This document shows, one piece after another, positions 1 to 64,000 of a stretch of 64,000 nt of DNA. This stretch comes from an uncultured Planctomycetaceae bacterium. Its GTDB lineage: Bacteria; Planctomycetota; Planctomycetia; Isosphaerales; Isosphaeraceae. Location: NCBI GenBank assembly GCA_963833985.1, contig CAWIAD010000002.1, forward strand, positions 5,952,001 to 6,016,000, in the 5' to 3' direction. Position numbers and translations under genes: made by a program. The notes beneath the pieces were generated by a model. That model searched no databases, was not told the origin of the DNA, and was given only the letters and a program-made list of their open reading frames with translations. How positions within the stretch are numbered: position 1 is the first letter of the stretch; every line of letters begins with the position of its first letter.

Positions 1-1218
1 CTGGTCCCCGATGACCTCAGCGCGCTTCCTGAGCCGCTTCGCGAGGGACGTGCCGTCGAGCGGCTTCGTGAAGAAGCGGAGCGGCCTTTCGATCTGGCGC
101 GCGGACCGCTCATCCGAGCCGGTCTGCTGCGGCTGGCCGAGCTGGAGCACATCGTCATCGTCGTGATGCATCATGCCGTATCCGACGGCTGGTCGGTCGG
201 CATCCTGATTCGCGAAATGTCGGCACTCTACGAGGCGTTCCGGCATGACCAGCCCTCCCCGCTCCCCGAACCGTCCATCCAGTATGCCGATTATGCAGTC
301 TGGCAGCGGAACTGGCTGACCGGCGACGTCCTCCAGGCCCACCTTGATTACTGGACCAGGCAGCTCGGCGGCCTCGCGGACCTGGACCTGCCTACCGACC
401 GGCCCCGACCGCTAGTGGCCAGCCAGCGCGGCGGAGAGCGGTCCATGAAGCTGGGGAAGAGCACGCTCGAAGGACTGCGCTCCCTCGGCCGCCAGGAGGG
501 AACCACCCTGTACATGACGCTGCTCGCGGCATTCCAGGTCTTGCTGCACCGTCACTCGGGGCAAGAGGACTTCGCGGTCGGCACCCCCATCGCCGCACGA
601 ACTCAACCGGAGCTGGAGGACCTGATCGGCTTCTTCGTGAGCACCCTGGTCATGCGCGGCGATCTCTCCGGTGATCCCAGCTTTCGCGCATTACTCAAAA
701 GGCTGAGACAGACGGCCATCGAGGCTTACGCTCATCAGGACCTGCCGTTCGAGATGCTCGTGACCGTGCTGCAAACCCGCCGCGACCCAAGCCGGAGTCC
801 CCTTTTCCAGGTGATGTTCGCCCTCCAGAATGCGCCGCTGCCCGCACTTCAGTCACCCGAGCTGCAACTCACTCCACTGAATCCCACGAGTGGGACCTCG
901 AAGTTTGATCTGACATTGTTCGCCGTGGAAGAGCCTCAGGGCTTGCACCTGACCATGGAATACAGCACGGATCTGTTCGAGGCTGCCACGGTCGATCGCA
1001 TGCTCGACCGCCTGGCGATTCTCGTCGAGGAGATCATCGCCTATCCCGACCGTCCGATCGGGGCACTGAACATGCTCTCGGAGGAAGAACGGAGGCAAGC
1101 GATCGCGGACTGGAATGCCGGGGGTGGCGGCGAAGCCTTTACATCATTTGATGATCTCGACGACGAGGTCCTTGTCGCTCAGGAACAGTCGCCAGAGGGG
1201 CTCGTGGGCGACGGATAG
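1..1218 (+). CDS. NRPS, C-terminal part (5' end outside window), ending in a condensation domain
   Basis: Frame is open from base 1 (LVPDDLSALPE...RPFDLARGPLIRAGLLRL...). Catalytic HHAVSDGWS (HHxxxDG) plus QYADYAVWQR, LPTDRPRP, AYAHQDLPFE and SPLFQVMF, typical of LCL-type C domains. No A domain follows before the stop. Confidence 0.95.
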   Translation: MVPDDLSALPEPLREGRAVERLREEAERPFDLARGPLIRAGLLRLAELEHIVIVVMHHAVSDGWSVGILIREMSALYEAFRHDQPSPLPEPSIQYADYAVWQRNWLTGDVLQAHLDYWTRQLGGLADLDLPTDRPRPLVASQRGGERSMKLGKSTLEGLRSLGRQEGTTLYMTLLAAFQVLLHRHSGQEDFAVGTPIAARTQPELEDLIGFFVSTLVMRGDLSGDPSFRALLKRLRQTAIEAYAHQDLPFEMLVTVLQTRRDPSRSPLFQVMFALQNAPLPALQSPELQLTPLNPTSGTSKFDLTLFAVEEPQGLHLTMEYSTDLFEAATVDRMLDRLAILVEEIIAYPDRPIGALNMLSEEERRQAIADWNAGGGGEAFTSFDDLDDEVLVAQEQSPEGLVGDG

Positions 1219-1265
1219 CGCGGCGCAACGCAGGCGAGAGAGTTTTCAAGAGGCATGGCTCATCA

Positions 1266-2942
1266 ATGACTTTGATTCGTTTCTTGTTGCAGTCCTCGTA
1301 CAAGACCTTGCTCCTCTGTGCACTTGCGGGCGCGGCCGGGGGAGCCGCGGGCATCGCATTGATCGCGCTGATCCAGAATGAGCTGGCGAGCGAAGCATCG
1401 TCGCCAGGTCCGATGTGGTTGGCTTTCGGGGCAATCTGTCTGATCTCGTCCGCGGCGCGGGTTCTTGGGCAGATTGGCATGGTGAGGCTAGGCCAGAGGT
1501 CGGTGGCGCGGCTGGGGCTTTCCATCGTCCGTCGTACCCTGGAGCTACCCGTCGAGAGGTTTCAGTCGATGAACTCTTCATCGCTGCTCGCCGCCTTGAC
1601 TGAAGATATTGCGGTCATCGCCAGCGCGCTGGTGGGAATCCCGCAACTCTGCATCAATGTCCCGATCGTGATTGCGTGCCTGGCGTACATTGGTTGGCTG
1701 TCGCCGGCCATTCTCGTCTCCGGACTGGGCTGTGCCGCGCTCTCGATTGCCGCATACGTGGCACTGTCGGCTCGTGCCTCGGCGCAGCTCCGCGAGGCGC
1801 GGGCAGAGCGGGATCTGCTCGTCGATCATTACCGGACCTTGATTGGCGGGTTTCGCGAGCTCAAGCTTCACCGGGGGCGCCGCGGGGCCTTTCTCGAGGA
1901 ATTGCTGGAACCTACCACGAACTCGGTCCGGGACCGGATGGTCGGCGGCCTCAGCAGCTTCGCGGTTGCCGAAGGTTGGAGCCAGCTTGCCTTCTTCGGA
2001 TTCATCGGCATCGTGCTCTACGCCATGCCTTCGATCGTGCCGGTCACTCGTGCAACTCTCATATCGGCTGTTCTGATTGTTCTTTACCTCATGGGCCCGA
2101 TCGACATCATTCTCAACTGGGTGCCGGTTCTGGGCAGAGCGAGGACATCCCTCGACAAGCTGAAGTCCCTGCTACCGGAGCTCGATCAATGCCGGACGGG
2201 TGCTGCACTCCCCTCCGCTCCGTGTCACGGGCTGGCGTTCTCACGGTCACTTTGTCTGGAAGGCATCACGTTCACTTACCACCAGAAAGGAGGTGACGCA
2301 GGCTTCACTCTCGGGCCCATCGACCTGACGCTCCGGCCGGGAGAGATCGTGATGGTGACCGGCGGAAACGGAGCCGGCAAGACCACGCTGGCCGAGCTCG
2401 TCTCGGGTCTTTACGTGCCCTCCTCAGGCCGCATCAGGCTGGATGGCCGCGCATTGGCCGCTGAGGACCGCGAGGCCTATTGTCAGCTTTTCTCGGTGGT
2501 CTTCGCCGACGGTCAACTCTTCTCTAACCTGCTCGGGCTTCCCGCGGATGACATCAAGGCGAAGGCTCGTGACGGACTGGAACGGCTCGGGCTTGCGGAA
2601 CAGGTCTCGCTGCGCGGGCTTTCCTTTTCGACGGTCGATCTGTCCCAGGGGCAGCGCGGGCGGCTGGCGCTTCTTGGAGCGTGGCTCGAGGATCGCCCCG
2701 TTTACATCTTCGACGAATGGGCCGCCAACCAGGATCCCTCGTTCAAGAGGTTCTTCTACCGCACGCTGCTGCCCGAGCTGAAAGCCGCGGGGAAGTCCGT
2801 CCTGGTCATCAGCCACGATACCCACTATCTGGACAGCGCCGACCGCCTTGTCCGCCTACAAGACGGCCGACTGCTCGAAGAGTGCACCATGGAGATCGGG
2901 GGCGGTTGGACCCAGGGAGATTGCCAGGAACCTGATGAATGA
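1266..2942 (+). CDS. Cyclic peptide export ABC transporter (PvdE/SyrD/YojI family)
   Basis: N-terminal TM domain; Walker A GGNGAGKT; signature LSQGQ; family-typical IFDEWAANQDP..KRFFY..LLPELK..GK; adjacent to the NRPS. Confidence 0.92.
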   Translation: MTLIRFLLQSSYKTLLLCALAGAAGGAAGIALIALIQNELASEASSPGPMWLAFGAICLISSAARVLGQIGMVRLGQRSVARLGLSIVRRTLELPVERFQSMNSSSLLAALTEDIAVIASALVGIPQLCINVPIVIACLAYIGWLSPAILVSGLGCAALSIAAYVALSARASAQLREARAERDLLVDHYRTLIGGFRELKLHRGRRGAFLEELLEPTTNSVRDRMVGGLSSFAVAEGWSQLAFFGFIGIVLYAMPSIVPVTRATLISAVLIVLYLMGPIDIILNWVPVLGRARTSLDKLKSLLPELDQCRTGAALPSAPCHGLAFSRSLCLEGITFTYHQKGGDAGFTLGPIDLTLRPGEIVMVTGGNGAGKTTLAELVSGLYVPSSGRIRLDGRALAAEDREAYCQLFSVVFADGQLFSNLLGLPADDIKAKARDGLERLGLAEQVSLRGLSFSTVDLSQGQRGRLALLGAWLEDRPVYIFDEWAANQDPSFKRFFYRTLLPELKAAGKSVLVISHDTHYLDSADRLVRLQDGRLLEECTMEIGGGWTQGDCQEPDE

Positions 2943-4228
2943 AAAAAATCCTCTTTGTCTTGAGTCTGTTCTGGGGTGGTGGAATCTTCGGCCTCTGGTA
3001 CTGGAATGACCATCAAACCCAGCGCGTCGTGTTTCGCACCGTCGCGATCAAGCGAGGCGACCTGCGGTCAACGATCAACGCGACGGGGACGATCGAGCCG
3101 GAAGAGGTCGTCGACGTCGGGGCCCAGGTTGCCGGGATGCTCCAGAGCTTCGGTGAGGATCCAAACCGTGCAGGCAAGCCGATCAGCTACGGCTCACGCG
3201 TTGAGCAAGACACCGTCCTGGCCCGGCTCGAGAATGCCCTGTTCCGCACCCGCGTGGATCAGGCGCGCGGCAGCCTCTCCAAGTCCGAGGCCGATATCGA
3301 GCAAGCACAAGCGAAGCTGCGCCAGGCCGCGCGCGAGCTGGAGCGAACCAGGAAGCTCAGAGCGCGCGGAGGGGCTGTCATCGCGGAGCAGGAATACGAG
3401 GTCGCCATGGCAAACTTCGAGTCGGCCAAGGCCGTCGTGAACGTCTGTCAGAGCGAGCGAGCCATCGCCCAGTCCAACCTCGAGGAGGCCACCGTCAACC
3501 TGGGATACACGACCATCCGATCGCCGGTGAAGGGAGTCATCATCGACCGCCGCGCCAATATTGGCCAGACTGTCGGGGCGAGTCTGAATGCCCCGAGCCT
3601 CTTCCTCATTGCCAAGGATCTGAGCCGCCTGGAGTTATGGTCATCGGTGAATGAGACGGATATCGGTTCGATCCACGAGAACCAGGTTGTCCAGTTCACG
3701 GTCGGCGCTCTACCGCAAGAGACGTTCCAGGGAAGGGTCTCGCAGATCCGCCTGAACGCGAGCATGACGCAGAACGTCGTGACCTACACGGTGGTGGTCG
3801 CGGTGGATAACTCCGCGGGCCGGCTGCTCCCCTACCTGACCGCCCGGCTGCAATTTGAGGTGGAGGCGAGAAAAGGGGTTCTGCTTGTGCCCAACGCCGC
3901 GCTGCGATGGCAACCGCGCCTCAAGGACGTCGATCCGGAGGCCACGGAAGTGTATACCCAGGTTCAGCATGCCGCGGCCCGGCCCGATGATGCGGTTACC
4001 AGCTCCGGCTCCGCGTCCAGCCACTCCGGATGGCTCTGGCTGCGGCACGGCGAACATGTCAGGCCAATCGCGGTTCACGTCGGGCTGTCTGACGGGTTCA
4101 TGACGGAAATCGCCGGGAAGGATTTGAATGAGGGGAGCCAGGTGGTCGTGGGCGCCAGCCGGCTCGACTCCGAGCCCGACGCGCTATCGATCCTGCCGCA
4201 CACGTGGGGCGAATCGGAGAAGAAATGA
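2939..4228 (+). CDS. macA: MacA-like efflux periplasmic adaptor subunit
   Basis: N-terminal TM anchor, ATGTIEPEEVVDVGAQVAG, coiled-coil hairpin, IRSPVKGVII, NVVTYTVVV; ATGA overlap with the upstream gene. Confidence 0.88.
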   Translation: MKKILFVLSLFWGGGIFGLWYWNDHQTQRVVFRTVAIKRGDLRSTINATGTIEPEEVVDVGAQVAGMLQSFGEDPNRAGKPISYGSRVEQDTVLARLENALFRTRVDQARGSLSKSEADIEQAQAKLRQAARELERTRKLRARGGAVIAEQEYEVAMANFESAKAVVNVCQSERAIAQSNLEEATVNLGYTTIRSPVKGVIIDRRANIGQTVGASLNAPSLFLIAKDLSRLELWSSVNETDIGSIHENQVVQFTVGALPQETFQGRVSQIRLNASMTQNVVTYTVVVAVDNSAGRLLPYLTARLQFEVEARKGVLLVPNAALRWQPRLKDVDPEATEVYTQVQHAAARPDDAVTSSGSASSHSGWLWLRHGEHVRPIAVHVGLSDGFMTEIAGKDLNEGSQVVVGASRLDSEPDALSILPHTWGESEKK

Positions 4229-6449
4229 CGCGCGCCGACCAGGACCAGCCCGGGGAGCTGATCAGGCTCCAGGACATCCACAAGACCTACACGCGCGGGG
4301 CGATCGAGGTCCCCGTGCTCAGGGGCCTGTCACTCACAATCCAGCGGCGCGAGATGGTCGCGCTCATGGGCTCGTCGGGTTCAGGCAAGACCACCCTCAT
4401 CAATATCCTGGGATTCCTCGACCGCCCCACAAGCGGGAGGTACTGGCTCGAGGGCCGGGATGTCACCCGGCTCGGTGCACCGGAGCGCGCCTGGCTGCGT
4501 TCCATGCAAGTTGGTTTCGTTTTTCAGAACTTCAATCTGCTGCCCCGGATGACAGCGATCGAGAATGTGATGATGCCGCTCAGCTACGGCGCGCATGACT
4601 TCGCGCAACGCGAGTGCCGCGCCGCTGCCCGATCGCTGCTCGAACGCGTGGGCCTGGGTGACCGCCTTGATCATGAGCCCGCGCGCCTCTCCGGCGGGGA
4701 ACAACAACGCGTGGCGATCGCCCGGGCGCTGATCAACGGGTGCAGCCTGCTGATCGCCGATGAGCCGACCGGTAACCTTGATTCGAAGACGGGAGAGGAG
4801 ATCCTCTCGCTCTTCCGCGAGCTCAACCTCGAAGAAGACATCACGATCCTGCTCGTGACTCACGATCCGGCCGTCGCCGCGCATGCGGGACGCATCATCC
4901 GCATGCGCGACGGGTTGGTCTTCGATGTCGAGCGCGCCATCCCATCAGCACAGGATCCGACGCGCCTGGCCGATGCCCCCGTGAACGAGACCCCCGCGCG
5001 GGAGCGGACCGCTTCGGCCGCGCCCGGCGCGCCTCGGCCTGCGTGCGGACTTCTCGAAGTAAGCCCTGGATCTCTGCACGTTTTCTGGCACGCACGACGT
5101 CGACGGCCATCCGTTCGCTCCGCCGCAATGCCCTGCGTTCCGCATTGACGACGCTCGGCATCATCATCGGCGTGGGTTCATTGCTGGCCATCGCGGAAGT
5201 TGGCAAGGGAGCCTGGTCGGCCATTCGCCTGCTCCTGACGAAGACGGGAGTCGATAACATCGTGATCCAGGCCGGTGCGGCGTCTCGCAACGGCGTGAGC
5301 CTGGGGAGCGGCAGCGTCAAGACTCTGACGCCCGAAGACGCGACGGCGATGCTGCACGAATGCCCGAGCATTGACAGCCTGGCGCCTCTGGTCTTCACCC
5401 GGCGGCAGGCGGTCCATGGCAACAAAAACTGGATCCCCAGCACGTTCGTCGGCACGACTCCGAGCTACCTCCGGGTCCGGGAGTGGGAGGACATGGACGA
5501 AGGAGAGCCATTCACCGAGGAGGACGTCCAGAAGATTGCGATGGTCTGCATGCTGGGCGCAACGGTGGCCCACGAACTCTTCGGAGAAGAATCGCCGGTC
5601 GGGCAGGAAATCTACGTGAGCGACGTGCCCTTGCGGGTGGTGGGCGTCCTGAGCCGCAAGGGGGCTGATATCGTGGGTGAAGATCAGGACGACATCCTGG
5701 TTGCCCCCTGGACGACACTGAAGTTCCGGGTGAGTTCCCAGGCGGCCACGTCGGCGGATCATAATCCCCAGCAAGAGCTGTCCGAGACGCAGGCGATTCC
5801 GTCTCGTCGCTACCCGCAGGGCCACTCTGCGTCGTTTCCGACCCGATCCCTGGCACAGATGCTTGACACGCCCAGGCTGGAACGGCTCGCGAACGTCGAT
5901 TCGATTCTCGTTCGTGCCGTGTCAACCAACGAGATCCCGCCGGCCATCGCGCAGATCACCCGCGTCCTTCGCGAACGGCATCGAATCGCGCCGGGGACGG
6001 CCGCCGACTTTGCCGTTCGCGACTTCACCGAAGTGGTCCGCGCTGTCAAGGGGACCGTGACGCTTGTCGCGGAGCTGCTCCTCTGCGTTGCGCTCATCTC
6101 GCTGGTCGTGGGCGGCATCGGGATCATGAACGTCATGCTCGTCAGCGTGACCGAGCGCTATCGTGAGATTGGCCTGCGCATGGCGGTTGGAGCACGGTCG
6201 CGCGATATCCTCCAGCAGTTCCTCTTCGAGGCCGTGGTCCTATGCATGCTGGGGGGTGCGGCGGGCCTCGCGGCCGGCCGGAGCGCCTCGCTGCTTGTGC
6301 GGCTTATTGCGCACTGGCCCACCGAGCCGTCACTGGCCGCGGTGCTCGCCTCCGTCTCGGTCTCCGCCACGATCGGCGTGATCTTCGGGTATTACCCGGC
6401 GTGGAAGGCCTCACGACTCGACCCGATCGAGGCTCTGCGATTCGAGTGA
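4225..6449 (+). CDS. macB: MacB-like ABC transporter (ATPase plus permease), probably one fused gene split by a frameshift near 4950-5100
   Basis: ATPase part has GSSGSGKT, LSGGEQQRVAIARAL and ADEPTGNLD. Permease part (5043..6449) has RSALTTLGIIIGV, ISLVVGGIGIMNVMLVSVTER.REIGLRMAVGA and YYPAWKASRLDPIEALRFE. The two ORFs overlap out of frame. Confidence 0.85.
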
Positions 6450-6702
6450 TTGGACCGGCAGTGCGGCTGCATGTCGGTGCCCTCTCGATCTGCACAGTCT
6501 GTCCCACGTGAGTGGCTTGACGGGGCCGCTGGCAAGTTTCGCCAGCAGCACGTCTGTTCCCCCGGTCCCATCCCTCTATTCTGCATGCCATGGCTACGAG
6601 CGTCGGCCTCTGATTGTTCCCCCTATGGGGCCAATACCTTTGAAATAGTGTTTACGAGAAGAGGGCAAGACGTTTGCGACAGACTTGTTCCCACGCTCCG
6701 CG

Positions 6703-8284
6703 CTTGTCATTCCCGGAAAACTGCATCCATGCATATGCAATTAGTAGTGTACATGTGCATTGATTCTCGCGCACTCAAGCTTTGCTCCCCTTACCAGCAG
6801 CCGGAGCACCTTCATGCCGCGCCAGAGCGTGATCCAGCCGGGCATCCCGTCTCGTCGCCGGTTCATATGCCCACCGAGCCGCCCCAGGGCAAGCAACACG
6901 TCTGCCACGGTCTTGAGTTCACGCTCGACCGCCAGACCGAGCACCTCCAGCTCGGGCTCCTCCAGGCCAGTGCTTGCCGCGGGAGCTCCCGGGAAGCCCT
7001 TGCCGAGCTCGCGCAGATCCAGCAGCCGAAGCGCCACCACGCTCATCACGGCGATCGCAGCGAACAATCGGTTGCCCCGCTCCAGCTGCAAATCCTCAGC
7101 CTTCATGCCCGTCTTGAGGCCCTTGTGAAACTCCTCGATCAGAAAGCGTGTGCCGTAGTCCATCACCACCATGATCGCAGCGCTGAAGCTCTCCGTCGGG
7201 CTGTCCGTGTAGAGCACCCATTCCAGCGGCGCGACGCCTTCAGGCGGGTCTTGCTCCCAGACCCGCACGAACCAGCCGTCGATCGGCTCGCCCGTGCCGG
7301 CCGCGCGGCCCGCACGCTCGGGTGCCCGCACGCGCACCGGACCACAACTGATCAGGAGCTTCGCGCGCTGCGCGGCCTTACCATCGCGGCCACGCAGGTC
7401 CAGATACATTCCCCCCACGGGCGCCACGCCCACGATGTGGTCGAAGACCAGCCCGAGCCGCTTACCATCGGCCGGATTGAGCAGAATGCGATTTTGACTG
7501 ACCCGGATCACGAAACCGTGGCCTGCCGCGCGACAGGACTCCATGTACTCATGAATATCTGCCTCTCGATCGGCGACGCGCACCCAGCGGACCTCCGGGT
7601 TCTCTGGCGCCGGGCCAATCCGCTTGCCCGACTCGAGCCAGCGATCCGACTCCCGATCCCGGATCTGCCGTTGCCGCGATCCGGCCTGTTTCGGCGTGTC
7701 GGGATCCCGCGGGATGCGGATGAGGTATTGCTGGTCGGCGAGCCCCAGGATCGTGACCGGGGGCCGACGACCGCTCGCATCAGGTACGGGCGACGAGTCG
7801 GCACGCATCGCAAGGATGGAGTGGAGGAGAAAGCCCTGCTGTCCCGGCTCCGAGTCACCAATCGGCCCAAGCCCGGGCATTGGCTGCTTGCGATGAGAGA
7901 ACGAGGGAAACGTGGTGTCTTCGATGAGGAGATATCGCCCCGGTTTGCGGAGTTCGGCCATCACCAGTCGGCGGTGAGTCGCCTGGATCGCATCGGGGAC
8001 CACCTCGCGTTCGTCGAGGAGGTCATAGGTCGCGTTGATGTCGTACTTGCGGGTGAACAACTCGGGGATCATCTTCCCGGGTTGCTCAGCGAGGGCCTCC
8101 GCAAACGCCATGAGGCGATTCCTCCTGGTGCAATGGCCGAGCCTGATCCCGTCGAACTGCATCCGAGCCCATTGGGCGGGCGGGGACTGGTGGACTGACA
8201 TCCCTGTGAACATAGTTGGTTCCATCCATGAGCATGCTGGTAGAATCCAGCCAACCATGTTAACAAATTCTCGGGAATGACAAG
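6703..8284 (-). mobile_element. IS4-family insertion sequence, IS50/Tn5-like (1582 bp)
   Basis: 13-bp perfect terminal IRs, CTTGTCATTCCCG (6703-6715) and CGGGAATGACAAG (8272-8284), enclose one transposase gene. 9-bp flanks are CGCTCCGCG and CGCAGAGCG. Confidence 0.9.
6741..8213 (-). CDS. IS4-family (Tn5/IS50-like) DDE transposase
   Basis: N-terminal W..MQF....LG...RR.RL; catalytic IEDTT and VADREAD; YREK-type YGTRFLIEEFHKGLKTG; C-terminal LGRLGGH..R..DG.PGWITLWRG. Start uncertain (in-frame ATGs include 8201, 8213 and 8258). Confidence 0.92.
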   Translation of the reverse strand: MFTGMSVHQSPPAQWARMQFDGIRLGHCTRRNRLMAFAEALAEQPGKMIPELFTRKYDINATYDLLDEREVVPDAIQATHRRLVMAELRKPGRYLLIEDTTFPSFSHRKQPMPGLGPIGDSEPGQQGFLLHSILAMRADSSPVPDASGRRPPVTILGLADQQYLIRIPRDPDTPKQAGSRQRQIRDRESDRWLESGKRIGPAPENPEVRWVRVADREADIHEYMESCRAAGHGFVIRVSQNRILLNPADGKRLGLVFDHIVGVAPVGGMYLDLRGRDGKAAQRAKLLISCGPVRVRAPERAGRAAGTGEPIDGWFVRVWEQDPPEGVAPLEWVLYTDSPTESFSAAIMVVMDYGTRFLIEEFHKGLKTGMKAEDLQLERGNRLFAAIAVMSVVALRLLDLRELGKGFPGAPAASTGLEEPELEVLGLAVERELKTVADVLLALGRLGGHMNRRRDGMPGWITLWRGMKVLRLLVRGAKLECARINAHVHY

Positions 8285-8629
8285 CGCAGAGCGTGGGAAC
8301 GAGGGACCAACCTATGCTCGTACGCAACTTATCGCTATTTCAACGGTATTGCCCTTATGGGGCAGACCCTGCGCCTGAGTTCCCCTGACCGCGACGATTC
8401 CGGCGGAGCCGTTCGTGCGGAACGACTCTCTACTTGATCGAGTACGCCAAACCGTTTCCGGATGATGCCGGTGAACCACCGCCGCGCTTTCCGTGTCGTC
8501 TGAAGGATCAAGGCGGGCCCATGGACTCCTTCATTTCGGCAGGAGATGATGGGAGATCGCACCGGACGGCGCTGTGATCCGGTGACGGGAGCTGGCCGGG
8601 TTCGGGAGTCGAGAGCGGGGTGTGGGACG

Positions 8630-10030
8630 ATGCTGCTGACGATCACGACCACGCACCGTCCGGCCACGGACCTCGGCTACCTGCTGCACAAGCACCCCGA
8701 GCGGTTCCAGAGCTACGAGCTGAGCTTCGGCCGGGCGCATGTCTTCTACCCGGAGGCGACAGCCAAGCGCTGCCGGGCCTGCCTGCTGCTCGATGTCGAT
8801 TCGGTGGGCACGGTGCGCCGCAAGGGTCAGGCGGAAGGCTTACTCGACCAGTATGTCAACGACCGGCCCTACGTCGCGTCCTCCTTTCTGAGCGTGGCGA
8901 TCTCCCAGGTCCTCGGTTCGGCCCTCCAGGGCCGGTGCCAGGACCGCCCGGAGCTGGCCGAGACCCCGCTACCACTGGTGGCCCGGCTCGATGTCCTGCC
9001 CGTGCGCGGTGGGGAGCGGTTCTTGCGGAAGGTGTTCGAGCCGCTGGGCTACGCCGTCGAGGCCCAGCCACACCCGCTCGACGAGCGTTTTCCGGCGTGG
9101 GGCGAAAGCCCGTACTTTTCGGTCACCGTGGCCGGGGTCGCCACGCTTTCGGAACTGCTGACGCATCTGTACGTCCTGGTGCCGGTTTTCGACAACTCCA
9201 AGCACTACTTCGTCGGCGACGAGGAGCTCGAAAAGCTGCTCACCCGGGGGAGCGGCTGGTTGGCGACTCACCCCGAGCGGGAGGAGATCACCCGGCGCTA
9301 CCTGAAGTTCCAGCCCAGTCTCTTCCGACAGGCGCTCGCCCGGTTGATGCAAGAGGAGCAGCCGTCCGAGGCGGAAGACGACGGGAAATCTCCCGGCGAG
9401 CGGGCCGAGGAAGTGCTGGAAAAGCCCCTGAGCCTGCACGACCAGCGCATCGGGGCCGTCCTGGCGGGGCTACGCTCGTGCGGGGCGAAGCGCGTGCTCG
9501 ACCTGGGCTGCGGTGAGGGCAAACTCCTGCGGGAACTGCTCAAGGAGAGACAGTTCGAGGAGATCGTCGGCATGGACGTGTCCATCCGCTCGCTGGAGAC
9601 CGCCCGCGACCGGCTCAAGCTCGACCGTTTGCCCGAGAAACAGGCCGCCCGGCTCAAGCTGGTCCACGGATCACTGATCTATCGTGACCGGCGCCTGGAA
9701 GGGTTTGATGCGGCCGCGGTGGTCGAGGTCGTCGAGCACCTCGACCCCTTCCGGCTCACGGCCTTCGAGCGCGCCGTCTTCGAGTTCGCCCGCCCCGGCA
9801 CGGTGATCCTGACCACGCCCAATAAGGAGTACAACGTCACCTGGGAGAACCTCGGGGCCGACAGGCTGCGCCATCCCGACCACCGGTTCGAGTGGAGACG
9901 AGACGAGTTCCGGTCCTGGGCCGAAGGTGTCGCCGGGCGGCACGGCTACTCGGTACGGTTCCTGGCGATCGGGCCGGCAGACGAGGTGCTGGGGCCACCC
10001 ACGCAGATGGGAGTGTTCGAGCGTGAATAA
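8630..10030 (+). CDS. hen1: 3'-terminal RNA ribose 2'-O-methyltransferase Hen1
   Basis: Canonical bacterial N-terminus MLLTITTTHRPATDLGYLLHKHP, QYVNDRPYVASS, SAM motif VLDLGCGEG, EVVEH, TTPN.EYN, RHPDHRFEW, C-terminal PTQMGVF. Confidence 0.96.
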   Translation: MLLTITTTHRPATDLGYLLHKHPERFQSYELSFGRAHVFYPEATAKRCRACLLLDVDSVGTVRRKGQAEGLLDQYVNDRPYVASSFLSVAISQVLGSALQGRCQDRPELAETPLPLVARLDVLPVRGGERFLRKVFEPLGYAVEAQPHPLDERFPAWGESPYFSVTVAGVATLSELLTHLYVLVPVFDNSKHYFVGDEELEKLLTRGSGWLATHPEREEITRRYLKFQPSLFRQALARLMQEEQPSEAEDDGKSPGERAEEVLEKPLSLHDQRIGAVLAGLRSCGAKRVLDLGCGEGKLLRELLKERQFEEIVGMDVSIRSLETARDRLKLDRLPEKQAARLKLVHGSLIYRDRRLEGFDAAAVVEVVEHLDPFRLTAFERAVFEFARPGTVILTTPNKEYNVTWENLGADRLRHPDHRFEWRRDEFRSWAEGVAGRHGYSVRFLAIGPADEVLGPPTQMGVFERE

Positions 10031-10862
10031 CCCGAAATGCCCCGTGGAGTTGGCTGATTCGAGAAACGATCCGCGTCGTGTGGAGGAACTGATCTCAGCA
10101 GCCCTGAAAGCGCCTGATACTGACGAGACCACCTACTGGGATGCGATCGAAGCTCTGCACTGGCGGGGGAATCGGGACGTTCTGGACCAGGCGTCTCCTC
10201 TGTGTCACAGCCCGTGCTCCGTGGAACGCAGAGTCGGTGCAGACATTCTCGGGCAATTGGGGTGCCCTGATCGCACTTTCCCCGAGGAGTGTTGCCGTAT
10301 CCTGACGGGACTCTTGGAAATTGAGCAAGAAACCAGTGTGGTTTCAGCGGCACTCGTCGCCCTTTCGCACCACAGGGCTCCCGACGCAATCGGGCTGGTA
10401 TCACGGTTTCTCCACCACGCTGACGCCGTGGTGCGTCATGCCGTGGTCCTGGCGCTGATGGGCTACGAGACTGCGAATGCCATTGAGCCACTCAGGGAAT
10501 TGACGAGAGACCCGGATGCTCACGTCCGAGACTGGGCGACTTTTGCCTTGGGAACACAGGTGGACGTAGACACACCAGAGGTTCGACAGGCACTTGTTGA
10601 AAGGCTGACCGATGAAGATGCCGACGCTCGTGGGGAAGCGTTCGTCGGCTTGGCCAGACGGAGAGACCGGCGGCTGCTCCTGGCACTCCAGGCAGAGCTC
10701 GCTTCGGATTCGGTCGGGACGCACAGCGTCGAAGCTGCTTCCCTGATAGGCGATCCGTCCCTCTATCCCTTCCTCATCGATCTTCGGGGTTGGTGGGACA
10801 AGAATGGTGACACCGAACTGCTCCACGAGGCCATCGAGGCATGCCGGCCCGATTCCGGGTAG
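10023..10862 (+). CDS. HEAT/PBS-lyase repeat protein
   Basis: Repeated helical units (ERRVGADILGQLG; DAVVRHAVVLAL; DPDAHVRDWATFALG; DEDADARGEAFVGLA). GTG start overlaps the hen1 stop (GTGAATAA). Confidence 0.85.
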   Translation: MNNPKCPVELADSRNDPRRVEELISAALKAPDTDETTYWDAIEALHWRGNRDVLDQASPLCHSPCSVERRVGADILGQLGCPDRTFPEECCRILTGLLEIEQETSVVSAALVALSHHRAPDAIGLVSRFLHHADAVVRHAVVLALMGYETANAIEPLRELTRDPDAHVRDWATFALGTQVDVDTPEVRQALVERLTDEDADARGEAFVGLARRRDRRLLLALQAELASDSVGTHSVEAASLIGDPSLYPFLIDLRGWWDKNGDTELLHEAIEACRPDSG

Positions 10863-10902
10863 GCCACGTCCGGTCGCCATGAGATCGTTGGTTGACGATT
10901 CC

Positions 10903-13478
10903 ATGAACATCAAGATACCCAACCTCAGCCTTGTCATCCTGGTTGGCCCCAGCGGGTCGGGCAAGAGCACGTTCGCCCGCAGGCACTTCAGGCCCACCGA
11001 GGTCCTCTCGTCCGACGCCTGCCGGGGGATGGTCTCGGACGAGGAGAACGACCAGACCGTCACGAAGGACGCCTTCGAGGTGCTCCGGTTCATCGCCGGG
11101 AAGCGGCTCGCCCTGGGGCGGTTCACCGTGATCGACGCCACCAGCGTCCAGCCCGAGGCGCGCAAGCCGCTCGTGGAACTGGCACGTCAGTATCACGTGC
11201 TGCCCGTGGCGATCGTGCTCGACCTCCCGGAGCGAACTTGCCAGGAGCGTAATGCCGGGCGCAGTGACCGCGGTTTTGGCCCCCACGTCATCCGCAACCA
11301 GAAGTCCGACCTGCGGCGCGGGCTCGGGGGGCTCCAGCGTGAGGGCTTCCGTCACGTTTACGTGCTCAAGACGCCCGAGGAGGTGGAAGCCGCAGCGGTC
11401 GAACGGGTGCCGCTCTGGAACGACCGGCGGGACCAGCACGGGCCCTTCGATATCATTGGCGACGTCCATGGCTGCTACGACGAGCTGGAAGCATTGCTCA
11501 CCCGGCTCGGGTATTCCCACACCGGTCCAGCAGGCGCATGGTCGCATTCCGGCGGCCGGAAGCTCGTGTTTCTGGGCGACCTCGTCGACCGCGGCCCGCG
11601 CATTCCGGAGACGGTTCGCCTGGTCCTGGATAGCGTGCGGGCCGGCTCGGCCCTGTGTGTTCCCGGCAATCACGATGTCAAGTTCATGCGTGCGGTCTGG
11701 GGAAAGAACGTCCAGATCACACACGGACTCGCGGACTCGCTGAGCCAGTTCCAGGCCTACGAAGAGCACTATCACGGCTTCAGCCGCGTGGCGGCCGACT
11801 TCATCGACGGCCTGGTGAGCCACTACGTCCTGGACGACGGCAAGCTCGTCGTCGCCCACGCCGGGATGAAGGAGGAGATGCAAGGCCGGGGTTCGGCGAA
11901 GGTCCGTGATTTCGCCCTTTACGGCGAGACGACCGGTGAGACCGATGAGTTCGGACTACCGGTGCGGTTCGACTGGGCATCAGATTACCGGGGCCGGGCG
12001 ATGGTTGTCTACGGCCACACGCCCGTGCCCGAGCCCGACTGGCTCAACCGCACGGTGAACATCGACACCGGCTGCGTCTTCGGCGGCAGGCTCACGGCCC
12101 TCCGTTACCCGGAGAACGAGTTCGTGTCCGTGCCGGCCGCGCGGACCTACTGCGAACCGGCCCGGCCATTCCTTGCTCCCGAGCAGCAGGCGCCCGCTCT
12201 GTCGGCCCAGCAAGTCCACGACGAGGTGCTCGACGCCGAGGACGTGCTCGGCAAGCGAATCATCCCGACCCGGCTGCGCGGGAATGTCACGATCCGGGAG
12301 GAGAACGCCACCGCGGCGCTCGAGGTGATGAGCCGGTTCGCCGCCGACCCGAGGTGGCTAATCTATCTGCCCCCGACCATGTCGCCGTGCGAGACCAGCC
12401 GGGCCGAGGGCCTGCTGGAGCACCCGGCCGAGGCGTTCGCCTACTACCGCAACGAGGCAGCCCCGCAGGTCATCTGCGAGGAGAAGCACATGGGCTCCCG
12501 CGCCGTGGTCGTGGTGTGCCGTGATGAGCGGGCCGCACGGCAGCGGTTCGGCGTGACGACCGGCGAATCCGGAATCGTGGTCACCCGCACGGGGCGCCGG
12601 TTTTTCCATGACGACGACCTGGAGCGGTCGTTTCTCGACCGCGTGCGGGGGCGCTCACCGCCGCCGGCCTGTGGGAGAAGCTGGACACGACCTGGGCGTG
12701 CCTGGACTGCGAGCTGCTGCCGTGGTCGGCCAAGGCCCAGGAGCTGCTGCGAACCCAGTACGCCGCCGTGGGGGCAGCGGGCTCAGCGTCGCTGCCACAA
12801 GCTGTCCTGGCCCTCGCGGAGACAGGTCGACGTCTTGAAGGTGAGGAGCGGGCGAAGCTCGCCGAGATCGAGGTCCGGTTTCGGGTGAAGGAGCAAGGCA
12901 TTGACCTGTTCGTGGCCGCCTACCGGCAGTACTGCTGGACAGTCGAAAGGCTCACCGACCTGAAGCTGGCCCCGTTTCACCTGCTCGCCACGGAGGCGCG
13001 CGTCCATACGGACAAGGACCACCTCTGGCACATGACCACGCTGGCCGAGGCTTGCCAGGCCGACCCCGAATTGTTGCTGGCGACCCGGTACCGGCTGGTG
13101 GAATTGACCGACCAGGCGAGCCAGGACGAAGCGATCGCCTGGTGGCACGAGCACACGGGACGGGGCGGTGAGGGAATGGTCGTGAAGCCCCTGTCGTTCA
13201 TCCACCGGGGTCGCCGCGGCCTGAGCCAGCCCGCCGTGAAGTGCCGCGGGCGCGAGTACCTGCGGATCATCTACGGTCCCGACTACACGACCGGCGAGAA
13301 CCTGGAGCGCCTGAGCTCACGCGGCCTGGGCCGCAAGCGGACGCTCGCCCTCGGTGAGTTCGCCCTGGGCATCGAGGGTCTGGAGCGGTTCGTGCGTGGC
13401 GAACCCCTGCGCAGGGTCCACGAGTGCGTCTTCGGCGTGCTGGCCCTGGAGAGCGAGCCCGTTGATCCGAGGTTGTAG
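10903..13478 (+). CDS. pnkp: Polynucleotide kinase-phosphatase-ligase Pnkp, with one frameshift near 12647-12651
   Basis: Kinase GPSGSGKS; phosphoesterase GDVHG, GDLVDRG, GNHD; ligase EEKHMGSR, GGEGMVVKP, KCRGREYLRIIYG; ends SEPVDPRL. Adding one base in the G-run at 12647-12651 restores VR.ALTAAGLWE..DCELLPWSAKA. Confidence 0.95.
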
Positions 13479-13635
13479 CGAGGGACAGAGCATGGCGGCA
13501 AAAAGCCTCAAGCTCAAGGCAGTACGGCTCTGCTGATTCGCAATTCGCAAAGCCCATCCAGGGTTCGGTTGCCAGAGGGCTGGACTCAATATACCGTGGG
13601 ACTGCCGCAGTTCGAGACGGAGACGGGAGGATCCT

Positions 13636-13806
13636 ATGCCCAGAAGCGTTCCCAGTTCAGGCAAGAAGGTTCGTCCGAAGACCGCCGTGAAGGGTAAGCG
13701 GTATCTCTGCGCCGTCTGCCGCAAGCGAAGCCCCAAAGCCGTCAAGACGCCCGCCCCGTGGTACTGCCCGAAGTGCCGCGCCGAACGAGAACCGCAAACG
13801 TCATGA
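13636..13806 (+). CDS. Small basic zinc-ribbon protein (56 aa, two CxxC)
   Basis: My translation: MPRSVPSSGKKVRPKTAVKGKRYLCAVCRKRSPKAVKTPAPWYCPKCRAEREPQTS*. GGGAGG RBS upstream; stop overlaps the next ATG (ATGA). Too short for the supplied ORF track. Confidence 0.7.
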   Translation: MPRSVPSSGKKVRPKTAVKGKRYLCAVCRKRSPKAVKTPAPWYCPKCRAEREPQTS

Positions 13807-14261
13807 CAATCCTCTTCCTGCACGGCTGGACCTCGGTGCCGGGCGGCGTCAAGCCGACGTACCTGGCGTCGCACGGGCACGCCGTCATCAACCCGAAACT
13901 CCCCGACGAGGACTTCCCTGAGGCCGTCCGCATCGCCCAGGCCGCGTTCGACGACCACCAGCCGCAGGCCGTCGTGGGGTCGAGCCGTGGCGGCGCTGTG
14001 GCCATGAACATCCGCACTGGCGATGCGAGGCTGGTCTTGCTCTGTCCGGCGTGGAAGCGCTGGGGTACGGCCAGCACGGTGAAGCCCGGCACGGTCATCC
14101 TCCACAGCAGGGCCGACGACGTCGTGCCGTTCCTGGACTCGGAGCAACTGGTGAGGAACAGTGGGTTGCCAGCCTCGGCGCTCATCGAGGTGGGCACGGA
14201 TCACCGGCTGGCCGAGCCCGAGCCGCTCGCCGGGATGCTCAGGGCCTGCGAGTCAGCGTGA
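13803..14261 (+). CDS. Small alpha/beta hydrolase (YqiA/YcfP-like esterase)
   Basis: ILFLHG oxyanion motif, nucleophile elbow GSSRGG, HSRADDVV acid, DHRL histidine. Confidence 0.85.
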   Translation: MTILFLHGWTSVPGGVKPTYLASHGHAVINPKLPDEDFPEAVRIAQAAFDDHQPQAVVGSSRGGAVAMNIRTGDARLVLLCPAWKRWGTASTVKPGTVILHSRADDVVPFLDSEQLVRNSGLPASALIEVGTDHRLAEPEPLAGMLRACESA

Positions 14262-14305
14262 AGCTTCAGGAATCATCGTTCCTTGCCGCGTAAGGGGTTG
14301 CCGGT

Positions 14306-14935
14306 ATGTCCGGAGAATCCGACAGTCTCAACGGTTCCATCACGTGCTGGATTGGAGACCTGAAAAGCGGGGGCACGGCAGCGGCCCAACCTCTCTGGGA
14401 TCGCTACTTCACCCGGCTGGTTCAGCTCGCCCGTGGACATCTTCGAAGAGTTCGTACCAAGGCCGTCGTCGAAGACGAGGAGGATGCGGCCCTCAGCGCC
14501 TTCGAGAGTTTCTGCGATGGCATCACCCGCGGCCGGTTCTCTTCCCTGTGCGATCGCGACGATCTTTGGCGGCTCTTGGTCGTGATCACGATACGCAAGG
14601 TGCAGGACCAGCTCGAGCGCGCGCGTGCCGCGAAGCGCGGGGGTGGCAAGGTGGTCTCCGAGGCGGCGCTGATGCTGGACGGGGACAGTGAGGAAGCCGG
14701 ATTGCTCGACCTGCTCACGGGCGACGAGCCAGGCCCGGAGCTCGCTGCCATGGTTGCCGAGGAGTACCGGCTGCTGCATGACCGGCTCGCCAACGACACG
14801 CTCCGCCAGGTGCTCGATCTGCGGCTCGAGGGCTATACCCGCGACGAGATTGCCGCGCGGCTGGGATGTGCCCAGAGGACCGTGGCGCGCAAGCTCGAGA
14901 TCATCCGGCAAGAGTGGCTCGGCGACGAGGCATGA
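14306..14935 (+). CDS. ECF-type RNA polymerase sigma factor (planctomycete type)
   Basis: GSITCWI..LK.G...AAQPLWDRYF.RLV.LAR; DEEDAALSAF.SF; DRDDLWRLL; C-terminal HTH LRLEGYT.DEIA.RLGC..RTV.RKL..IR..W. Confidence 0.88.
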   Translation: MSGESDSLNGSITCWIGDLKSGGTAAAQPLWDRYFTRLVQLARGHLRRVRTKAVVEDEEDAALSAFESFCDGITRGRFSSLCDRDDLWRLLVVITIRKVQDQLERARAAKRGGGKVVSEAALMLDGDSEEAGLLDLLTGDEPGPELAAMVAEEYRLLHDRLANDTLRQVLDLRLEGYTRDEIAARLGCAQRTVARKLEIIRQEWLGDEA

Positions 14936-15141
14936 CGCCAGGCCGGAGCCGGCTGTCTCCGCCCCGCGCCGCGCTGAGCACGTCCCGGGCAAGGGCGTCC
15001 CTCTGTAGAACTGCCTCGCGCAGCCAGAAGAGCGCCTGCTCGGCGAGGTGGTCCCTCTCGCTCTGGTCGGGGCATCAACGGCGGACTGCTGTTCAAGGTC
15101 CACGATCGATGGATTCCCGATCGACCCGGTGTACGAGGTGA

Positions 15142-18100
15142 TCAGACTGCTTCGGGTTCGTCCGCCGCCGGCTCCGATGCACGGCCCGCGTAGAGCAACC
15201 AGTAAGTGACCGGAATCACGAACAGGGTGAAGATGGTCGAGGCGACCAGCCCGAAGATGAGCGACCAGGCCAGTCCGGAGAAGATCGGGTCGAGCGTGAT
15301 GGGGATGCTCGAGAGCATGGCCGCGCTGGCGGTCAGGAGGATGGGCCGCAAGCGAACCACGCGGCTCTCCATGATGGCGTCGAAGAGCGACCGTCCCCGC
15401 GCCACCGACTGGTGGATGAAGTCAACCAGGATGATCGAGTCCCGCGTGACGATCCCCGCCAGGGCGATCATGCCGATCATGGCCGTGGCGGTGAAGAAGA
15501 CCGGGTCCGCGAAGCCGCCGACGGTCTGCCCGGACATGCGGTTGAGCAGCCAGAATCCAGGCATGACGCCGAGGACCGTGAGAGGAATGGCCAGCATGAC
15601 CACGAGCGGTACGACGAAGGAGTTCGTCTGGGCGACGAGGATCACGTAGATCATCAGCATCGCCGCGCCGAAGGCCAGGCCAAGGTCGCGAAAGACGTCG
15701 ATGGTGATCTTCCACTCCCCTTCGCCGGCGAACTCGACGCGCGTGCCCTCCGGCACCGACCAGGCAACGCCCCCGCCGTTCTGGAAGTAATTCCGCTGCT
15801 CCAGCGGCCGCGGCTGCGCATCGGCCACCCATCCCTGGGACTCCGTCCCGGCGGGTTTCCGGTCGAAGGTGACATCAAGGACGCACTCGGCAGGCGGCCG
15901 GCCAGCGGTCTCGGCGAACACGTAGGCCACGCGCTGAAGGTTCTTGTGGTAAATCGTCTGGTCCACCCTCCGGTCCTGCCAGCGGCCGATCTCGGCGAGT
16001 GCGACCATGTGGCCGGTCCGGCCCTTGACCCGGATCGTGGAGAGGTCCTCGGCACTCGAGCGAATCGCCCGCGGCAGCCGCAGCTCGATGGCCAGAGGGT
16101 TACGTTCCCCCTTGAGCCGGACTGTACCCGCGCTGCGCCGCCGAGCACCATCTGGAGCGTATGCGCCACCTGTTCGACCGAGACGCCGTTCAGCGCGGCT
16201 TTCTCCTGGTCCGCCACGAAGACGAGCGTGGGAGCGGCCGCCTCGACGGTGTCGTCAATCTCGATCACCCCGGGCTCCTTGCTCAGGCGCCGCGCGACCG
16301 TCCCGGCGGCCGAGATCAACTCGGGGTACGTCTGGTCCATGCGCCCGTAGATTTCCGCCACGATGGAGGAGAGCACCGGAGGGCCGGGCGGCAGCTCGAC
16401 AATCTTCACGCGTGCGCCATGCTTTTCGGCAATCCGCGTGAACGGCTCGTGCAGCCGCAGGGCCAGGGCGTGGCTCTGGGCGGAGCGCTGCTTCTTGGCA
16501 ACGAGGTTGACCCGGATCTCCGCCTGGTGCGGCATCTGCCGCAGGTAATAGTGGCGCACCAGGCCGTTGAAATCCATCGGGCTGGACACGCCCACGTAGC
16601 TCGTGAAATTGGTCACCTCGGGAACGCGGGCGAGCTCCGATTCGATCTCCTGCACAACCACGTTCGAGCGCTCGAGCGTGGTGCCCTCGTCGCAGTCGAG
16701 CACCACCAGAAGCTCGTTCTTGTTGTCGAACGGCAGCATCTTCAGGGGCACGGACCGCATGGCCGCCAGGCCCATCGCGGCGACGGTCAGGACGCCGATG
16801 AACAGCAGGAAGGCCGCGGCCGTGAGCCGCGAGTGCAGCAGGGGCTTCATCAAGGGATAAAAGATCTTGTACAGCCGGGTCTGGCGAATGGCGTCCGGGT
16901 CGTCGGGATCATGGCCGTGATGCCCGCCCTCGCCCCCGTGCTGGAACTTGCGGTGCAGCACCTGGTAGGCCATCCACGGCGTGATGGTGAAGGCGACGAC
17001 CATCGACATCAGCATGGCCACGGGCACGTTGAGCGCCATGGGGGCCATGTACGGGCCCATCATGCCGGTGATGAAGAACATCGGCAGGAAGCTGACGATC
17101 ACCGCCAGCGTGGCACTGATCAGGGGAGGCCGGATCTCGGCCACGGCTTCGAGCACGACATCGCGGGTGGCCCTGCCGCGCATGGCGAAGTGCCGGGCGA
17201 TGTTCTCGACGTCCACGATGGGGTCGTCCACGAGCAGGCCGAGCGAGAGGATCAGCGCGAAGAGCGTGACACGGTTGATGGTGTACCCGAAGAGCAGGTT
17301 CACTCCCAGCGTCAGCCCGAAGACGACCGGCACGGCCACCGCCACGATGAACGCCTCGCGCCAGCCCAGGCTCAGGGTCAAGAGCGCGACGACGATGAGG
17401 ATGGCGACCCAGAGGCCCTCGACCAGCTCGTTGACCTTGTCGTCGGCGGTCAGTCCGGAGTTGCGCGTGATGACCATTTCCACATCGGCCGGCACGACGT
17501 CGTTGCGCAGCTCTGCGGCCGCCTGGAGGACGGTCCGCGCCACGGCCACGGCGTTGGTCCCTTTCTGCTTGGCGATGGCGATCGTCACGGCCGGCTGCGT
17601 GACCGCCAGGGACGGATCGCCAGGGACGGGGTTGGGCTCGTGGCCCTGGCCCTCCGGCTCGATCCGTGTGCCCGTCGCGCCGTGTTCCGCTTCCAGGCCT
17701 CGGGCCGGTCCCCAGCCATGGCGAACATAGGTGACCACCTCGGCGGGGCCGTCGCGCAGGGACGCGACGTCCTTGAGGAATACGGGCCTGTCCTGGTACA
17801 CGCCGACCACCAGCTCCGGCAGTTGCTCGGGGCGTTCGATGACCATTCCCGCCCGCACCTGGAAAAGCGCGTCATTGCGCGTGAAGCTCCCCGCCGGCAG
17901 CACGACGTTTGCGCCCTGGAGCGCTTGCTGGACGTCCAGCGGACTGATGCCGTGGGCCTGGAGCCGCTCGGGGTCGAGATCGACGCGCAGCATCCTGGGC
18001 TCGCCGCCGACCACGTAGGCCCGGGAAACGTTGGAAAGGGCGGCCAGGCGCTGAACCACCTCCTCGCCGATCCGTCGCAGTGCGTGGCTGCCCTGGCTCT

Positions 18101-18581
18101 GGCTCGTGAGCGCAAGCGTGACGACGGGGACGTCGTCAATCTCCACGGGCTTCACAACCCAGCCAGTCACGCCGGGCGGGACGGTGTCCTGGCTCTCATC
18201 GAGTTTCTTGAACAGCTTGACCAGGCTGCGCTCCCGGTCCTGCCCCACGTAGAACCTCACCGTGATGATGGCCTGGTTCTCGCGGGCCATGCTATAAACG
18301 TATTCCACGCCGTCGATCTGGTAGAGGATCTTCTCCAGCGGCGTGGCGACGAGCTGTTCCACCTGGTCGGCGGCAAGCCCCGGAGCGTTGACCATCACAT
18401 CGGCCATCGGCACCACGATCTGCGGGTCTTCCTCACGCGGGGTGACGAGCAAGGCAGCCACGCCGATGAGCAGCGAGACGATGATGAGGATGATCGAGAA
18501 GTTGGTGTTGAGGAACTGGTGGACGATGCCGTTCAAGAAATCGTGCTTGCCGTGAGCCGGCGTCGGCTCCTGCTGGCTCAT
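15142..18581 (-). CDS. RND efflux permease (AcrB/AcrD/AcrF family), frameshifted near 16130
   Basis: TPREEDPQIVVP, INRVTLFALILSLGLLVDDPIVDVENI, KMLPFDNKNE; the C-terminal ORF 15142..16008 carries GIVTRDSIILVDF and RLRPILLT. Confidence 0.9.
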
Positions 18582-19719
18582 GATCGACCCTCCGGGTTGG
18601 CGGCCCGCCGCGGCACGACCACGCGCTCGCCGGCCCGCAGCCCGGAAAGCACCTCGCGGCCTTCCGGCAGGGACCTGCCAAGCTGGACGACGTGGCGGCG
18701 GACCTGGCCGTCCTCAACGACATCGACCTCATCAAGCTGGCCCACCTGGCGCACGGCCGCCCTGGGAACGACGATGACTTCCTCCTCGCCGATGGGGATG
18801 AAGATGCGGCCAAACATGCCGCTGTAGACATTCGGCGGGCACGGCCCGGTGACCTTCACCTGGAACGACCGGCTGTCGGCCTGCGCCTCGGGGACGATCT
18901 CCGAGATCGTCGCATGGCAGTCGAGGTCCAGGGCGTCAAGGCGGGCAGCCACCTTCTGGCCGACCTCCAGCCCCATCGCCAACGACTCGCGCACCGTGGC
19001 CACCATCTGCATCTGCTGGCGATCGTACATGGTCAGAAGCGGCTGTCCCGGGCTGACCGTGTCGCCGGGATTGACTTTCTTGTCGACGACCACCCCGGCA
19101 ATCGGCGCGTGAATGACGGCGTAGCCCTGAAAGATCTGGGCTTCCTTGACGGCTTGCTGGGCACGCTCCAGCTCGGCCCTGGCGGCAAGGTACGCCGTGT
19201 TCGCTTGCTCCAGCTCCTGCTGTGCGATGGAATTGACGGCGCGGAGCCGGCGGGACCGCTCGACGTCGATCCGCGCCTGGTTCAACTTCGCGTTGGCCCC
19301 CGATTCGGCCGCCTCGGCCTGCTGCAACCGCGCGTGCAGGTCGGCGTCGTCGAGCACGACGACCTCGTCTCCCTGCTGCACGGTCTGCCCGGCCTTCACC
19401 TTCACCTCCTTGACGCGCGCCAGGATCTTGGATGCGACGACCGCCTCATGGAGGGCGCGGATGGTGCCCACCGCTGATTCGGTCCTGGGCCGCCTGGTGC
19501 GCTTCACCTCCAGGGTTTGCAGGTCGGCGAGCACGGCCCGGCGGCCGCCCCCGCTGAGTCCGGCTGGACCTTGGGTACGAAGCGGCCGGCGAGGCTCATC
19601 ATCATGTAGATGATCCCCGCCGTGAAAGCCAGCGCCATGAACACGGTGCCGAGCCAGCGCAGGCTTCTTCTCGGGTACCTCGTTGCGGCAGCGGTCGGCT
19701 CGGATTGGGCTGTGGTCAT
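18578..19719 (-). CDS. RND periplasmic adaptor subunit, frameshifted near 19545
   Basis: AGGAG RBS and ATG at 19719 (MTTAQSEP...TM helix); continues in ORF 18578..19534 (VGTIRA, APIAGVV, V.PG.PLL, GMFGR). Confidence 0.85.
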
Positions 19720-19747
19720 ATGCCGGCTCCTGACAACAGTATGCCGC

Positions 19748-20170
19748 TCACTTCGCACTCCTGGGAAACCCGGCGGCAAGCAGGTCGCGGTAACCGACGC
19801 GCAGCGCCCGGGAGTCAAAGCCCAGCTTCCGGAAGATTTCCCCCGCGGGCACTGCCCGGCCGCCCGCCGCACAGTGACAGTAGACGATCGTCCCCTTCGG
19901 AATCAGCGTCTCGAGCTTGGCCCGCTGCGCCTGGGGAATGCCGTTCTGCTCCCATTCGGTGAGCAGGCTGAGGGGGATCAGCAGGGCACCTTCCAGATGG
20001 CCCCGGTCCCACTCCGATTTCTCGCGCACGTCCACGAGCACGGCGTGCTTCGCTTGAACGCTGGTCTTCACCTGGCTCAAGGGCTCGGCCGAATGCTGCG
20101 CTCCACGCACCGCGACAACAACCCCCAGCATGATCATCACCCCCAGCCCGCTCATACCCACATTCCGCAT
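19748..20170 (-). CDS. Exported rhodanese-like sulfurtransferase
   Basis: Signal-peptide-like N-terminus, LVDVRE..EW..GHLEGA..IPL, active-site loop HCAAGGRA. Confidence 0.85.
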   Translation of the reverse strand: MRNVGMSGLGVMIMLGVVVAVRGAQHSAEPLSQVKTSVQAKHAVLVDVREKSEWDRGHLEGALLIPLSLLTEWEQNGIPQAQRAKLETLIPKGTIVYCHCAAGGRAVPAGEIFRKLGFDSRALRVGYRDLLAAGFPRSAK

Positions 20171-20234
20171 GACTCACTCCCTGTCGAGAAGACAGCAGAA
20201 CCACCTGTCCTGATCATCCCGCTTCCTTGCACCG

Positions 20235-20822
20235 TCAGGCTTGCTTGACCGCGCAACCCGGCTCATTCCGCCCTGCCTGGTTCCATGGCATCCGCGCGAT
20301 CAGCCATCCGAGCGGGCAGAAGCCCGTGACGCCCGCGAACACCAGACCGCAGCCCACGAAGCCCGCGAGCCAGAACCATTCCGGAGAGCCCAGCTCGCCC
20401 ATGGCAAACCCCGACAGAGCCATCGTTCCCGCCGTGACCTGCACCTGCCGGTCCAGGGGCAGCACCTTCTTGCCACGCGCCACAGGCAGACCGGCCTCGG
20501 CCCACGCCAGGGTGCCGCCCGTCACGTTCACCACGTTCGTGTAACCCGCCGCCAGAAACCTCGCGCAGGCCTTCTCGCTGCGCGTCCCTGTGCGGCAGAT
20601 GACGTAGAGCGGCTCGTCGCTGCCGAGCCTGCGCGTTTGCATGAACGTTCTCGGGTTCAGCTCATCGAGTGGTGCCACCGTGGCGATGGTCGCGTGCATC
20701 CCTCGGTATTCGGCCGGGGTCCGAACATCAATCAATTCGATCGGCTTGCCGCCCCGGTGCAGCTCGTGAAGCTGCTGCGGCCGGATACTCGCCATTCCGC
20801 TCGGACTTTCCATTGTTAGCAT
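20235..20822 (-). CDS. Rhodanese plus DUF2892 membrane protein (YgaP-like)
   Basis: LIDVRTPAEY...H, active-site CRTGTRS, then LPLDRQVQ...two TM helices...FAGVTGFCPLG.L...MPWN. Confidence 0.9.
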   Translation of the reverse strand: MLTMESPSGMASIRPQQLHELHRGGKPIELIDVRTPAEYRGMHATIATVAPLDELNPRTFMQTRRLGSDEPLYVICRTGTRSEKACARFLAAGYTNVVNVTGGTLAWAEAGLPVARGKKVLPLDRQVQVTAGTMALSGFAMGELGSPEWFWLAGFVGCGLVFAGVTGFCPLGWLIARMPWNQAGRNEPGCAVKQA

Positions 20823-20915
20823 TGTCGTCGCTTCTCCGCGTCGAAGCTGCATGCAAGCGCACTCCTGGTCCAGCACTTGCCAGAGCCTGAGACCCTACAG
20901 CAAGAGATCGGATAG

Positions 20916-20948
20916 GACTACTATATTCCTTTAGCGTTATGTAGTCAA
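20916..20948 (-). promoter_or_regulatory. Sigma70-type promoter with overlapping inverted repeat, upstream of the rhodanese-RND operon
   Basis: Minus strand reads TTGACT-17 bp-TATAGT (plus-strand AGTCAA 20943-20948, ACTATA 20920-20925). Inverted repeat GACTAC (20916-20921) / GTAGTC (20941-20946). Confidence 0.7.
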
Positions 20949-20990
20949 CAACATGTTGAACGAGATTCTCAGGGTGCGGGTCAAGCGCGC

Positions 20991-21611
20991 TCAATCCAGC
21001 AATGACGGTCTGCTGGCGGCAGCGGCGCCGGTGTCGTCCCACGACTCGGTTTCAAAGGCGTGCAGCTCGAAGTCTTGATCGGGGTAGGCGTCCGCGGGCA
21101 GGCCAGCCTTGCGGCGCAGGGCCTCCAGGAACTCCCCGGGCGTACGCAGGCCGAACCGCGCGGGGACTTCGGGCAGGAGCAGGCCGGAGCGCCGGCCCTG
21201 GACGATGAGCAGCCCGTGGCGGCCCAGGACGACCTCGTCCAGGCGGATCGGTTGGAGAGGCGTCAGGGCGCTGATGCGGATGGTCAGGTCCGGCAGTTCG
21301 TCCGCGGTGACGGTCTGGAACCGCAGGTCGTCGGTGGCCGTGGCAATCGCCTGCTGGACGGCGGACTCGATGAGCGGCCGGCTCGGCCGGCACTCGCCGC
21401 GGCAGCCGCGAAGCTCGCCCGAGTCGCGCCGGCGGAGCGTGACGAAGCTGCCGCGGTGCTCCAGCAGGCAAGGCGCGTCAGTCCGATAGCCGGGGCTCGC
21501 GCCGGACCGGAGATACTCACAGAGAGTGTTCCTGACGACCTCGAGCAGGAACCGCCGTTCTCGTGGGCCGATGGGGAGCATGATCCTGGGCCTTGCTTGT
21601 TCGTCGCTCAC
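20991..21611 (-). CDS. AMMECR1-domain protein (AmmeMemoRadiSam system protein A family)
   Basis: G.FVTL....GELRGCRG (canonical LRGCIG), A..D.RF..V...EL..L.I.IS.LTP, G.HGL.I..G.RSGLLLPEV, KAGLP. Confidence 0.88.
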   Translation of the reverse strand: MSDEQARPRIMLPIGPRERRFLLEVVRNTLCEYLRSGASPGYRTDAPCLLEHRGSFVTLRRRDSGELRGCRGECRPSRPLIESAVQQAIATATDDLRFQTVTADELPDLTIRISALTPLQPIRLDEVVLGRHGLLIVQGRRSGLLLPEVPARFGLRTPGEFLEALRRKAGLPADAYPDQDFELHAFETESWDDTGAAAASRPSLLD

Positions 21612-22482
21612 GTCCCTGGAGCTTCGGATCCGAATCGTTCGGTGAGTGCGTATTTCTCTTCGACGCCGATCAGCTCGTTGAACTCGGCGAAGGTCATCAA
21701 CCCCGCTGGTGCATGCTGCGTTGTTCCTTCTTCCTTGAGCGTGCGGTACATCGTCTCGATGCTGCGGGCGGCCGCGAACAGCGCACTCAGGGGATAGAGG
21801 ATGAGGTGGAAGCCCAGCTCGATGAGCCGCTCCTTCGGCAGCACGGGCGTCCTGCCTCCCTCGATCATGTTCGCCACGTTGGGCGCGGGCGAATGCTTGC
21901 CGATGCTCTTGAGGTCCTCGAGCGAGGTCGGCGCCTCCACGAAGCTGGCATCGGCACCGGCCTCGCGCCGCCCTCCACGCGGCGGATCGCCTCGTCCAGA
22001 CTCACGGCGCCCAGGGCGTCGGTGCGCGCCACGATGAAGAAGTCGCGGTTGCCCCGGGCATCAACCGCGGCGCGGATCTTCTGGATGTAGTCGTGGCGGT
22101 CGATCACCTTCTTGCTGCGCATGTGGCCGCACCGCTTGGGCCAGACCTGGTCTTCCAGAAAACACCCCGCTGCGCCGGCCGCGATCAGCTCGTGCACGGT
22201 CCGGTGCACGTTCACCGGGTTGCCATAGCCGGTGTCGGCATCGACGATGATGGGAAGGTTCACGCTCATGCAGATGCGGCGGGCGCGGTCGATCATCTCG
22301 GTCTGCGTCAGGAGCCCCATGTCGGGCTCGCCGATCGCCGTGGCCGCCACCGAGTAACCCGACACGAAGGCCATTGGAAAGCCGGTGCGCTGGGCAATCT
22401 TCGCCGAGAGCGTGTCATAAACTCCTGGAAAGGCCAGCGCCCCGACCTCGCTCAGAATGCGGTGAACTCGCGTGTCTCTCAT
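21608..22482 (-). CDS. Isocitrate lyase/PEP mutase family enzyme (methylisocitrate lyase-like), frameshifted near 21965
   Basis: PGVYDTLSA, G.PDMGLLT, IIVDADTGYG, LEDQVWPKRCGH, IVARTDA; C-terminal FVEAP and ANMIEGGRTP lie in the second frame. Confidence 0.88.
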
Positions 22483-22678
22483 GGCTGGTTCCAGTACGAT
22501 CTTGACGACCCGCGGACCACGCTGTGATGCGATCCGCCCACCAAGCGCCATTGGACATCGTGCCTCGGGCCGGCACAAGTGGGCTGACCCGCTGCTCCAT
22601 TGCAAGCCGTGCCGCCGGCCCGGAACATGAGCCGTGTGTTTCATGCCCTTGTTCCGGCCCGAACAGTCAGGTGCTGCC

Positions 22679-23368
22679 ATGCCTTTACTCGATGGTTGCG
22701 TTCTCTGCCGGTGGCTGGTGCTCCTCATGCTGGCGGTCACCGCGGGCGGTGCTCCGCGGCAACCCGCGGCCGGCGCCCCGCCCGCTCGGAGCCTGTTTGA
22801 CGGCCAGAGCCTGGCAGGCTGGAAGAAATGCGACTTTTACAAGGCCGGCGATGTGAAGGTTCAGGACGGCGTGATCGTGATGTCCAGGGGCACCTCCATG
22901 TCCGGCATTACCACCACGCGGCAGGATCTGCCGACCACAGACTATGAATTGAGCTACGAGGCCATGCGGCTGGAGGGCCGCGATTTCTTCGCCGCGGCGA
23001 CGTTTCCCGTTGGCAAGTCGTTCATCACGCTGGTCAACGGCGGCTGGGGCGGCGGCGTGACGGGCCTATCGAGCCTCGATGGCATGGATGCCTCCGAGAA
23101 CGACACCACGCGATCCGTAACTTATCAGAACAAGACATGGTATCGCTTCCGCGTCCGGGTCACCGACAAGATGATCCGCTGCCTGATCGACGACAAGGAG
23201 GTCGTTGCCGTCGCCCACCGCGACCGCCGCGTGTCGACCCGCATCGAGACTCGCCGCAACCAACCGCTGGGCTTCGCCACCTATGAAAGCACCGGCGCGG
23301 TGCGGCAGATCGAGATCCGGCCGCTCACGGCGGCGGAGATTGCCGAGATCGACAAGTTTGAAGAGTGA
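22679..23368 (+). CDS. DUF1080 (3-keto-disaccharide hydrolase-like) exported protein
   Basis: Signal peptide, SLFDGQSLAGW, GGWGG.VTGLSSLDG.DASEN.T. Confidence 0.8.
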   Translation: MPLLDGCVLCRWLVLLMLAVTAGGAPRQPAAGAPPARSLFDGQSLAGWKKCDFYKAGDVKVQDGVIVMSRGTSMSGITTTRQDLPTTDYELSYEAMRLEGRDFFAAATFPVGKSFITLVNGGWGGGVTGLSSLDGMDASENDTTRSVTYQNKTWYRFRVRVTDKMIRCLIDDKEVVAVAHRDRRVSTRIETRRNQPLGFATYESTGAVRQIEIRPLTAAEIAEIDKFEE

Positions 23369-23413
23369 CCCGGCTTACCCTGGTCGCACGACGAGTCAGA
23401 AGACTCCCGTGCT

Positions 23414-25993
23414 TCACCAAATGTCGTGGCCGGACAGGGCCCTGATGTCAGTAGTGGCCCTGTGCCAGACCTCGCTGTGCAGGCTTTTCGTGGGAGTTGC
23501 CAGGGACTGGCCGACATCCAGCCTGGCGAAATCGCTGAAACGGTTAAGCTGTTCCGTCAGGGGCACTCGCTCGATCCGCGCCACTGCGGCGCGGGGATCA
23601 ATCATCGACCAGTCCAGAATAACCGATCTCAGCTCTTCGAGTTCGCTGTCGTCAGCCTGCTCGAGCAGGGCCCCCACGGGCTTGAACAACGCCACGGCCA
23701 CTTCACGGTCGTACCAGCTCAGCAATCCGCTCAGACGGCTGAGCGTCCAGGTATCTGAAAAGCGTAGGTCGCCCATGAGGGAGGGCCTGATGGCCAGGCC
23801 CCGCCAGAAAATCTCGGGTACCAAGGCCGGGTCGATCTGCTCGACCAGAGGTAGCAGGATCCAGGAGAATCTTCGAACGGCCGGATCGTTCGATCCCTCT
23901 TTCATCCGGCTTTCGATTCCGGCGATGGCCTTCCAGAACGCTTCGATCGCGGCCCCAGGGTCGCGAGCATTGAGCCCGTAAGCCAGGAACAGATAGGCCT
24001 CTGGATCATCATCGTAGTGCTGTGATTCGTCCACCAGCCTTCGGGTTCGTGCCGGATCGGTTGCGGCCATCTTCCAGGCGATCGCGGGATGAAGCCATTG
24101 CCGTCCCGGCACCTGGGGAATCAACCTCAGCAATCGCTCGGCCTCGGCGGGGTTCTCCGCGGCCAGGTGGAAGGCCATGTCGCCATAGACCTCAATCGCG
24201 TCACTCGGGTCGACGTCCACCAAGTTCTTTGCGACGCGGAGGGCCTCCGCCATGTCGACATGGGCAAGCCGGGCGGCGAACCGGCCGCGAATGATGCTTG
24301 AGGCATCCGGTCGCTGGCGGACGCTTTCCGCGAAGAGCGCTTTGGCCTGCTCTTTCTCTCCCAGCTCGTACCATCGTTCGGCGACCTCGGCCGCGAAATA
24401 CTGGGAATTTGCTTCTTTGACTCGGCGTGAAGCACGGGCAACCCATGCGAGCTTCCGATTGCGCTCATTGTCCGGGAGAGCATCGGCCAGAGACACAAGA
24501 CTCGTAATGCGGTTCCTGGGCGTTTCGGCGGACTCGGCCGATTCGGAGATCTCCCGTGCTCGTTCAGGGTCCGTCCGAGCCAGCGCTCGGGCCACCATGA
24601 ACTTGACACCCGCAATGTACGTCGGAGACAAGGTGTCCTGCGCCTCGAGCCTTTGCAAGACACCCTCAGGATCGGCGGCGGCCATGTAACGCAGTACGTG
24701 CACCATCGCGTTCTCGTTCTTCCGAACCACGGCCGCTTGCCAGTATGGCTCCAATAGCCGCATCGCCAGTGCCCGCGATTCCTCGAGTGGAATCGGCGGG
24801 GGCAGCATTCGCATCTCGGGCGCCGGGCGCTCGTTTCTGCGTATCAGCTTCACACACAGGCTCTCCTCTCCGGGCTTGACCAGCCGCCCGAAGAAGCGAA
24901 AGCCCTCAGCGCGAGCGAAGAGAAACACCGGCCCTTGGCGAAAACCGCCGAGCGAGAATCGGCCCTCCTTGTCGGTCTTCGTCGCCGTTCGCTCCGGCCC
25001 GTCACCCGACTGGAAGACGTCCACATCGGCCAGCGGCTTGCCTTGCCGATCGACCACCTGGCCGGTGAGCGTACGCAGCGGACGCTGGATCAAGGGAAGC
25101 AGGACGCGCGGCTGGTTCTCGATGGTGATCCACTTCGTCCATACAGATTCGAAGCCCGTCGCGCGGACCACCAGTCGATATTTCGAGCCGACGAGCAAGT
25201 TGTCCGGAGTGCGGAACGATCCATCCGCTCTGGTTCGCAAGGGGCTGTTCTTGAACTCGACGGTATGGGGCGGCAGATAGGTGCTTCCTTTGGACCAGAT
25301 CTCGATGACCTGGCTCGCGACCGGCTTCCCCGCGCTATTCCGCACATGGCCGGCCAGGTTACTCGTTGGTTTCAGCCGGATCGTCCCCGTCTCGGGCGGC
25401 GCAGCGCGGGGATTGTCGAAGAGCGCCAGGTTTTGCGTGCCGATCAATTCGGCCGAGATGCGCACCGCGCCCAGACGATCGCCGCCGGCCAGGTAATCGA
25501 TCTTCGCCTGGCCATCCGGCCCGGTCGTCACGGCCAGCCGCCTGGCGAGCGAGGGAGGCACGGTCTCAAACGCGGTCAGTCCGGCGGTCAAGATCAGTCG
25601 AGGGGAAACAATCGCGCCGGCCATCGGCCGGCCGTCGGAACCTTCAATTCGGATTGTCTTCGGCAACGGCTTCCGCAAGACCAGGTTCGCGGATTGCCTG
25701 GATCGCGGTACGGATGTCACCGCGCGGCCCGGCCGGAAGGCCCAGACGCGGGATCGATTCATGGTGAGCGGTACGATTGGAGGAAGCGCGAAATGGAATT
25801 GCCCATCGGCGTCGGTCCTTGTCTCCATCTCCAGTACCTGTCCGCTACCGTCGGTGTGAGGCGGAAGAGAGAAGATGACCAGGGCATCGGCGACCGGCTT
25901 GCCCTGCTCGTCGACGGCTTTGCTCTCGATCGTCATGCCCTGTGCCTGAGCGATAAGGAGCGTTGCCAGGACCGAACCAAAAAACCTTGTCAT
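23414..25993 (-). CDS. Exported protein with carboxypeptidase-regulatory-like beta-sandwich repeats and a helical C-terminus
   Basis: Signal peptide MTRFFGSVLATLLIAQAQG; repeated G.VVD..GKP.A...V and T.TD.DG.F motifs. Confidence 0.75.
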   Translation of the reverse strand: MTRFFGSVLATLLIAQAQGMTIESKAVDEQGKPVADALVIFSLPPHTDGSGQVLEMETRTDADGQFHFALPPIVPLTMNRSRVWAFRPGRAVTSVPRSRQSANLVLRKPLPKTIRIEGSDGRPMAGAIVSPRLILTAGLTAFETVPPSLARRLAVTTGPDGQAKIDYLAGGDRLGAVRISAELIGTQNLALFDNPRAAPPETGTIRLKPTSNLAGHVRNSAGKPVASQVIEIWSKGSTYLPPHTVEFKNSPLRTRADGSFRTPDNLLVGSKYRLVVRATGFESVWTKWITIENQPRVLLPLIQRPLRTLTGQVVDRQGKPLADVDVFQSGDGPERTATKTDKEGRFSLGGFRQGPVFLFARAEGFRFFGRLVKPGEESLCVKLIRRNERPAPEMRMLPPPIPLEESRALAMRLLEPYWQAAVVRKNENAMVHVLRYMAAADPEGVLQRLEAQDTLSPTYIAGVKFMVARALARTDPERAREISESAESAETPRNRITSLVSLADALPDNERNRKLAWVARASRRVKEANSQYFAAEVAERWYELGEKEQAKALFAESVRQRPDASSIIRGRFAARLAHVDMAEALRVAKNLVDVDPSDAIEVYGDMAFHLAAENPAEAERLLRLIPQVPGRQWLHPAIAWKMAATDPARTRRLVDESQHYDDDPEAYLFLAYGLNARDPGAAIEAFWKAIAGIESRMKEGSNDPAVRRFSWILLPLVEQIDPALVPEIFWRGLAIRPSLMGDLRFSDTWTLSRLSGLLSWYDREVAVALFKPVGALLEQADDSELEELRSVILDWSMIDPRAAVARIERVPLTEQLNRFSDFARLDVGQSLATPTKSLHSEVWHRATTDIRALSGHDIW

Positions 25994-26194
25994 CGCATGA
26001 GCTCCGCACGGTGCACCATACGCATGATCCTTCGTCAGGCAATCTGAAGCATACCGCACTTGCGGACTTGTCGCATCAACACAGCAATCTCCTGCCTCCC
26101 GCCCATTGCGACCGGAGCCGGCCTTGTCCCGGCGGGGCGTTGGCCCTGATACTGAATTCTTCCGCTTTGCACCAACCCGGGGAATGCCAGCGTC

Positions 26195-27494
26195 ATGGAG
26201 CCAGACCCGACCGAGCCGGCCGATCATGAGGATCGGGACGACGAATCCCAGCCCGTAGTCACCCCCCACGACCCGTACACGGTACTGCGCGATGCGAACT
26301 TCCGGCGGCTGGTGCTGGCGGGGATGGTGGCGACGATCGGCAACCAGATGCAGGGCGTGGCCATTGGCTGGGAGCTCTATGAGCGGACCAGCGACCCCTT
26401 GATGCTGGGGATGGTCGGGCTGGCCCAGGTGCTGCCGGTCATCTTGCTGGCCATCCCGGCCGGGCATGCGGCTGACCGGCACAGCCGCAAGGGGCTGATC
26501 ATTGCTGCCCAATCACTGCTCATCCTCGCGGCCGGTGGGCTGGCGCTGCTGTCGTTCTACCGCGGGCCGATCTGGCTGACGTACCTGCTGCTCGTGCTCA
26601 CGGGCGTGGGCCAGGCGATGCACCGCCCGGCGCGGTGGGCGATCTTGCCGCAGGTCGTACCGCGCGAGCTGTTGCTCTCGGCTGTGACGTGGAACACGAG
26701 CGCCTGGCAGATTGCCGCGATGGCCGGTCCCGCCCTGGGGGGGTTGGTCATCGCCCTGGCCCATGGTGCAACGCCCTGCTACGTGATCAACGCCGGCTGC
26801 TCGGCCGTCGTGATCCTGCTCACGGCGTCGCTGCGGTTCCGGGCCGCTCCGCGCGACATGGAGCCGGTGACCCTGAAAACGCTGCTGGCCGGGCTCAGCT
26901 TCGTGCTTCGCACCGACCTCATCCTGGCGACGATCACGCTCGACTTGCTGGCGGTATTCCTGGGCGGCGCCACGGCGCTCTTGCCCATCTACGCGCGCGA
27001 CATCCTTCAGATTGGGCCTACCGGCCTGGGCTGGCTGCGCCGCACCGTCGATCGGCTCATTCTTCATGGCGCTCATGCTGGCCCATCGCCCACCCATGCG
27101 CCAGGCGGGCAAGACCTTGCTCTGGGCCGTGGCCGGGTTCGGCGCCGCGACGGTGGTCTTCGGCCTTTCGATGAATCCCTATCTCTCCTTCGCCATGCTG
27201 CTCGTGACGGGCGCACTGGACAACATCAGCGTGGTCGTGCGGCAGACGCTCGTGCAGATGCTCACGCCCGACGAGATGCGCGGCCGAGTCTCGGCGATCA
27301 ACACGATCTTCATCGCCTCGTCGAACGAGCTGGGCGAGTTCGAGTCCGGCGTGGCTGCGCGCCTCTTCGGCACGGTGGCGTCGGTGGTCATCGGCGGCAT
27401 CGGCACGGTCCTCGTGGTGGCGGGCGTGGCGGCCGTCTGGCCGCGGATTGCCCGCCTGGGCTCACTGCACGACCTGGGCGTTACCAGGAGGTAA
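26195..27494 (+). CDS. MFS transporter (EntS/MFS_3-like), frameshifted near 27040
   Basis: Multiple TM helices; Q.VAIGW.LY..T, LDLLAVFLGGATALLPIYARDIL; second frame has MRGRVSAIN.IFI.SSNELGEFESG. Confidence 0.88.
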
Positions 27495-27599
27495 GCGGCG
27501 GTAACCGTCGGCCGCTCCACGGTGGGCAACCTCCGGAAAACCTGGTAACCTATCAAGGTCTACATCTGGCTTGACCTGCCTACCGTCGAGGTGATTCGC

Positions 27600-29036
27600 A
27601 TGCCTCGCCATGCCCAGCACGGCTCGAGAGACGGGCTCGGTTGCTCCCGCCGTGAGTTCCTCTGCCAGGCGGGAGGCGGCTTCGGCGCCATCGCGGCAAC
27701 CTGGCTGCTGGAGCAGCAGGCCAGTGCGGGCGCACCGGTCCATTCCGCCGCCCAGGCGCCCCATTTCGCGCCTCGCGCCATGCGCGTGATCTATCTCTTC
27801 ATGCACGGCGGGCCCAGCCACCTGGAGACTTTTGACCCCAAGCCTGAACTCCAGCGCCTGGGCGGTAAGCCCTTGCCTGCGAGTTTCGGCCAAGTGGCGA
27901 CCCGGCGCAAGGTGGCCGCGAACCCTTTGCTTGCCACGCGCCGCCGGTTCAGCCGTTGTGGCCGTTGTGGAATTCCCGTCTCAGACTTCCTTCCCAGAAT
28001 CGGCGAGTGCGCCGATGACCTCGCCGTGATCCGGTCGTGCTGGGCCGACAGCGTGAACCACCCGCAGGCCGTTTACCAGATGAACACCGGATCGGTGCTG
28101 ATGGGCAAGCCGAGCCTGGGAAGCTGGGTTGGCTATGGCCTGGGGACCGAGAACCAGGATCTGCCGGCCTTCGTCGTTCTGCCCGACCCCGCGGGAGGCA
28201 TCAAGGGCGGCCCTCCCGCTTACGGCGCAGGGTACTTGCCGGCGACCCACCAGGGCACCGTGATGCGCTCTGGCTCGGCATATCCGATCCTTGACCTGAA
28301 ACCCCCCGAAGGCACGTCCGACGCAGCCCAGCGCCGGATGCTTGACCTGGTGGGTAAGCTGAACGCCCGCCACCTTGCCGCCCGGGGTGATGATACGGAA
28401 CTGTCCGCGCGCATCCAGGCTTACGAGCTGGCCTATCGCATGCAGTCCGCCGCGCCCGAGGCCGTGGACCTGGCTCTGGAATCAGACGAGACACGCAGGC
28501 TTTACGGTCTGGATCGTCCCGAGACCGAAGAGTTCGGCAGGCGTTGCCTGCTGGCCCGCAGGCTGGTGGAGCGAGGAGTCCGGTTCGTCCAGCTCTATTC
28601 GGGCGACGTCAACGGCTGGGACGCTCACGACGATATCGAGGCCAACCACGCGCGCATGTGCGCCCGCACGGACCAGCCGATCGCGGGCTTGCTCAAGGAC
28701 CTGAAGCGCCGCGGGCTGCTCGAGGAGACGCTCGTGATCTGGGGCGGCGAGTTCGGCCGCATGCCGATGTCCGAGGGCGGCAAGGGCCGCGACCACAACC
28801 CGCACGGCTTCACGGTCTGGCTGGCGGGCGCCGGCATCAAGGGCGGGACAACCCACGGCGCCACCGACGCCGTCGGCCTCCGGGCCGAGGTGGACCGCGT
28901 GCACGTTCACGACCTGCACGCCACGATCCTGCACCTGCTGGGCCTGGACCACACCCGCTTGACCTCCCTCCATAATGGCCGCGAGGACCGCCTCACCGAC
29001 ACCGCGGGCAAGGTCATTCGCGCGGTTCTCGCCTGA
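27600..29036 (+). CDS. DUF1501 domain protein (Tat-exported, planctomycete-expanded)
   Basis: SRREFL twin-arginine motif; IYLFMHGGPSHLETFDPKP; LLARRLVERGVRFVQ; WGGEFGRMP; GRDHNP. Confidence 0.92.
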   Translation: MPRHAQHGSRDGLGCSRREFLCQAGGGFGAIAATWLLEQQASAGAPVHSAAQAPHFAPRAMRVIYLFMHGGPSHLETFDPKPELQRLGGKPLPASFGQVATRRKVAANPLLATRRRFSRCGRCGIPVSDFLPRIGECADDLAVIRSCWADSVNHPQAVYQMNTGSVLMGKPSLGSWVGYGLGTENQDLPAFVVLPDPAGGIKGGPPAYGAGYLPATHQGTVMRSGSAYPILDLKPPEGTSDAAQRRMLDLVGKLNARHLAARGDDTELSARIQAYELAYRMQSAAPEAVDLALESDETRRLYGLDRPETEEFGRRCLLARRLVERGVRFVQLYSGDVNGWDAHDDIEANHARMCARTDQPIAGLLKDLKRRGLLEETLVIWGGEFGRMPMSEGGKGRDHNPHGFTVWLAGAGIKGGTTHGATDAVGLRAEVDRVHVHDLHATILHLLGLDHTRLTSLHNGREDRLTDTAGKVIRAVLA

Positions 29037-29133
29037 GCGAGCACAAACGAGCACAGCATGCCCCGACCTGCCCCGATTCAGGAACGCATCGGAGTTCAAG
29101 CTGGACGACCGCGACTGCCACATTAGCCTCTGA

Positions 29134-29256
29134 CGTGGGACAAGTTTTCATTCTTGTCTCTTGAATTCTTCTGCGAATCTATCTCTTGGTTCAATAAATA
29201 ATAAAGCATTCGCACGACATTCTTATTGAGCGACAAGATTGGAATCTTGACCCACG
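29134..29256. repeat. REPIN-like element: inverted pair of 25-bp palindromic units around an AT-rich spacer
   Basis: CGTGGGACAAGTTTTCATTCTTGTC (29134-29158) matches the reverse complement of 29232-29256 (CGTGGGTCAAGATTCCAATCTTGTC) at 21/25. Each unit is itself a CAAG...CTTG hairpin. Confidence 0.65.
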
Positions 29257-29276
29257 AGAGGTGAGAGGTGGGCATC

Positions 29277-31455
29277 ATGGGACAGGCTTTGAGAATCCTC
29301 CCCCTGCTTGTGACGCTTTGCATCCTTGCCGCGGGTCCGTGCCCGGGCCAGGAGCTTCGTATCCCGGAGCCGCCGATTACCGCTGAGGAGCGCGCGCACT
29401 GGGCATTCCAGCCCGTGGCGCGGCCCGAGGTGCCGGCCGTCCGGGAGCGCGGATGGTGCCGCAACCCGATCGACGCCTTCGTCGCGGCCAGGCTGGAGGC
29501 CAGGGGCATGCGGCCGGCGGCCGAGGCCGGCAAGCTGACGCTGATTCGCCGTTTGAGCTTCGACCTCACGGGGCTGCCGCCGTATCCCGAGGAGATCGAG
29601 CGGTTCCTGGGGGACGGCTCCGCCAATGCGTACGAGAAGCTCGTCGACCTTCTGCTGGCCAGCCCGCAGTACGGGGTGCGATGGGCCCAGTCCTGGCTGG
29701 ACCTGGCGCGCTACGCCGATACCGACGGCTTCGAGTTCGACCAGGCGCGCCCCAACGCCTGGCGGTATCGCGACTGGGTGGTCGACAGCCTGAACCACGA
29801 CCTGCCTTACGACCAGTTCGTCCGGCTGCAACTGGCCGGTGACGAGATCGCCCCCGAAGATCCGGCGGCGTACGTCGCCACCGGCTTCAATCGTTGCTAC
29901 CCGGACATGATTGACCTTAACGACCAGGGGTTGAGGCGGCAGAACGCGCTGAACGACATCACGGAGACGACGGGCCTTGTCTTCCTTGGCCTCACGATCG
30001 GCTGCGCGGTGCCACGATCACAAGTTCGACCCGATTCGCCAGGTGGATTTCTATCGCCTGCAAGCGTTCTTCGCCGCGGCCCGGTTTCGCGACGACTATC
30101 CGCTGGCCTCGACCGAGCGGCGCCTGGCTCATGAACGGGCCGTCACGGCCTGGCGAGAGCAAGTTGCCGGCGTTCAGACGGAGATCCTCAGCATCGAGAA
30201 GCCGGTGCGAGACCATCTGGCGCCGGGCTTGCCGATGGGGGCACTCGATGACGCCGTGGCGGCCTACGAGAAGCCGGAGTCACAGCGCACGGCCGCGGAC
30301 GTCACGTTGGTCTACACATGGCTGCACGGTGACGGGCGCATCAAGGCCAGGGACTGGCCCCGGCTGCTGGACGAGCCAGCGCAGGCCCGGCGGCAAATGC
30401 TGCTGGAGCGCCTGGACCGGATCGACAAGGCTGCGCCCCCTGCCCTGCCGACCGCACGGGGAATAGACGAGCCTGACCGCAAGGCTCCGCCGACCTACTT
30501 CTTGAGGCGCGGCGAATACACCGCGCGCGGACCGGCCGTGGCGCCGGCGTTTCCGGCCGTGCTCGCGACCGACCCGCCGGTGATTGCAGGCCGTGGCGGC
30601 ACGACCGGGCGTCGCCGCGCTCTGGCGGAATGGCTGACGCGCGGCGATCATCCGCTCACGGCCCGGGTGATGGCCAACCGGCTCTGGCAGGGCCATTTCG
30701 GCCGGGGTCTGGTCGGCACGTCCAGCGATTTCGGCAAGATGGGCGATGAACCGAGCCATCCCGAGCTGCTCGACTGGCTGGCCAGCGAGCTGGTGGCGCG
30801 GCACTGGAGCCTGAAGACCCTGCAACGGTTGATCGTCACCAGCGCGACCTACCGGCAGTCCTCGCAATCGACGGATACCAGCAGGGCCGATCCGGAGAAC
30901 CTCCTGCTGTCGCATCAGAACCGGCGCAGGCTGGACGGAGAGGCCATTCGCGATGCACTGCTGGCGGCCTCGGGCCGGTTGAACCCGGCGCTCGGCGGGC
31001 CGGGCGTCTTTCCGCCTCTGCCCGCGGAGCTCACGAAGCTCTCGAGCAAGGGCGCGGTCTGGCCGGTCTCGCCGAGAATCGAGGATTGCCGCAGGCGGAG
31101 TCTCTACGTGTTCGTGAGGCGCAACCTGCGGTATCCCTTCTTCGAGGCCTTCGACCGCCCCGATACCAACGTGAGCTGCCCAGGCAGGCCGGTCACCACC
31201 AGCGCGCCGCAGGCCCTCAGCCTGATGAACAGCCGCCTGGCCGCCGAGGCCGCGGCTGCCATTGCCGAGCGCACACGCGCGCAGGACGAGTGCAACCCCG
31301 CCGCGCGGGTCCGGCGCGCGTATGTCCTCACGCTGGGGCGTCCGCCCGATGCGGCCGAGCAGGCACTGGCACTCGCGTTTCTGGATTCCGGAGCGACCTT
31401 CAAGGATCTCTGCCTCGCGCTCATCAACGCGAACGAGTTCCTCTACATCGATTGA
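29277..31455 (+). CDS. DUF1549/DUF1553 (PSD1) domain protein, frameshifted near 30008
   Basis: HWAFQP, NPIDAFV, LIRRLSFDLTGLPP, WLDLARYADT; GLTIGCA(R)CHDHKFDPI across the frameshift; HPLTARV.ANRLW, HPELLDWLA, RRLD.EAIRD. Confidence 0.9.
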
Positions 31456-31762
31456 CGACCATGGGGTCGTGATCCCCGGCTAGATGAATCTCCCGGGCAG
31501 TGGCTTGTATTGCCCCGGTCGAGGCTCTAAGGTGCAAGCATGAGCAGAGCCCCTGGCGGGCATGACGCGTGCGGGCCGCGTGACAGCGGTCGCTGGACGC
31601 CTCGTGTCGCCTGACCTTCCTTGCTCCCTCCCGCCCCGTGGTTCGTGCGTCCCTCCGGATGATGATCGTTGCTTGCGGGTGTGCCGCCTGAGCCGCGGCG
31701 CCGATCGGGGCAAGGCGCCGGGTATGTCCAGCGGACTGAAGCGCCAACGAGGAGGACTTGCC

Positions 31763-33115
31763 ATGACGGGTCCATTCACGCGCCGTGAGCTGCTCGCGAA
31801 GGCCACGGCCGTCGCCGCCTGCGCCTCACTGACCATCGTGCCGCGCCACGTTCTGGGAGGCGCGGGATATATTGCCCCCAGCGAGAGGTTGAACATCGCG
31901 GGGATCGGCATTGGCGGCATGGGCGCCGCGAACCTGAGGAATCTCGAATCGGAGAACATCGTCGCGCTCTGCGACGTGGATCCGAGCTATTCCGCCCCGA
32001 TCGTCCAGCGCTATTCCAGCGCGAAGTTCTACACCGACTACCGTGTGCTGCTCGATCGCCAGAAAGACATCGACGGCGTGGTGATCGCCACGCCCGACCA
32101 CACGCACGCGGTGATTGCCATGGCGGCCCTCCGCGCAGGCAAGCACGTCTACTGCCAGAAGCCGCTCACCCACGACGTTCACGAGGCCCGGATGCTCACG
32201 AAGGCGGCGCGGGAATCTCGGGTCAGCACGCAGATGGGGATCCAGGGCCACTCGGGTGAAGGCATTCGCCAGACCTGTGAATGGATTGCCTCGGGACGGC
32301 TGGGCGAGATTCGCCGGGTGGATGCCTGGTGCAGCCTCACGTATTACCCCTGGGGCCACGCCTACTGGAGCTCGCAGTGGGGAGACCGTCCCCGGGACGC
32401 CATGCCCGTACCAAAGGAGCTGAACTGGGACCTGTGGATCGGTCCGGCGGCGATGCGGGCCTATCACAGGGCCTATCATCCCGCCACCTGGCGCTGCTTC
32501 TGGGACTTCGGCTGCGGCATGATGGGTGATCGCGGCGTGCACACGCTGGATCCCGTCGTCACCGCACTGGAGCTGACCGCCCCGGAGACGATCGACGCCA
32601 CCTGCTGCGGCGCAAGTCAGGAGGTTCATCCCCTGGCCGCCGTGGTCACGTTCCAGTTCCCCGCCCGCGGCAAGCTCCCTCCCGTGAAGGTCGTCTGGTA
32701 CGAGGGCATGCAGCCGCCCCGGCCCGACGCGCTGGAGGACGGCGCGAAGTTGCCGGCGGAGGGCGGCGCCATTTTCCACGGCACTCAGGGCACGCTCGTG
32801 GCCGGCGTGACTGGAAACGATCTTCCCGTGCTCATCGGGGCGGCACGAACGAAGGAGATCCCGCCTCCCGCCCGCACCCTGCCGCGGGTCGCCACCTCGC
32901 ACGAGCTCGACTGGGTCCGCGCCTGCAAGGCGGGAAACCGGGCCGTCGCCGATTTCGCGTTTTCCGGCCCGCTCACCGAGATCTGTCTTCTGGGTAACGT
33001 CGCCAAGCGCGTCGAGGCGCGGATTGCCTGGAACGCAGAGAAAGGCGAGATCACCAATCTCCCGGACGCCAACAGGTACCTGCGCAGCTCCTACCGGAAC
33101 GGGTGGTCGCTCTGA
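31763..33115 (+). CDS. Gfo/Idh/MocA family oxidoreductase, Tat-exported
   Basis: GGAGG RBS; TRRELL; IGIGGMG; IATPDHTH; KHVYCQKPLT; WDLWIGPA. Confidence 0.9.
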   Translation: MTGPFTRRELLAKATAVAACASLTIVPRHVLGGAGYIAPSERLNIAGIGIGGMGAANLRNLESENIVALCDVDPSYSAPIVQRYSSAKFYTDYRVLLDRQKDIDGVVIATPDHTHAVIAMAALRAGKHVYCQKPLTHDVHEARMLTKAARESRVSTQMGIQGHSGEGIRQTCEWIASGRLGEIRRVDAWCSLTYYPWGHAYWSSQWGDRPRDAMPVPKELNWDLWIGPAAMRAYHRAYHPATWRCFWDFGCGMMGDRGVHTLDPVVTALELTAPETIDATCCGASQEVHPLAAVVTFQFPARGKLPPVKVVWYEGMQPPRPDALEDGAKLPAEGGAIFHGTQGTLVAGVTGNDLPVLIGAARTKEIPPPARTLPRVATSHELDWVRACKAGNRAVADFAFSGPLTEICLLGNVAKRVEARIAWNAEKGEITNLPDANRYLRSSYRNGWSL

Positions 33116-33147
33116 CATGGAACCAATTCACTTCGAGGGGCTCTGTC

Positions 33148-35199
33148 ATGGTGTCACGCGTACTGGGTTTGCGGGTTGCCGGTTTGCTCCTGCTCACAAT
33201 GCTGGCAACACTCTCACGGGCCGATAGCCCGAGACCTTCGCAATGGGTGCGCCCCGGTGAAATGGCGCGGAAGTCCGAATGGGTCAAGGCGCGCTTCGAG
33301 AGCCCGCGGCAGAATCCGCCGTTCTCCTTCGTGTACGGGGGAAAGCCGTCAGCGACGCTTCTTGGGGCCTGGCCGAGCCACAGCGAGACGGCAGAGATGG
33401 CCCCGGCGCGCACCCGGCGCACTTTGACCTGGACGGACGCCGCGACGGGACTGGAGGTGCGCTGTGTCGTCGTCGAGTATGCCGACTATCCCGCCGTGGA
33501 ATGGACCGTGTATTTCAAGAACATGGGTAAGTCCGCGACGCCCATCCTGGAGCGGATCGAGGGACTGGATACCAGTCTTGATCGCGGTGCGGAAGAGCCC
33601 GGGAAATTCGTCCTGCACGGCCGCAAGGGGGACACGTCCGCCGCCGACCTCTACGAACCGTTCGAGCGGACGCTGAACGCCGGCACCACGGAGCGGTTCG
33701 CGCCGGTCGGAGGTCGAGGGAGCAATGGAGCCTTTCCTTACTACAACCTGGAGATGCCGCCTGGCGGCGGGCTGATGATCGCGGTGGGATGGCCCGGCCA
33801 GTGGGCGTCCACGTTCGCGCGGGACGAGGGTCGAGCGCTGCACATCACGGCCGGCCAGGAGCTGACCCGCCTGGTGCTCCGGCCCGGAGAAACCGTGCGG
33901 ACGCCGCTCATCGCCCTGGTCTTCTGGCAGGGAGACGACACGGCGCAGGCGCAGAACCTCTGGCGGCGCTGGATGTTCGCCCACAATGTTCCACGCACCG
34001 GCGACGGCGCGCTGCCGCCTCCGTTGCTCTTCGGCAACACCTCGGGCGAGTTCAACGAGATGACTGGCGCCAACGAGGAGAACCAGAACTTCTTCATCGA
34101 CCGCTACAGGCAGGAGCGCGTGCCGATCAATTTCTGGTGGATGGACGCGGGCTGGTATCCGTGTGAGGGGCAGTGGCCCCGAACGGGCACCTGGGAGCCC
34201 GACCTGAAGCGGTTTCCGCGAGGACTGCGTGCCATCAGCGACCATGCAGAAAAGGTGGGAGTCAAGACGCTCGTCTGGTTCGAGCCCGAGCGTGTGGCCC
34301 AGGGAACGTGGCTGGCCGAGAATCATCCCGACTGGCTGCTGGGCAAGATCTTGCTGAACCTGGGCCGGCCTGAGGTCCGCGACTGGCTGACCGATCATGT
34401 GGACAAGGTACTGCGCGAGCAGAGGATCCGGCTCTATCGCCAGGACTTCAACATGGACCCACTGGCGTACTGGCGCAAGAACGATGCACCCGACCGAGAA
34501 GGAATGACCGAGAACCAGCACATTCAGAACTACCTGGCCTACTGGGACGAGCTGCGCCGGCGGCATCCCGGCCTGATCATCGATAGCTGCGCCTCCGGCG
34601 GCCGGCGCAACGACCTGGAGACGATGCGCCGGGCGATCGCCCTGCACCCGACCGATTACAACTATGCACACCTGGCGGCCAAGCAGGCGTTCCACGCCAG
34701 CCTGTTCGAGTGGCTTCCCTGCTTCGGCTCGAATACGGTCCCGGTGGAAACTGTCGACGCATACGCCATTCGCAGCGGGCACGCCATGAACGTGGTGCTC
34801 GGCTATGACCTGCGGCGCGCGGATCTCGACTACGACTTGCTCCGCAAGCTTACTGCCGAATGGCGCGCCGTCGTGCCCTATTACCAGGGCGACTTCTACC
34901 GCCTGACCGGTGACAACCGTGCTGAGGAGCGCTGGCTCGCCTGGCAGTTCGATCGGCCGGAGCAAGCAGACGGCATCGTGGAGGCGTTCCGCCGATCGCG
35001 GGCCGTGCAGGCCGCCGAGAGCTATCGCCTGCGCGGGATTGCGCCGGAGGCGCGCTACGAGATCTCGGATCTCGCTACGGGCCGGACGTCGCTTCACGAT
35101 GGCCAGGAGCTGGCCGACCATGGGTTGCCGCTGGCGATTGGGGCGAAGCCCGGCGCCGCGGTGGTACGCTATCGCCGCCTGCCGGAGACGCGTCCCTGA
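33148..35199 (+). CDS. Alpha-galactosidase (GH36-like), exported
   Basis: Signal peptide; WWMDAGW, LVWFEPE, YRQDFN (nucleophile region), IDSCASGGRRND. Confidence 0.82.
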   Translation: MVSRVLGLRVAGLLLLTMLATLSRADSPRPSQWVRPGEMARKSEWVKARFESPRQNPPFSFVYGGKPSATLLGAWPSHSETAEMAPARTRRTLTWTDAATGLEVRCVVVEYADYPAVEWTVYFKNMGKSATPILERIEGLDTSLDRGAEEPGKFVLHGRKGDTSAADLYEPFERTLNAGTTERFAPVGGRGSNGAFPYYNLEMPPGGGLMIAVGWPGQWASTFARDEGRALHITAGQELTRLVLRPGETVRTPLIALVFWQGDDTAQAQNLWRRWMFAHNVPRTGDGALPPPLLFGNTSGEFNEMTGANEENQNFFIDRYRQERVPINFWWMDAGWYPCEGQWPRTGTWEPDLKRFPRGLRAISDHAEKVGVKTLVWFEPERVAQGTWLAENHPDWLLGKILLNLGRPEVRDWLTDHVDKVLREQRIRLYRQDFNMDPLAYWRKNDAPDREGMTENQHIQNYLAYWDELRRRHPGLIIDSCASGGRRNDLETMRRAIALHPTDYNYAHLAAKQAFHASLFEWLPCFGSNTVPVETVDAYAIRSGHAMNVVLGYDLRRADLDYDLLRKLTAEWRAVVPYYQGDFYRLTGDNRAEERWLAWQFDRPEQADGIVEAFRRSRAVQAAESYRLRGIAPEARYEISDLATGRTSLHDGQELADHGLPLAIGAKPGAAVVRYRRLPETRP

Positions 35200-35309
35200 T
35201 TTCCATGAAACGGAGGCGGAGCAGGTGTGGACGGGCCGCATCGGTCTCATCGGTGACCGGCGCTCGCCGCGCCGCGTGAGCCACATGCCGCATGGCGCAT
35301 GCCTTATGT

Positions 35310-35350
35310 GGTCGCATGGCGATGAGGTCGCATGGCGATGAGGTCGCATG
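35310..35350. repeat. Intergenic tandem repeat, 16-bp unit GGTCGCATGGCGATGA x2.5
   Basis: Units at 35310, 35326 and 35342 (partial); preceded by an imperfect hairpin CCACAT...ATGTGG starting at 35281. Confidence 0.8.
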
Positions 35351-35495
35351 ATCCCGGACAGATTTCTTGTGGCATCCGGCGTTCGCCTGGGAGAGAATGA
35401 TGTGCTTGCTCGCGTGGCGCTGAGCCAGGCCCCCGAGCGGAACTTCTGAAAACGCGTGAGCTCCGGTGCTTCTGAAATGTCTTATGGAAAAACTC

Positions 35496-36971
35496 ATGTT
35501 TTCTTTGCAAGTCGCTCTCCTGGCTTTGGTGCTGTCTCTAGGGGCAGGCTGCGGAGATCCGGCTGGCAGGCTTTCCGGATCTCCGACCGCGCAGGGGCCG
35601 GCCGGACCGTTCCTGGTCAAACCCTATCTCCAGTGGGGGGATTCCGCGAAGTTCGAGAGTGGCCCGGGCATGCAGTTGCTCTGGCAAGACAATGATGACG
35701 AGGCCGCCTGGACGGTGGAGTACCGGCAGGCGAACCCGTCCGGTGCCCCGTCCGAGTGGCGCAAGGCCGGCCCGGCCGCGATGCGGAGAGTCGCCGTGCC
35801 TGGCATTCCGCCCCACCGGGTCTATCGCTCCAGCCTGAAGGGTCTGACCACGGGGGCCGAGTTTTCCTACCGCGTGAACAAGAACAACGAACTGGTCTTC
35901 TCGGCCCGTGGGCGCCCGCCCGCCGCCGGCGACGCGCCCTACCGGTTCGTCGTCTTCGGCGACTGCGGAACCAGCAGCCGCGAACAGAAGGCCATCGCCT
36001 ACCAGGCATTCCAGGCGCGCCCCGATCTCGTCATGATCACGGGCGACATCGTCTACGACCGGGGCAGGATCTCCGAGTATCGCCCCAACTTCTGGCCGAT
36101 CTACAACGCCGATGACGCGTCGCCCGCGGCCGGTGCGCCGCTCTTGCGATCGACGATCTTCGTGGCCGCGCCGGGAAACCATGACGTCGGCACTCGCGAC
36201 CTGGGCAAGTACCCCGACTCGCTGGCCTATTTCCTCTACTGGTCGCAGCCCCTCAATGGTCCGCCGGGCGTGGAGGGTTCCGCACACGTGCCCGCCCTGA
36301 AGGGGCCGGAGGCCAACCGCCGCGCATTCCTTGACGCCGCCGGGCCGGCGTTTCCCCGCATGGGCAACTTCTCGTTCGACCATGGCAACGCTCACTGGCT
36401 GGTCCTGGACGCCAACCCGTACGTCGACTGGACCGACCCGCAATTGCGAGCCTGGGTGCAGCAGGACCTGGCGGCCGCCCAGCACGCCACCTGGCGGTTC
36501 GTCGCCCTTCATCAGCCGGGCTTCCAGTCGGCCCGAAAGCATTCGGACGAGGAGAATTCGCGCGTCCTCGCCGACCTTTTCGAGGCCGGCAACGTGTCGA
36601 TTGTCTTTTGCGGCCACGTGCACAATTACCAGCGCACCTTCCCACTCCGGTTCGCCGCGGAACCGCGCACCAGCGGCAAGCCCATGCATGACAAGGAACT
36701 CGTGCCGGGCACCTGGACCCTGGACCGCACCTTCGATGGCCGCTTGCATACGCGGCCCTCAGGCGTCATCTACCTGGTCACCGGCGCCGGCGGCGCGAGC
36801 CTGTACAACCCGGAGCAGCAGAACGACCCCGCGTCCTGGAAAAGCTTCACATGCAAGTTCGTTTCGAAGGTCCATTCGCTGACCGTCGCCACGGTGGATG
36901 GGCCGAGCGTGCTGGTCCGCCAGGTCTCGCTCCAGGGCGAGGAGCTGGACCGGTTCGTGATCACCAGGTGA
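35496..36971 (+). CDS. Metallophosphoesterase (purple acid phosphatase-like) lipoprotein
   Basis: Lipobox-like LGAGC; FGDCG, TGDIVY, PGNHD, HQP, GHVHNYQR, VTGAGG. Start could also be 35484. Confidence 0.87.
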   Translation: MFSLQVALLALVLSLGAGCGDPAGRLSGSPTAQGPAGPFLVKPYLQWGDSAKFESGPGMQLLWQDNDDEAAWTVEYRQANPSGAPSEWRKAGPAAMRRVAVPGIPPHRVYRSSLKGLTTGAEFSYRVNKNNELVFSARGRPPAAGDAPYRFVVFGDCGTSSREQKAIAYQAFQARPDLVMITGDIVYDRGRISEYRPNFWPIYNADDASPAAGAPLLRSTIFVAAPGNHDVGTRDLGKYPDSLAYFLYWSQPLNGPPGVEGSAHVPALKGPEANRRAFLDAAGPAFPRMGNFSFDHGNAHWLVLDANPYVDWTDPQLRAWVQQDLAAAQHATWRFVALHQPGFQSARKHSDEENSRVLADLFEAGNVSIVFCGHVHNYQRTFPLRFAAEPRTSGKPMHDKELVPGTWTLDRTFDGRLHTRPSGVIYLVTGAGGASLYNPEQQNDPASWKSFTCKFVSKVHSLTVATVDGPSVLVRQVSLQGEELDRFVITR

Positions 36972-36982
36972 CCACAGCGTGA

Positions 36983-38557
36983 TCAAGGAAAGTCTTCCCG
37001 GAGGAGACGGCTGGCGCGCACCAGGTTCGCCAGCTTGGCAGAGGCAGTCTCGAACGCGGTGATGGGGCTGTCGGCGAAGGTGGCGAAGCCGCAGTCGGGA
37101 TTCAGCAGCACTCGGTCGCGGCCGAACAGGGCGATCGCACGCCGGGCGCGGAAGACGATCTCCTCGACCGGTTCCACCCGGCCGGACTTCTGGTCGACCA
37201 CGCCCACGCCGATGCGGACGCTCTCGGGCAAGCCCTTGAGCACATCGATCTCGCCGGCCCTGGAAGTGCACAGCTCGAGGAAAAGCGTCCCCACGGGAAG
37301 CGAACGGAAGAGCGGGACCAGTGGCGCGTAATCGCCGGAAAGCGCGGCGGACACATCGCGCGTCCAGTTGCCGCGGCAAACGTGCATCGCCAGCCTTTCG
37401 ATGGGGAATGGCTCCAGCGTGCTGACCAGGAGCGATCGTGCAAAATCGAGCTCCTCGGCGATGGGCCTTTTCTCCCCGAGGGCGCCGCACATGAACGAGC
37501 GATTGCCGCCCGCAGGGCGTCCGTGGACCACCTCGGTCAAGACTGGCTCGTCAAGCTGTACGAGCGCGGCACCGGCCTCCAGGAGCGCGGCGATCTCCGC
37601 CCGCAACACCTCGACCACGTCGGCGGCAAGTGCCTCGCGGCTGCTATAGGCACGGTCGGCAACGCATTCCAGCCACATGGTCCGGGTCAGCAGGTAAGGG
37701 CCCGGCAGCGCAATCTTGACCGGCCGGTCCGTCAGCTTCCGCACCGCGATCAGCTCATGCACGGCCAGCGGCCGCGCCGGGTTGCGCGCCAGCCTGCCGA
37801 AGACGGCGGGATGGCGTACCGACTGGGCCGGGACGTCGAGCGCCTGGAGCTCGCGGGCGAAAGCCTCCGGATGTTCCACGTAAGGCAGCAGGTCGACGAT
37901 CGGGATGAGCTGGCAGTTCTCCAGGCGGCTGGCCACGAAGCTGGCGTAGCTGTCGCGATGCTGCTCGCCGTCGGTGACGACATCGACGCCCGCCTCGAGC
38001 TGTGCCTGGACGACCTGGGCGACGGCACGGTCGGCGAGCGCGGAGTATTCCGGCTCCGAGACGCGGCCTTCGAGCCTGCCGTGCAGGGCCTCCAGCAGCC
38101 AGGGGGGCCGGGGCCAGCTTCCAAGGCCCATGACAGCAAGGGCGGCGATCGCCGGCTGGCGATCGTCCGGGGACGTCAAGCGGCCCGACGCCGGATCGGC
38201 CGTCGCAAGTGGCCGGGCTGAGGAGGCATGGCTGGAGGCAACCCGCGGCTCCCTGGCGGTGGGTCCGGTTCCTTGCCTGGCGATCAGGAACGTCCATGCG
38301 GCCGCGTCCCGGTCATGCCGCAAGGAGACGAGCACATTGCCGGTGAGCCGGCACCAGGCCGGCAAGTCCTCGCTCACGGAGGGCTCGGTGGAGCGAATTT
38401 CGAGGATCTCTCCCGGTTGCAGCGGGTCGATGTGGCGCCTGATCTGGAGCAAGAGACCGCTGCCACAGTCGAGGTTGCCGCCATCAAACCGCGCCGCGGG
38501 CTCGGGGCCCGGCTGTTCACCTGGTGTGCGTCTCGGATCAATCATGATGGTCGCCAT
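36983..38557 (-). CDS. Fusion of a TusA/SirA-like domain to a single-barrel cobalamin-independent methionine synthase-like (MetE catalytic domain) protein
   Basis: N-terminal FDGGNLDCGSGLLLQIR...PGEILEIRSTEPSV.EDLPAWCRLTGN, then a linker, then GSWPRP, GVDVVTDGEQ, LPGP, VQLDEP and Zn ligands HVCRGN / FLE / NPDCGF. Confidence 0.88.
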   Translation of the reverse strand: MATIMIDPRRTPGEQPGPEPAARFDGGNLDCGSGLLLQIRRHIDPLQPGEILEIRSTEPSVSEDLPAWCRLTGNVLVSLRHDRDAAAWTFLIARQGTGPTAREPRVASSHASSARPLATADPASGRLTSPDDRQPAIAALAVMGLGSWPRPPWLLEALHGRLEGRVSEPEYSALADRAVAQVVQAQLEAGVDVVTDGEQHRDSYASFVASRLENCQLIPIVDLLPYVEHPEAFARELQALDVPAQSVRHPAVFGRLARNPARPLAVHELIAVRKLTDRPVKIALPGPYLLTRTMWLECVADRAYSSREALAADVVEVLRAEIAALLEAGAALVQLDEPVLTEVVHGRPAGGNRSFMCGALGEKRPIAEELDFARSLLVSTLEPFPIERLAMHVCRGNWTRDVSAALSGDYAPLVPLFRSLPVGTLFLELCTSRAGEIDVLKGLPESVRIGVGVVDQKSGRVEPVEEIVFRARRAIALFGRDRVLLNPDCGFATFADSPITAFETASAKLANLVRASRLLREDFP

Positions 38558-38581
38558 CGCCGCCAGGATCGTGTCAGTAGC

Positions 38582-38935
38582 TCACGCAGGGCGCCCCTGC
38601 GCCAGGAACTCGACCAGCCGGGCACCACCGACGATCGTCGCGCCGGGGATGAGCGTGCCTGGGTCCAGGCCGCGCTTCTTGAAGCAGGGGGAGCAGACGA
38701 GGATGGTGCCACCGGCCGCGATAAAGCTGGTCATGAGCTCCCTGAGCGGCTGGAAGCCTGGCTCGTGGATGGCATCGGCCGTGCCTTCGACGGCCAGACG
38801 GACGCCCTGGATACTCAGGAAGACCATGGTCTCTTGCCCGGAGGCCACGGCGGCGCCTGCCACCACGAAGGCCACCGTGGCGCGGTCGGGATCGTCCAGC
38901 GAGCGGGTCAGCGAGACGCAAAACGTTCCGGCCAT
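38582..38935 (-). CDS. DsrE/DsrF-like protein
   Basis: DDPDRATVAFVVAGAAVASG..T.VFL...GV.L; GG.ILVCSPCFKKRG; GA.IVGGA.LVEFL. Confidence 0.88.
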   Translation of the reverse strand: MAGTFCVSLTRSLDDPDRATVAFVVAGAAVASGQETMVFLSIQGVRLAVEGTADAIHEPGFQPLRELMTSFIAAGGTILVCSPCFKKRGLDPGTLIPGATIVGGARLVEFLAQGRPA

Positions 38936-38942
38936 GGCGAGT

Positions 38943-39179
38943 TCAGTCCTTTCTGCGCTGAAGGTCGTAACGGGGGTGGTCCGAGTGCAGCAAGCGGTGT
39001 CCGGTAAGCCGGCACCAGGCGGGGACATCGACCGGGGCACCCTCATCGCTTGTGATCAGGCGGAAGACCTGCCCGGAGTTCAGCCGCTCCAGACGGCTCT
39101 TGAGCGCCAGGAGCATCGGCCCGCATGCCAGGTCGCCCGCGTCCCAGGTTTCAGCAGCCTCCGGCATCTCCAAATTCAC
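38943..39179 (-). CDS. TusA/SirA-family sulfur carrier
   Basis: WDAGDLACGPMLLALK..L..L.SGQVF.L...D.GAP.DVPAWCRLTGH.L. Confidence 0.85.
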   Translation of the reverse strand: MNLEMPEAAETWDAGDLACGPMLLALKSRLERLNSGQVFRLITSDEGAPVDVPAWCRLTGHRLLHSDHPRYDLQRRKD

Positions 39180-39282
39180 TCCGCCGCGCCTCTGGTGATC
39201 TTCTTGACTTGCTCTGCACTGGAATAATGAAGCAAATTCCCCGGCAAGTCACGGACTAATTTCTTGCAAGGCGGAGGGTCCG

Positions 39283-39762
39283 ATGGATGGCGAATCGCTG
39301 CGGCGACATCTTCGGGAGCTGCTGGAAGGCGGCAACGCGCACCTGGATTTCGAGGCGGCCATTGCCGATTTGCCGCCCGCACAACGCGGCCTCCGGCCTC
39401 CGGGGCTGTCCCATACAGCCTGGCGGCTGCTCGAGCACATGCGCATTGCCCAGTGGGACATTCTGCGGTTCTCGATCGACCCGAGCCATGAGTCGCCCGA
39501 CTTTCCCCTGGGCTACTGGCCCGACGGTGACGCCCCGCCGGATGACACCGCCTGGGATCGGACGGTGCAAGCATTCCGCGCGGATCTGAAAACCATGGTA
39601 GCACTGGTGGAAGACCCCACGACCGACCTCTTCGCTCCGATTCCCCACGGCCAGGGGCAAACGATCCTCCGTGAGGCGCTCCTGGTGGCGGACCATAATG
39701 CCTATCACCTGGGCCAGCTCGTGACGGTCCGCAAGTTGCTACGCGCCTGGCCACATGACTGA
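39283..39762 (+). CDS. DinB/YfiT superfamily protein
   Basis: Four-helix-bundle pattern with a metal-binding His set ([15 protein letters not shown]). Confidence 0.85.
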
Positions 39763-40015
39763 GATCCTTACAAGCCAAGAGTTTGCCCGAGTCTAATCTT
39801 GGCTGCTTGCATTGATTGATCGGTGCCCCCGGTTCCCTGAATGCGCTGGTTCATGCGACTGACGGCTACTTTTCTTTTCGAATGACAGTGTACATTGAAT
39901 GAACAAGATGTCGTGCGATGGCGAAGCAAACGAAGGTGCCGCAACGGGGTGATCCGCGTGTGAAAGCACCCGCGAGCAGAATCATGGCCAGGCTGAGTGG
40001 ACAGGCAGGCACTGC

Positions 40016-43000
40016 ATGGTACGAACGCTCATTTCCTGGAGCTTGCACAACCGGTTCGTTGTCCTGCTGGGGACGATTGCGTTGGTGGCGTTCGGCCTGC
40101 ATGCCGCTTACAACCTGAACATCGAGGCATATCCCGACCCGACGCCGCCCCTGGTAGAGGTGATCACGCAGAACCCTGGCACCAGCCCCGAGGAGATGGA
40201 GCGGCTGATCGGCATCCCGATCGAGACGGCCCTCAACGGGATGCCGGGGCTGAAATACCTACGGAGTATTTCGCTCGCGGGGCTCAACGATGTCAAATGC
40301 ATCTTTGAGTACGGGACGGATTACTGGCAGGCACGGCAGGAGGTGATCAATCGCATCGGCATGGTGAGCACCCTGCCCCAGGGAGTCACGCCGACACTCT
40401 CGCCCTGGAGCCCCACCGGTGAGATCGTGCGTTACGTCCTGGAAGGTGACGGCTACACGCTGAACCAGCTCAAGGCGGTGCAGGACTGGGTGCTGGAGCG
40501 GCAGCTCCGCACCGTACCGGGGGTGATCGACGTCACCGGGTTCGGCGGCACGGTCAAGCAGTACCAGGTGCTGCTGGATACCCAGCTCATGAAGCGGTAC
40601 GACGTGACCTTGCAGATGGTCACCGACGCGATCACGCAATCCAACGCAAACGTGGGCGGCGACGTGCTTCCCCTGGGTGACCAGTCGCACAACGTCCGGG
40701 CGATCGGCTACCTGGGTGAAGGCATCGACTCGCTCGAACCCGGCAATGCCGGACGCGCATATGCGCTGGAGGTGGAGAAGCTCGAGGACATCCAGGACGT
40801 CGTGGTCACCACCTACCGGAACATGCCGGTCTACATCAAGCAAATTGCCCGCGTGGTGATCGGCTACCAGCCCCGGCTGGGCGTCGTGGGGCGCAACGAC
40901 CAGAACGATGTCGTGGAAGGCATCGTGCTGATGCGCAAGTACGAGAAATCGCTCCCCACATCCAACGCTGTCCAGAAGAAGATCGACGAGCTGAATGCCG
41001 GCGGTCTCTTGCCCAAGGGCATGAAGATCGAGCCGTTCAACCGGCGCACCGACCTGGTCTACGTCACCCGGCACAACGTGCTGCACAACATGCTGGTGGG
41101 AATGGGGCTGGTGATCCTCATCCTGTTCATCTTCCTGGGCGATATCACCAGCGCGGGGATCGTGGCGCTGATGATCCCGCTGGCCATCCTGTTCTCGGTC
41201 TCGGTGCTCTACCTCCAGGGGAAGTCCGCCAACCTGCTGTCCATCGGGGCGATCGACTTTGGAATCATCGTGGACAGCTCTGTGATCATCGTCGAGAACA
41301 TCTACCGGCACATCACCGCGCCCGACGCCGACCGCACGCGCCCCCTGGTCGACCGCATCATCGAAGCCTCGTACGAGATCGAGCGGGCCCTCTTCTTCTC
41401 GACGCTGATCATCGTCTGCGCCTTCATTCCGCTCTTCTCCATGACCGGTCCGGAAGGGGCGCTCTTTGGACCGATGGCGAACACTTACGCCTTTGCCATC
41501 TGCGGCGCGCTCATCCTGGCCGTGACGCTCACGCCGGTCCTCTGCTCCTTCCTCTTCGCCAACAAGAGCGAAGAGAAAGAAACGTTCATTGACCGGATCA
41601 TGAAGCTGCGGTACCTCGTGATGCTCGACAAGATCCTCCGGCACCGCTACCTGCTGCTGGCCAGCATGGGGTCGCTGCTGGCGTTCACAATCTGGTTGAT
41701 CCCCGGGCTGGGCGGCGAGTTCATGCCCCCGCTCGAGGAGGGGAACCTGTGGATCCGCGCGCTCCTGCCGCGCACCGTCACGCTTCAGGAGGCCGCGCGG
41801 ATGGCGCCCCGGCTCCGCGCCGTGATCGGCTCGATTCCCGAGATCAGGGCCGTGATGTCGCACGTCGGCCGGCCCGACGACGGCACCGACGTGACCAGTT
41901 ATTACAACCTGGAATTCAACGCCCCGCTCATTCCCATGGAGGAGTGGCGCAGGAAGCCGGTCAAGATCTTCGGCAAGGAGATCTGGCAGCGGACCATCAC
42001 GCGTGAGGAGATCCAGAATGAACTGATGAAAAAGTTTGAGATCTTCCCAGGCATCAATTTCAATTTCTCGCAGCTCATCCGCGACAACGTGGAGGAGGCG
42101 CTCTCCGGAGTCAAGGGAGCCAACTCGATCAAGCTCTTCGGCAACGACCTGAAGAAGCTGGAGGAAGCCGGACAGCGCGTGATCAATATCCTCAACACGG
42201 TTCCGGGTATCTCCAACGCCGGTCTCTTTCACATCATCGGTCAGCCCAACCTGGAGATCCAGATTGACCGCCATGAGTGCGCACGGTACGGCATCAACGT
42301 GTCGGACGTGGAGGCGGTGGTCCAGGTGGCGGTCGGCGGCAGGGCCTTCACGCAGATGATCGAGGGTGAGAAACGGTTCGACATTGTGCTCCGCTTGCCG
42401 AAACATCAGCGTGACGACCCGGAAGTCATCGAACGGATCACGGTGGACACTCCCGGCCAGGACGGCAAGCCGGGGGCGCGAGTACCGCTCCAGCAAGTGG
42501 CCAAGATTGACCCGCACAAGCCGGGAGCGGCGTACATCTATCGCGAGAACAACCGGCGCTACATTCCGATCAAGTTCAGCGTCCAGGGGCGTGACCTGGC
42601 CTCGACGATTGCCGAGGCCAGAAGGAAGGTGATGGACCCGGTGCACGGGGCCAAGCTGCCCGAGGGATACGACATCGACTGGTCGGGCGAGTTCCAGCAG
42701 ATGGAGGAGGCCAATGCGCGGTTGCTCTGGATCGTGCCGATCTCGATCGTGCTGATCATGGTGCTTCTGTACACGGCCTTCTCCTCGATCAAGGATTCGA
42801 TCCTGGTGATGGTCAATGTGCTGGAGGCGTCGATGGGGGGAATCCTGGCACTCTGGATCACGGGCACACCGTTTTCCATCTCGGCGGCTGTGGGGTTCGT
42901 GTCGGTCTTCGGCGTGGCCGTTCAGGATGGAGTGCTCTTGATCTCTTACTTCAACCAGTTGCGCGAAGCGGGCCTGCCGGTGCGCGAGTCGGTCATGCGG

Positions 43001-43366
43001 GGCGCCGAGCTGCGCGTCCGGCCGGTCGTCATGACCTCGCTGACGGCGGCCCTGGGCCTGTTTCCGGCCGCGATCGCCACGTCGATTGGCTCCCAGGCGC
43101 AGAGACCGCTGGGCATTGTGGTCGTGGGCGCGATGCTCTGCACGCTCTTCCTGACCCGTTACCTGATGCCCGTGCTCTACAGCTTCTTCCCGGCCCCCGC
43201 CGGCCATGGCGAGTGCAAGGCCGAGCTGATCCTCGGTTCGCATTACACCGACCGGTTCCTGCATCCCCAGCACTCTTCCGCTCATCCGGCCCATCCCTGG
43301 ACGGCCGGCGAAACGCCCGACCCCACCACTCCGGACAACGCCGACACGGGAGGACCCGGGACATGA
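40016..43366 (+). CDS. Heavy-metal efflux RND permease (CzcA/CusA family)
   Basis: LNIEAYPD, SANLLSIGAIDFGIIVDSSVIIVEN, GGEFMPPLEEG, GRPDDGTD, FGVAVQDG, RVRPVVMT, GSQAQRPL. Confidence 0.93.
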   Translation: MVRTLISWSLHNRFVVLLGTIALVAFGLHAAYNLNIEAYPDPTPPLVEVITQNPGTSPEEMERLIGIPIETALNGMPGLKYLRSISLAGLNDVKCIFEYGTDYWQARQEVINRIGMVSTLPQGVTPTLSPWSPTGEIVRYVLEGDGYTLNQLKAVQDWVLERQLRTVPGVIDVTGFGGTVKQYQVLLDTQLMKRYDVTLQMVTDAITQSNANVGGDVLPLGDQSHNVRAIGYLGEGIDSLEPGNAGRAYALEVEKLEDIQDVVVTTYRNMPVYIKQIARVVIGYQPRLGVVGRNDQNDVVEGIVLMRKYEKSLPTSNAVQKKIDELNAGGLLPKGMKIEPFNRRTDLVYVTRHNVLHNMLVGMGLVILILFIFLGDITSAGIVALMIPLAILFSVSVLYLQGKSANLLSIGAIDFGIIVDSSVIIVENIYRHITAPDADRTRPLVDRIIEASYEIERALFFSTLIIVCAFIPLFSMTGPEGALFGPMANTYAFAICGALILAVTLTPVLCSFLFANKSEEKETFIDRIMKLRYLVMLDKILRHRYLLLASMGSLLAFTIWLIPGLGGEFMPPLEEGNLWIRALLPRTVTLQEAARMAPRLRAVIGSIPEIRAVMSHVGRPDDGTDVTSYYNLEFNAPLIPMEEWRRKPVKIFGKEIWQRTITREEIQNELMKKFEIFPGINFNFSQLIRDNVEEALSGVKGANSIKLFGNDLKKLEEAGQRVINILNTVPGISNAGLFHIIGQPNLEIQIDRHECARYGINVSDVEAVVQVAVGGRAFTQMIEGEKRFDIVLRLPKHQRDDPEVIERITVDTPGQDGKPGARVPLQQVAKIDPHKPGAAYIYRENNRRYIPIKFSVQGRDLASTIAEARRKVMDPVHGAKLPEGYDIDWSGEFQQMEEANARLLWIVPISIVLIMVLLYTAFSSIKDSILVMVNVLEASMGGILALWITGTPFSISAAVGFVSVFGVAVQDGVLLISYFNQLREAGLPVRESVMRGAELRVRPVVMTSLTAALGLFPAAIATSIGSQAQRPLGIVVVGAMLCTLFLTRYLMPVLYSFFPAPAGHGECKAELILGSHYTDRFLHPQHSSAHPAHPWTAGETPDPTTPDNADTGGPGT

Positions 43367-44714
43367 AGATCTCCTGGAAGCTCATGCTCTTTCTTGCCGT
43401 GCTGGCCGGGATCGGCACCTGGCTGACCCTCGACGAGCGGACGCGCGCCCGCGTCGAGCGGGTCTGGCATAGGCTTGCCGTTTCCACTGTTCAGGCCGGC
43501 GAGCCTCAGACCAGCAAGCTCTGGACTCCGGATGCCTCGCCGGCTGCGCGCTGGAATCACAGGCTCAGCTTGACTCCCGAGCAAGTGCAGGGAATTGGAC
43601 TGAAGACTGCCATTGTGGAGAAGCAGACTCTCCCCATGCTCTTGCGGCTGAGCGGAACGACCGACTACGACCCCGCCAAGCTGACGGTCGTGCGCGCCCA
43701 GTTCGACAGCCGGGTGGAGGAGGTCCTTGTCGACCTGGGATCGGTCGTCAAGGTTGGCGACCCGCTGCTGGAGCTCTTCAGCACCGACCTGGCCGTGGCC
43801 AAGAACGACTACGAAACGGCCATCAGCCAGCACGCCCGCGACAAGAAGGTGCTCGAGAACAAGTCGCCGCTGGCCGAGACCAACGCGATTCCGCGCAAGG
43901 ACCTGATCGAGGCTCAGAACGACGAGGCCAAGAGCAACCTGCAAATGAAGCTCGCTCGTGACAAGCTCCTGGTCTTTGGCCTGACCGAGGCGGAGATCAA
44001 CGCGGTTCCCAAGGAAGACGGAGTGAAGAAGGCCAAGATGTTCCTCCGCGCCGGGCGCCGGGAATCGTCATCAAACGGACGGCCGTCCGCGGCAACTACT
44101 ATGACTCCAAGGATGAGCTGATGCAAATAGCGCCGCTGGAACGGCTCTGGGTCCGCGGTACCGTCAGCGAGCTTGACGCCGATAAGGTCAAGGAAGGGCA
44201 GAAGCTGAAAGTCGTCTTCCCTTACTCCGGTCGGACCATCGACGGCCAGGTCGAGTACGTGGACAAGGCGATTGACATGGACACACGCGCGGCCAAGTTC
44301 CGCGCCTCGATTCCCAATCCCGACGGCAAGCTCAAGGCGGCGATGTTCGTGCGCGTCCTGCTCGAAGTGCCACCTGAGCAAGGTCAGACGGTGATCCCGC
44401 GCGGCGCGATGGTCTCGGTCGACCGCGTCGATTATGTCTACGTCAAGGAGGCCGGCCCCGACAACAAGTTTGATCGCCGGCCCATTCTCGTCGCCAAGGA
44501 AAACAACGATTTCGTCCTTGTCGCTCCCCCCGCGCCAGGTATCAGAGAGCTGAAACCGGGCGAGGAGGTGGTCGCCACCGGCAGCCTCATCCTCGAGCAG
44601 ATGTACGAGGACCGGGTCATGCTGGAGGGCGAATTCCTCTCCACCCAGCCGGAACTCGACGAGAAGCTGGACCCGCTCAAGAGCCACAACGTCTCGATCT
44701 CGGTCGAGCACTGA
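43363..44714 (+). CDS. RND periplasmic adaptor (CzcB-like), frameshifted near 44050
   Basis: TM anchor; V.LGSVVKVGDPLLEL.S; second frame IAPLERLWV, PNPDGKLKAAMFVRV, LKPGEEVV..G. Confidence 0.85.
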
Positions 44715-44869
44715 TTTCTGCCGGGTGAGCCGACAAGACCCACTTCAGAAACGGCCCCGGATGGCCGATGAAGGACTGTACGGGTTATAGCAATCGCGCC
44801 GATTGCCCGGGCGAGCCGGACGCCGAGGCTGGCCGCAGCTTCCATCAGGCCAGGAAGGCTGTCGATGCA

Positions 44870-46486
44870 ATGATGGATCATGCGTTGCGACACAGTCGGC
44901 TTGCCAGCCTCCTCTTGCTGGGATCCTGGCTGCATGCGTTCGACTGCGATGCGCATGCACAGGGACCCGGAACCTCGCCGACGCCTTCCCAGATCGGGGG
45001 GTCGACTTCCGTCCTGGGAGGCGCACCAGGTGCCGGGGGCGGTAGCTACGGCAACCTACCCGGTGCCGGCGGCTTCTTGAGCAATCGCGCGGGCACGACG
45101 GCACCGAAGGGCATACCCACGGCCGTGGTCAACCCCGCGACGGCACCGTCCCCTACTATGCTACAGTCAGGCATCAGCGCACCGCAGCCCGAGCCTCTGT
45201 CCGGCTCCGCAGCCCCCTTCGTCGGACCGCTCGCGCTCCCCTCAGGCCCCGAGGATGACGGCCCCCCGGGCGGGCTGACGCTTGACCAGGCCATCGAGAT
45301 CACGCTTGAACGTAGCCGGGACCTTCGGGCCAAGTACTACGAGATCCCCCAGGCCAGGGCCGACGTCCTTCAGGCCAGCCTGCGCGCGAATCCCGTATTT
45401 TACCAGGATGGTCAGCTCGTCCCCTATCCGGGCTACCATTTCAACCGGTCAGTCACCGGCGGGCCCACGCAGTACGACACGAACGTGACGTTCCTTCTCG
45501 ACATCGCCCGCCAGCGCCAGGCCCGTACCGCGGTGGCCGAGCGTGCCGAGAAGGTGCTGGAGGCACAGTTCCAGGAGGCCGTCCGGCAGCGGATCGATGA
45601 TGTGTACGATGCCTACGTACTGGGTGCTCTGTCGGCGCGGCAGATCGTCCGCTACTCGCGCGTCAGTGTCCAGGGGACGCGGAGTCTCTTTCTCAAGTAC
45701 CAGGAGCTCTACAAGCGCGGCAGCGCTTCTCTGGGCGATCTGAACCGGATCAAGATCCAGTTCCGCACGGCCCAGCTTGGCCTTGCCGATGCGGAGACGG
45801 CCTACCGCAAGGCCAAGCTCGACCTCGGATCGCTTCTGAATCTGACCCGTGAAGAAGTCGATAAGATGGAGCTGCGCGGCACCATCTACGATACCCAGCC
45901 TGCGCCGCCTGCGGTGGAGGAGCTGCGGAGAATCGCGCTGGAATCGCGGCCCGACATCAACTCCTACCGGCTGGGCGTCGTCCGTGCCGAGGCCGATGTG
46001 CGGCTTGCCCGAGCCAATCGCTATGCGAACCCGTACCTTCTCTTCCAGCCCTACACCTACCAGGATAACGCACCCTACGGCCTCCGCAGTGCGGTCTCGT
46101 ATGCACTGGGAGTGACGGTCCCCTTGCCGATCTTCAACCGCAACCAGGGAGGCATCCAGCGCGCGGTGCTCAACGTCGCGCAAACCCAGATCGAGCTGTC
46201 CGACGTGGAGCGTCAGGCACTGGTGGACGTGGAGAAGGCGGTTCAGGAGTACCAGGTTTCGTTGCGCGAGGTCAACGAGCTCTCGCAGGATGTCATACCG
46301 GCGGCGAAACAGGTCCGCGACGAGGCCTTCCGGTTGCTCAATGCGGGTGAGAAAAGCGTTGTCGAGTTCATCGCCGCCCAGCAGGAGTTCAACCAGATCG
46401 CCAAGCAGTACCTCGACACGGCCATCCGCCATCGCCGCAGCATGGTGAACCTGAACACGGTCACCGGCAAACGAATATTGCCATGA
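44870..46486 (+). CDS. TolC-family outer-membrane efflux protein (CzcC-like)
   Basis: LTLDQAIE, ARAD..QA.LRANP, RPD......V.RAEA...LARA, VPLPIFNRNQG.I. Start approximate. Confidence 0.87.
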   Translation: MMDHALRHSRLASLLLLGSWLHAFDCDAHAQGPGTSPTPSQIGGSTSVLGGAPGAGGGSYGNLPGAGGFLSNRAGTTAPKGIPTAVVNPATAPSPTMLQSGISAPQPEPLSGSAAPFVGPLALPSGPEDDGPPGGLTLDQAIEITLERSRDLRAKYYEIPQARADVLQASLRANPVFYQDGQLVPYPGYHFNRSVTGGPTQYDTNVTFLLDIARQRQARTAVAERAEKVLEAQFQEAVRQRIDDVYDAYVLGALSARQIVRYSRVSVQGTRSLFLKYQELYKRGSASLGDLNRIKIQFRTAQLGLADAETAYRKAKLDLGSLLNLTREEVDKMELRGTIYDTQPAPPAVEELRRIALESRPDINSYRLGVVRAEADVRLARANRYANPYLLFQPYTYQDNAPYGLRSAVSYALGVTVPLPIFNRNQGGIQRAVLNVAQTQIELSDVERQALVDVEKAVQEYQVSLREVNELSQDVIPAAKQVRDEAFRLLNAGEKSVVEFIAAQQEFNQIAKQYLDTAIRHRRSMVNLNTVTGKRILP

Positions 46487-46602
46487 CCGTGGCAGGCAAG
46501 GGCAACTTGTCAAAGCCCCGGTGTCGCTTGTGCCGATGTTTCAGGAGGGTTGAGGGGCGGGGCCGCGGGACCGGTTGAATTGCCAGGCCGGGGGAGAGAT
46601 CG

Positions 46603-47427
46603 ATGCGACAACGCACCACACGCGGCTGCAAGCCGGCCCTCGAGGCGATGGAAGACCGCGCGCTGCTCTCCCTGGTCACCGACGTCCTGGCGGGAAACTA
46701 CAACGCCATGGTCCATTCGCCCAAGGTGCAAGCCCTGATGCGGGGCGTGACCAGCCCGGCACAGGCGCCGCCCGCATTCGGAGGAGGGGCTGCCACCAGC
46801 AGCTCTTCGAGCGGAAATGCCAGGTTCACCCCGACATCCCAGTCCATCGCCGTTCCTTCCAACCAGGGCTTCCAGGCACCCGCGAACCCAGGCTACAACC
46901 TGGTGATCCAGCCCACCGGCACCGCAACCCAGACGGAGGTCAAGAAGCAGCTCTTCAAGGCGGTCTACCGCGGGCCCTACGTGATCCAGCCGGGTAACTT
47001 CAGCAGCCAGGCCATGCTGGTGAACATCCGCGGCGCGGGAACCAACACCACGATGCTGCACAGCGATATCCAGCTCCGGCTGGCCGTGGCGACCGATCCC
47101 TCGCTCCAGACCACCGGAACTTCCGCGATCTTCGACCGCAATCTCAACTCCAACACGGTGCTCGGCCTCGACCTGGCCACTCCCCGCACCAGCGTCGATG
47201 CGGGCGGCAGGCCGAACGTGATCAACAGCGTGACGCTGGATGTGAACGCGAGCTCGGGCGTCTACGACGAGGGCTATGTTCAGGGAGTCATCGACATTCA
47301 CTACTATCCCTCGAGCAAGAAAATGCCCGGCGCCCTCGAGCAGGGGACCGCGGTCGTGAAGATCTATGCCCAGATCTACGCTCCGAACGTCGGATTCATT
47401 CTCCGCAACACGGATATCAACCCCTGA
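46603..47427 (+). CDS. Planctomycete extracellular protein with an LEPR-xLL-type N-terminal motif
   Basis: RTTRGCKPALEAMEDRALLS N-terminus; beta-rich body. Confidence 0.7.
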   Translation: MRQRTTRGCKPALEAMEDRALLSLVTDVLAGNYNAMVHSPKVQALMRGVTSPAQAPPAFGGGAATSSSSSGNARFTPTSQSIAVPSNQGFQAPANPGYNLVIQPTGTATQTEVKKQLFKAVYRGPYVIQPGNFSSQAMLVNIRGAGTNTTMLHSDIQLRLAVATDPSLQTTGTSAIFDRNLNSNTVLGLDLATPRTSVDAGGRPNVINSVTLDVNASSGVYDEGYVQGVIDIHYYPSSKKMPGALEQGTAVVKIYAQIYAPNVGFILRNTDINP

Positions 47428-47531
47428 CGTCCCAGCCCAGCCGGCATCTCCTGGCAGACGTCCAGATGCGCCGATTACAATGAAGTGACACCGCGGAGGT
47501 GCCCTCTGAGGCCGCATCGGGGAAAGTGCAT

Positions 47532-49547
47532 ATGCGACGAGCCATCCGCAACTTCATCCTGGCTGGATTCGCCCTGGTGGTCTGGGGAGGGTTGGAATGG
47601 GCGGCAGCCAGCGAACCGTCCGGTCCGTCTGAATCCAGGGTGCAGCCGCTAGCCTTGCAGCCGCTTCCGCTCGGTCAGATCAAACCCGCGGGCTGGCTGC
47701 ACGCGCAGCTGCGAACGCAGGCCGCCGGGCTCGGTGGTCATCTGGACGAGTTCTGGCCCGACATCAAGGACAGTGCCTGGATTGGTGGCAAGGCGGAGGG
47801 CTGGGAGCGCGTGCCCTACTGGCTTGACGGCGTCGTTCCGCTGGCCTACCTGCTGGAAGATCGAACGCTCCAGGCAAAGATCAAGCCGTTCATCGATTCC
47901 ATTCTGAACCGCCAGCATGCGGACGGCTGGCTGGGGCCGGTGGGCGACTCCGGGGGGCACAAGCCCTATGACGTCTGGCCGCTCTTTCCCTTGTTCAAGG
48001 CACTCATCCAGTATCAGGAGGCCACCGGAGATCCGCGCGTCATCCCCTCACTTTTGAAGTGCTGCAAGAAGATCGACCAGGTGATTGACCGCACGCCGCT
48101 CTATAGCTGGGCAAAGATGCGCGTGGCCGATCTCGCGGTCAGCCTCTACTGGCTGCATGCGAAGACCGGTGAAGGCTGGCTGCTGGACCTCGCCCGCAAG
48201 GCGTTCACTCAAAGTCATGACTGGCGGGCACAATGTGAGGACTTCAAGTTCACAGCCAGGTCGCAAGGCCACCTGGACCTGGACAACCACGGCGTGAACA
48301 ACGCCATGGCGCTCAAGTATGCCGCGCTGCGCTACCTGTTCACGGGCGGCACCGCCGACAAAACCGCCATCGGGTCAATGCTCGACCTGCTCGACCGGTA
48401 CCACGGACAGGCCACCGGTATCTTCACCTGCGACGAGCATCTCGCCGGTCGGAATCCGTCTCAGGGAACCGAGCTCTGCACCGTGGTCGAGGCCATGTTC
48501 TCGCTGGAATGGATGGCTGCCGTGAGCGGCAACGCCCGCATGGGCGACCGGCTTGAGAAGCTGGCCTACAATGCCTTACCCGCCACCTTCAAGAAAGATA
48601 TGACCGCGCACCAGTATGATCAGCAGTGCAATCAGGTTCTCTGCACCAGGCAGGGCGAGCACATCTATACGAGCAACAATGCCGACGCGAACCTGTACGG
48701 TCTGGAGCCAAACTTCGGCTGCTGCACGGCCAACTTTCACCAGGGCTGGCCGAAGTTCGCGTCGAGCCTGTGGATGAAGACCGCCGATGGAGGTCTCGCC
48801 GCGGTGGCCTACGCTCCTTGCACCGTGGAAACGACGCTCCAGGGCAAGCCGGTGAAGCTGGAAGTCACCACGGATTACCCGTTCCGCGACGTGATCCGGA
48901 TCGCCGTGACCGTGACCGAGCCGATGAGCTTTCCGCTCCACCTGCGCATCCCCGAGTGGTCTTCCGAGGCTGAGCTCGAGGCGCCATCGGGGGCGGTCGA
49001 TGTCGAGGGGGCCACCCCCGGCCCGGACGCGCCGGGGACCTTGAAGATCAAGCGGCCAGGCGCGTTTCTCAGGATCTCGGGAGGCTGGTCCGCGACCAGG
49101 AAGATCACGCTCCGCCTGCCGATGAACGCCCGCCTCTACCGGGGGTTCAACGACGCCGTGGCGATCGAGCGCGGTCCACTGGTCTACGCCTTGAAGGTCG
49201 GGACGCAGTGGAAGAAGCTCAAGGACAACCCGCAGTTTGCCGACTGGGAGGTCTCTCCAACCTCACCCTGGAGCTACGGGCTTGTGCTCGACCGCAACCG
49301 TCCGGAACGGTCCGTGCGATTCGAGGAACGGCCGGTTGGAGACCCTCCGTTTCAGGCCGAGTTCCCTGCCGATGTTGCAAGGGTCCAGGCAAGGCGACTC
49401 CCTGGCTGGAGCGTGGTCCGGGGAGCAGCAGCCCCGCCTCCGCCCAGCCCGTGCCGGAGCGACGAGCCGCTCGAGGAGCTGACGCTGGTTCCATACGGCT
49501 GCACCGATTTGCGAATCACCGAGTTCCCCACGCTCTCGCCTCGCTGA
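47532..49547 (+). CDS. GH127-family beta-L-arabinofuranosidase-like glycoside hydrolase
   Basis: Signal peptide; PLG.IKP.GWL..QL, WE..PYWLDG, HGVN, TELCTVVE, GCCTANFHQGWPK, LRIP.W, RGPLVY. Confidence 0.87.
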   Translation: MRRAIRNFILAGFALVVWGGLEWAAASEPSGPSESRVQPLALQPLPLGQIKPAGWLHAQLRTQAAGLGGHLDEFWPDIKDSAWIGGKAEGWERVPYWLDGVVPLAYLLEDRTLQAKIKPFIDSILNRQHADGWLGPVGDSGGHKPYDVWPLFPLFKALIQYQEATGDPRVIPSLLKCCKKIDQVIDRTPLYSWAKMRVADLAVSLYWLHAKTGEGWLLDLARKAFTQSHDWRAQCEDFKFTARSQGHLDLDNHGVNNAMALKYAALRYLFTGGTADKTAIGSMLDLLDRYHGQATGIFTCDEHLAGRNPSQGTELCTVVEAMFSLEWMAAVSGNARMGDRLEKLAYNALPATFKKDMTAHQYDQQCNQVLCTRQGEHIYTSNNADANLYGLEPNFGCCTANFHQGWPKFASSLWMKTADGGLAAVAYAPCTVETTLQGKPVKLEVTTDYPFRDVIRIAVTVTEPMSFPLHLRIPEWSSEAELEAPSGAVDVEGATPGPDAPGTLKIKRPGAFLRISGGWSATRKITLRLPMNARLYRGFNDAVAIERGPLVYALKVGTQWKKLKDNPQFADWEVSPTSPWSYGLVLDRNRPERSVRFEERPVGDPPFQAEFPADVARVQARRLPGWSVVRGAAAPPPPSPCRSDEPLEELTLVPYGCTDLRITEFPTLSPR

Positions 49548-49620
49548 CCATCGAGGACGACGGGCTCGTCACCGAGCACGCAGGCCAGGCCCGCCGCGGC
49601 TTCGATCCTCGAGCATCTCC

Positions 49621-52600
49621 ATGGACACCCTTCACGAACCTCGCCGCAACTCCGTGCTCGAGAGTCCGGGCCTGCCGCCCTGGCGCTCGATCGTCGTGAA
49701 GCTGACGCTCTTCGTGGGGGTGCTCGTCGCGGTCACCGCCGGCAGCCTGATCTCGGTGGGTTTCTATTCCACCAGCCGCATGCTCCGCGACCAGATTGAC
49801 AGCCGGCTCTCGGCAATGGCCGACGACCGCCAGGCCTTGCTCATGGACGGGCTGCTGCATGTCGAGGAGCAGGTGCGCATCCTCACGAGCCGGTACCGGC
49901 TGCTCGATGTCCTTGACCACCAGGCGGGTGTGGTGATCCCGGCCGATCGACTACAGGGAAACGGGGAGCGTACGCTGGACGGCGTGCGGCACGACACCGA
50001 TGGGCTGCTTGCGCTCTGGGTCGAAGATCCCGCGGGCAGGCTGCTGATCTCCAGCGGCCCGCCAGCCTTGCTGGACCTGTTCGCCGCCGATGCGCGTGCG
50101 CCGCACGCTGCCAGCCGCAACCCCGCTCTGATCGGTTTTCCCCGCCGCTTCGGCGTCACCTCCGCCGCGCTCTATCGCACGCCGGCGCGTTCACGATCAC
50201 GCGGAATCATCGGGCAACTGCTGCTGGTTATCGACGTGGGGTCGATTCTTTCTGCGCTCTCCGATCCGCAGCGTCTGGGAGCGACCGGAGAGGTGCTGCT
50301 GGCGGTCCAGGAAGACGAAAAAACGCACTACCTGGTTCCTCCCCGGCTGACGCCGGACGCGCAGGTGTTTCCTGCCTCCGCCACTCCCGCCATGAACCGG
50401 GCCATCGCCGGCGAGCTTGGGTTCATGAGGACGCACGACCGGCTGGGCCACGAGGTGCTGGCCGCCTTCCGTCCGGCGGGATACGAGCGCTGGGGACTGG
50501 TTGCCAAGATGGATGTGGATGAGGCGTACGCGCCGGTCAATCGCCTGCGCCGGCTCATGCTCCTGATTGGCGGATCGATCCTAACCCTGGGGCTGGCCGC
50601 GTCGTACCTGATCGCCCGCCAGAGCGCGCGGCCGATTCGCAGGCTGGCTGCGACCGCAGACGCCATGGCCCGGGGCCAGCCAGGCGCCCGCATCGAGGTG
50701 AACACACGCGACGAGATTGGCATCCTGGGGCTCGCGTTCGATCGCATGACCGAGCAGCTTGCACGGTCGCACGCGGAGCTCGAACAGCGGATCCTCGAAC
50801 GCACGCGCGATCTGGAAGCGATGCGCGACCTGCTCGATGCCTTCTTCCAGATCTTCACTTCGCGTCTCGACCCGCAGAACATCGATCGCACGTTCGACTC
50901 CGTCTTACGCTTCTGCCACCAACTGGGCTACGATCTGGCGATGATCTCTCTGGTGGATCGTCCGTCCGGCGTGATCCGGGGTATCCGCGGCGCGGGCACC
51001 ATGGCCGAAGTTGTCGGGGAGACGGTCAGGCCGCTGGACGGCGACGATATTCTGGCCGTCGTCGTCCGGTCGGGACGCTCGGTGGTGATCAGCGATTCCC
51101 TGTTTGATCCGCGCTGTGACCGGTTGGCCGTCCAGCAGGCACGGATCTGCGGCCAGATCATCTTGCCGCTGGTGGGAGTGGAAGTGCTGGGCACGCTCCA
51201 GGTGGCGACTCCCGATCGGCTCGACCCGGAGCGAGTCGATCTGCGTCCCCTCGAGTCGCTCGCCAGCCACACGGCACGGGCGCTTGACAGCCTGAACCAG
51301 CTCGAGGAGATTCGCCGGCTCAGTCACAGCCAGGAGGTGCAGGCCCAGGAACTGGTCAAGTCCTCTGCCGCCTTGAGGGAACAGACCCGACTCCTGCAAC
51401 TGGTTCTCGACTGCATGCGCGAGGGGGTCGTCGTCGCCGACCGCGAGGCGCGGATCCTGGTGTTCAATCCGGCCGCCGAGCGCATCCTCGGCCGCAGCAA
51501 CGGCCTGGCGGCGCCCGACCGCTGGGATCCGCTGTACCAGGTGTATGGGCCGGACCGGATCACCCGGTATACACCCGATGAACTTCCGCTCTACCGCGCA
51601 ATCGGAGGGGAATCCATCGATCATGCGGAGCTGTACATTGCTCATCCCAGCCTTCAGGACGGATCGTGGATGCTCGTCAATGCCCGTCCATTGCGCGATG
51701 ACCAGGGGCAGATCCAGGGGGGGCTGGTCGTCTTCCACGACGTCACGCGCCTCAAGAAAGACGAGCGCCGGCTTGACGTCCAGTATGCAGCCACCCGGGT
51801 TCTCTCCGAGGTCGATTCCCTGGCCGAGGCGAACCCCCGGATCCTGGAAATCATCGGCCAGCGGCTGGACTGGGACCTGGGGGCGTTCTGGAGACTGGAT
51901 CCCGGTTCCCACCAGCTTCGCTGCGTCACATTCTGGCACGCTCAGGGAGCGACGTTCCCGCGGTTTGAGGAAATCAGCCGGCGGATCACCTTTGCGCCTG
52001 GTTCCGGCATTCCCGGCCGCGTATGCTCTGACCGCGCGGCTGCCTGGATCGGTGACCTGACGAGTGACCCGAACCTGCCGCGCCGGGATGCCGCGACCGC
52101 CGACGGGCTCAAGTCCGCCTTTGCATTCCCCGTCCTGGTGCGCGGCGACTGCCTGGGAGTGCTCGAGTTCTACAGTCGCGTGGCGCGCGCCCCGGACCCG
52201 GGTCTGCTGGAGATGATGACGAACCTGGGCACGCAGATCGGCCAGTTCATTGATCGCCACCAGATGCACGCCCGCGTGGTTCAATCCGAGAAGCTGGCCT
52301 CGCTTGGAATGCTCAGCGCGGGGGTGGCTCATGAAATCAATAACCCTCTCGCCTACATTGCCAACAACCTGGCCGTCCTGGAGCGCGACCTGGGCTCTCT
52401 GCTGGAGCTCATGGCCGCCTACGAAAAGTCGCATGAGCTGCTGGCCGCCAGCCAGCCAGAGGTTCTGGAGCAGATCCGCCGGCTCAGCGAGGATTGCGAT
52501 CTTCCCTATATCCGGCAGAACCTGGACAAGATCCTGGCAAGCACGCGGCAGGGCGTGAAACGCGTGGCCGAGATCGTGCACAACCTGCGCGGATTCGCTC

Positions 52601-53079
52601 GGCTCGACCGCGCCGCCGTGGATCAGATTGATGCCCATGAGGCCATCGCCACGGCGCTCGAGATGATCCGCGGCCGGCTCAACCGCCGCCACATCGCGCT
52701 CGAGGAATGCAAGGGTGAAATTCCCCTTATCCCAGCATCTCCAGCACAGATCAACCAGGTGTTCTTGAACCTGCTGGTGAACGCCATGCAGGCCATCGAG
52801 ACGACGCACCAGGAAGACGGCCGGATCACGATCCGCACCCTGTGTGACGGGCCTGATGTCATCGTCGAGATCGTTGACAACGGCTGCGGCATCCCGGCGG
52901 ACGTCCTGCCCCACATCTTCGACCCCTTCTTCACCACGAAGTCGGTCGGCGACGGTACGGGCCTGGGGCTGAGCATCACCCACGGCATCGTGCAGGACCA
53001 CGGAGGCCGTATGGAAGTGGAGAGCACCCCGGGAAAAGGCACCTGCTTCCGGGTGATCCTGCCGGTGACGCGGCATTGA
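49621..53079 (+). CDS. Sensor histidine kinase (periplasmic sensor-HAMP-GAF-PAS-GAF-HisKA-HATPase)
   Basis: Two TM helices; HAMP DEIG.L..AFDRM; EKLASLG..SAGVAHEINNPL; NQVFLNLLVNA; DNGCGI; FDPFFTTK; GTGLGL. Confidence 0.93.
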   Translation: MDTLHEPRRNSVLESPGLPPWRSIVVKLTLFVGVLVAVTAGSLISVGFYSTSRMLRDQIDSRLSAMADDRQALLMDGLLHVEEQVRILTSRYRLLDVLDHQAGVVIPADRLQGNGERTLDGVRHDTDGLLALWVEDPAGRLLISSGPPALLDLFAADARAPHAASRNPALIGFPRRFGVTSAALYRTPARSRSRGIIGQLLLVIDVGSILSALSDPQRLGATGEVLLAVQEDEKTHYLVPPRLTPDAQVFPASATPAMNRAIAGELGFMRTHDRLGHEVLAAFRPAGYERWGLVAKMDVDEAYAPVNRLRRLMLLIGGSILTLGLAASYLIARQSARPIRRLAATADAMARGQPGARIEVNTRDEIGILGLAFDRMTEQLARSHAELEQRILERTRDLEAMRDLLDAFFQIFTSRLDPQNIDRTFDSVLRFCHQLGYDLAMISLVDRPSGVIRGIRGAGTMAEVVGETVRPLDGDDILAVVVRSGRSVVISDSLFDPRCDRLAVQQARICGQIILPLVGVEVLGTLQVATPDRLDPERVDLRPLESLASHTARALDSLNQLEEIRRLSHSQEVQAQELVKSSAALREQTRLLQLVLDCMREGVVVADREARILVFNPAAERILGRSNGLAAPDRWDPLYQVYGPDRITRYTPDELPLYRAIGGESIDHAELYIAHPSLQDGSWMLVNARPLRDDQGQIQGGLVVFHDVTRLKKDERRLDVQYAATRVLSEVDSLAEANPRILEIIGQRLDWDLGAFWRLDPGSHQLRCVTFWHAQGATFPRFEEISRRITFAPGSGIPGRVCSDRAAAWIGDLTSDPNLPRRDAATADGLKSAFAFPVLVRGDCLGVLEFYSRVARAPDPGLLEMMTNLGTQIGQFIDRHQMHARVVQSEKLASLGMLSAGVAHEINNPLAYIANNLAVLERDLGSLLELMAAYEKSHELLAASQPEVLEQIRRLSEDCDLPYIRQNLDKILASTRQGVKRVAEIVHNLRGFARLDRAAVDQIDAHEAIATALEMIRGRLNRRHIALEECKGEIPLIPASPAQINQVFLNLLVNAMQAIETTHQEDGRITIRTLCDGPDVIVEIVDNGCGIPADVLPHIFDPFFTTKSVGDGTGLGLSITHGIVQDHGGRMEVESTPGKGTCFRVILPVTRH

Positions 53080-53163
53080 GCCCGCCGCCTGGACGGTCGT
53101 TGCGCAGGGTGCCCTCACCGGTCTGGCTCACACACGCCCGGCGTCCACGGCAAGCGTCGTCCC

Positions 53164-54597
53164 TCACCGCGAGAGGCTGCGGCACACCGCAAGGAAGGTG
53201 GGCTTGAGCGCCGCGAAGTCCTTCTCCGGGCCATCGCAGAGAACCGTGATCCGGCGATCCCTCGTCAGCAGGGTCACGTGGTAGCCGCGCAGCTTCGAGC
53301 CGAAGAGACCCTCGCCTGCGGCCGTGAACACCGAGAGCCGGCCTTCGCCCAGTTGCGACCCCTTGAAGACGGCGGGCTTGCTCTCCGAGAAATCGCTGTA
53401 CTCTTCGGCGGCGGTCTTCTTGTAGAGCTCGTGAGCCACATGGACCGGCGCGAGCTCGCTTCCCTCCGGCTGTGGACCGGCCGAGTCCGAACCGGACATG
53501 AGCGATCCCTTGATGTCGGCGATGACGCGGATCCTGGCCGAGTCCCTGGAAAACGTGGCCCACGAGTACATGTTGTCGGGCCGGCTCCCGGTCTCCGATT
53601 TCCAACCCTGAGGATGGCGGATCTTGAAGGCGTTGTCCTTGGGCGAAAACTCCACAGTTGCCAGCCGCTCGTCGGCAGCCTTGTCAACCTTGCCAGCATC
53701 GCCTGCGCCAAGGTCGCTCGGTGCGGGAGCCGGCTCGCTCTTGCGAGCGACGACGGGCGGCTCGCGAAACCGGATGAGCTGCACGGCAAGCTTGCCGGTC
53801 TCGGGGTCGAGCAAATCCAGGGTCGAGCGCCCCAGGACGATCTTGTACTGGGTCTCGGTGGAGTCTCCATCATCGTTCTTGAACGTCAACTTGAGGCGAT
53901 CACCCTTGAAAGTGTAGGTTCCCACCGACGTCTCCTTCTCCTGGAGCGTCATGGACGCGTTCTTTTTCTCGTCGAGAATCAGGTCGTACCGGGTGTGGAT
54001 GATCGGCTTGCCCGTCTCGAACTCGATCATCGAGCCACGCCACGTGCCGACGATCGTGGGAGGACTGAAGAAGCCGTCGTAGATCATGTAGCCAAAGAAT
54101 CCAAGCAGCAGCGCGACGAAAGCCCCCGCTCCCGCGAGCACGCGCTTGTCCAGCGCGTCGGGGTTCGCGGCTTTCTTCTTCTTGCCCCCCTTCTTCTTTT
54201 TCTTTTTGACCGCGGAACCGTTCTGGGACGCCGCGGCTGCCGGGGCGCTGAGCCGCGAAAGAACGGGCTCGGCGGTCGCGACCGGCGGCGCCACGTCCTC
54301 GAAGAGGAATGAGCGCTCCGGCGCTTCGGGCTGCGGCTCGGCTGAAGCGCGAGGCTTCGCCCTGGCCTTCCCGGACGATGCGGAGCCGCGGTTGACCTGC
54401 TCCACGAAACCCCGCGCGATCAGCTCGCTGGCCATCCGATCGCTGGCCGCCAGGGCAGCCTGCTCGCTGCCAAGCTCCTTCTCGTTGCGCTTCGAGCTGC
54501 CGTCGGAACCCATCTGGACCACGCTCATGAGGGTGCCGGTCACGTCGATCACGACGATCTTCCGGCCAGCGGACGTAGCAAGACTGAACCGGCGCAT
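53164..54597 (-). CDS. Single-pass membrane protein with a degenerate WGR-like N-terminal domain
   Basis: AGGAG RBS; the N-terminal ~67 aa follow the WGR pattern; Lys-rich stretch, one TM helix, then predicted extracytoplasmic domains. Confidence 0.7.
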   Translation of the reverse strand: MRRFSLATSAGRKIVVIDVTGTLMSVVQMGSDGSSKRNEKELGSEQAALAASDRMASELIARGFVEQVNRGSASSGKARAKPRASAEPQPEAPERSFLFEDVAPPVATAEPVLSRLSAPAAAASQNGSAVKKKKKKGGKKKKAANPDALDKRVLAGAGAFVALLLGFFGYMIYDGFFSPPTIVGTWRGSMIEFETGKPIIHTRYDLILDEKKNASMTLQEKETSVGTYTFKGDRLKLTFKNDDGDSTETQYKIVLGRSTLDLLDPETGKLAVQLIRFREPPVVARKSEPAPAPSDLGAGDAGKVDKAADERLATVEFSPKDNAFKIRHPQGWKSETGSRPDNMYSWATFSRDSARIRVIADIKGSLMSGSDSAGPQPEGSELAPVHVAHELYKKTAAEEYSDFSESKPAVFKGSQLGEGRLSVFTAAGEGLFGSKLRGYHVTLLTRDRRITVLCDGPEKDFAALKPTFLAVCRSLSR

Positions 54598-54812
54598 CGC
54601 GGGTGGCTCCTGGTGATCGGCAGCAGAGCTTTGAGAGATGTTGCAGCCGAAAGGAGAACCGAAATTACCAAAACCGCACTTCGCGGGCAGGCAGGATCTT
54701 ACACGGCGGCGGGCTTCCATGCAATCGAAAAAGTGGGAGGCTACTGGGCCGGGACGGGAATGCCTTATTCTTCATCGAAAGGACACACAGCGCTCCCGAT
54801 GTGCTCACCGTG

Positions 54813-56108
54813 TCAGTCGTCGCCCTCCAGCTCCAAAACTCCATCCTCGAGCATCTGCTGAGCCTTGCGAACCAGTCCCCGACGCACCGTTTCCAGGTCT
54901 GCGGGGAGAGCGCCCGGCGGAATCTCCTCGAGCACGCGCAGCGCGGCCACGGGCCGCTGACCATCGCGAATCAGGATCTGGGCCAGCTTGACCCGCATCT
55001 TCAAAGAGCGGTCGGGAAAACGCCGGCAGTGGTCGCGCATCAGCCGGATCGAGCTGGCCTCGGCGCCCGCCGCGTGCATCGCCTTGATGAAGCCGTAAAG
55101 ATCGGTTTGAGACGGCCAGTCGGGCAGGACGCGGACGGCCCTGTCATAAGCCGCGACCGCACCGGGAATGTCCCGATCGTCCAGCAACGAGCGCACGCGC
55201 CGCACCGCCATCCGTCCGCGCTCCGAAGCGTCGGGGCCATCCTCGGGCCCGTCGTCAGGCACCCGGCTGGATCGGGCCCTGGACCGCGAGGGCGAGCGCG
55301 TCCTCATGTTCTGCTGGTCCAGGAGGCGGCCGCGTTGTTCCCAGTCGCGAGCCAGTTTGCGGCGCTTCTGCCAGAGTGCGAACAGATCCCACCCCTCACA
55401 ATCGACGAGCCCTGCCTTGAGCAAAACAACCGCGACGACCGTGCCCCAGAAGGCGCCGGAGAGATGCCCCAGCTCCGTGACCATCAGCTTGCCGCCCAGA
55501 GTTCCCCAGAAAACCAGGCCGAAAACCTGCTCGCCAATGTAGAAGAGGGCCACGGTCGTGTAGTAGAGATCCCAGTGATAGACCAGGCTGCGGAATCCGA
55601 TCAGGAGGATCACGATGCAGTTCAGCTCGTTGCGCGGCGCCCAGACCATGCAGACGGCAAGCAGGCCGTAGACCACGGCCGACGCTCCGGCCGCGTGGCT
55701 ATCCAGACCGGAGTTCCGCATCAAGATCTGCACGAATGCGCCGTGTAGTGTGCCGATGGCCAGGTAAGCCAGCAAATACTTGATCGCGCCCAGCTTCCCC
55801 TCGACCACAATTCCGAAGGCCCACAGGAACACCATGTTCCCGGCCAGATGCAGGAGTCCGTAGTGCAGGAAGTTATGAGTCAGCCATTGCACCGGGTGCA
55901 GCTTGCCGTCCCCGACGGCCAGCGCATAGCGCTCGAAGCTGGAAACCGTCTCGGCATCCTCGATCACCTCGTCGTGCTCGTCCAGCCGCACCTTGCCGGC
56001 GACAGGCGGCACGAGAAAAAGCAGCGCCACGTTCAGCACGATCAGCGCCACCGTGGCGTAGGGCCAGTGGTAGATGGGGGCGTCGGTACCGGTCGGAATG
56101 ACAATCAT
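54813..56108 (-). CDS. Rhomboid-family intramembrane serine protease with a helical C-terminal domain
   Basis: FLHYGLLHLAGNMVFLWAFG..VE, AGASA (catalytic Ser), GHLSG (catalytic His). Confidence 0.9.
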   Translation of the reverse strand: MIVIPTGTDAPIYHWPYATVALIVLNVALLFLVPPVAGKVRLDEHDEVIEDAETVSSFERYALAVGDGKLHPVQWLTHNFLHYGLLHLAGNMVFLWAFGIVVEGKLGAIKYLLAYLAIGTLHGAFVQILMRNSGLDSHAAGASAVVYGLLAVCMVWAPRNELNCIVILLIGFRSLVYHWDLYYTTVALFYIGEQVFGLVFWGTLGGKLMVTELGHLSGAFWGTVVAVVLLKAGLVDCEGWDLFALWQKRRKLARDWEQRGRLLDQQNMRTRSPSRSRARSSRVPDDGPEDGPDASERGRMAVRRVRSLLDDRDIPGAVAAYDRAVRVLPDWPSQTDLYGFIKAMHAAGAEASSIRLMRDHCRRFPDRSLKMRVKLAQILIRDGQRPVAALRVLEEIPPGALPADLETVRRGLVRKAQQMLEDGVLELEGDD

Positions 56109-56326
56109 GTGCGCAGTTTCCTGACCATTGATCCATCCGCCGCGGCGCCCCGTTAAGCTACCAAAGGCGTGGCGCGACTGGGAACAAGATGCCGGCGGCG
56201 GACTGCGGAAGAACCCGAATTTTGTCGTGGAACGGCCTTTGCCGTGGACTTATACTGACAACTGTCTTAGGGAGTCGTGCTTCCGCATCATCGAATACTT
56301 CACACGTTTCGTGAAAGGAATCTGGA

Positions 56327-58875
56327 ATGAGTCGGCTGGCGAACGCTTCGATGCTCTGGTCCCGGCGTGCCTCTGGACCGGTACACTGGCTTGTTCTGTT
56401 CGCGGTGGTGGGCGCGCTTGCCTGCCTCGCGCCGCGTACTGCCGCGCAGGCACCCGGCGCCACTGCCGCGCAGGCACCCGGCGCCACTGCCGCGCAGGCA
56501 CCCGGCGCGACCGCCGCTGCCTCACTGACCCGATATGTTCCACAGCACGATCTGATAGCCTGCCTGGAATTTGAAGGGCTGGATGCCCACGGCGAGGCCT
56601 GGCGCAAGACCGCCGCATACAGGTTGCTCAACAACACGTCGATGGGGGCCCTGCTGGAAGATCTGGCGACCCAGGTGATCGATCAGACTCAACAGTCGCG
56701 TCCCCAGGACCAGCGCGTGCCCGCCGGCCGCGTTCTGAACGTGCTGAAGCAGGTGGCGCGGAGCGGTCTGGCTGTCGCCCTGTTCGGGAAGCCCAATGGC
56801 GAACACGTGATGCTCGTGATCCGCAAGGGGAGCCAGCAGGACGTCGCTCGGCTCATGGAGCACATGACCGCGAACGAACCAGGTCAACCGGATCAGATAC
56901 CGGCACCCATCCAGAAGGGCGGAAGGACCGTGCACCCGCTGGGGACAGAGAACTGCTGGTGGCTCGAAAAGGATGACCTGATCCTCACGGACCAGGAGGG
57001 GATCGAGACGGTTGTCGCGGTCATCGAGGGCAAGCAACCCAGCGCCACGGCCCATCCGCTGCGCTCGGTGCTCTCCCGGTCCAGTGAGGGGTTCGAGCCG
57101 GCGGCCTACGGCTTCGTGGACATGGCCGCTCTTCCTGCGCCGCCCGAAAAGGCAGCCAGGCTGGGCCTGGGCGGTGTGAAGCGGATTGAGCTGCAATGGG
57201 GCTTTCAGGGCGAGGCACTGCTGACGCGCCTGCACGTGGCGGCCCCGGCGCCGCGGCAGGGCTTGCTCGGGCTCTTTGACCAGCCGACGTTCGATGCGGC
57301 GTCGTTGCCGTTGATCCCCGCGGGCCGGACGGCGTTTGCCGTGCTCTCGATCGATCTGGCGAAGACCTACGACCGGGTCGTCTCTCTTCTGAAGTCTGCC
57401 GAACCGGCGGCGGAACAGGGCATCGACGCGTTCGAGAACGCGTTCCGAGGCCAGCTGGGGCTGAACGTGCACAACGACCTGCTGAAGCACCTGGGGCCGA
57501 AGCTGGCACTCTACTCCCAGGAATCCGGCGCCGCACCAGCGGAGAATCCCATGGCCGCGTTGATGTCGGTCTACACGGGACTGACGCTCTCCATTGAGGC
57601 CCGCGACCCGGCCGAGCTCGGCAAACAGCTTGATGTGTTGATCAAGAGTGTGAACCAGGTCCTTTCCCAGCACCGGCTGGCGGGGTTGCCGACGCGCCGC
57701 AGTTCCGCAAGAAGGACGGGCCCGCCGTGGAGTACGTCCTTGACTTCCCTCCCGGCTCGGTCCCGAACGGACCGCTGAGCATGCTCTCGCCCACGATTGC
57801 CCTGGACAAGGAGCGACTGATCGTCAGCGGCACATCCTCCGCGGCGGAGCAGGCGCTGGCCTTGGGTACCGGCCCCGCCACCGGGCGTTATTCCGCGCAG
57901 GCGGCGGACCCGCGGATGGCCGAAAAGCTTCCCCATAACCTGATGATGCTTGTCATGACCGACCCGCGCGTCACCATGCCGGCCATCATCCAGAGCCTGC
58001 CAACCCTGGCCCAGACATTCAATGCACAGCTCGCACAGGGAGGGCAGGGAAGAAACGGTCCGGGGCTCGAGATCCAGGTCGATCCACAGAAGCTGCCCCC
58101 GGCAGAGCAATTGCGTTCCCTGCTCTTCCCTTCAACCACGTCGCTGACGGCCGATGCGCAGGGGATCACGATTCTCCAGCGCGAGCCGGTCCCCTCGATC
58201 ACCTCGCCGGCGTCCGGCGGCTTCCTGCTCGGGATCACAATGCCGGCCACGCAGGCGGCCCGGGAGGCGGCCCGCCGCGCCCAGTGCAGCAACAACGTGA
58301 AGCAGATCTTGCTGGCCTGGCACAACGTCCATTCCGCCACAAACTCTTTTCCCAGGGACATCACCGACAAGGATGGCAAGCCGCTCTTGAGCTGGCGCGT
58401 GGCCATCCTGCCCTACATCGAGCAGGGCGAGCTGTACAACAAGTTCAAGCTCGATGAGCCCTGGGACAGCCCGCAAAACAAGGAGCTCATCAAGGAGATG
58501 CCCGCGACGTACAAGTGCCCCAGCCGCAGCAAGCCCGAGCCGTTCACGACGAGCTATCGCAGCTTCCAGGGCCCGACCGCAATCCACGAGCCGGACCATA
58601 ACGTCGCCATCGCCGATATCCTGGACGGCACCTCGAACACGATTGCCGTGGTGGAAGCCACGGAGGCCACGATCTGGACCAAGCCGGGCGGCTTAGTATT
58701 CGACCCGGAGGCGAAGCCCTCTCTTTACGGGGCTGGCTCGCCCCACCCCGGGGGTTTCAACGCCGCGTTTGCCGACGGTTCGGTCCGTTTCATCAAGAAC
58801 ACGATCAGTACCATCGTCTTCAAGGCACTCATCACGCGCAACGGCGGCGAGGTGATCGCAGGGGATGCGTTCTGA
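56327..58875 (+). CDS. Large exported protein with a C-terminal DUF1559 domain, frameshifted near 57680
   Basis: Signal peptide; C-terminal PATQAAREAARRAQCSNNVKQI.LA.HN, LSWRVAILPYIEQ, DEPWDSP.N, DGTSNT, HPGGFNAAFADGSVRF (H-X9-DG). Confidence 0.85.
56438..56509 (+). repeat. In-frame 24-bp tandem repeat x3 encoding TAAQAPGA
   Basis: ACTGCCGCGCAGGCACCCGGCGCC at 56438, 56462 and 56486 (last base differs in copy 3). Confidence 0.95.
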
Positions 58876-58961
58876 GGCGGGCGGTTCCCGGCCGCGTGCA
58901 ACGCCGCGTCAGTCCGAGTGCCGGCGCGGCTTTTCAATCCGCGGGAGTCGTGCTCTAATCG

Positions 58962-59091
58962 CAATACCGTTGAAATAGAGCTAACGAAAAGGGGGGCAAG
59001 AGCTTTGCGACAGACTTGTTCCCACGCTCTGCGTGGGAACGAGGGACAAACCTATGCTCGTACCCAACTTATCGTTATTTCAACGGTATTG
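58962..59091. mobile_element. MITE copy 2, intact (130 bp), with a central REP-like hairpin
   Basis: Perfect 16-bp TIRs, CAATACCGTTGAAATA and TATTTCAACGGTATTG; perfect 10-bp direct repeat GCTCTAATCG (58952-58961, 59092-59101); central palindrome GTTCCCACGC-TCT-GCGTGGGAAC (59018-59040). Confidence 0.93.
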
Positions 59092-59169
59092 GCTCTAATC
59101 GGATTCTTGCATGCGGGCCAGGGTGGCCACGGTTCCATCGATCCCTGGCTGACCCATTGTTTGAGATCC

Positions 59170-60248
59170 ATGCCCATGAACATTGTCGAACATCGGGCCG
59201 CGAGCGTTTCGCCCTCCGGGACAGAAGAAGTTCCGGACGAAACGCTCGACTTCATCCGCTCGGTACGCCAGCGCGTGGGGACGGTGGTCGTCGGCCAGGA
59301 TGCCGTCGTCGAACGGCTGCTCGTGGCCCTCTTCACCGGCGGCCACCTGCTCTTGCAAGGGGTTCCCGGGCTGGCCAAGACGCTGCTGGTCTCCGTGCTC
59401 TCGAAGACGATCGACCTCCATTTCGCCCGCATCCAGTTCACCGTCGATCTGCTGCCATCAGATATCCTCGGCTCGGAGATCCTCGACCAGCGCACCAATG
59501 ATTTCCGGATCCACAAGGGACCGATCTTCACGAACCTGCTGCTGGCCGACGAGATCAACCGGGCCGCGCCCAAGGTGCAGAGCGCGCTTGCTGGAGGCCA
59601 TGCAGGAGCGGCGTGTCACGATCGGCAACGAGACGTTCAAGCTCCCCGCACCGTTCCTGGTGATCGCCACCCAGAACCCGATCGAGCAGAGCGGCACGTT
59701 CGAGCTGCCCGAAGCGCAGCTCGACCGCTTCATGCTCTGTCACCGGCTCGACTATCCGACTCCTGAGGAAGAGAAGGAGATCCTCAAGCGCAACGCCGCC
59801 CTGGGCGTGCGCCGCGAGGATCGCGGGAGCCGTCGCACGTACCGAATTCGACGCCCTGGAGGGCGGCCCGGTCGCGACGCACGGAAGAGCTCGTGCGGGC
59901 GATGGAGGCCGTGCACGAGGTCTACGTCAGCGAGACCTTCACCGATCACGTCGTCGAGATCGTCAAGCGGACGCCGCACACACCCCGCTCTGAGCTTGGG
60001 GCAAGCCCGCGCGCGGGATCGCGCTGGTCAAGGGTTCGCGTGCCCGCGCCTTGATCCACGGCCGCAACTACGTGATTCCCGAGGACCTCTTCGCCCTGGC
60101 CGAAGACGTGATCCTGCACCGCATCCGTCTGAGCTACGAGGCACTTGCCGACGGCCTGACCGGAGCCGAAGTGCTCAAGGAGATCCTCGGCCCCTTTGGT
60201 CCGGCGCCCGCGCCGCGGACCGCAACGCCGAATGGCAGTGTGCGATAG
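59170..60248 (+). CDS. moxR: MoxR-family AAA+ ATPase (several frameshifts)
   Basis: GHLLLQGVPGLAKT, RIQFTVDLLPSD, LLADEINRA.PKVQSAL|LEAMQE, VIATQNPIEQ.GTF.LPEAQLDRF, GR.YVIPED. Confidence 0.9.
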
Positions 60249-60327
60249 CAAGAAGGTTCCTTGAGCGGTCGGTGCGGTGAACCGTCCCGTCCCCGGTCCC
60301 TTGAAATGACGTCGCCGGAGCACCCCA

Positions 60328-61188
60328 TTGGAAGGGCAGATTCAGAGCCACGACCTCCTCGATTCGCGGCAGTTCCAGCTGGCCGTGAAGCGGCTGGCCG
60401 ACAGCCTGAGCTACGGCACCGACCGCTCGCCATTCCTTGGCGCGGGGATCGAGTATGTCCAGTCGCGGCCTTACCAGTACGGCGACCCGATCAAGCTGAT
60501 CGACTGGAAGGTGACCGCGCGCACCCGCAGGGTGCACGTCAAGGAGTACGAGGCGCCCAAGCGGATGCCCGTCTACCTGCTCGTGGACACCTCGGCGTCG
60601 ATGACGATCAGCTCGCACCACCCGAGCAAGTACGAGACGGCCGTCTTCCTGGCTGGCGGCCTGGCCCTGGCGTGCCTGGAGCGGATCAGCCCGTGGGTCT
60701 CCTGGGTGTCGGCGGCCAGAACCTGCACGTGCGGCCCAGCCTCTCGAAAGACCAGGTGATGCAGTGGCTGCACAAGCTGCGGACGCTACCGCTACGACGA
60801 GCCGACCTCCCTGGGAGCGCGGCTGGTCGAGCTGATTCCCAGCCTGACCCAGCGCGTGCTGGTGATCGTTCTCAGCGACCTTCACGACCCTCGCGCCTTG
60901 CCCGCCCTGCGCCGGCTCGTGCAGCAGCATGACGCCGTGGTGCTCCAGGTGCGGGACCCGGCCGAGGACCGACTTCACGGTGTGGGCTTCGTCCGCGGCC
61001 GCGAGGCCGAGACCGGCCGCCCGTTCGTTGTCCGGGGCCGGGCGCGGTGGCTCGATCAGGATCGGATCAGTGATGAGTTGAAGCGGGACGGCATCGATCA
61101 CCTGCTGATCGAGACGGACCGGCCATTCGTGTCGCGTCTGCGCCAGTTCTTCAAGCATCGCAACCTGCTGGGGCGAGGAGCGCGCTAG
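60328..61188 (+). CDS. DUF58 domain protein (frameshifted)
   Basis: G.GIEY...[30 protein letters not shown]-terminal VIVLSD..D in another frame. Confidence 0.87.
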
Positions 61189-61190
61189 CG

Positions 61191-62094
61191 ATGTTCACTC
61201 GCCGCCGCTGGGCAGGATGGCTGACTGGCTGCTTCTTGCAGGGCGTTCTCCGGCTCCTTGCGGCCCATGCCGGACCGCCGGCAGAAGCCGCGTCCGACGC
61301 GCACCTGAGCGTCGGGATGACAGGCCAGATCGACCAGCTCGTACTCCCCGGCTCCGAGCTCGAAGTCCGGCCGCTGGAGGACCGCCGCGCTCCATTCGTC
61401 TTGCGTATCACGGACGTTTACCCGCACGGCTCGGCGTTCCGGTACGACCTGGTTTACTACGGGCTCGAGCCGGGCCGGTACGATCTGCGGAACTACCTGA
61501 GGCGGAAGGACGGCTCGGCCCTGGGTGAGCTGCCGCCCGTGCTGGTGCAGGTTGAGCCGATCTTGCCGCCCGGTCAGGTCGAGCCCAGCCCGCTGGAGCT
61601 GGCGCCTTCGCCCCGGCTGGGAGGCTATCGCTGGCTGCTCGCGCTGGGCGGTTCGCTCTGGTGCGCGGGCCTGGTGGCGATTGTGGTGCTCGGCCGGCGC
61701 AGGGTGAGTGAGGCCGTATCGAACGCCGGCAAACCGGCGACACTGGCTGACCGGCTCAGGCCCCTGGTCGACGCGGCCGTCGCCGGCACGCTTGACCAGG
61801 GCCAGCAGGCGGAGCTGGAACGCCTGCTGATCGGCTACTGGCGGAAGCGGCTGGGACTGGAACAGCAGAGCCCGTCAGGCGCCATGGCGGCGCTCCGTGC
61901 TCATCCGCAGGCCGGAGCGCTCATCCGCACGCTCGAGGACTGGCTGCACCGACCCGCGGCCGACAGAGCGCAGAACCGTCGACGTGGCCGCCCTGCTGCG
62001 TCCCTACCAGGACTTGCCCCCCGACGAATCGGCTCCGGTTGGACCGGCCGATCCGGCCCCCGAACCGGCGGCGTCACGTGGAGAACGCCCTTGA
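61191..62094 (+). CDS. Membrane-anchored hypothetical protein of the MoxR/Bat operon (frameshift near the 3' end)
   Basis: Signal-like N-terminus, TM helix after the exported domain, LERLLIGYWR; position between DUF58 and the VWA genes. Confidence 0.7.
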
Positions 62095-63013
62095 GCTTCG
62101 CCTATCCCTGGCTGTGCTGGCCTTGCTCGCGGTGCCGCTCCTGCTTCTGGGCTGGGTCTGGAAGCGGACGGGCGGCGGAGTGGCCCTGCCGTTTGACCAC
62201 GGCGGCAACAGACCACGGGACGGGGCTGGGCGATCGTGCTCAAGCTGGCCGACTCACTGCCTGCTCTGGTCCTGGCCCTGGTGATCGTGCTCCTGGCCGG
62301 GCCGCAGCAGCTGAGCGCACCCACGGACCAGGCGCGTGCTCACCAATATCGAATTCTGCGTCGACGTCTCGAGCAGCATGAACACGCCGCTTGGCGACGG
62401 CACGCGCTACGACGCATCGATGAAGGCGATCGATGAGTTCCTGAAGATCCGACAAGGGCGACGCGTTCGGATTGACCTTCTTCGGCAATAACGTGATCCA
62501 CTGGGTTCCGCTGACGAGCGATCCCTCCGCGGTCCGCTGTGCTCCGCCGTTCATGAAGCCCGAGAACGTGCCGATGTGGATGGCCGGCACCATGATCGGC
62601 AAGGCGCTGCTGGCCTGCAAGGAAATCCTCACCAGCCGCGAGGAGGGGGACCGGATGATCATCCTGGTCTCCGACGGCGACAGCTTCGATCTCTCCGGCG
62701 GCAACGACGAGGCCGTTGCGCAGACGCTCCGGCAGAACAACATCACGGTCTACGCGATTCATATCTCCGCCGGCGACATCCCCGGCGAGATCGCCAACGA
62801 TCACCGGCCTGACCGGCGGCGAGGTCTTCCCCGTGGACGACCCGCAGTCGCTCCAGGCGGTCTTCCGGCGGATCGATGCCATGAAGCGCGACCCGGCTCG
62901 AGAAGACGGCGTCGGAGCTACTCGACGACTTCGCTCCCTTCTGCATGGCCGGGCTGGTCCTCCTCGGGCTGACCGGCCTGACCCTCTTCGGGCTGAGGTA
63001 CACGCCATGGTGA
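62091..63013 (+). CDS. VWA domain protein (BatA-like), several frameshifts
   Basis: TTG start MSFAYPW overlapping the upstream stop; MIDAS-like DVSSSM; GT.IG.AL; MIILVSDG; C-terminal TM ending LRYTPW*. Confidence 0.8.
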
Positions 63014-64000
63014 GCCAGTCTGCCGTGTCTCCCACGAGCTGGCCGCGGCCGCCATGGCGCTGCTTGCGGCCATGGCCGAACTGCTGCACGCGCGCCGCTG
63101 CCGTCGACTTGCCCGTCTGGCCTTCGGCCCAGACCATCGGCCCGCGCCCTGGGCGCGCCTGGCCCCGGTACTGCGCGTGCTGGCGATGACCGCGCTGGCC
63201 TGGGGTCTGGTGACGCTGCTGGAGCTTCCGCCCAAGATGCATGTTGCCGAGACCGTGCCCGATAACGAGCGCCGGCACGTCTTGATCGTGCTCGACGTCT
63301 CGCCCAGCATGCGTCTGAAGGACGCCGGCCCGAACGCCGACCAGGCCGGATGAAGCGCGCGGCCGACGTCATGGAATCGTTCCTTCAGCGGATCCCGGTG
63401 GAGCTGTACCTGGTCTCGGTCGTGGCCTGCTACAACGGCGCCAAGCCCGTCGTGGTCGACACAAAGGACCTGGAAGTGGTCCGCAACATCTTCGGCGACC
63501 TGCCCATGCATTATGCCTTTCCGGCCGGCAAGACCGATCTATTCTCGGGCCTGGCGGAAGCCGTCAGGATCGCCCAGCCCTGGCAGCCGAAGAGCACCCT
63601 GCTCTTGCTGCTCTCTGACGGCGACACCGTGCCCGCGACCGGCATGCCCAGGATGCCCGCCTCGATCGCCGACGTGCTGATCGTGGGCGTGGGCGACCCC
63701 CGCAGGGCACGTTCATCGACGGCAGGATGTCGCGGCAAGATCGCAATCGACCCTGCGCCAGATCGCCGCCCGGCTGGGCGGCATCTATCACGACGGCAAC
63801 GCCAAGCACCTCGGTACCGCAGCTCCTGGGCCGTCTGACCATGATCCCCCGCAAGAGCGCCTTCGAGCGGCTGACCCGCCGCGAATACGCCCTCATGGCA
63901 TGCGGCTGCGGTGCGCTGGTGCTGGCTTTCTTGCCCCTTCTACTCCACTACCACGGCACGCGCTGGAAGCCGGGAGTGCATGCCACCGGCCGAACGGCAA
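63007..64000 (+). CDS. VWA domain protein (BatB-like), frameshifted, runs off the window end
   Basis: AELLHARR..RLARLAFGP; MIDAS LDVSPSM; LLLSDGD; IVGVGD. Confidence 0.78.

Follow-up and report, generated by a model that had tools for sequence, protein, structure and literature searches.

Sulfur relays built on TusA and DsrE-family proteins are represented by TusA-TusBCD-TusE-MnmA in E. coli and by Rhd-TusA-DsrE in sulfur oxidisers. The known clients of such relays are tRNA thiolation, the synthesis of the molybdenum cofactor and sulfur oxidation. To our knowledge, no described TusA/DsrE relay serves a MetE-fold barrel. Methionine sulfoxide reductases work with a Sec or Cys catalytic residue, a resolving Cys and thioredoxin. 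MesD together with MesX is a core methionine synthase of aerobic bacteria, and its structure is available as PDB 3RPD (Price, Deutschbauer and Arkin 2021, PMC7857596). According to the same paper, MesD requires a dedicated partner protein, and 75% of MesDs co-occur with MetH. The residues of the core methionine synthases are given there, in E. coli MetE numbering, as H641, C643, E665 and C726 together with S433, E484 and D599. In the literature searched, nothing new was found on MesX since 2021. Lin et al. (2015, PMC5322559) describe YedF as a selenium-metabolism protein, which combines a TusA/SirA-like domain with a DsrE-like domain carrying CGxC.

In the window (the whole stretch of 64,000 nucleotides analysed here), a cassette of three genes encodes a free TusA-like carrier, a DsrE-family protein and a second TusA domain fused to a MetE-like enzyme. 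The cassette is like MesD/MesX in having a single MetE-type barrel without the folate domain, the same Zn and homocysteine residues, a usual co-occurrence with MetH and dedicated partner genes. In contrast, the partners in the cassette are TusA and DsrE, with no DUF1852 in the neighbours scanned, and the barrel is extended N-terminally by a TusA domain and has an inserted loop of approximately 20 residues with an invariant Cys/Sec. The fold, the Zn site and the homocysteine site are shared with MetE (PF01717; TIGR01371). However, the fusion is devoid of PF08267, its TIGR01371 score is 77 bits against 930, and the NGWV...SYGSR stretch of MetE is replaced. The TusA/DsrE relays resemble the cassette in the small TusA with a conserved Cys and the DsrE protein, in the adaptor domain beside the final enzyme and in the co-location of the genes. 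On the other hand, the cassette TusA has C-G instead of CPxP, its DsrE has CxxC instead of a single active Cys, and its terminal enzyme is a MetE-fold barrel. YedF shares the same two domain types, the CxxC in the DsrE part and the SelD co-occurrence. However, no MetE-like enzyme is coupled to YedF, whereas the cassette has two separate proteins with no TIGR03527 match at E 0.01 or better. An identity with YedF was rejected, since the DsrE protein has no NCBIfam match at E 0.01 or better and the domains are on separate genes. The Sec/Cys pair at the presumed nucleophile, the Cys on a mobile element, the CxxC partner and the methionine-type pocket recall the methionine sulfoxide reductases, but the fold is unrelated and the cassette has zinc at the substrate sulfur site.

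Whatever its chemistry, the cassette would bring a new partner logic for the methionine-synthase fold and a new client for TusA/DsrE relays. The synthesis of methionine and homocysteine is textbook metabolism, to which this widespread cassette adds carriers and a residue that is sometimes Sec.

Layout and distribution of the cassette

The original prediction described three tightly spaced genes, and the ORF coordinates confirmed it. In the ORF listing with translations, the tusA gene, the dsrE gene and the gene for the TusA::single-barrel MetE-like fusion are packed on the minus strand. The tusA stop is 7 bp from the dsrE ATG, and the dsrE stop is 24 bp from the fusion ATG. The tusA gene (38943-39179) encodes the free TusA-like carrier of 78 aa, for which the Pfam search gave PF01206 at 9.6e-11 (41.8 bits, cut-off 28.6). 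The dsrE gene (38582-38935) encodes 117 aa and matches PF02635 at 1.5e-12 (48.2 bits against a cut-off of 22.7). Its full ORF is 38582-39046, and the ATG at 38935 is the likely start. The fusion gene (36983-38557) encodes 524 aa plus the stop, and it matches both PF01206 (TusA, 5.6e-08, 33 bits against 28.6) and PF01717 (Meth_synt_2, 3.8e-28, above the curated cut-off). As had been proposed, the N-terminal MetE barrel (PF08267) was not found in the fusion by the Pfam search. The fusion is divided into a TusA domain (approximately residues 18-96, 38270-38506; Pfam stretch 36-92), a low-complexity tether recognised from AlphaFold2 pLDDT (approximately residues 97-137, 38147-38269) and a Zn barrel placed by alignment to T. 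maritima MetE and 3RPD (approximately residues 138-524, 36986-38146), all on the minus strand. The motifs named beforehand are all present in the translations: LACG, LDCG, PAWCRLTG (twice), CSPC, MHVC, FLELC, NPDCG, WLEC and SFMCG. The promoter and terminator scan gave no signal exceeding shuffled sequence, and no riboswitch or leader matched Rfam at the gathering score in the window region and ten loci. A single sub-threshold Rfam match, Guanidine-II, lies within coding sequence and was taken as chance.

The original reading depended on the conservation of the cluster, and the survey bore this out. The tusA and dsrE genes stand beside the fusion in the same order in 58 of the 62 fused loci with at least 900 bp upstream. 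Therefore, the gene arrangement is far beyond chance. The hosts belong to Planctomycetota, Pseudomonadota, Myxococcota, Melainabacteria, Chloroflexota and other phyla, and the cassette is strongly conserved and horizontally spread. The database search at an E threshold of 0.001 gave no fewer than 5523 relatives, and both PF01206 and PF01717 were found in 110 of the best 120. Culturable carriers of the cassette include Aquisphaera giovannonii (relative P0035, 68% identical). A sister clade has four genes, namely tusA, dsrE, tusA::osmC-like and a separate barrel, and its OsmC-like domain is fused to the carriers or adjoins them. The tight co-inheritance and the occurrence of split and fused forms indicate that the parts of the cassette work together. 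All-against-all ORF clustering of 80 loci revealed no extra universal neighbour gene. The three genes alone are common to all lineages, and the remaining clusters are synteny within Dehalococcoidia. In the source genome, the DsrE of the operon is the sole DsrE match, and TusA and DsrE are absent elsewhere. Therefore, the pair is dedicated to the barrel enzyme. No characterised pathway with such a layout was found in the literature searched, in agreement with the original prediction, and the searches found no published study of a tusA-dsrE-metE-like cassette.

Conserved residues of the barrel and the carriers

The enzyme was expected to retain the Zn ligands of MetE. Indeed, the putative ligands H392, C394, E428 and C489 are at least 95% conserved in 78 sequences and invariant in 20 sequences, and the same was observed with the homocysteine-type residues S147, E198 and D336. 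The ligands were placed by motif (HxC, E and DC). All four are aligned to 3RPD, and the T. maritima MetE alignment covers the C489 segment alone among them. S147, E198 and D336 align with IGS, GE and DEP of MetE and 3RPD. All seven residues of the core methionine synthase definition are thus retained in the barrel. The single-barrel build of this group was also found, with PF01717 present, PF08267 missing and a model that fits MetE in its C-terminal half and 3RPD throughout. The best PDB match of the family profile was 3RPD (MesD) with 2.1e-41, followed by MetE with 2.6e-36. Foldseek with the predicted model gave MetE at 7e-22 and 3RPD at a TM of 0.81 with an identity of approximately 21%. This identity and the lack of DUF1852 (MesX) among the scanned neighbours led to the rejection of MesD membership. 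None of the ten listed NCBIfam families, eight of which are methionine-synthase models, reaches its cut-off with the fusion; the best is NF003317 (152.2 bits against 406), and TIGR01371 gives 77.3 against 929.95. The segment aligned to the NGWV...SYGSR stretch of MetE, a folate-contact stretch, is replaced in the barrel. The family-invariant residues Arg150, Arg200, Arg292 and Arg395 align with K/Q, T/E, gap/W and Y, respectively, in MesD and MetE.

Both TusA domains match PF01206 over the cut-off and have a Cys opening helix 1. In the free TusA, it is Cys19 (codon 39123-39125) in D-L-A-C-G, which is kept in 84/84 loci. In the fusion, it is Cys31 (codon 38465-38467) in L-D-C-G, which is kept in 58/58 fused sequences. 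The canonical CPxP is absent from both domains (LACGP and LDCGS), as had been noticed, and the residue after the Cys is G in at least 95% of relatives. A second Cys in PAWCRLTG had also been claimed for both domains. It is present in both, and Cys56 in PAWC of the free TusA is kept in 80/83 loci, but the corresponding Cys of the fused domain is kept in only 34/59. The NCBIfam matches of the free TusA are PRK00299 and Rv1681 only, and both are under the cut-off. The DsrE protein, with its above-cut-off PF02635 match, has the candidate active cysteines C81 and C84 in C81-S-P-C84 (codons 38693-38695 and 38684-38686), both of which are kept in 82/82 loci. In the AlphaFold2 model, the fused TusA domain shows strands and a helix at a block-mean pLDDT of approximately 54-86. 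Residues 97-131 of the tether have a pLDDT below 50 and are devoid of secondary structure. The tether length varies among relatives, for example in the 575-aa P0097.

The Cys357 loop

Two extra cysteines of the enzyme had been pointed out. The Cys in SFMCG, Cys357, is invariant (78/78 sequences), whereas that in WLEC is not (67/78). Cys357 is encoded by UGC (37487-37489, minus strand) and lies in a family-specific F-M-C loop which is unaligned to MetE and MesD and has approximately 33 residues against 12 in 3RPD. The block-mean pLDDT values over residues 341-360 are 68 and 51. Five of 101 loci (L067, L072, L102, L103 and L108) have an in-frame TGA where Cys357 is aligned, and the alignment carries on past the TGA to the C-terminus. 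SelD was found in four of the five genomes with this form (G038, G115, G144 and G169) and was not found in the fifth, the 1.6-Mb G043. The features that define a selenoprotein are present, with a TGA aligned with a conserved Cys, downstream conservation and Sec machinery (SelD 4/5). From this alignment, the TGA is predicted to be read as selenocysteine in the five relatives. The window copy is the Cys form. In the SECIS search, hairpins begin 8-14 nt past the TGA with a stability no greater than that of shuffles (z -0.2 to 0.4), and no Rfam match for SECIS was found downstream of the TGA. A tRNA-Sec near L072 was rejected, since the tRNA there is tRNA-Ser. Sec is typically located at sites of redox chemistry or chalcogen transfer. 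The barrel selenoprotein family was not found in the prokaryotic selenoprotein catalogues searched. The cassette bears on the completeness of the prokaryotic selenoprotein catalogue, and also on how MetH-only bacteria cope without MetE and on the homocysteine source of genome-reduced Dehalococcoidia.

Candidate reactions

The cassette likely marks a carrier-dependent reaction on homocysteine or methionine. As the best explanation, we tentatively propose that it is a carrier-dependent, B12-independent and folate-domain-less member of the core methionine-synthase group, in which zinc-bound homocysteine takes a group at Cys357. By analogy with the Tus relay, where TusA acts with TusD, the tethered TusA would be charged or discharged at Cys31 by the free TusA and DsrE. 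Movement of the tether would bring Cys31 to the F-M-C loop above the barrel mouth, and Cys/Sec357 would hold the transferred group at the position of methyl-folate in MetE. The zinc-bound homocysteine would then react with the group presented by Cys357 (Sec in some relatives). The transferred group is possibly a methyl-chalcogenide adduct. The net product would be methionine, and MetH-only organisms would gain a route that is independent of B12 and of a folate domain as in MetE. This proposal is supported by the retention of all seven Zn and homocysteine residues, by the profile nearest to MesD and the agreeing fold search, and by the dedicated TusA/DsrE pair and the tight co-inheritance of the parts. 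Unusual partners also have a precedent in core methionine synthases, because MesD requires a dedicated partner. On the other hand, the loci scanned share no conserved gene that would generate a methyl donor, and methyl transfer leaves the invariant Cys/Sec and the CxxC partner unexplained. In addition, no riboswitch lies upstream, and the curated methionine-synthase scores are far under the cut-off (best 152 vs 406). The original reading, a relay that feeds, regenerates or receives product from a Zn-dependent S-alkyl transferase, is partly supported.

The lack of full-length MetE in all 30 cassette genomes of two samples and the usual presence of MetH also speak for the proposed methionine-synthase-like reaction. 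Full-length MetE was found in 0/23 cassette genomes and 12/128 others of Planctomycetota. With a P of 0.13 and little power, MetE exclusion was rejected as a signal within this phylum. In the order of G013, the numbers are 0/7 and 89/194 (hypergeometric 0.015), but they rest on seven genomes that are kin and so not independent of each other. The weak exclusion in the former and its restriction to seven kin genomes in the latter count against the proposal. Full-length MetE was also found in 0/5 further cassette genomes, and MetH is present in all five and in the window's genome. MetH was detected as PF02965 in 61/71 cassette genomes, which recalls the co-occurrence of MesD with MetH. In family f28, the barrel is the sole PF01717 protein of two genomes (G178 and G133). 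However, five sister genomes have neither the barrel nor MetE nor the MetH homocysteine domain, which again counts against the proposal. Therefore, this family makes methionine in another way, and the barrel was rejected as the sole methionine synthase of the two genomes.

It is rather unlikely that the cassette is instead a persulfide-fed, PLP-independent homocysteine synthase, which would lead from cysteine sulfur to homocysteine. A cysteine desulfurase or rhodanese would load the free TusA, and the sulfur would move by way of DsrE and the TusA domain to Cys/Sec357. The Zn-activated persulfide would attack an activated homoserine (e.g. O-phosphohomoserine) at S147/E198/D336, and the homocysteine-Cys357 disulfide formed would be resolved by relay thiols. 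The carrier set mirrors the known order of TusA, DsrE-like protein, adaptor and enzyme, and an anionic leaving group could be bound by the four invariant arginines described above. In L069, the barrel and an OsmC-like gene are followed by a rhodanese, and in L030 a class-V aminotransferase lies after the fusion. MetH is present in all five small Dehalococcoidia cassette genomes (TIGR02082 over the cut-off in G001-G003; PF02965 in G034 and G035). None of the five has MetX over the cut-off, MetA or HcyBio, and PF01053 is absent in the four that were tested. However, these Dehalococcoidia may simply be methionine auxotrophs. A homocysteine synthase would also be redundant where PF01053 enzymes are present (6/10 cassette genomes tested), and it leaves the absence of MetE unexplained. 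We know of no precedent for gamma-substitution without PLP in the MetE fold. A new homocysteine route, in which a persulfide relay leads to a Cys/Sec on a MetE-fold zinc enzyme without PLP or free sulfide, is a doubtful reading of the cassette. If it is true, some small-genome Dehalococcoidia would have no other homocysteine route, and a selenoprotein family not found in the catalogues searched would be defined as well.

The cassette could also be a thiol-disulfide electron relay feeding a reductase of oxidised methionine or homocysteine derivatives at the zinc site, although we regard this as improbable. Cys/Sec357 would attack, for example, free methionine sulfoxide or a homocysteine mixed disulfide, and Cys31 would resolve the product. 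The DsrE CxxC and the free TusA would re-reduce Cys31, as thioredoxin does for Msr enzymes. The Sec/Cys pair at the putative catalytic residue 357 fits this chemistry. So does the invariant CxxC of DsrE (82/82), and known DsrE-like selenoproteins carry UxxC. The OsmC-like domain, fused to or adjoining the carriers in the sister clade, points in the same direction, but its cysteine is kept in 18/22 and is not invariant. Redox or stress neighbours recur, namely DinB_2 (window, L080 and L017), GST (L046 and L104), AhpD-like CMD (L046), thioredoxin (L020), rubrerythrin (L077) and DJ-1 (L072), but these occurrences could reflect the background. Moreover, three carrier modules exceed the needs of known reductases, and sulfoxide reduction needs no fully conserved thiolate-activating zinc site.

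Least of all is it probable that the cassette handles selenium, with TusA and DsrE carrying Cys-S-Se like a split YedF and the barrel acting on a seleno-amino acid, which would link the barrel to selenophosphate synthesis. YedF, with its TusA part and CGxC DsrE domain, is linked to SelD (PMC5322559), but the window proteins have no match to the YedF model. SelD was found in 39/43 cassette genomes of many phyla, and in Planctomycetota it is present in 23/23 cassette genomes against 87/128 others (P 3e-4). However, the base rate of SelD is already 73-78% in the Planctomycetota and order-of-G013 samples, and the link could merely reflect the selenoprotein members of the family. All seven cassette genomes of the order of G013 have SelD or SelA, but there is no enrichment of SelD (5/7 against 151/194 others, P 0.81) or of SelA (P 0.28). 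In the window's genome, SelD and SelA are distant from the operon. Elsewhere, SelD and a PALP+CBS gene lie approximately 2.5 kb from the cassette in G240 and G372, and SelB lies approximately 1.5 kb downstream of it in Dehalococcoidia, each adjacency representing a single lineage.

The operon and its distribution

All three genes of the cassette lie on the minus strand. The tusA gene (38943–39179) is an open reading frame of 78 aa, the dsrE gene encodes 117 aa in an open frame running to 39046 with a likely ATG start at 38935, and the fusion gene (36983–38557) encodes 524 aa. Their products matched Pfam TusA, Pfam DsrE, and Pfam TusA (residues 36–92) with the Meth_synt_2 barrel, respectively, all above curated cut-offs. 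No Pfam match to the N-terminal MetE barrel was obtained with the fusion protein, which bears out the original prediction of an enzyme lacking it. The tight packing described there, with gaps of 7 and 24 bp, reappears in the open reading frame listing, and all of the named motifs were found in the translations. The cassette is flanked by a convergent metallophosphoesterase gene (35466–36971), a divergent DinB_2 gene (39283–39762) and an RND pump gene. Across the 10.16 Mb and 2 contigs of the window's genome, TusA and DsrE matches are confined to the cassette copies. A Guanidine-II riboswitch match on the opposite strand inside the fusion gene (37969–38018, plus) scored 24.7 bits against a threshold of 32 and was taken as chance.

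The protein search gave at least 5523 relatives of the fusion protein at E ≤0.001 among 8000 scored candidates, and 110 of the 120 best relatives carry both TusA and Meth_synt_2. A scan of species genomes yielded 133 encoding stretches, 80 of which were kept. With 21 loci from whole-genome searches, 101 loci were collected: 62 fused loci with at least 900 bp upstream, 28 separate-barrel loci with upstream DNA, and 11 cut by a contig end. The tusA-dsrE-metE-like cluster, for which a survey had been proposed, proved conserved, with both small genes beside the fusion in 58 of the 62 fused loci. Among the others, locus L106 shows dsrE only, since the retrieved stretch begins there, and L006, L063 and L064 have neither gene. 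The separate-barrel loci contain tusA, dsrE and a TusA::OsmC-like protein in 19 of 28 cases, and an OsmC-like gene alone adjoins the barrel in 6 of 28. In a barrel tree from a quick maximum-likelihood search with SH-aLRT support only, the fused clade stands apart from the split clade. Planctomycetota are interleaved there with Pseudomonadota, Myxococcota, Melainabacteria, Chloroflexota and Bacteroidota, and this interleaving points to horizontal spread of the cassette.

The zinc barrel and position 357

The zinc ligands (H392, C394, E428 and C489), all reported as kept in the original prediction, and the homocysteine-binding residues (S147, E198 and D336) are indeed conserved at ≥95% among 78 barrels and are invariant in a 20-sequence alignment. 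All seven were aligned to 3RPD, the MesD (core methionine synthase) structure, and S147, E198, D336 and the C489 segment to T. maritima MetE. The same seven residues define core methionine synthases in Price et al. (PMC7857596). The best match of the family profile was 3RPD (2.1e-41), followed by MetE (2.6e-36). The AlphaFold2 model of the fusion (mean pLDDT 78.8) matches both MetE and 3RPD (TM 0.81 on target). Its residues 97–131 are predicted to be disordered and as such would form a tether between the TusA domain and the barrel. None of the curated NCBIfam cut-offs was reached by the barrel, the best score being 152 bits versus 406. Arg150, Arg200, Arg292 and Arg395 are conserved at ≥95% in the family, and MesD and MetE have gaps or different residues at these positions; as a lead from the alignment, the arginines may hint at an anionic co-substrate.

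The D336-E-P strand is joined to the following helix by a loop of about 33 residues (12 in 3RPD), which does not align to MetE or to MesD and carries F355-M356-C357. Cys357, the SFMCG cysteine whose conservation was to be surveyed, is present in 78 of 78 barrels, while the other extra enzyme cysteine pointed out, that of WLEC, is kept in only 67 of 78. The fused TusA domain keeps Cys31 in 58 of 58 sequences. The second cysteine, noted as common to both TusA domains in the window, is retained in 80 of 83 free TusA proteins (Cys56) but in only 34 of 59 fused domains. Cys19 of free TusA (84/84), C81 and C84 of DsrE (82/82) and the OsmC-like cysteine (18/22) were also counted. The two small proteins and the tethered domain carry a dedicated set of invariant cysteines.

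In five loci (L067, L072, L102 of G169, L103 of G144 and L108 of G115), an in-frame TGA falls exactly where Cys357 aligns, the motif reading T-F-M-[TGA]-A/G, and the alignment runs on to the C-terminus. Since the TGA coincides with an invariant cysteine and conservation continues downstream, position 357 is, as judged from the alignment, a Sec/Cys pair. Such pairs usually mark a catalytic nucleophile. All five loci belong to the split clade, and at least two Cys/Sec changes are needed on the quick tree. SelD is present in four of the five genomes. Hairpins downstream of the TGA are no better than shuffles and have no Rfam match, and no TGA aligned with the TusA, DsrE or OsmC-like cysteines. 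The window's own codon 357 is UGC. Overall, the MesD-like zinc barrel keeps its homocysteine site and has in addition an invariant Cys/Sec, carried by a mobile loop on the face of the active site.

The idea that no characterised pathway has this architecture held in the literature searches. Full-text queries on TusA with methionine synthase, DsrE or OsmC gave nothing relevant, and Price et al. 2021 (PMC7857596) mentions neither TusA, DsrE nor such a fusion. A 2026 review of the selenoproteome includes DsrE-like (UxxC), OsmC-like and rhodanese proteins among its selenoproteins, and "methionine synthase" and "MetE" are absent from its main text. Among the matches listed, the term "methionine synthase" has zero occurrences in other selenoproteome papers, whose supplements may hold the family under another name. 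For PF01717 with selenoprotein terms, one unrelated plant paper was listed.

Possible function and genomic context

The odds given to all functional readings rest on computational analysis. The cassette cysteines may form a relay ending on residue 357. This residue would take the place of the methyl donor, and catalysis would proceed via a bond that the zinc-bound homocysteine forms through its sulfur with residue 357 or with a group attached to that residue. A carrier-dependent methionine-synthase-like reaction backing up MetH is tentatively preferred, at clearly less than even confidence, on three grounds: the residue test, the kinship with MesD and the lack of MetE. The window's genome encodes a full MetH, scored at 1640 bits; a full MetE is absent. 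In five further cassette genomes, MetH exceeded its cut-off in 5/5 and MetE in 0/5. Of 71 cassette genomes, 61 carry the activation domain of MetH. Full MetE occurs in 0/23 cassette genomes versus 12/128 others in the Planctomycetota sample (P 0.13), and in 0/7 versus 89/194 in the order of G013 (P 0.015); because kin are not independent, these figures are hints only of mutual exclusion. As a separate observation, seven genomes of the planctomycetotal family f28 (G074, G097, G116, G164, G192, G133 and G178; 96–100% complete) have neither MetE nor PF02574, the homocysteine domain of MetH. PF01717 proteins are entirely missing from five of the seven, and B12-binding and pterin-binding proteins are encoded separately in G178 and G133. 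The window's genome contains two more single-barrel Meth_synt_2 matches outside the window (G000:C1:1879846–1880829 and C1:3409663–3410659), the former a 342-aa open frame that also weakly matches the N-terminal-type model.

A persulfide-fed homocysteine synthase, suggested by analogy with relays and by a gap in Dehalococcoidia, is unlikely. PF01053 enzymes were absent from four small Dehalococcoidia cassette genomes tested, and MetX over cut-off, MetA and HcyBio from those four plus one (G001, G002, G003, G034 and G035; 1.9–2.4 Mb; MetH in 5/5). These five are either methionine/homocysteine auxotrophs or users of an unknown homocysteine route. Two PF01053 enzymes are encoded in the window's genome. 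Equally improbable is a reductase for an oxidised methionine or homocysteine derivative, a role consistent with Sec, CxxC, the OsmC-like domain and the assorted redox genes that recur near the cassette.

Selenium handling, for which SelD, SelB and YedF parallels speak, is less probable still. SelD was found in 39 of 43 cassette genomes, and the four misses are assemblies of 1.6–3.1 Mb. It is present in 23/23 cassette genomes versus 87/128 others in the Planctomycetota sample (P 3e-4), but in only 5/7 versus 151/194 in the order of G013, whose counts throughout include G221, a genome flagged as unpublished. Both SelD-negative cassette genomes of that order have SelA. SelB lies about 1.5 kb downstream of the cassette in Dehalococcoidia (L039, L044), and SelD with a PALP+CBS gene is convergent with it in G240 and G372. 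Some other function altogether has only a slim chance.

The SelD of the window's genome (G000:C2:4294585–4295517, outside the window) is probably itself a selenoprotein, as its gene has one in-frame TGA; SelA is encoded at C2:826509–827870. In L104 (G240; 3–3713) and L105 (G372; 6331–9986), a RES-domain gene, SelD and the 455-aa PALP+CBS enzyme form one block convergent with the cassette, with a META-domain gene on its other side.

Beyond the core genes, no neighbour is common to all loci scanned. A transglutaminase-like gene lies downstream in L028, L031, L071 and L079, a class-V aminotransferase gene adjoins the cassette in L030, and a rhodanese gene in L069. In L106 an ABC transporter separates dsrE from the fusion, and an ABC ATPase lies upstream of the fusion in L046. 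In three Rhizobiales loci, the interval from dsrE to the fusion holds an exported protein, about 530 aa long, with no Pfam match (L026:3864–5900, L036:4377–5957 and L038:4335–5936). It has a signal peptide and a C-terminal membrane anchor (L026 versus L036, 66% identical), and in L036 and L038 it is preceded by another, small protein that lacks a Pfam match. A Propionivibrio MAG encodes, upstream of its cassette (L013:1060–3288, minus), a YcaO protein with an OsmC-like domain at the N-terminus, a further sulfur-related enzyme to which such a domain is attached. In three Planctomycetia loci that are closely related (L071:1318–2940, L077:1122–2753 and L079:1552–3156), the four-gene cassette has, a few kb upstream, a gene for a DUF6851 plus vanadium-chloroperoxidase-like helical-bundle protein.
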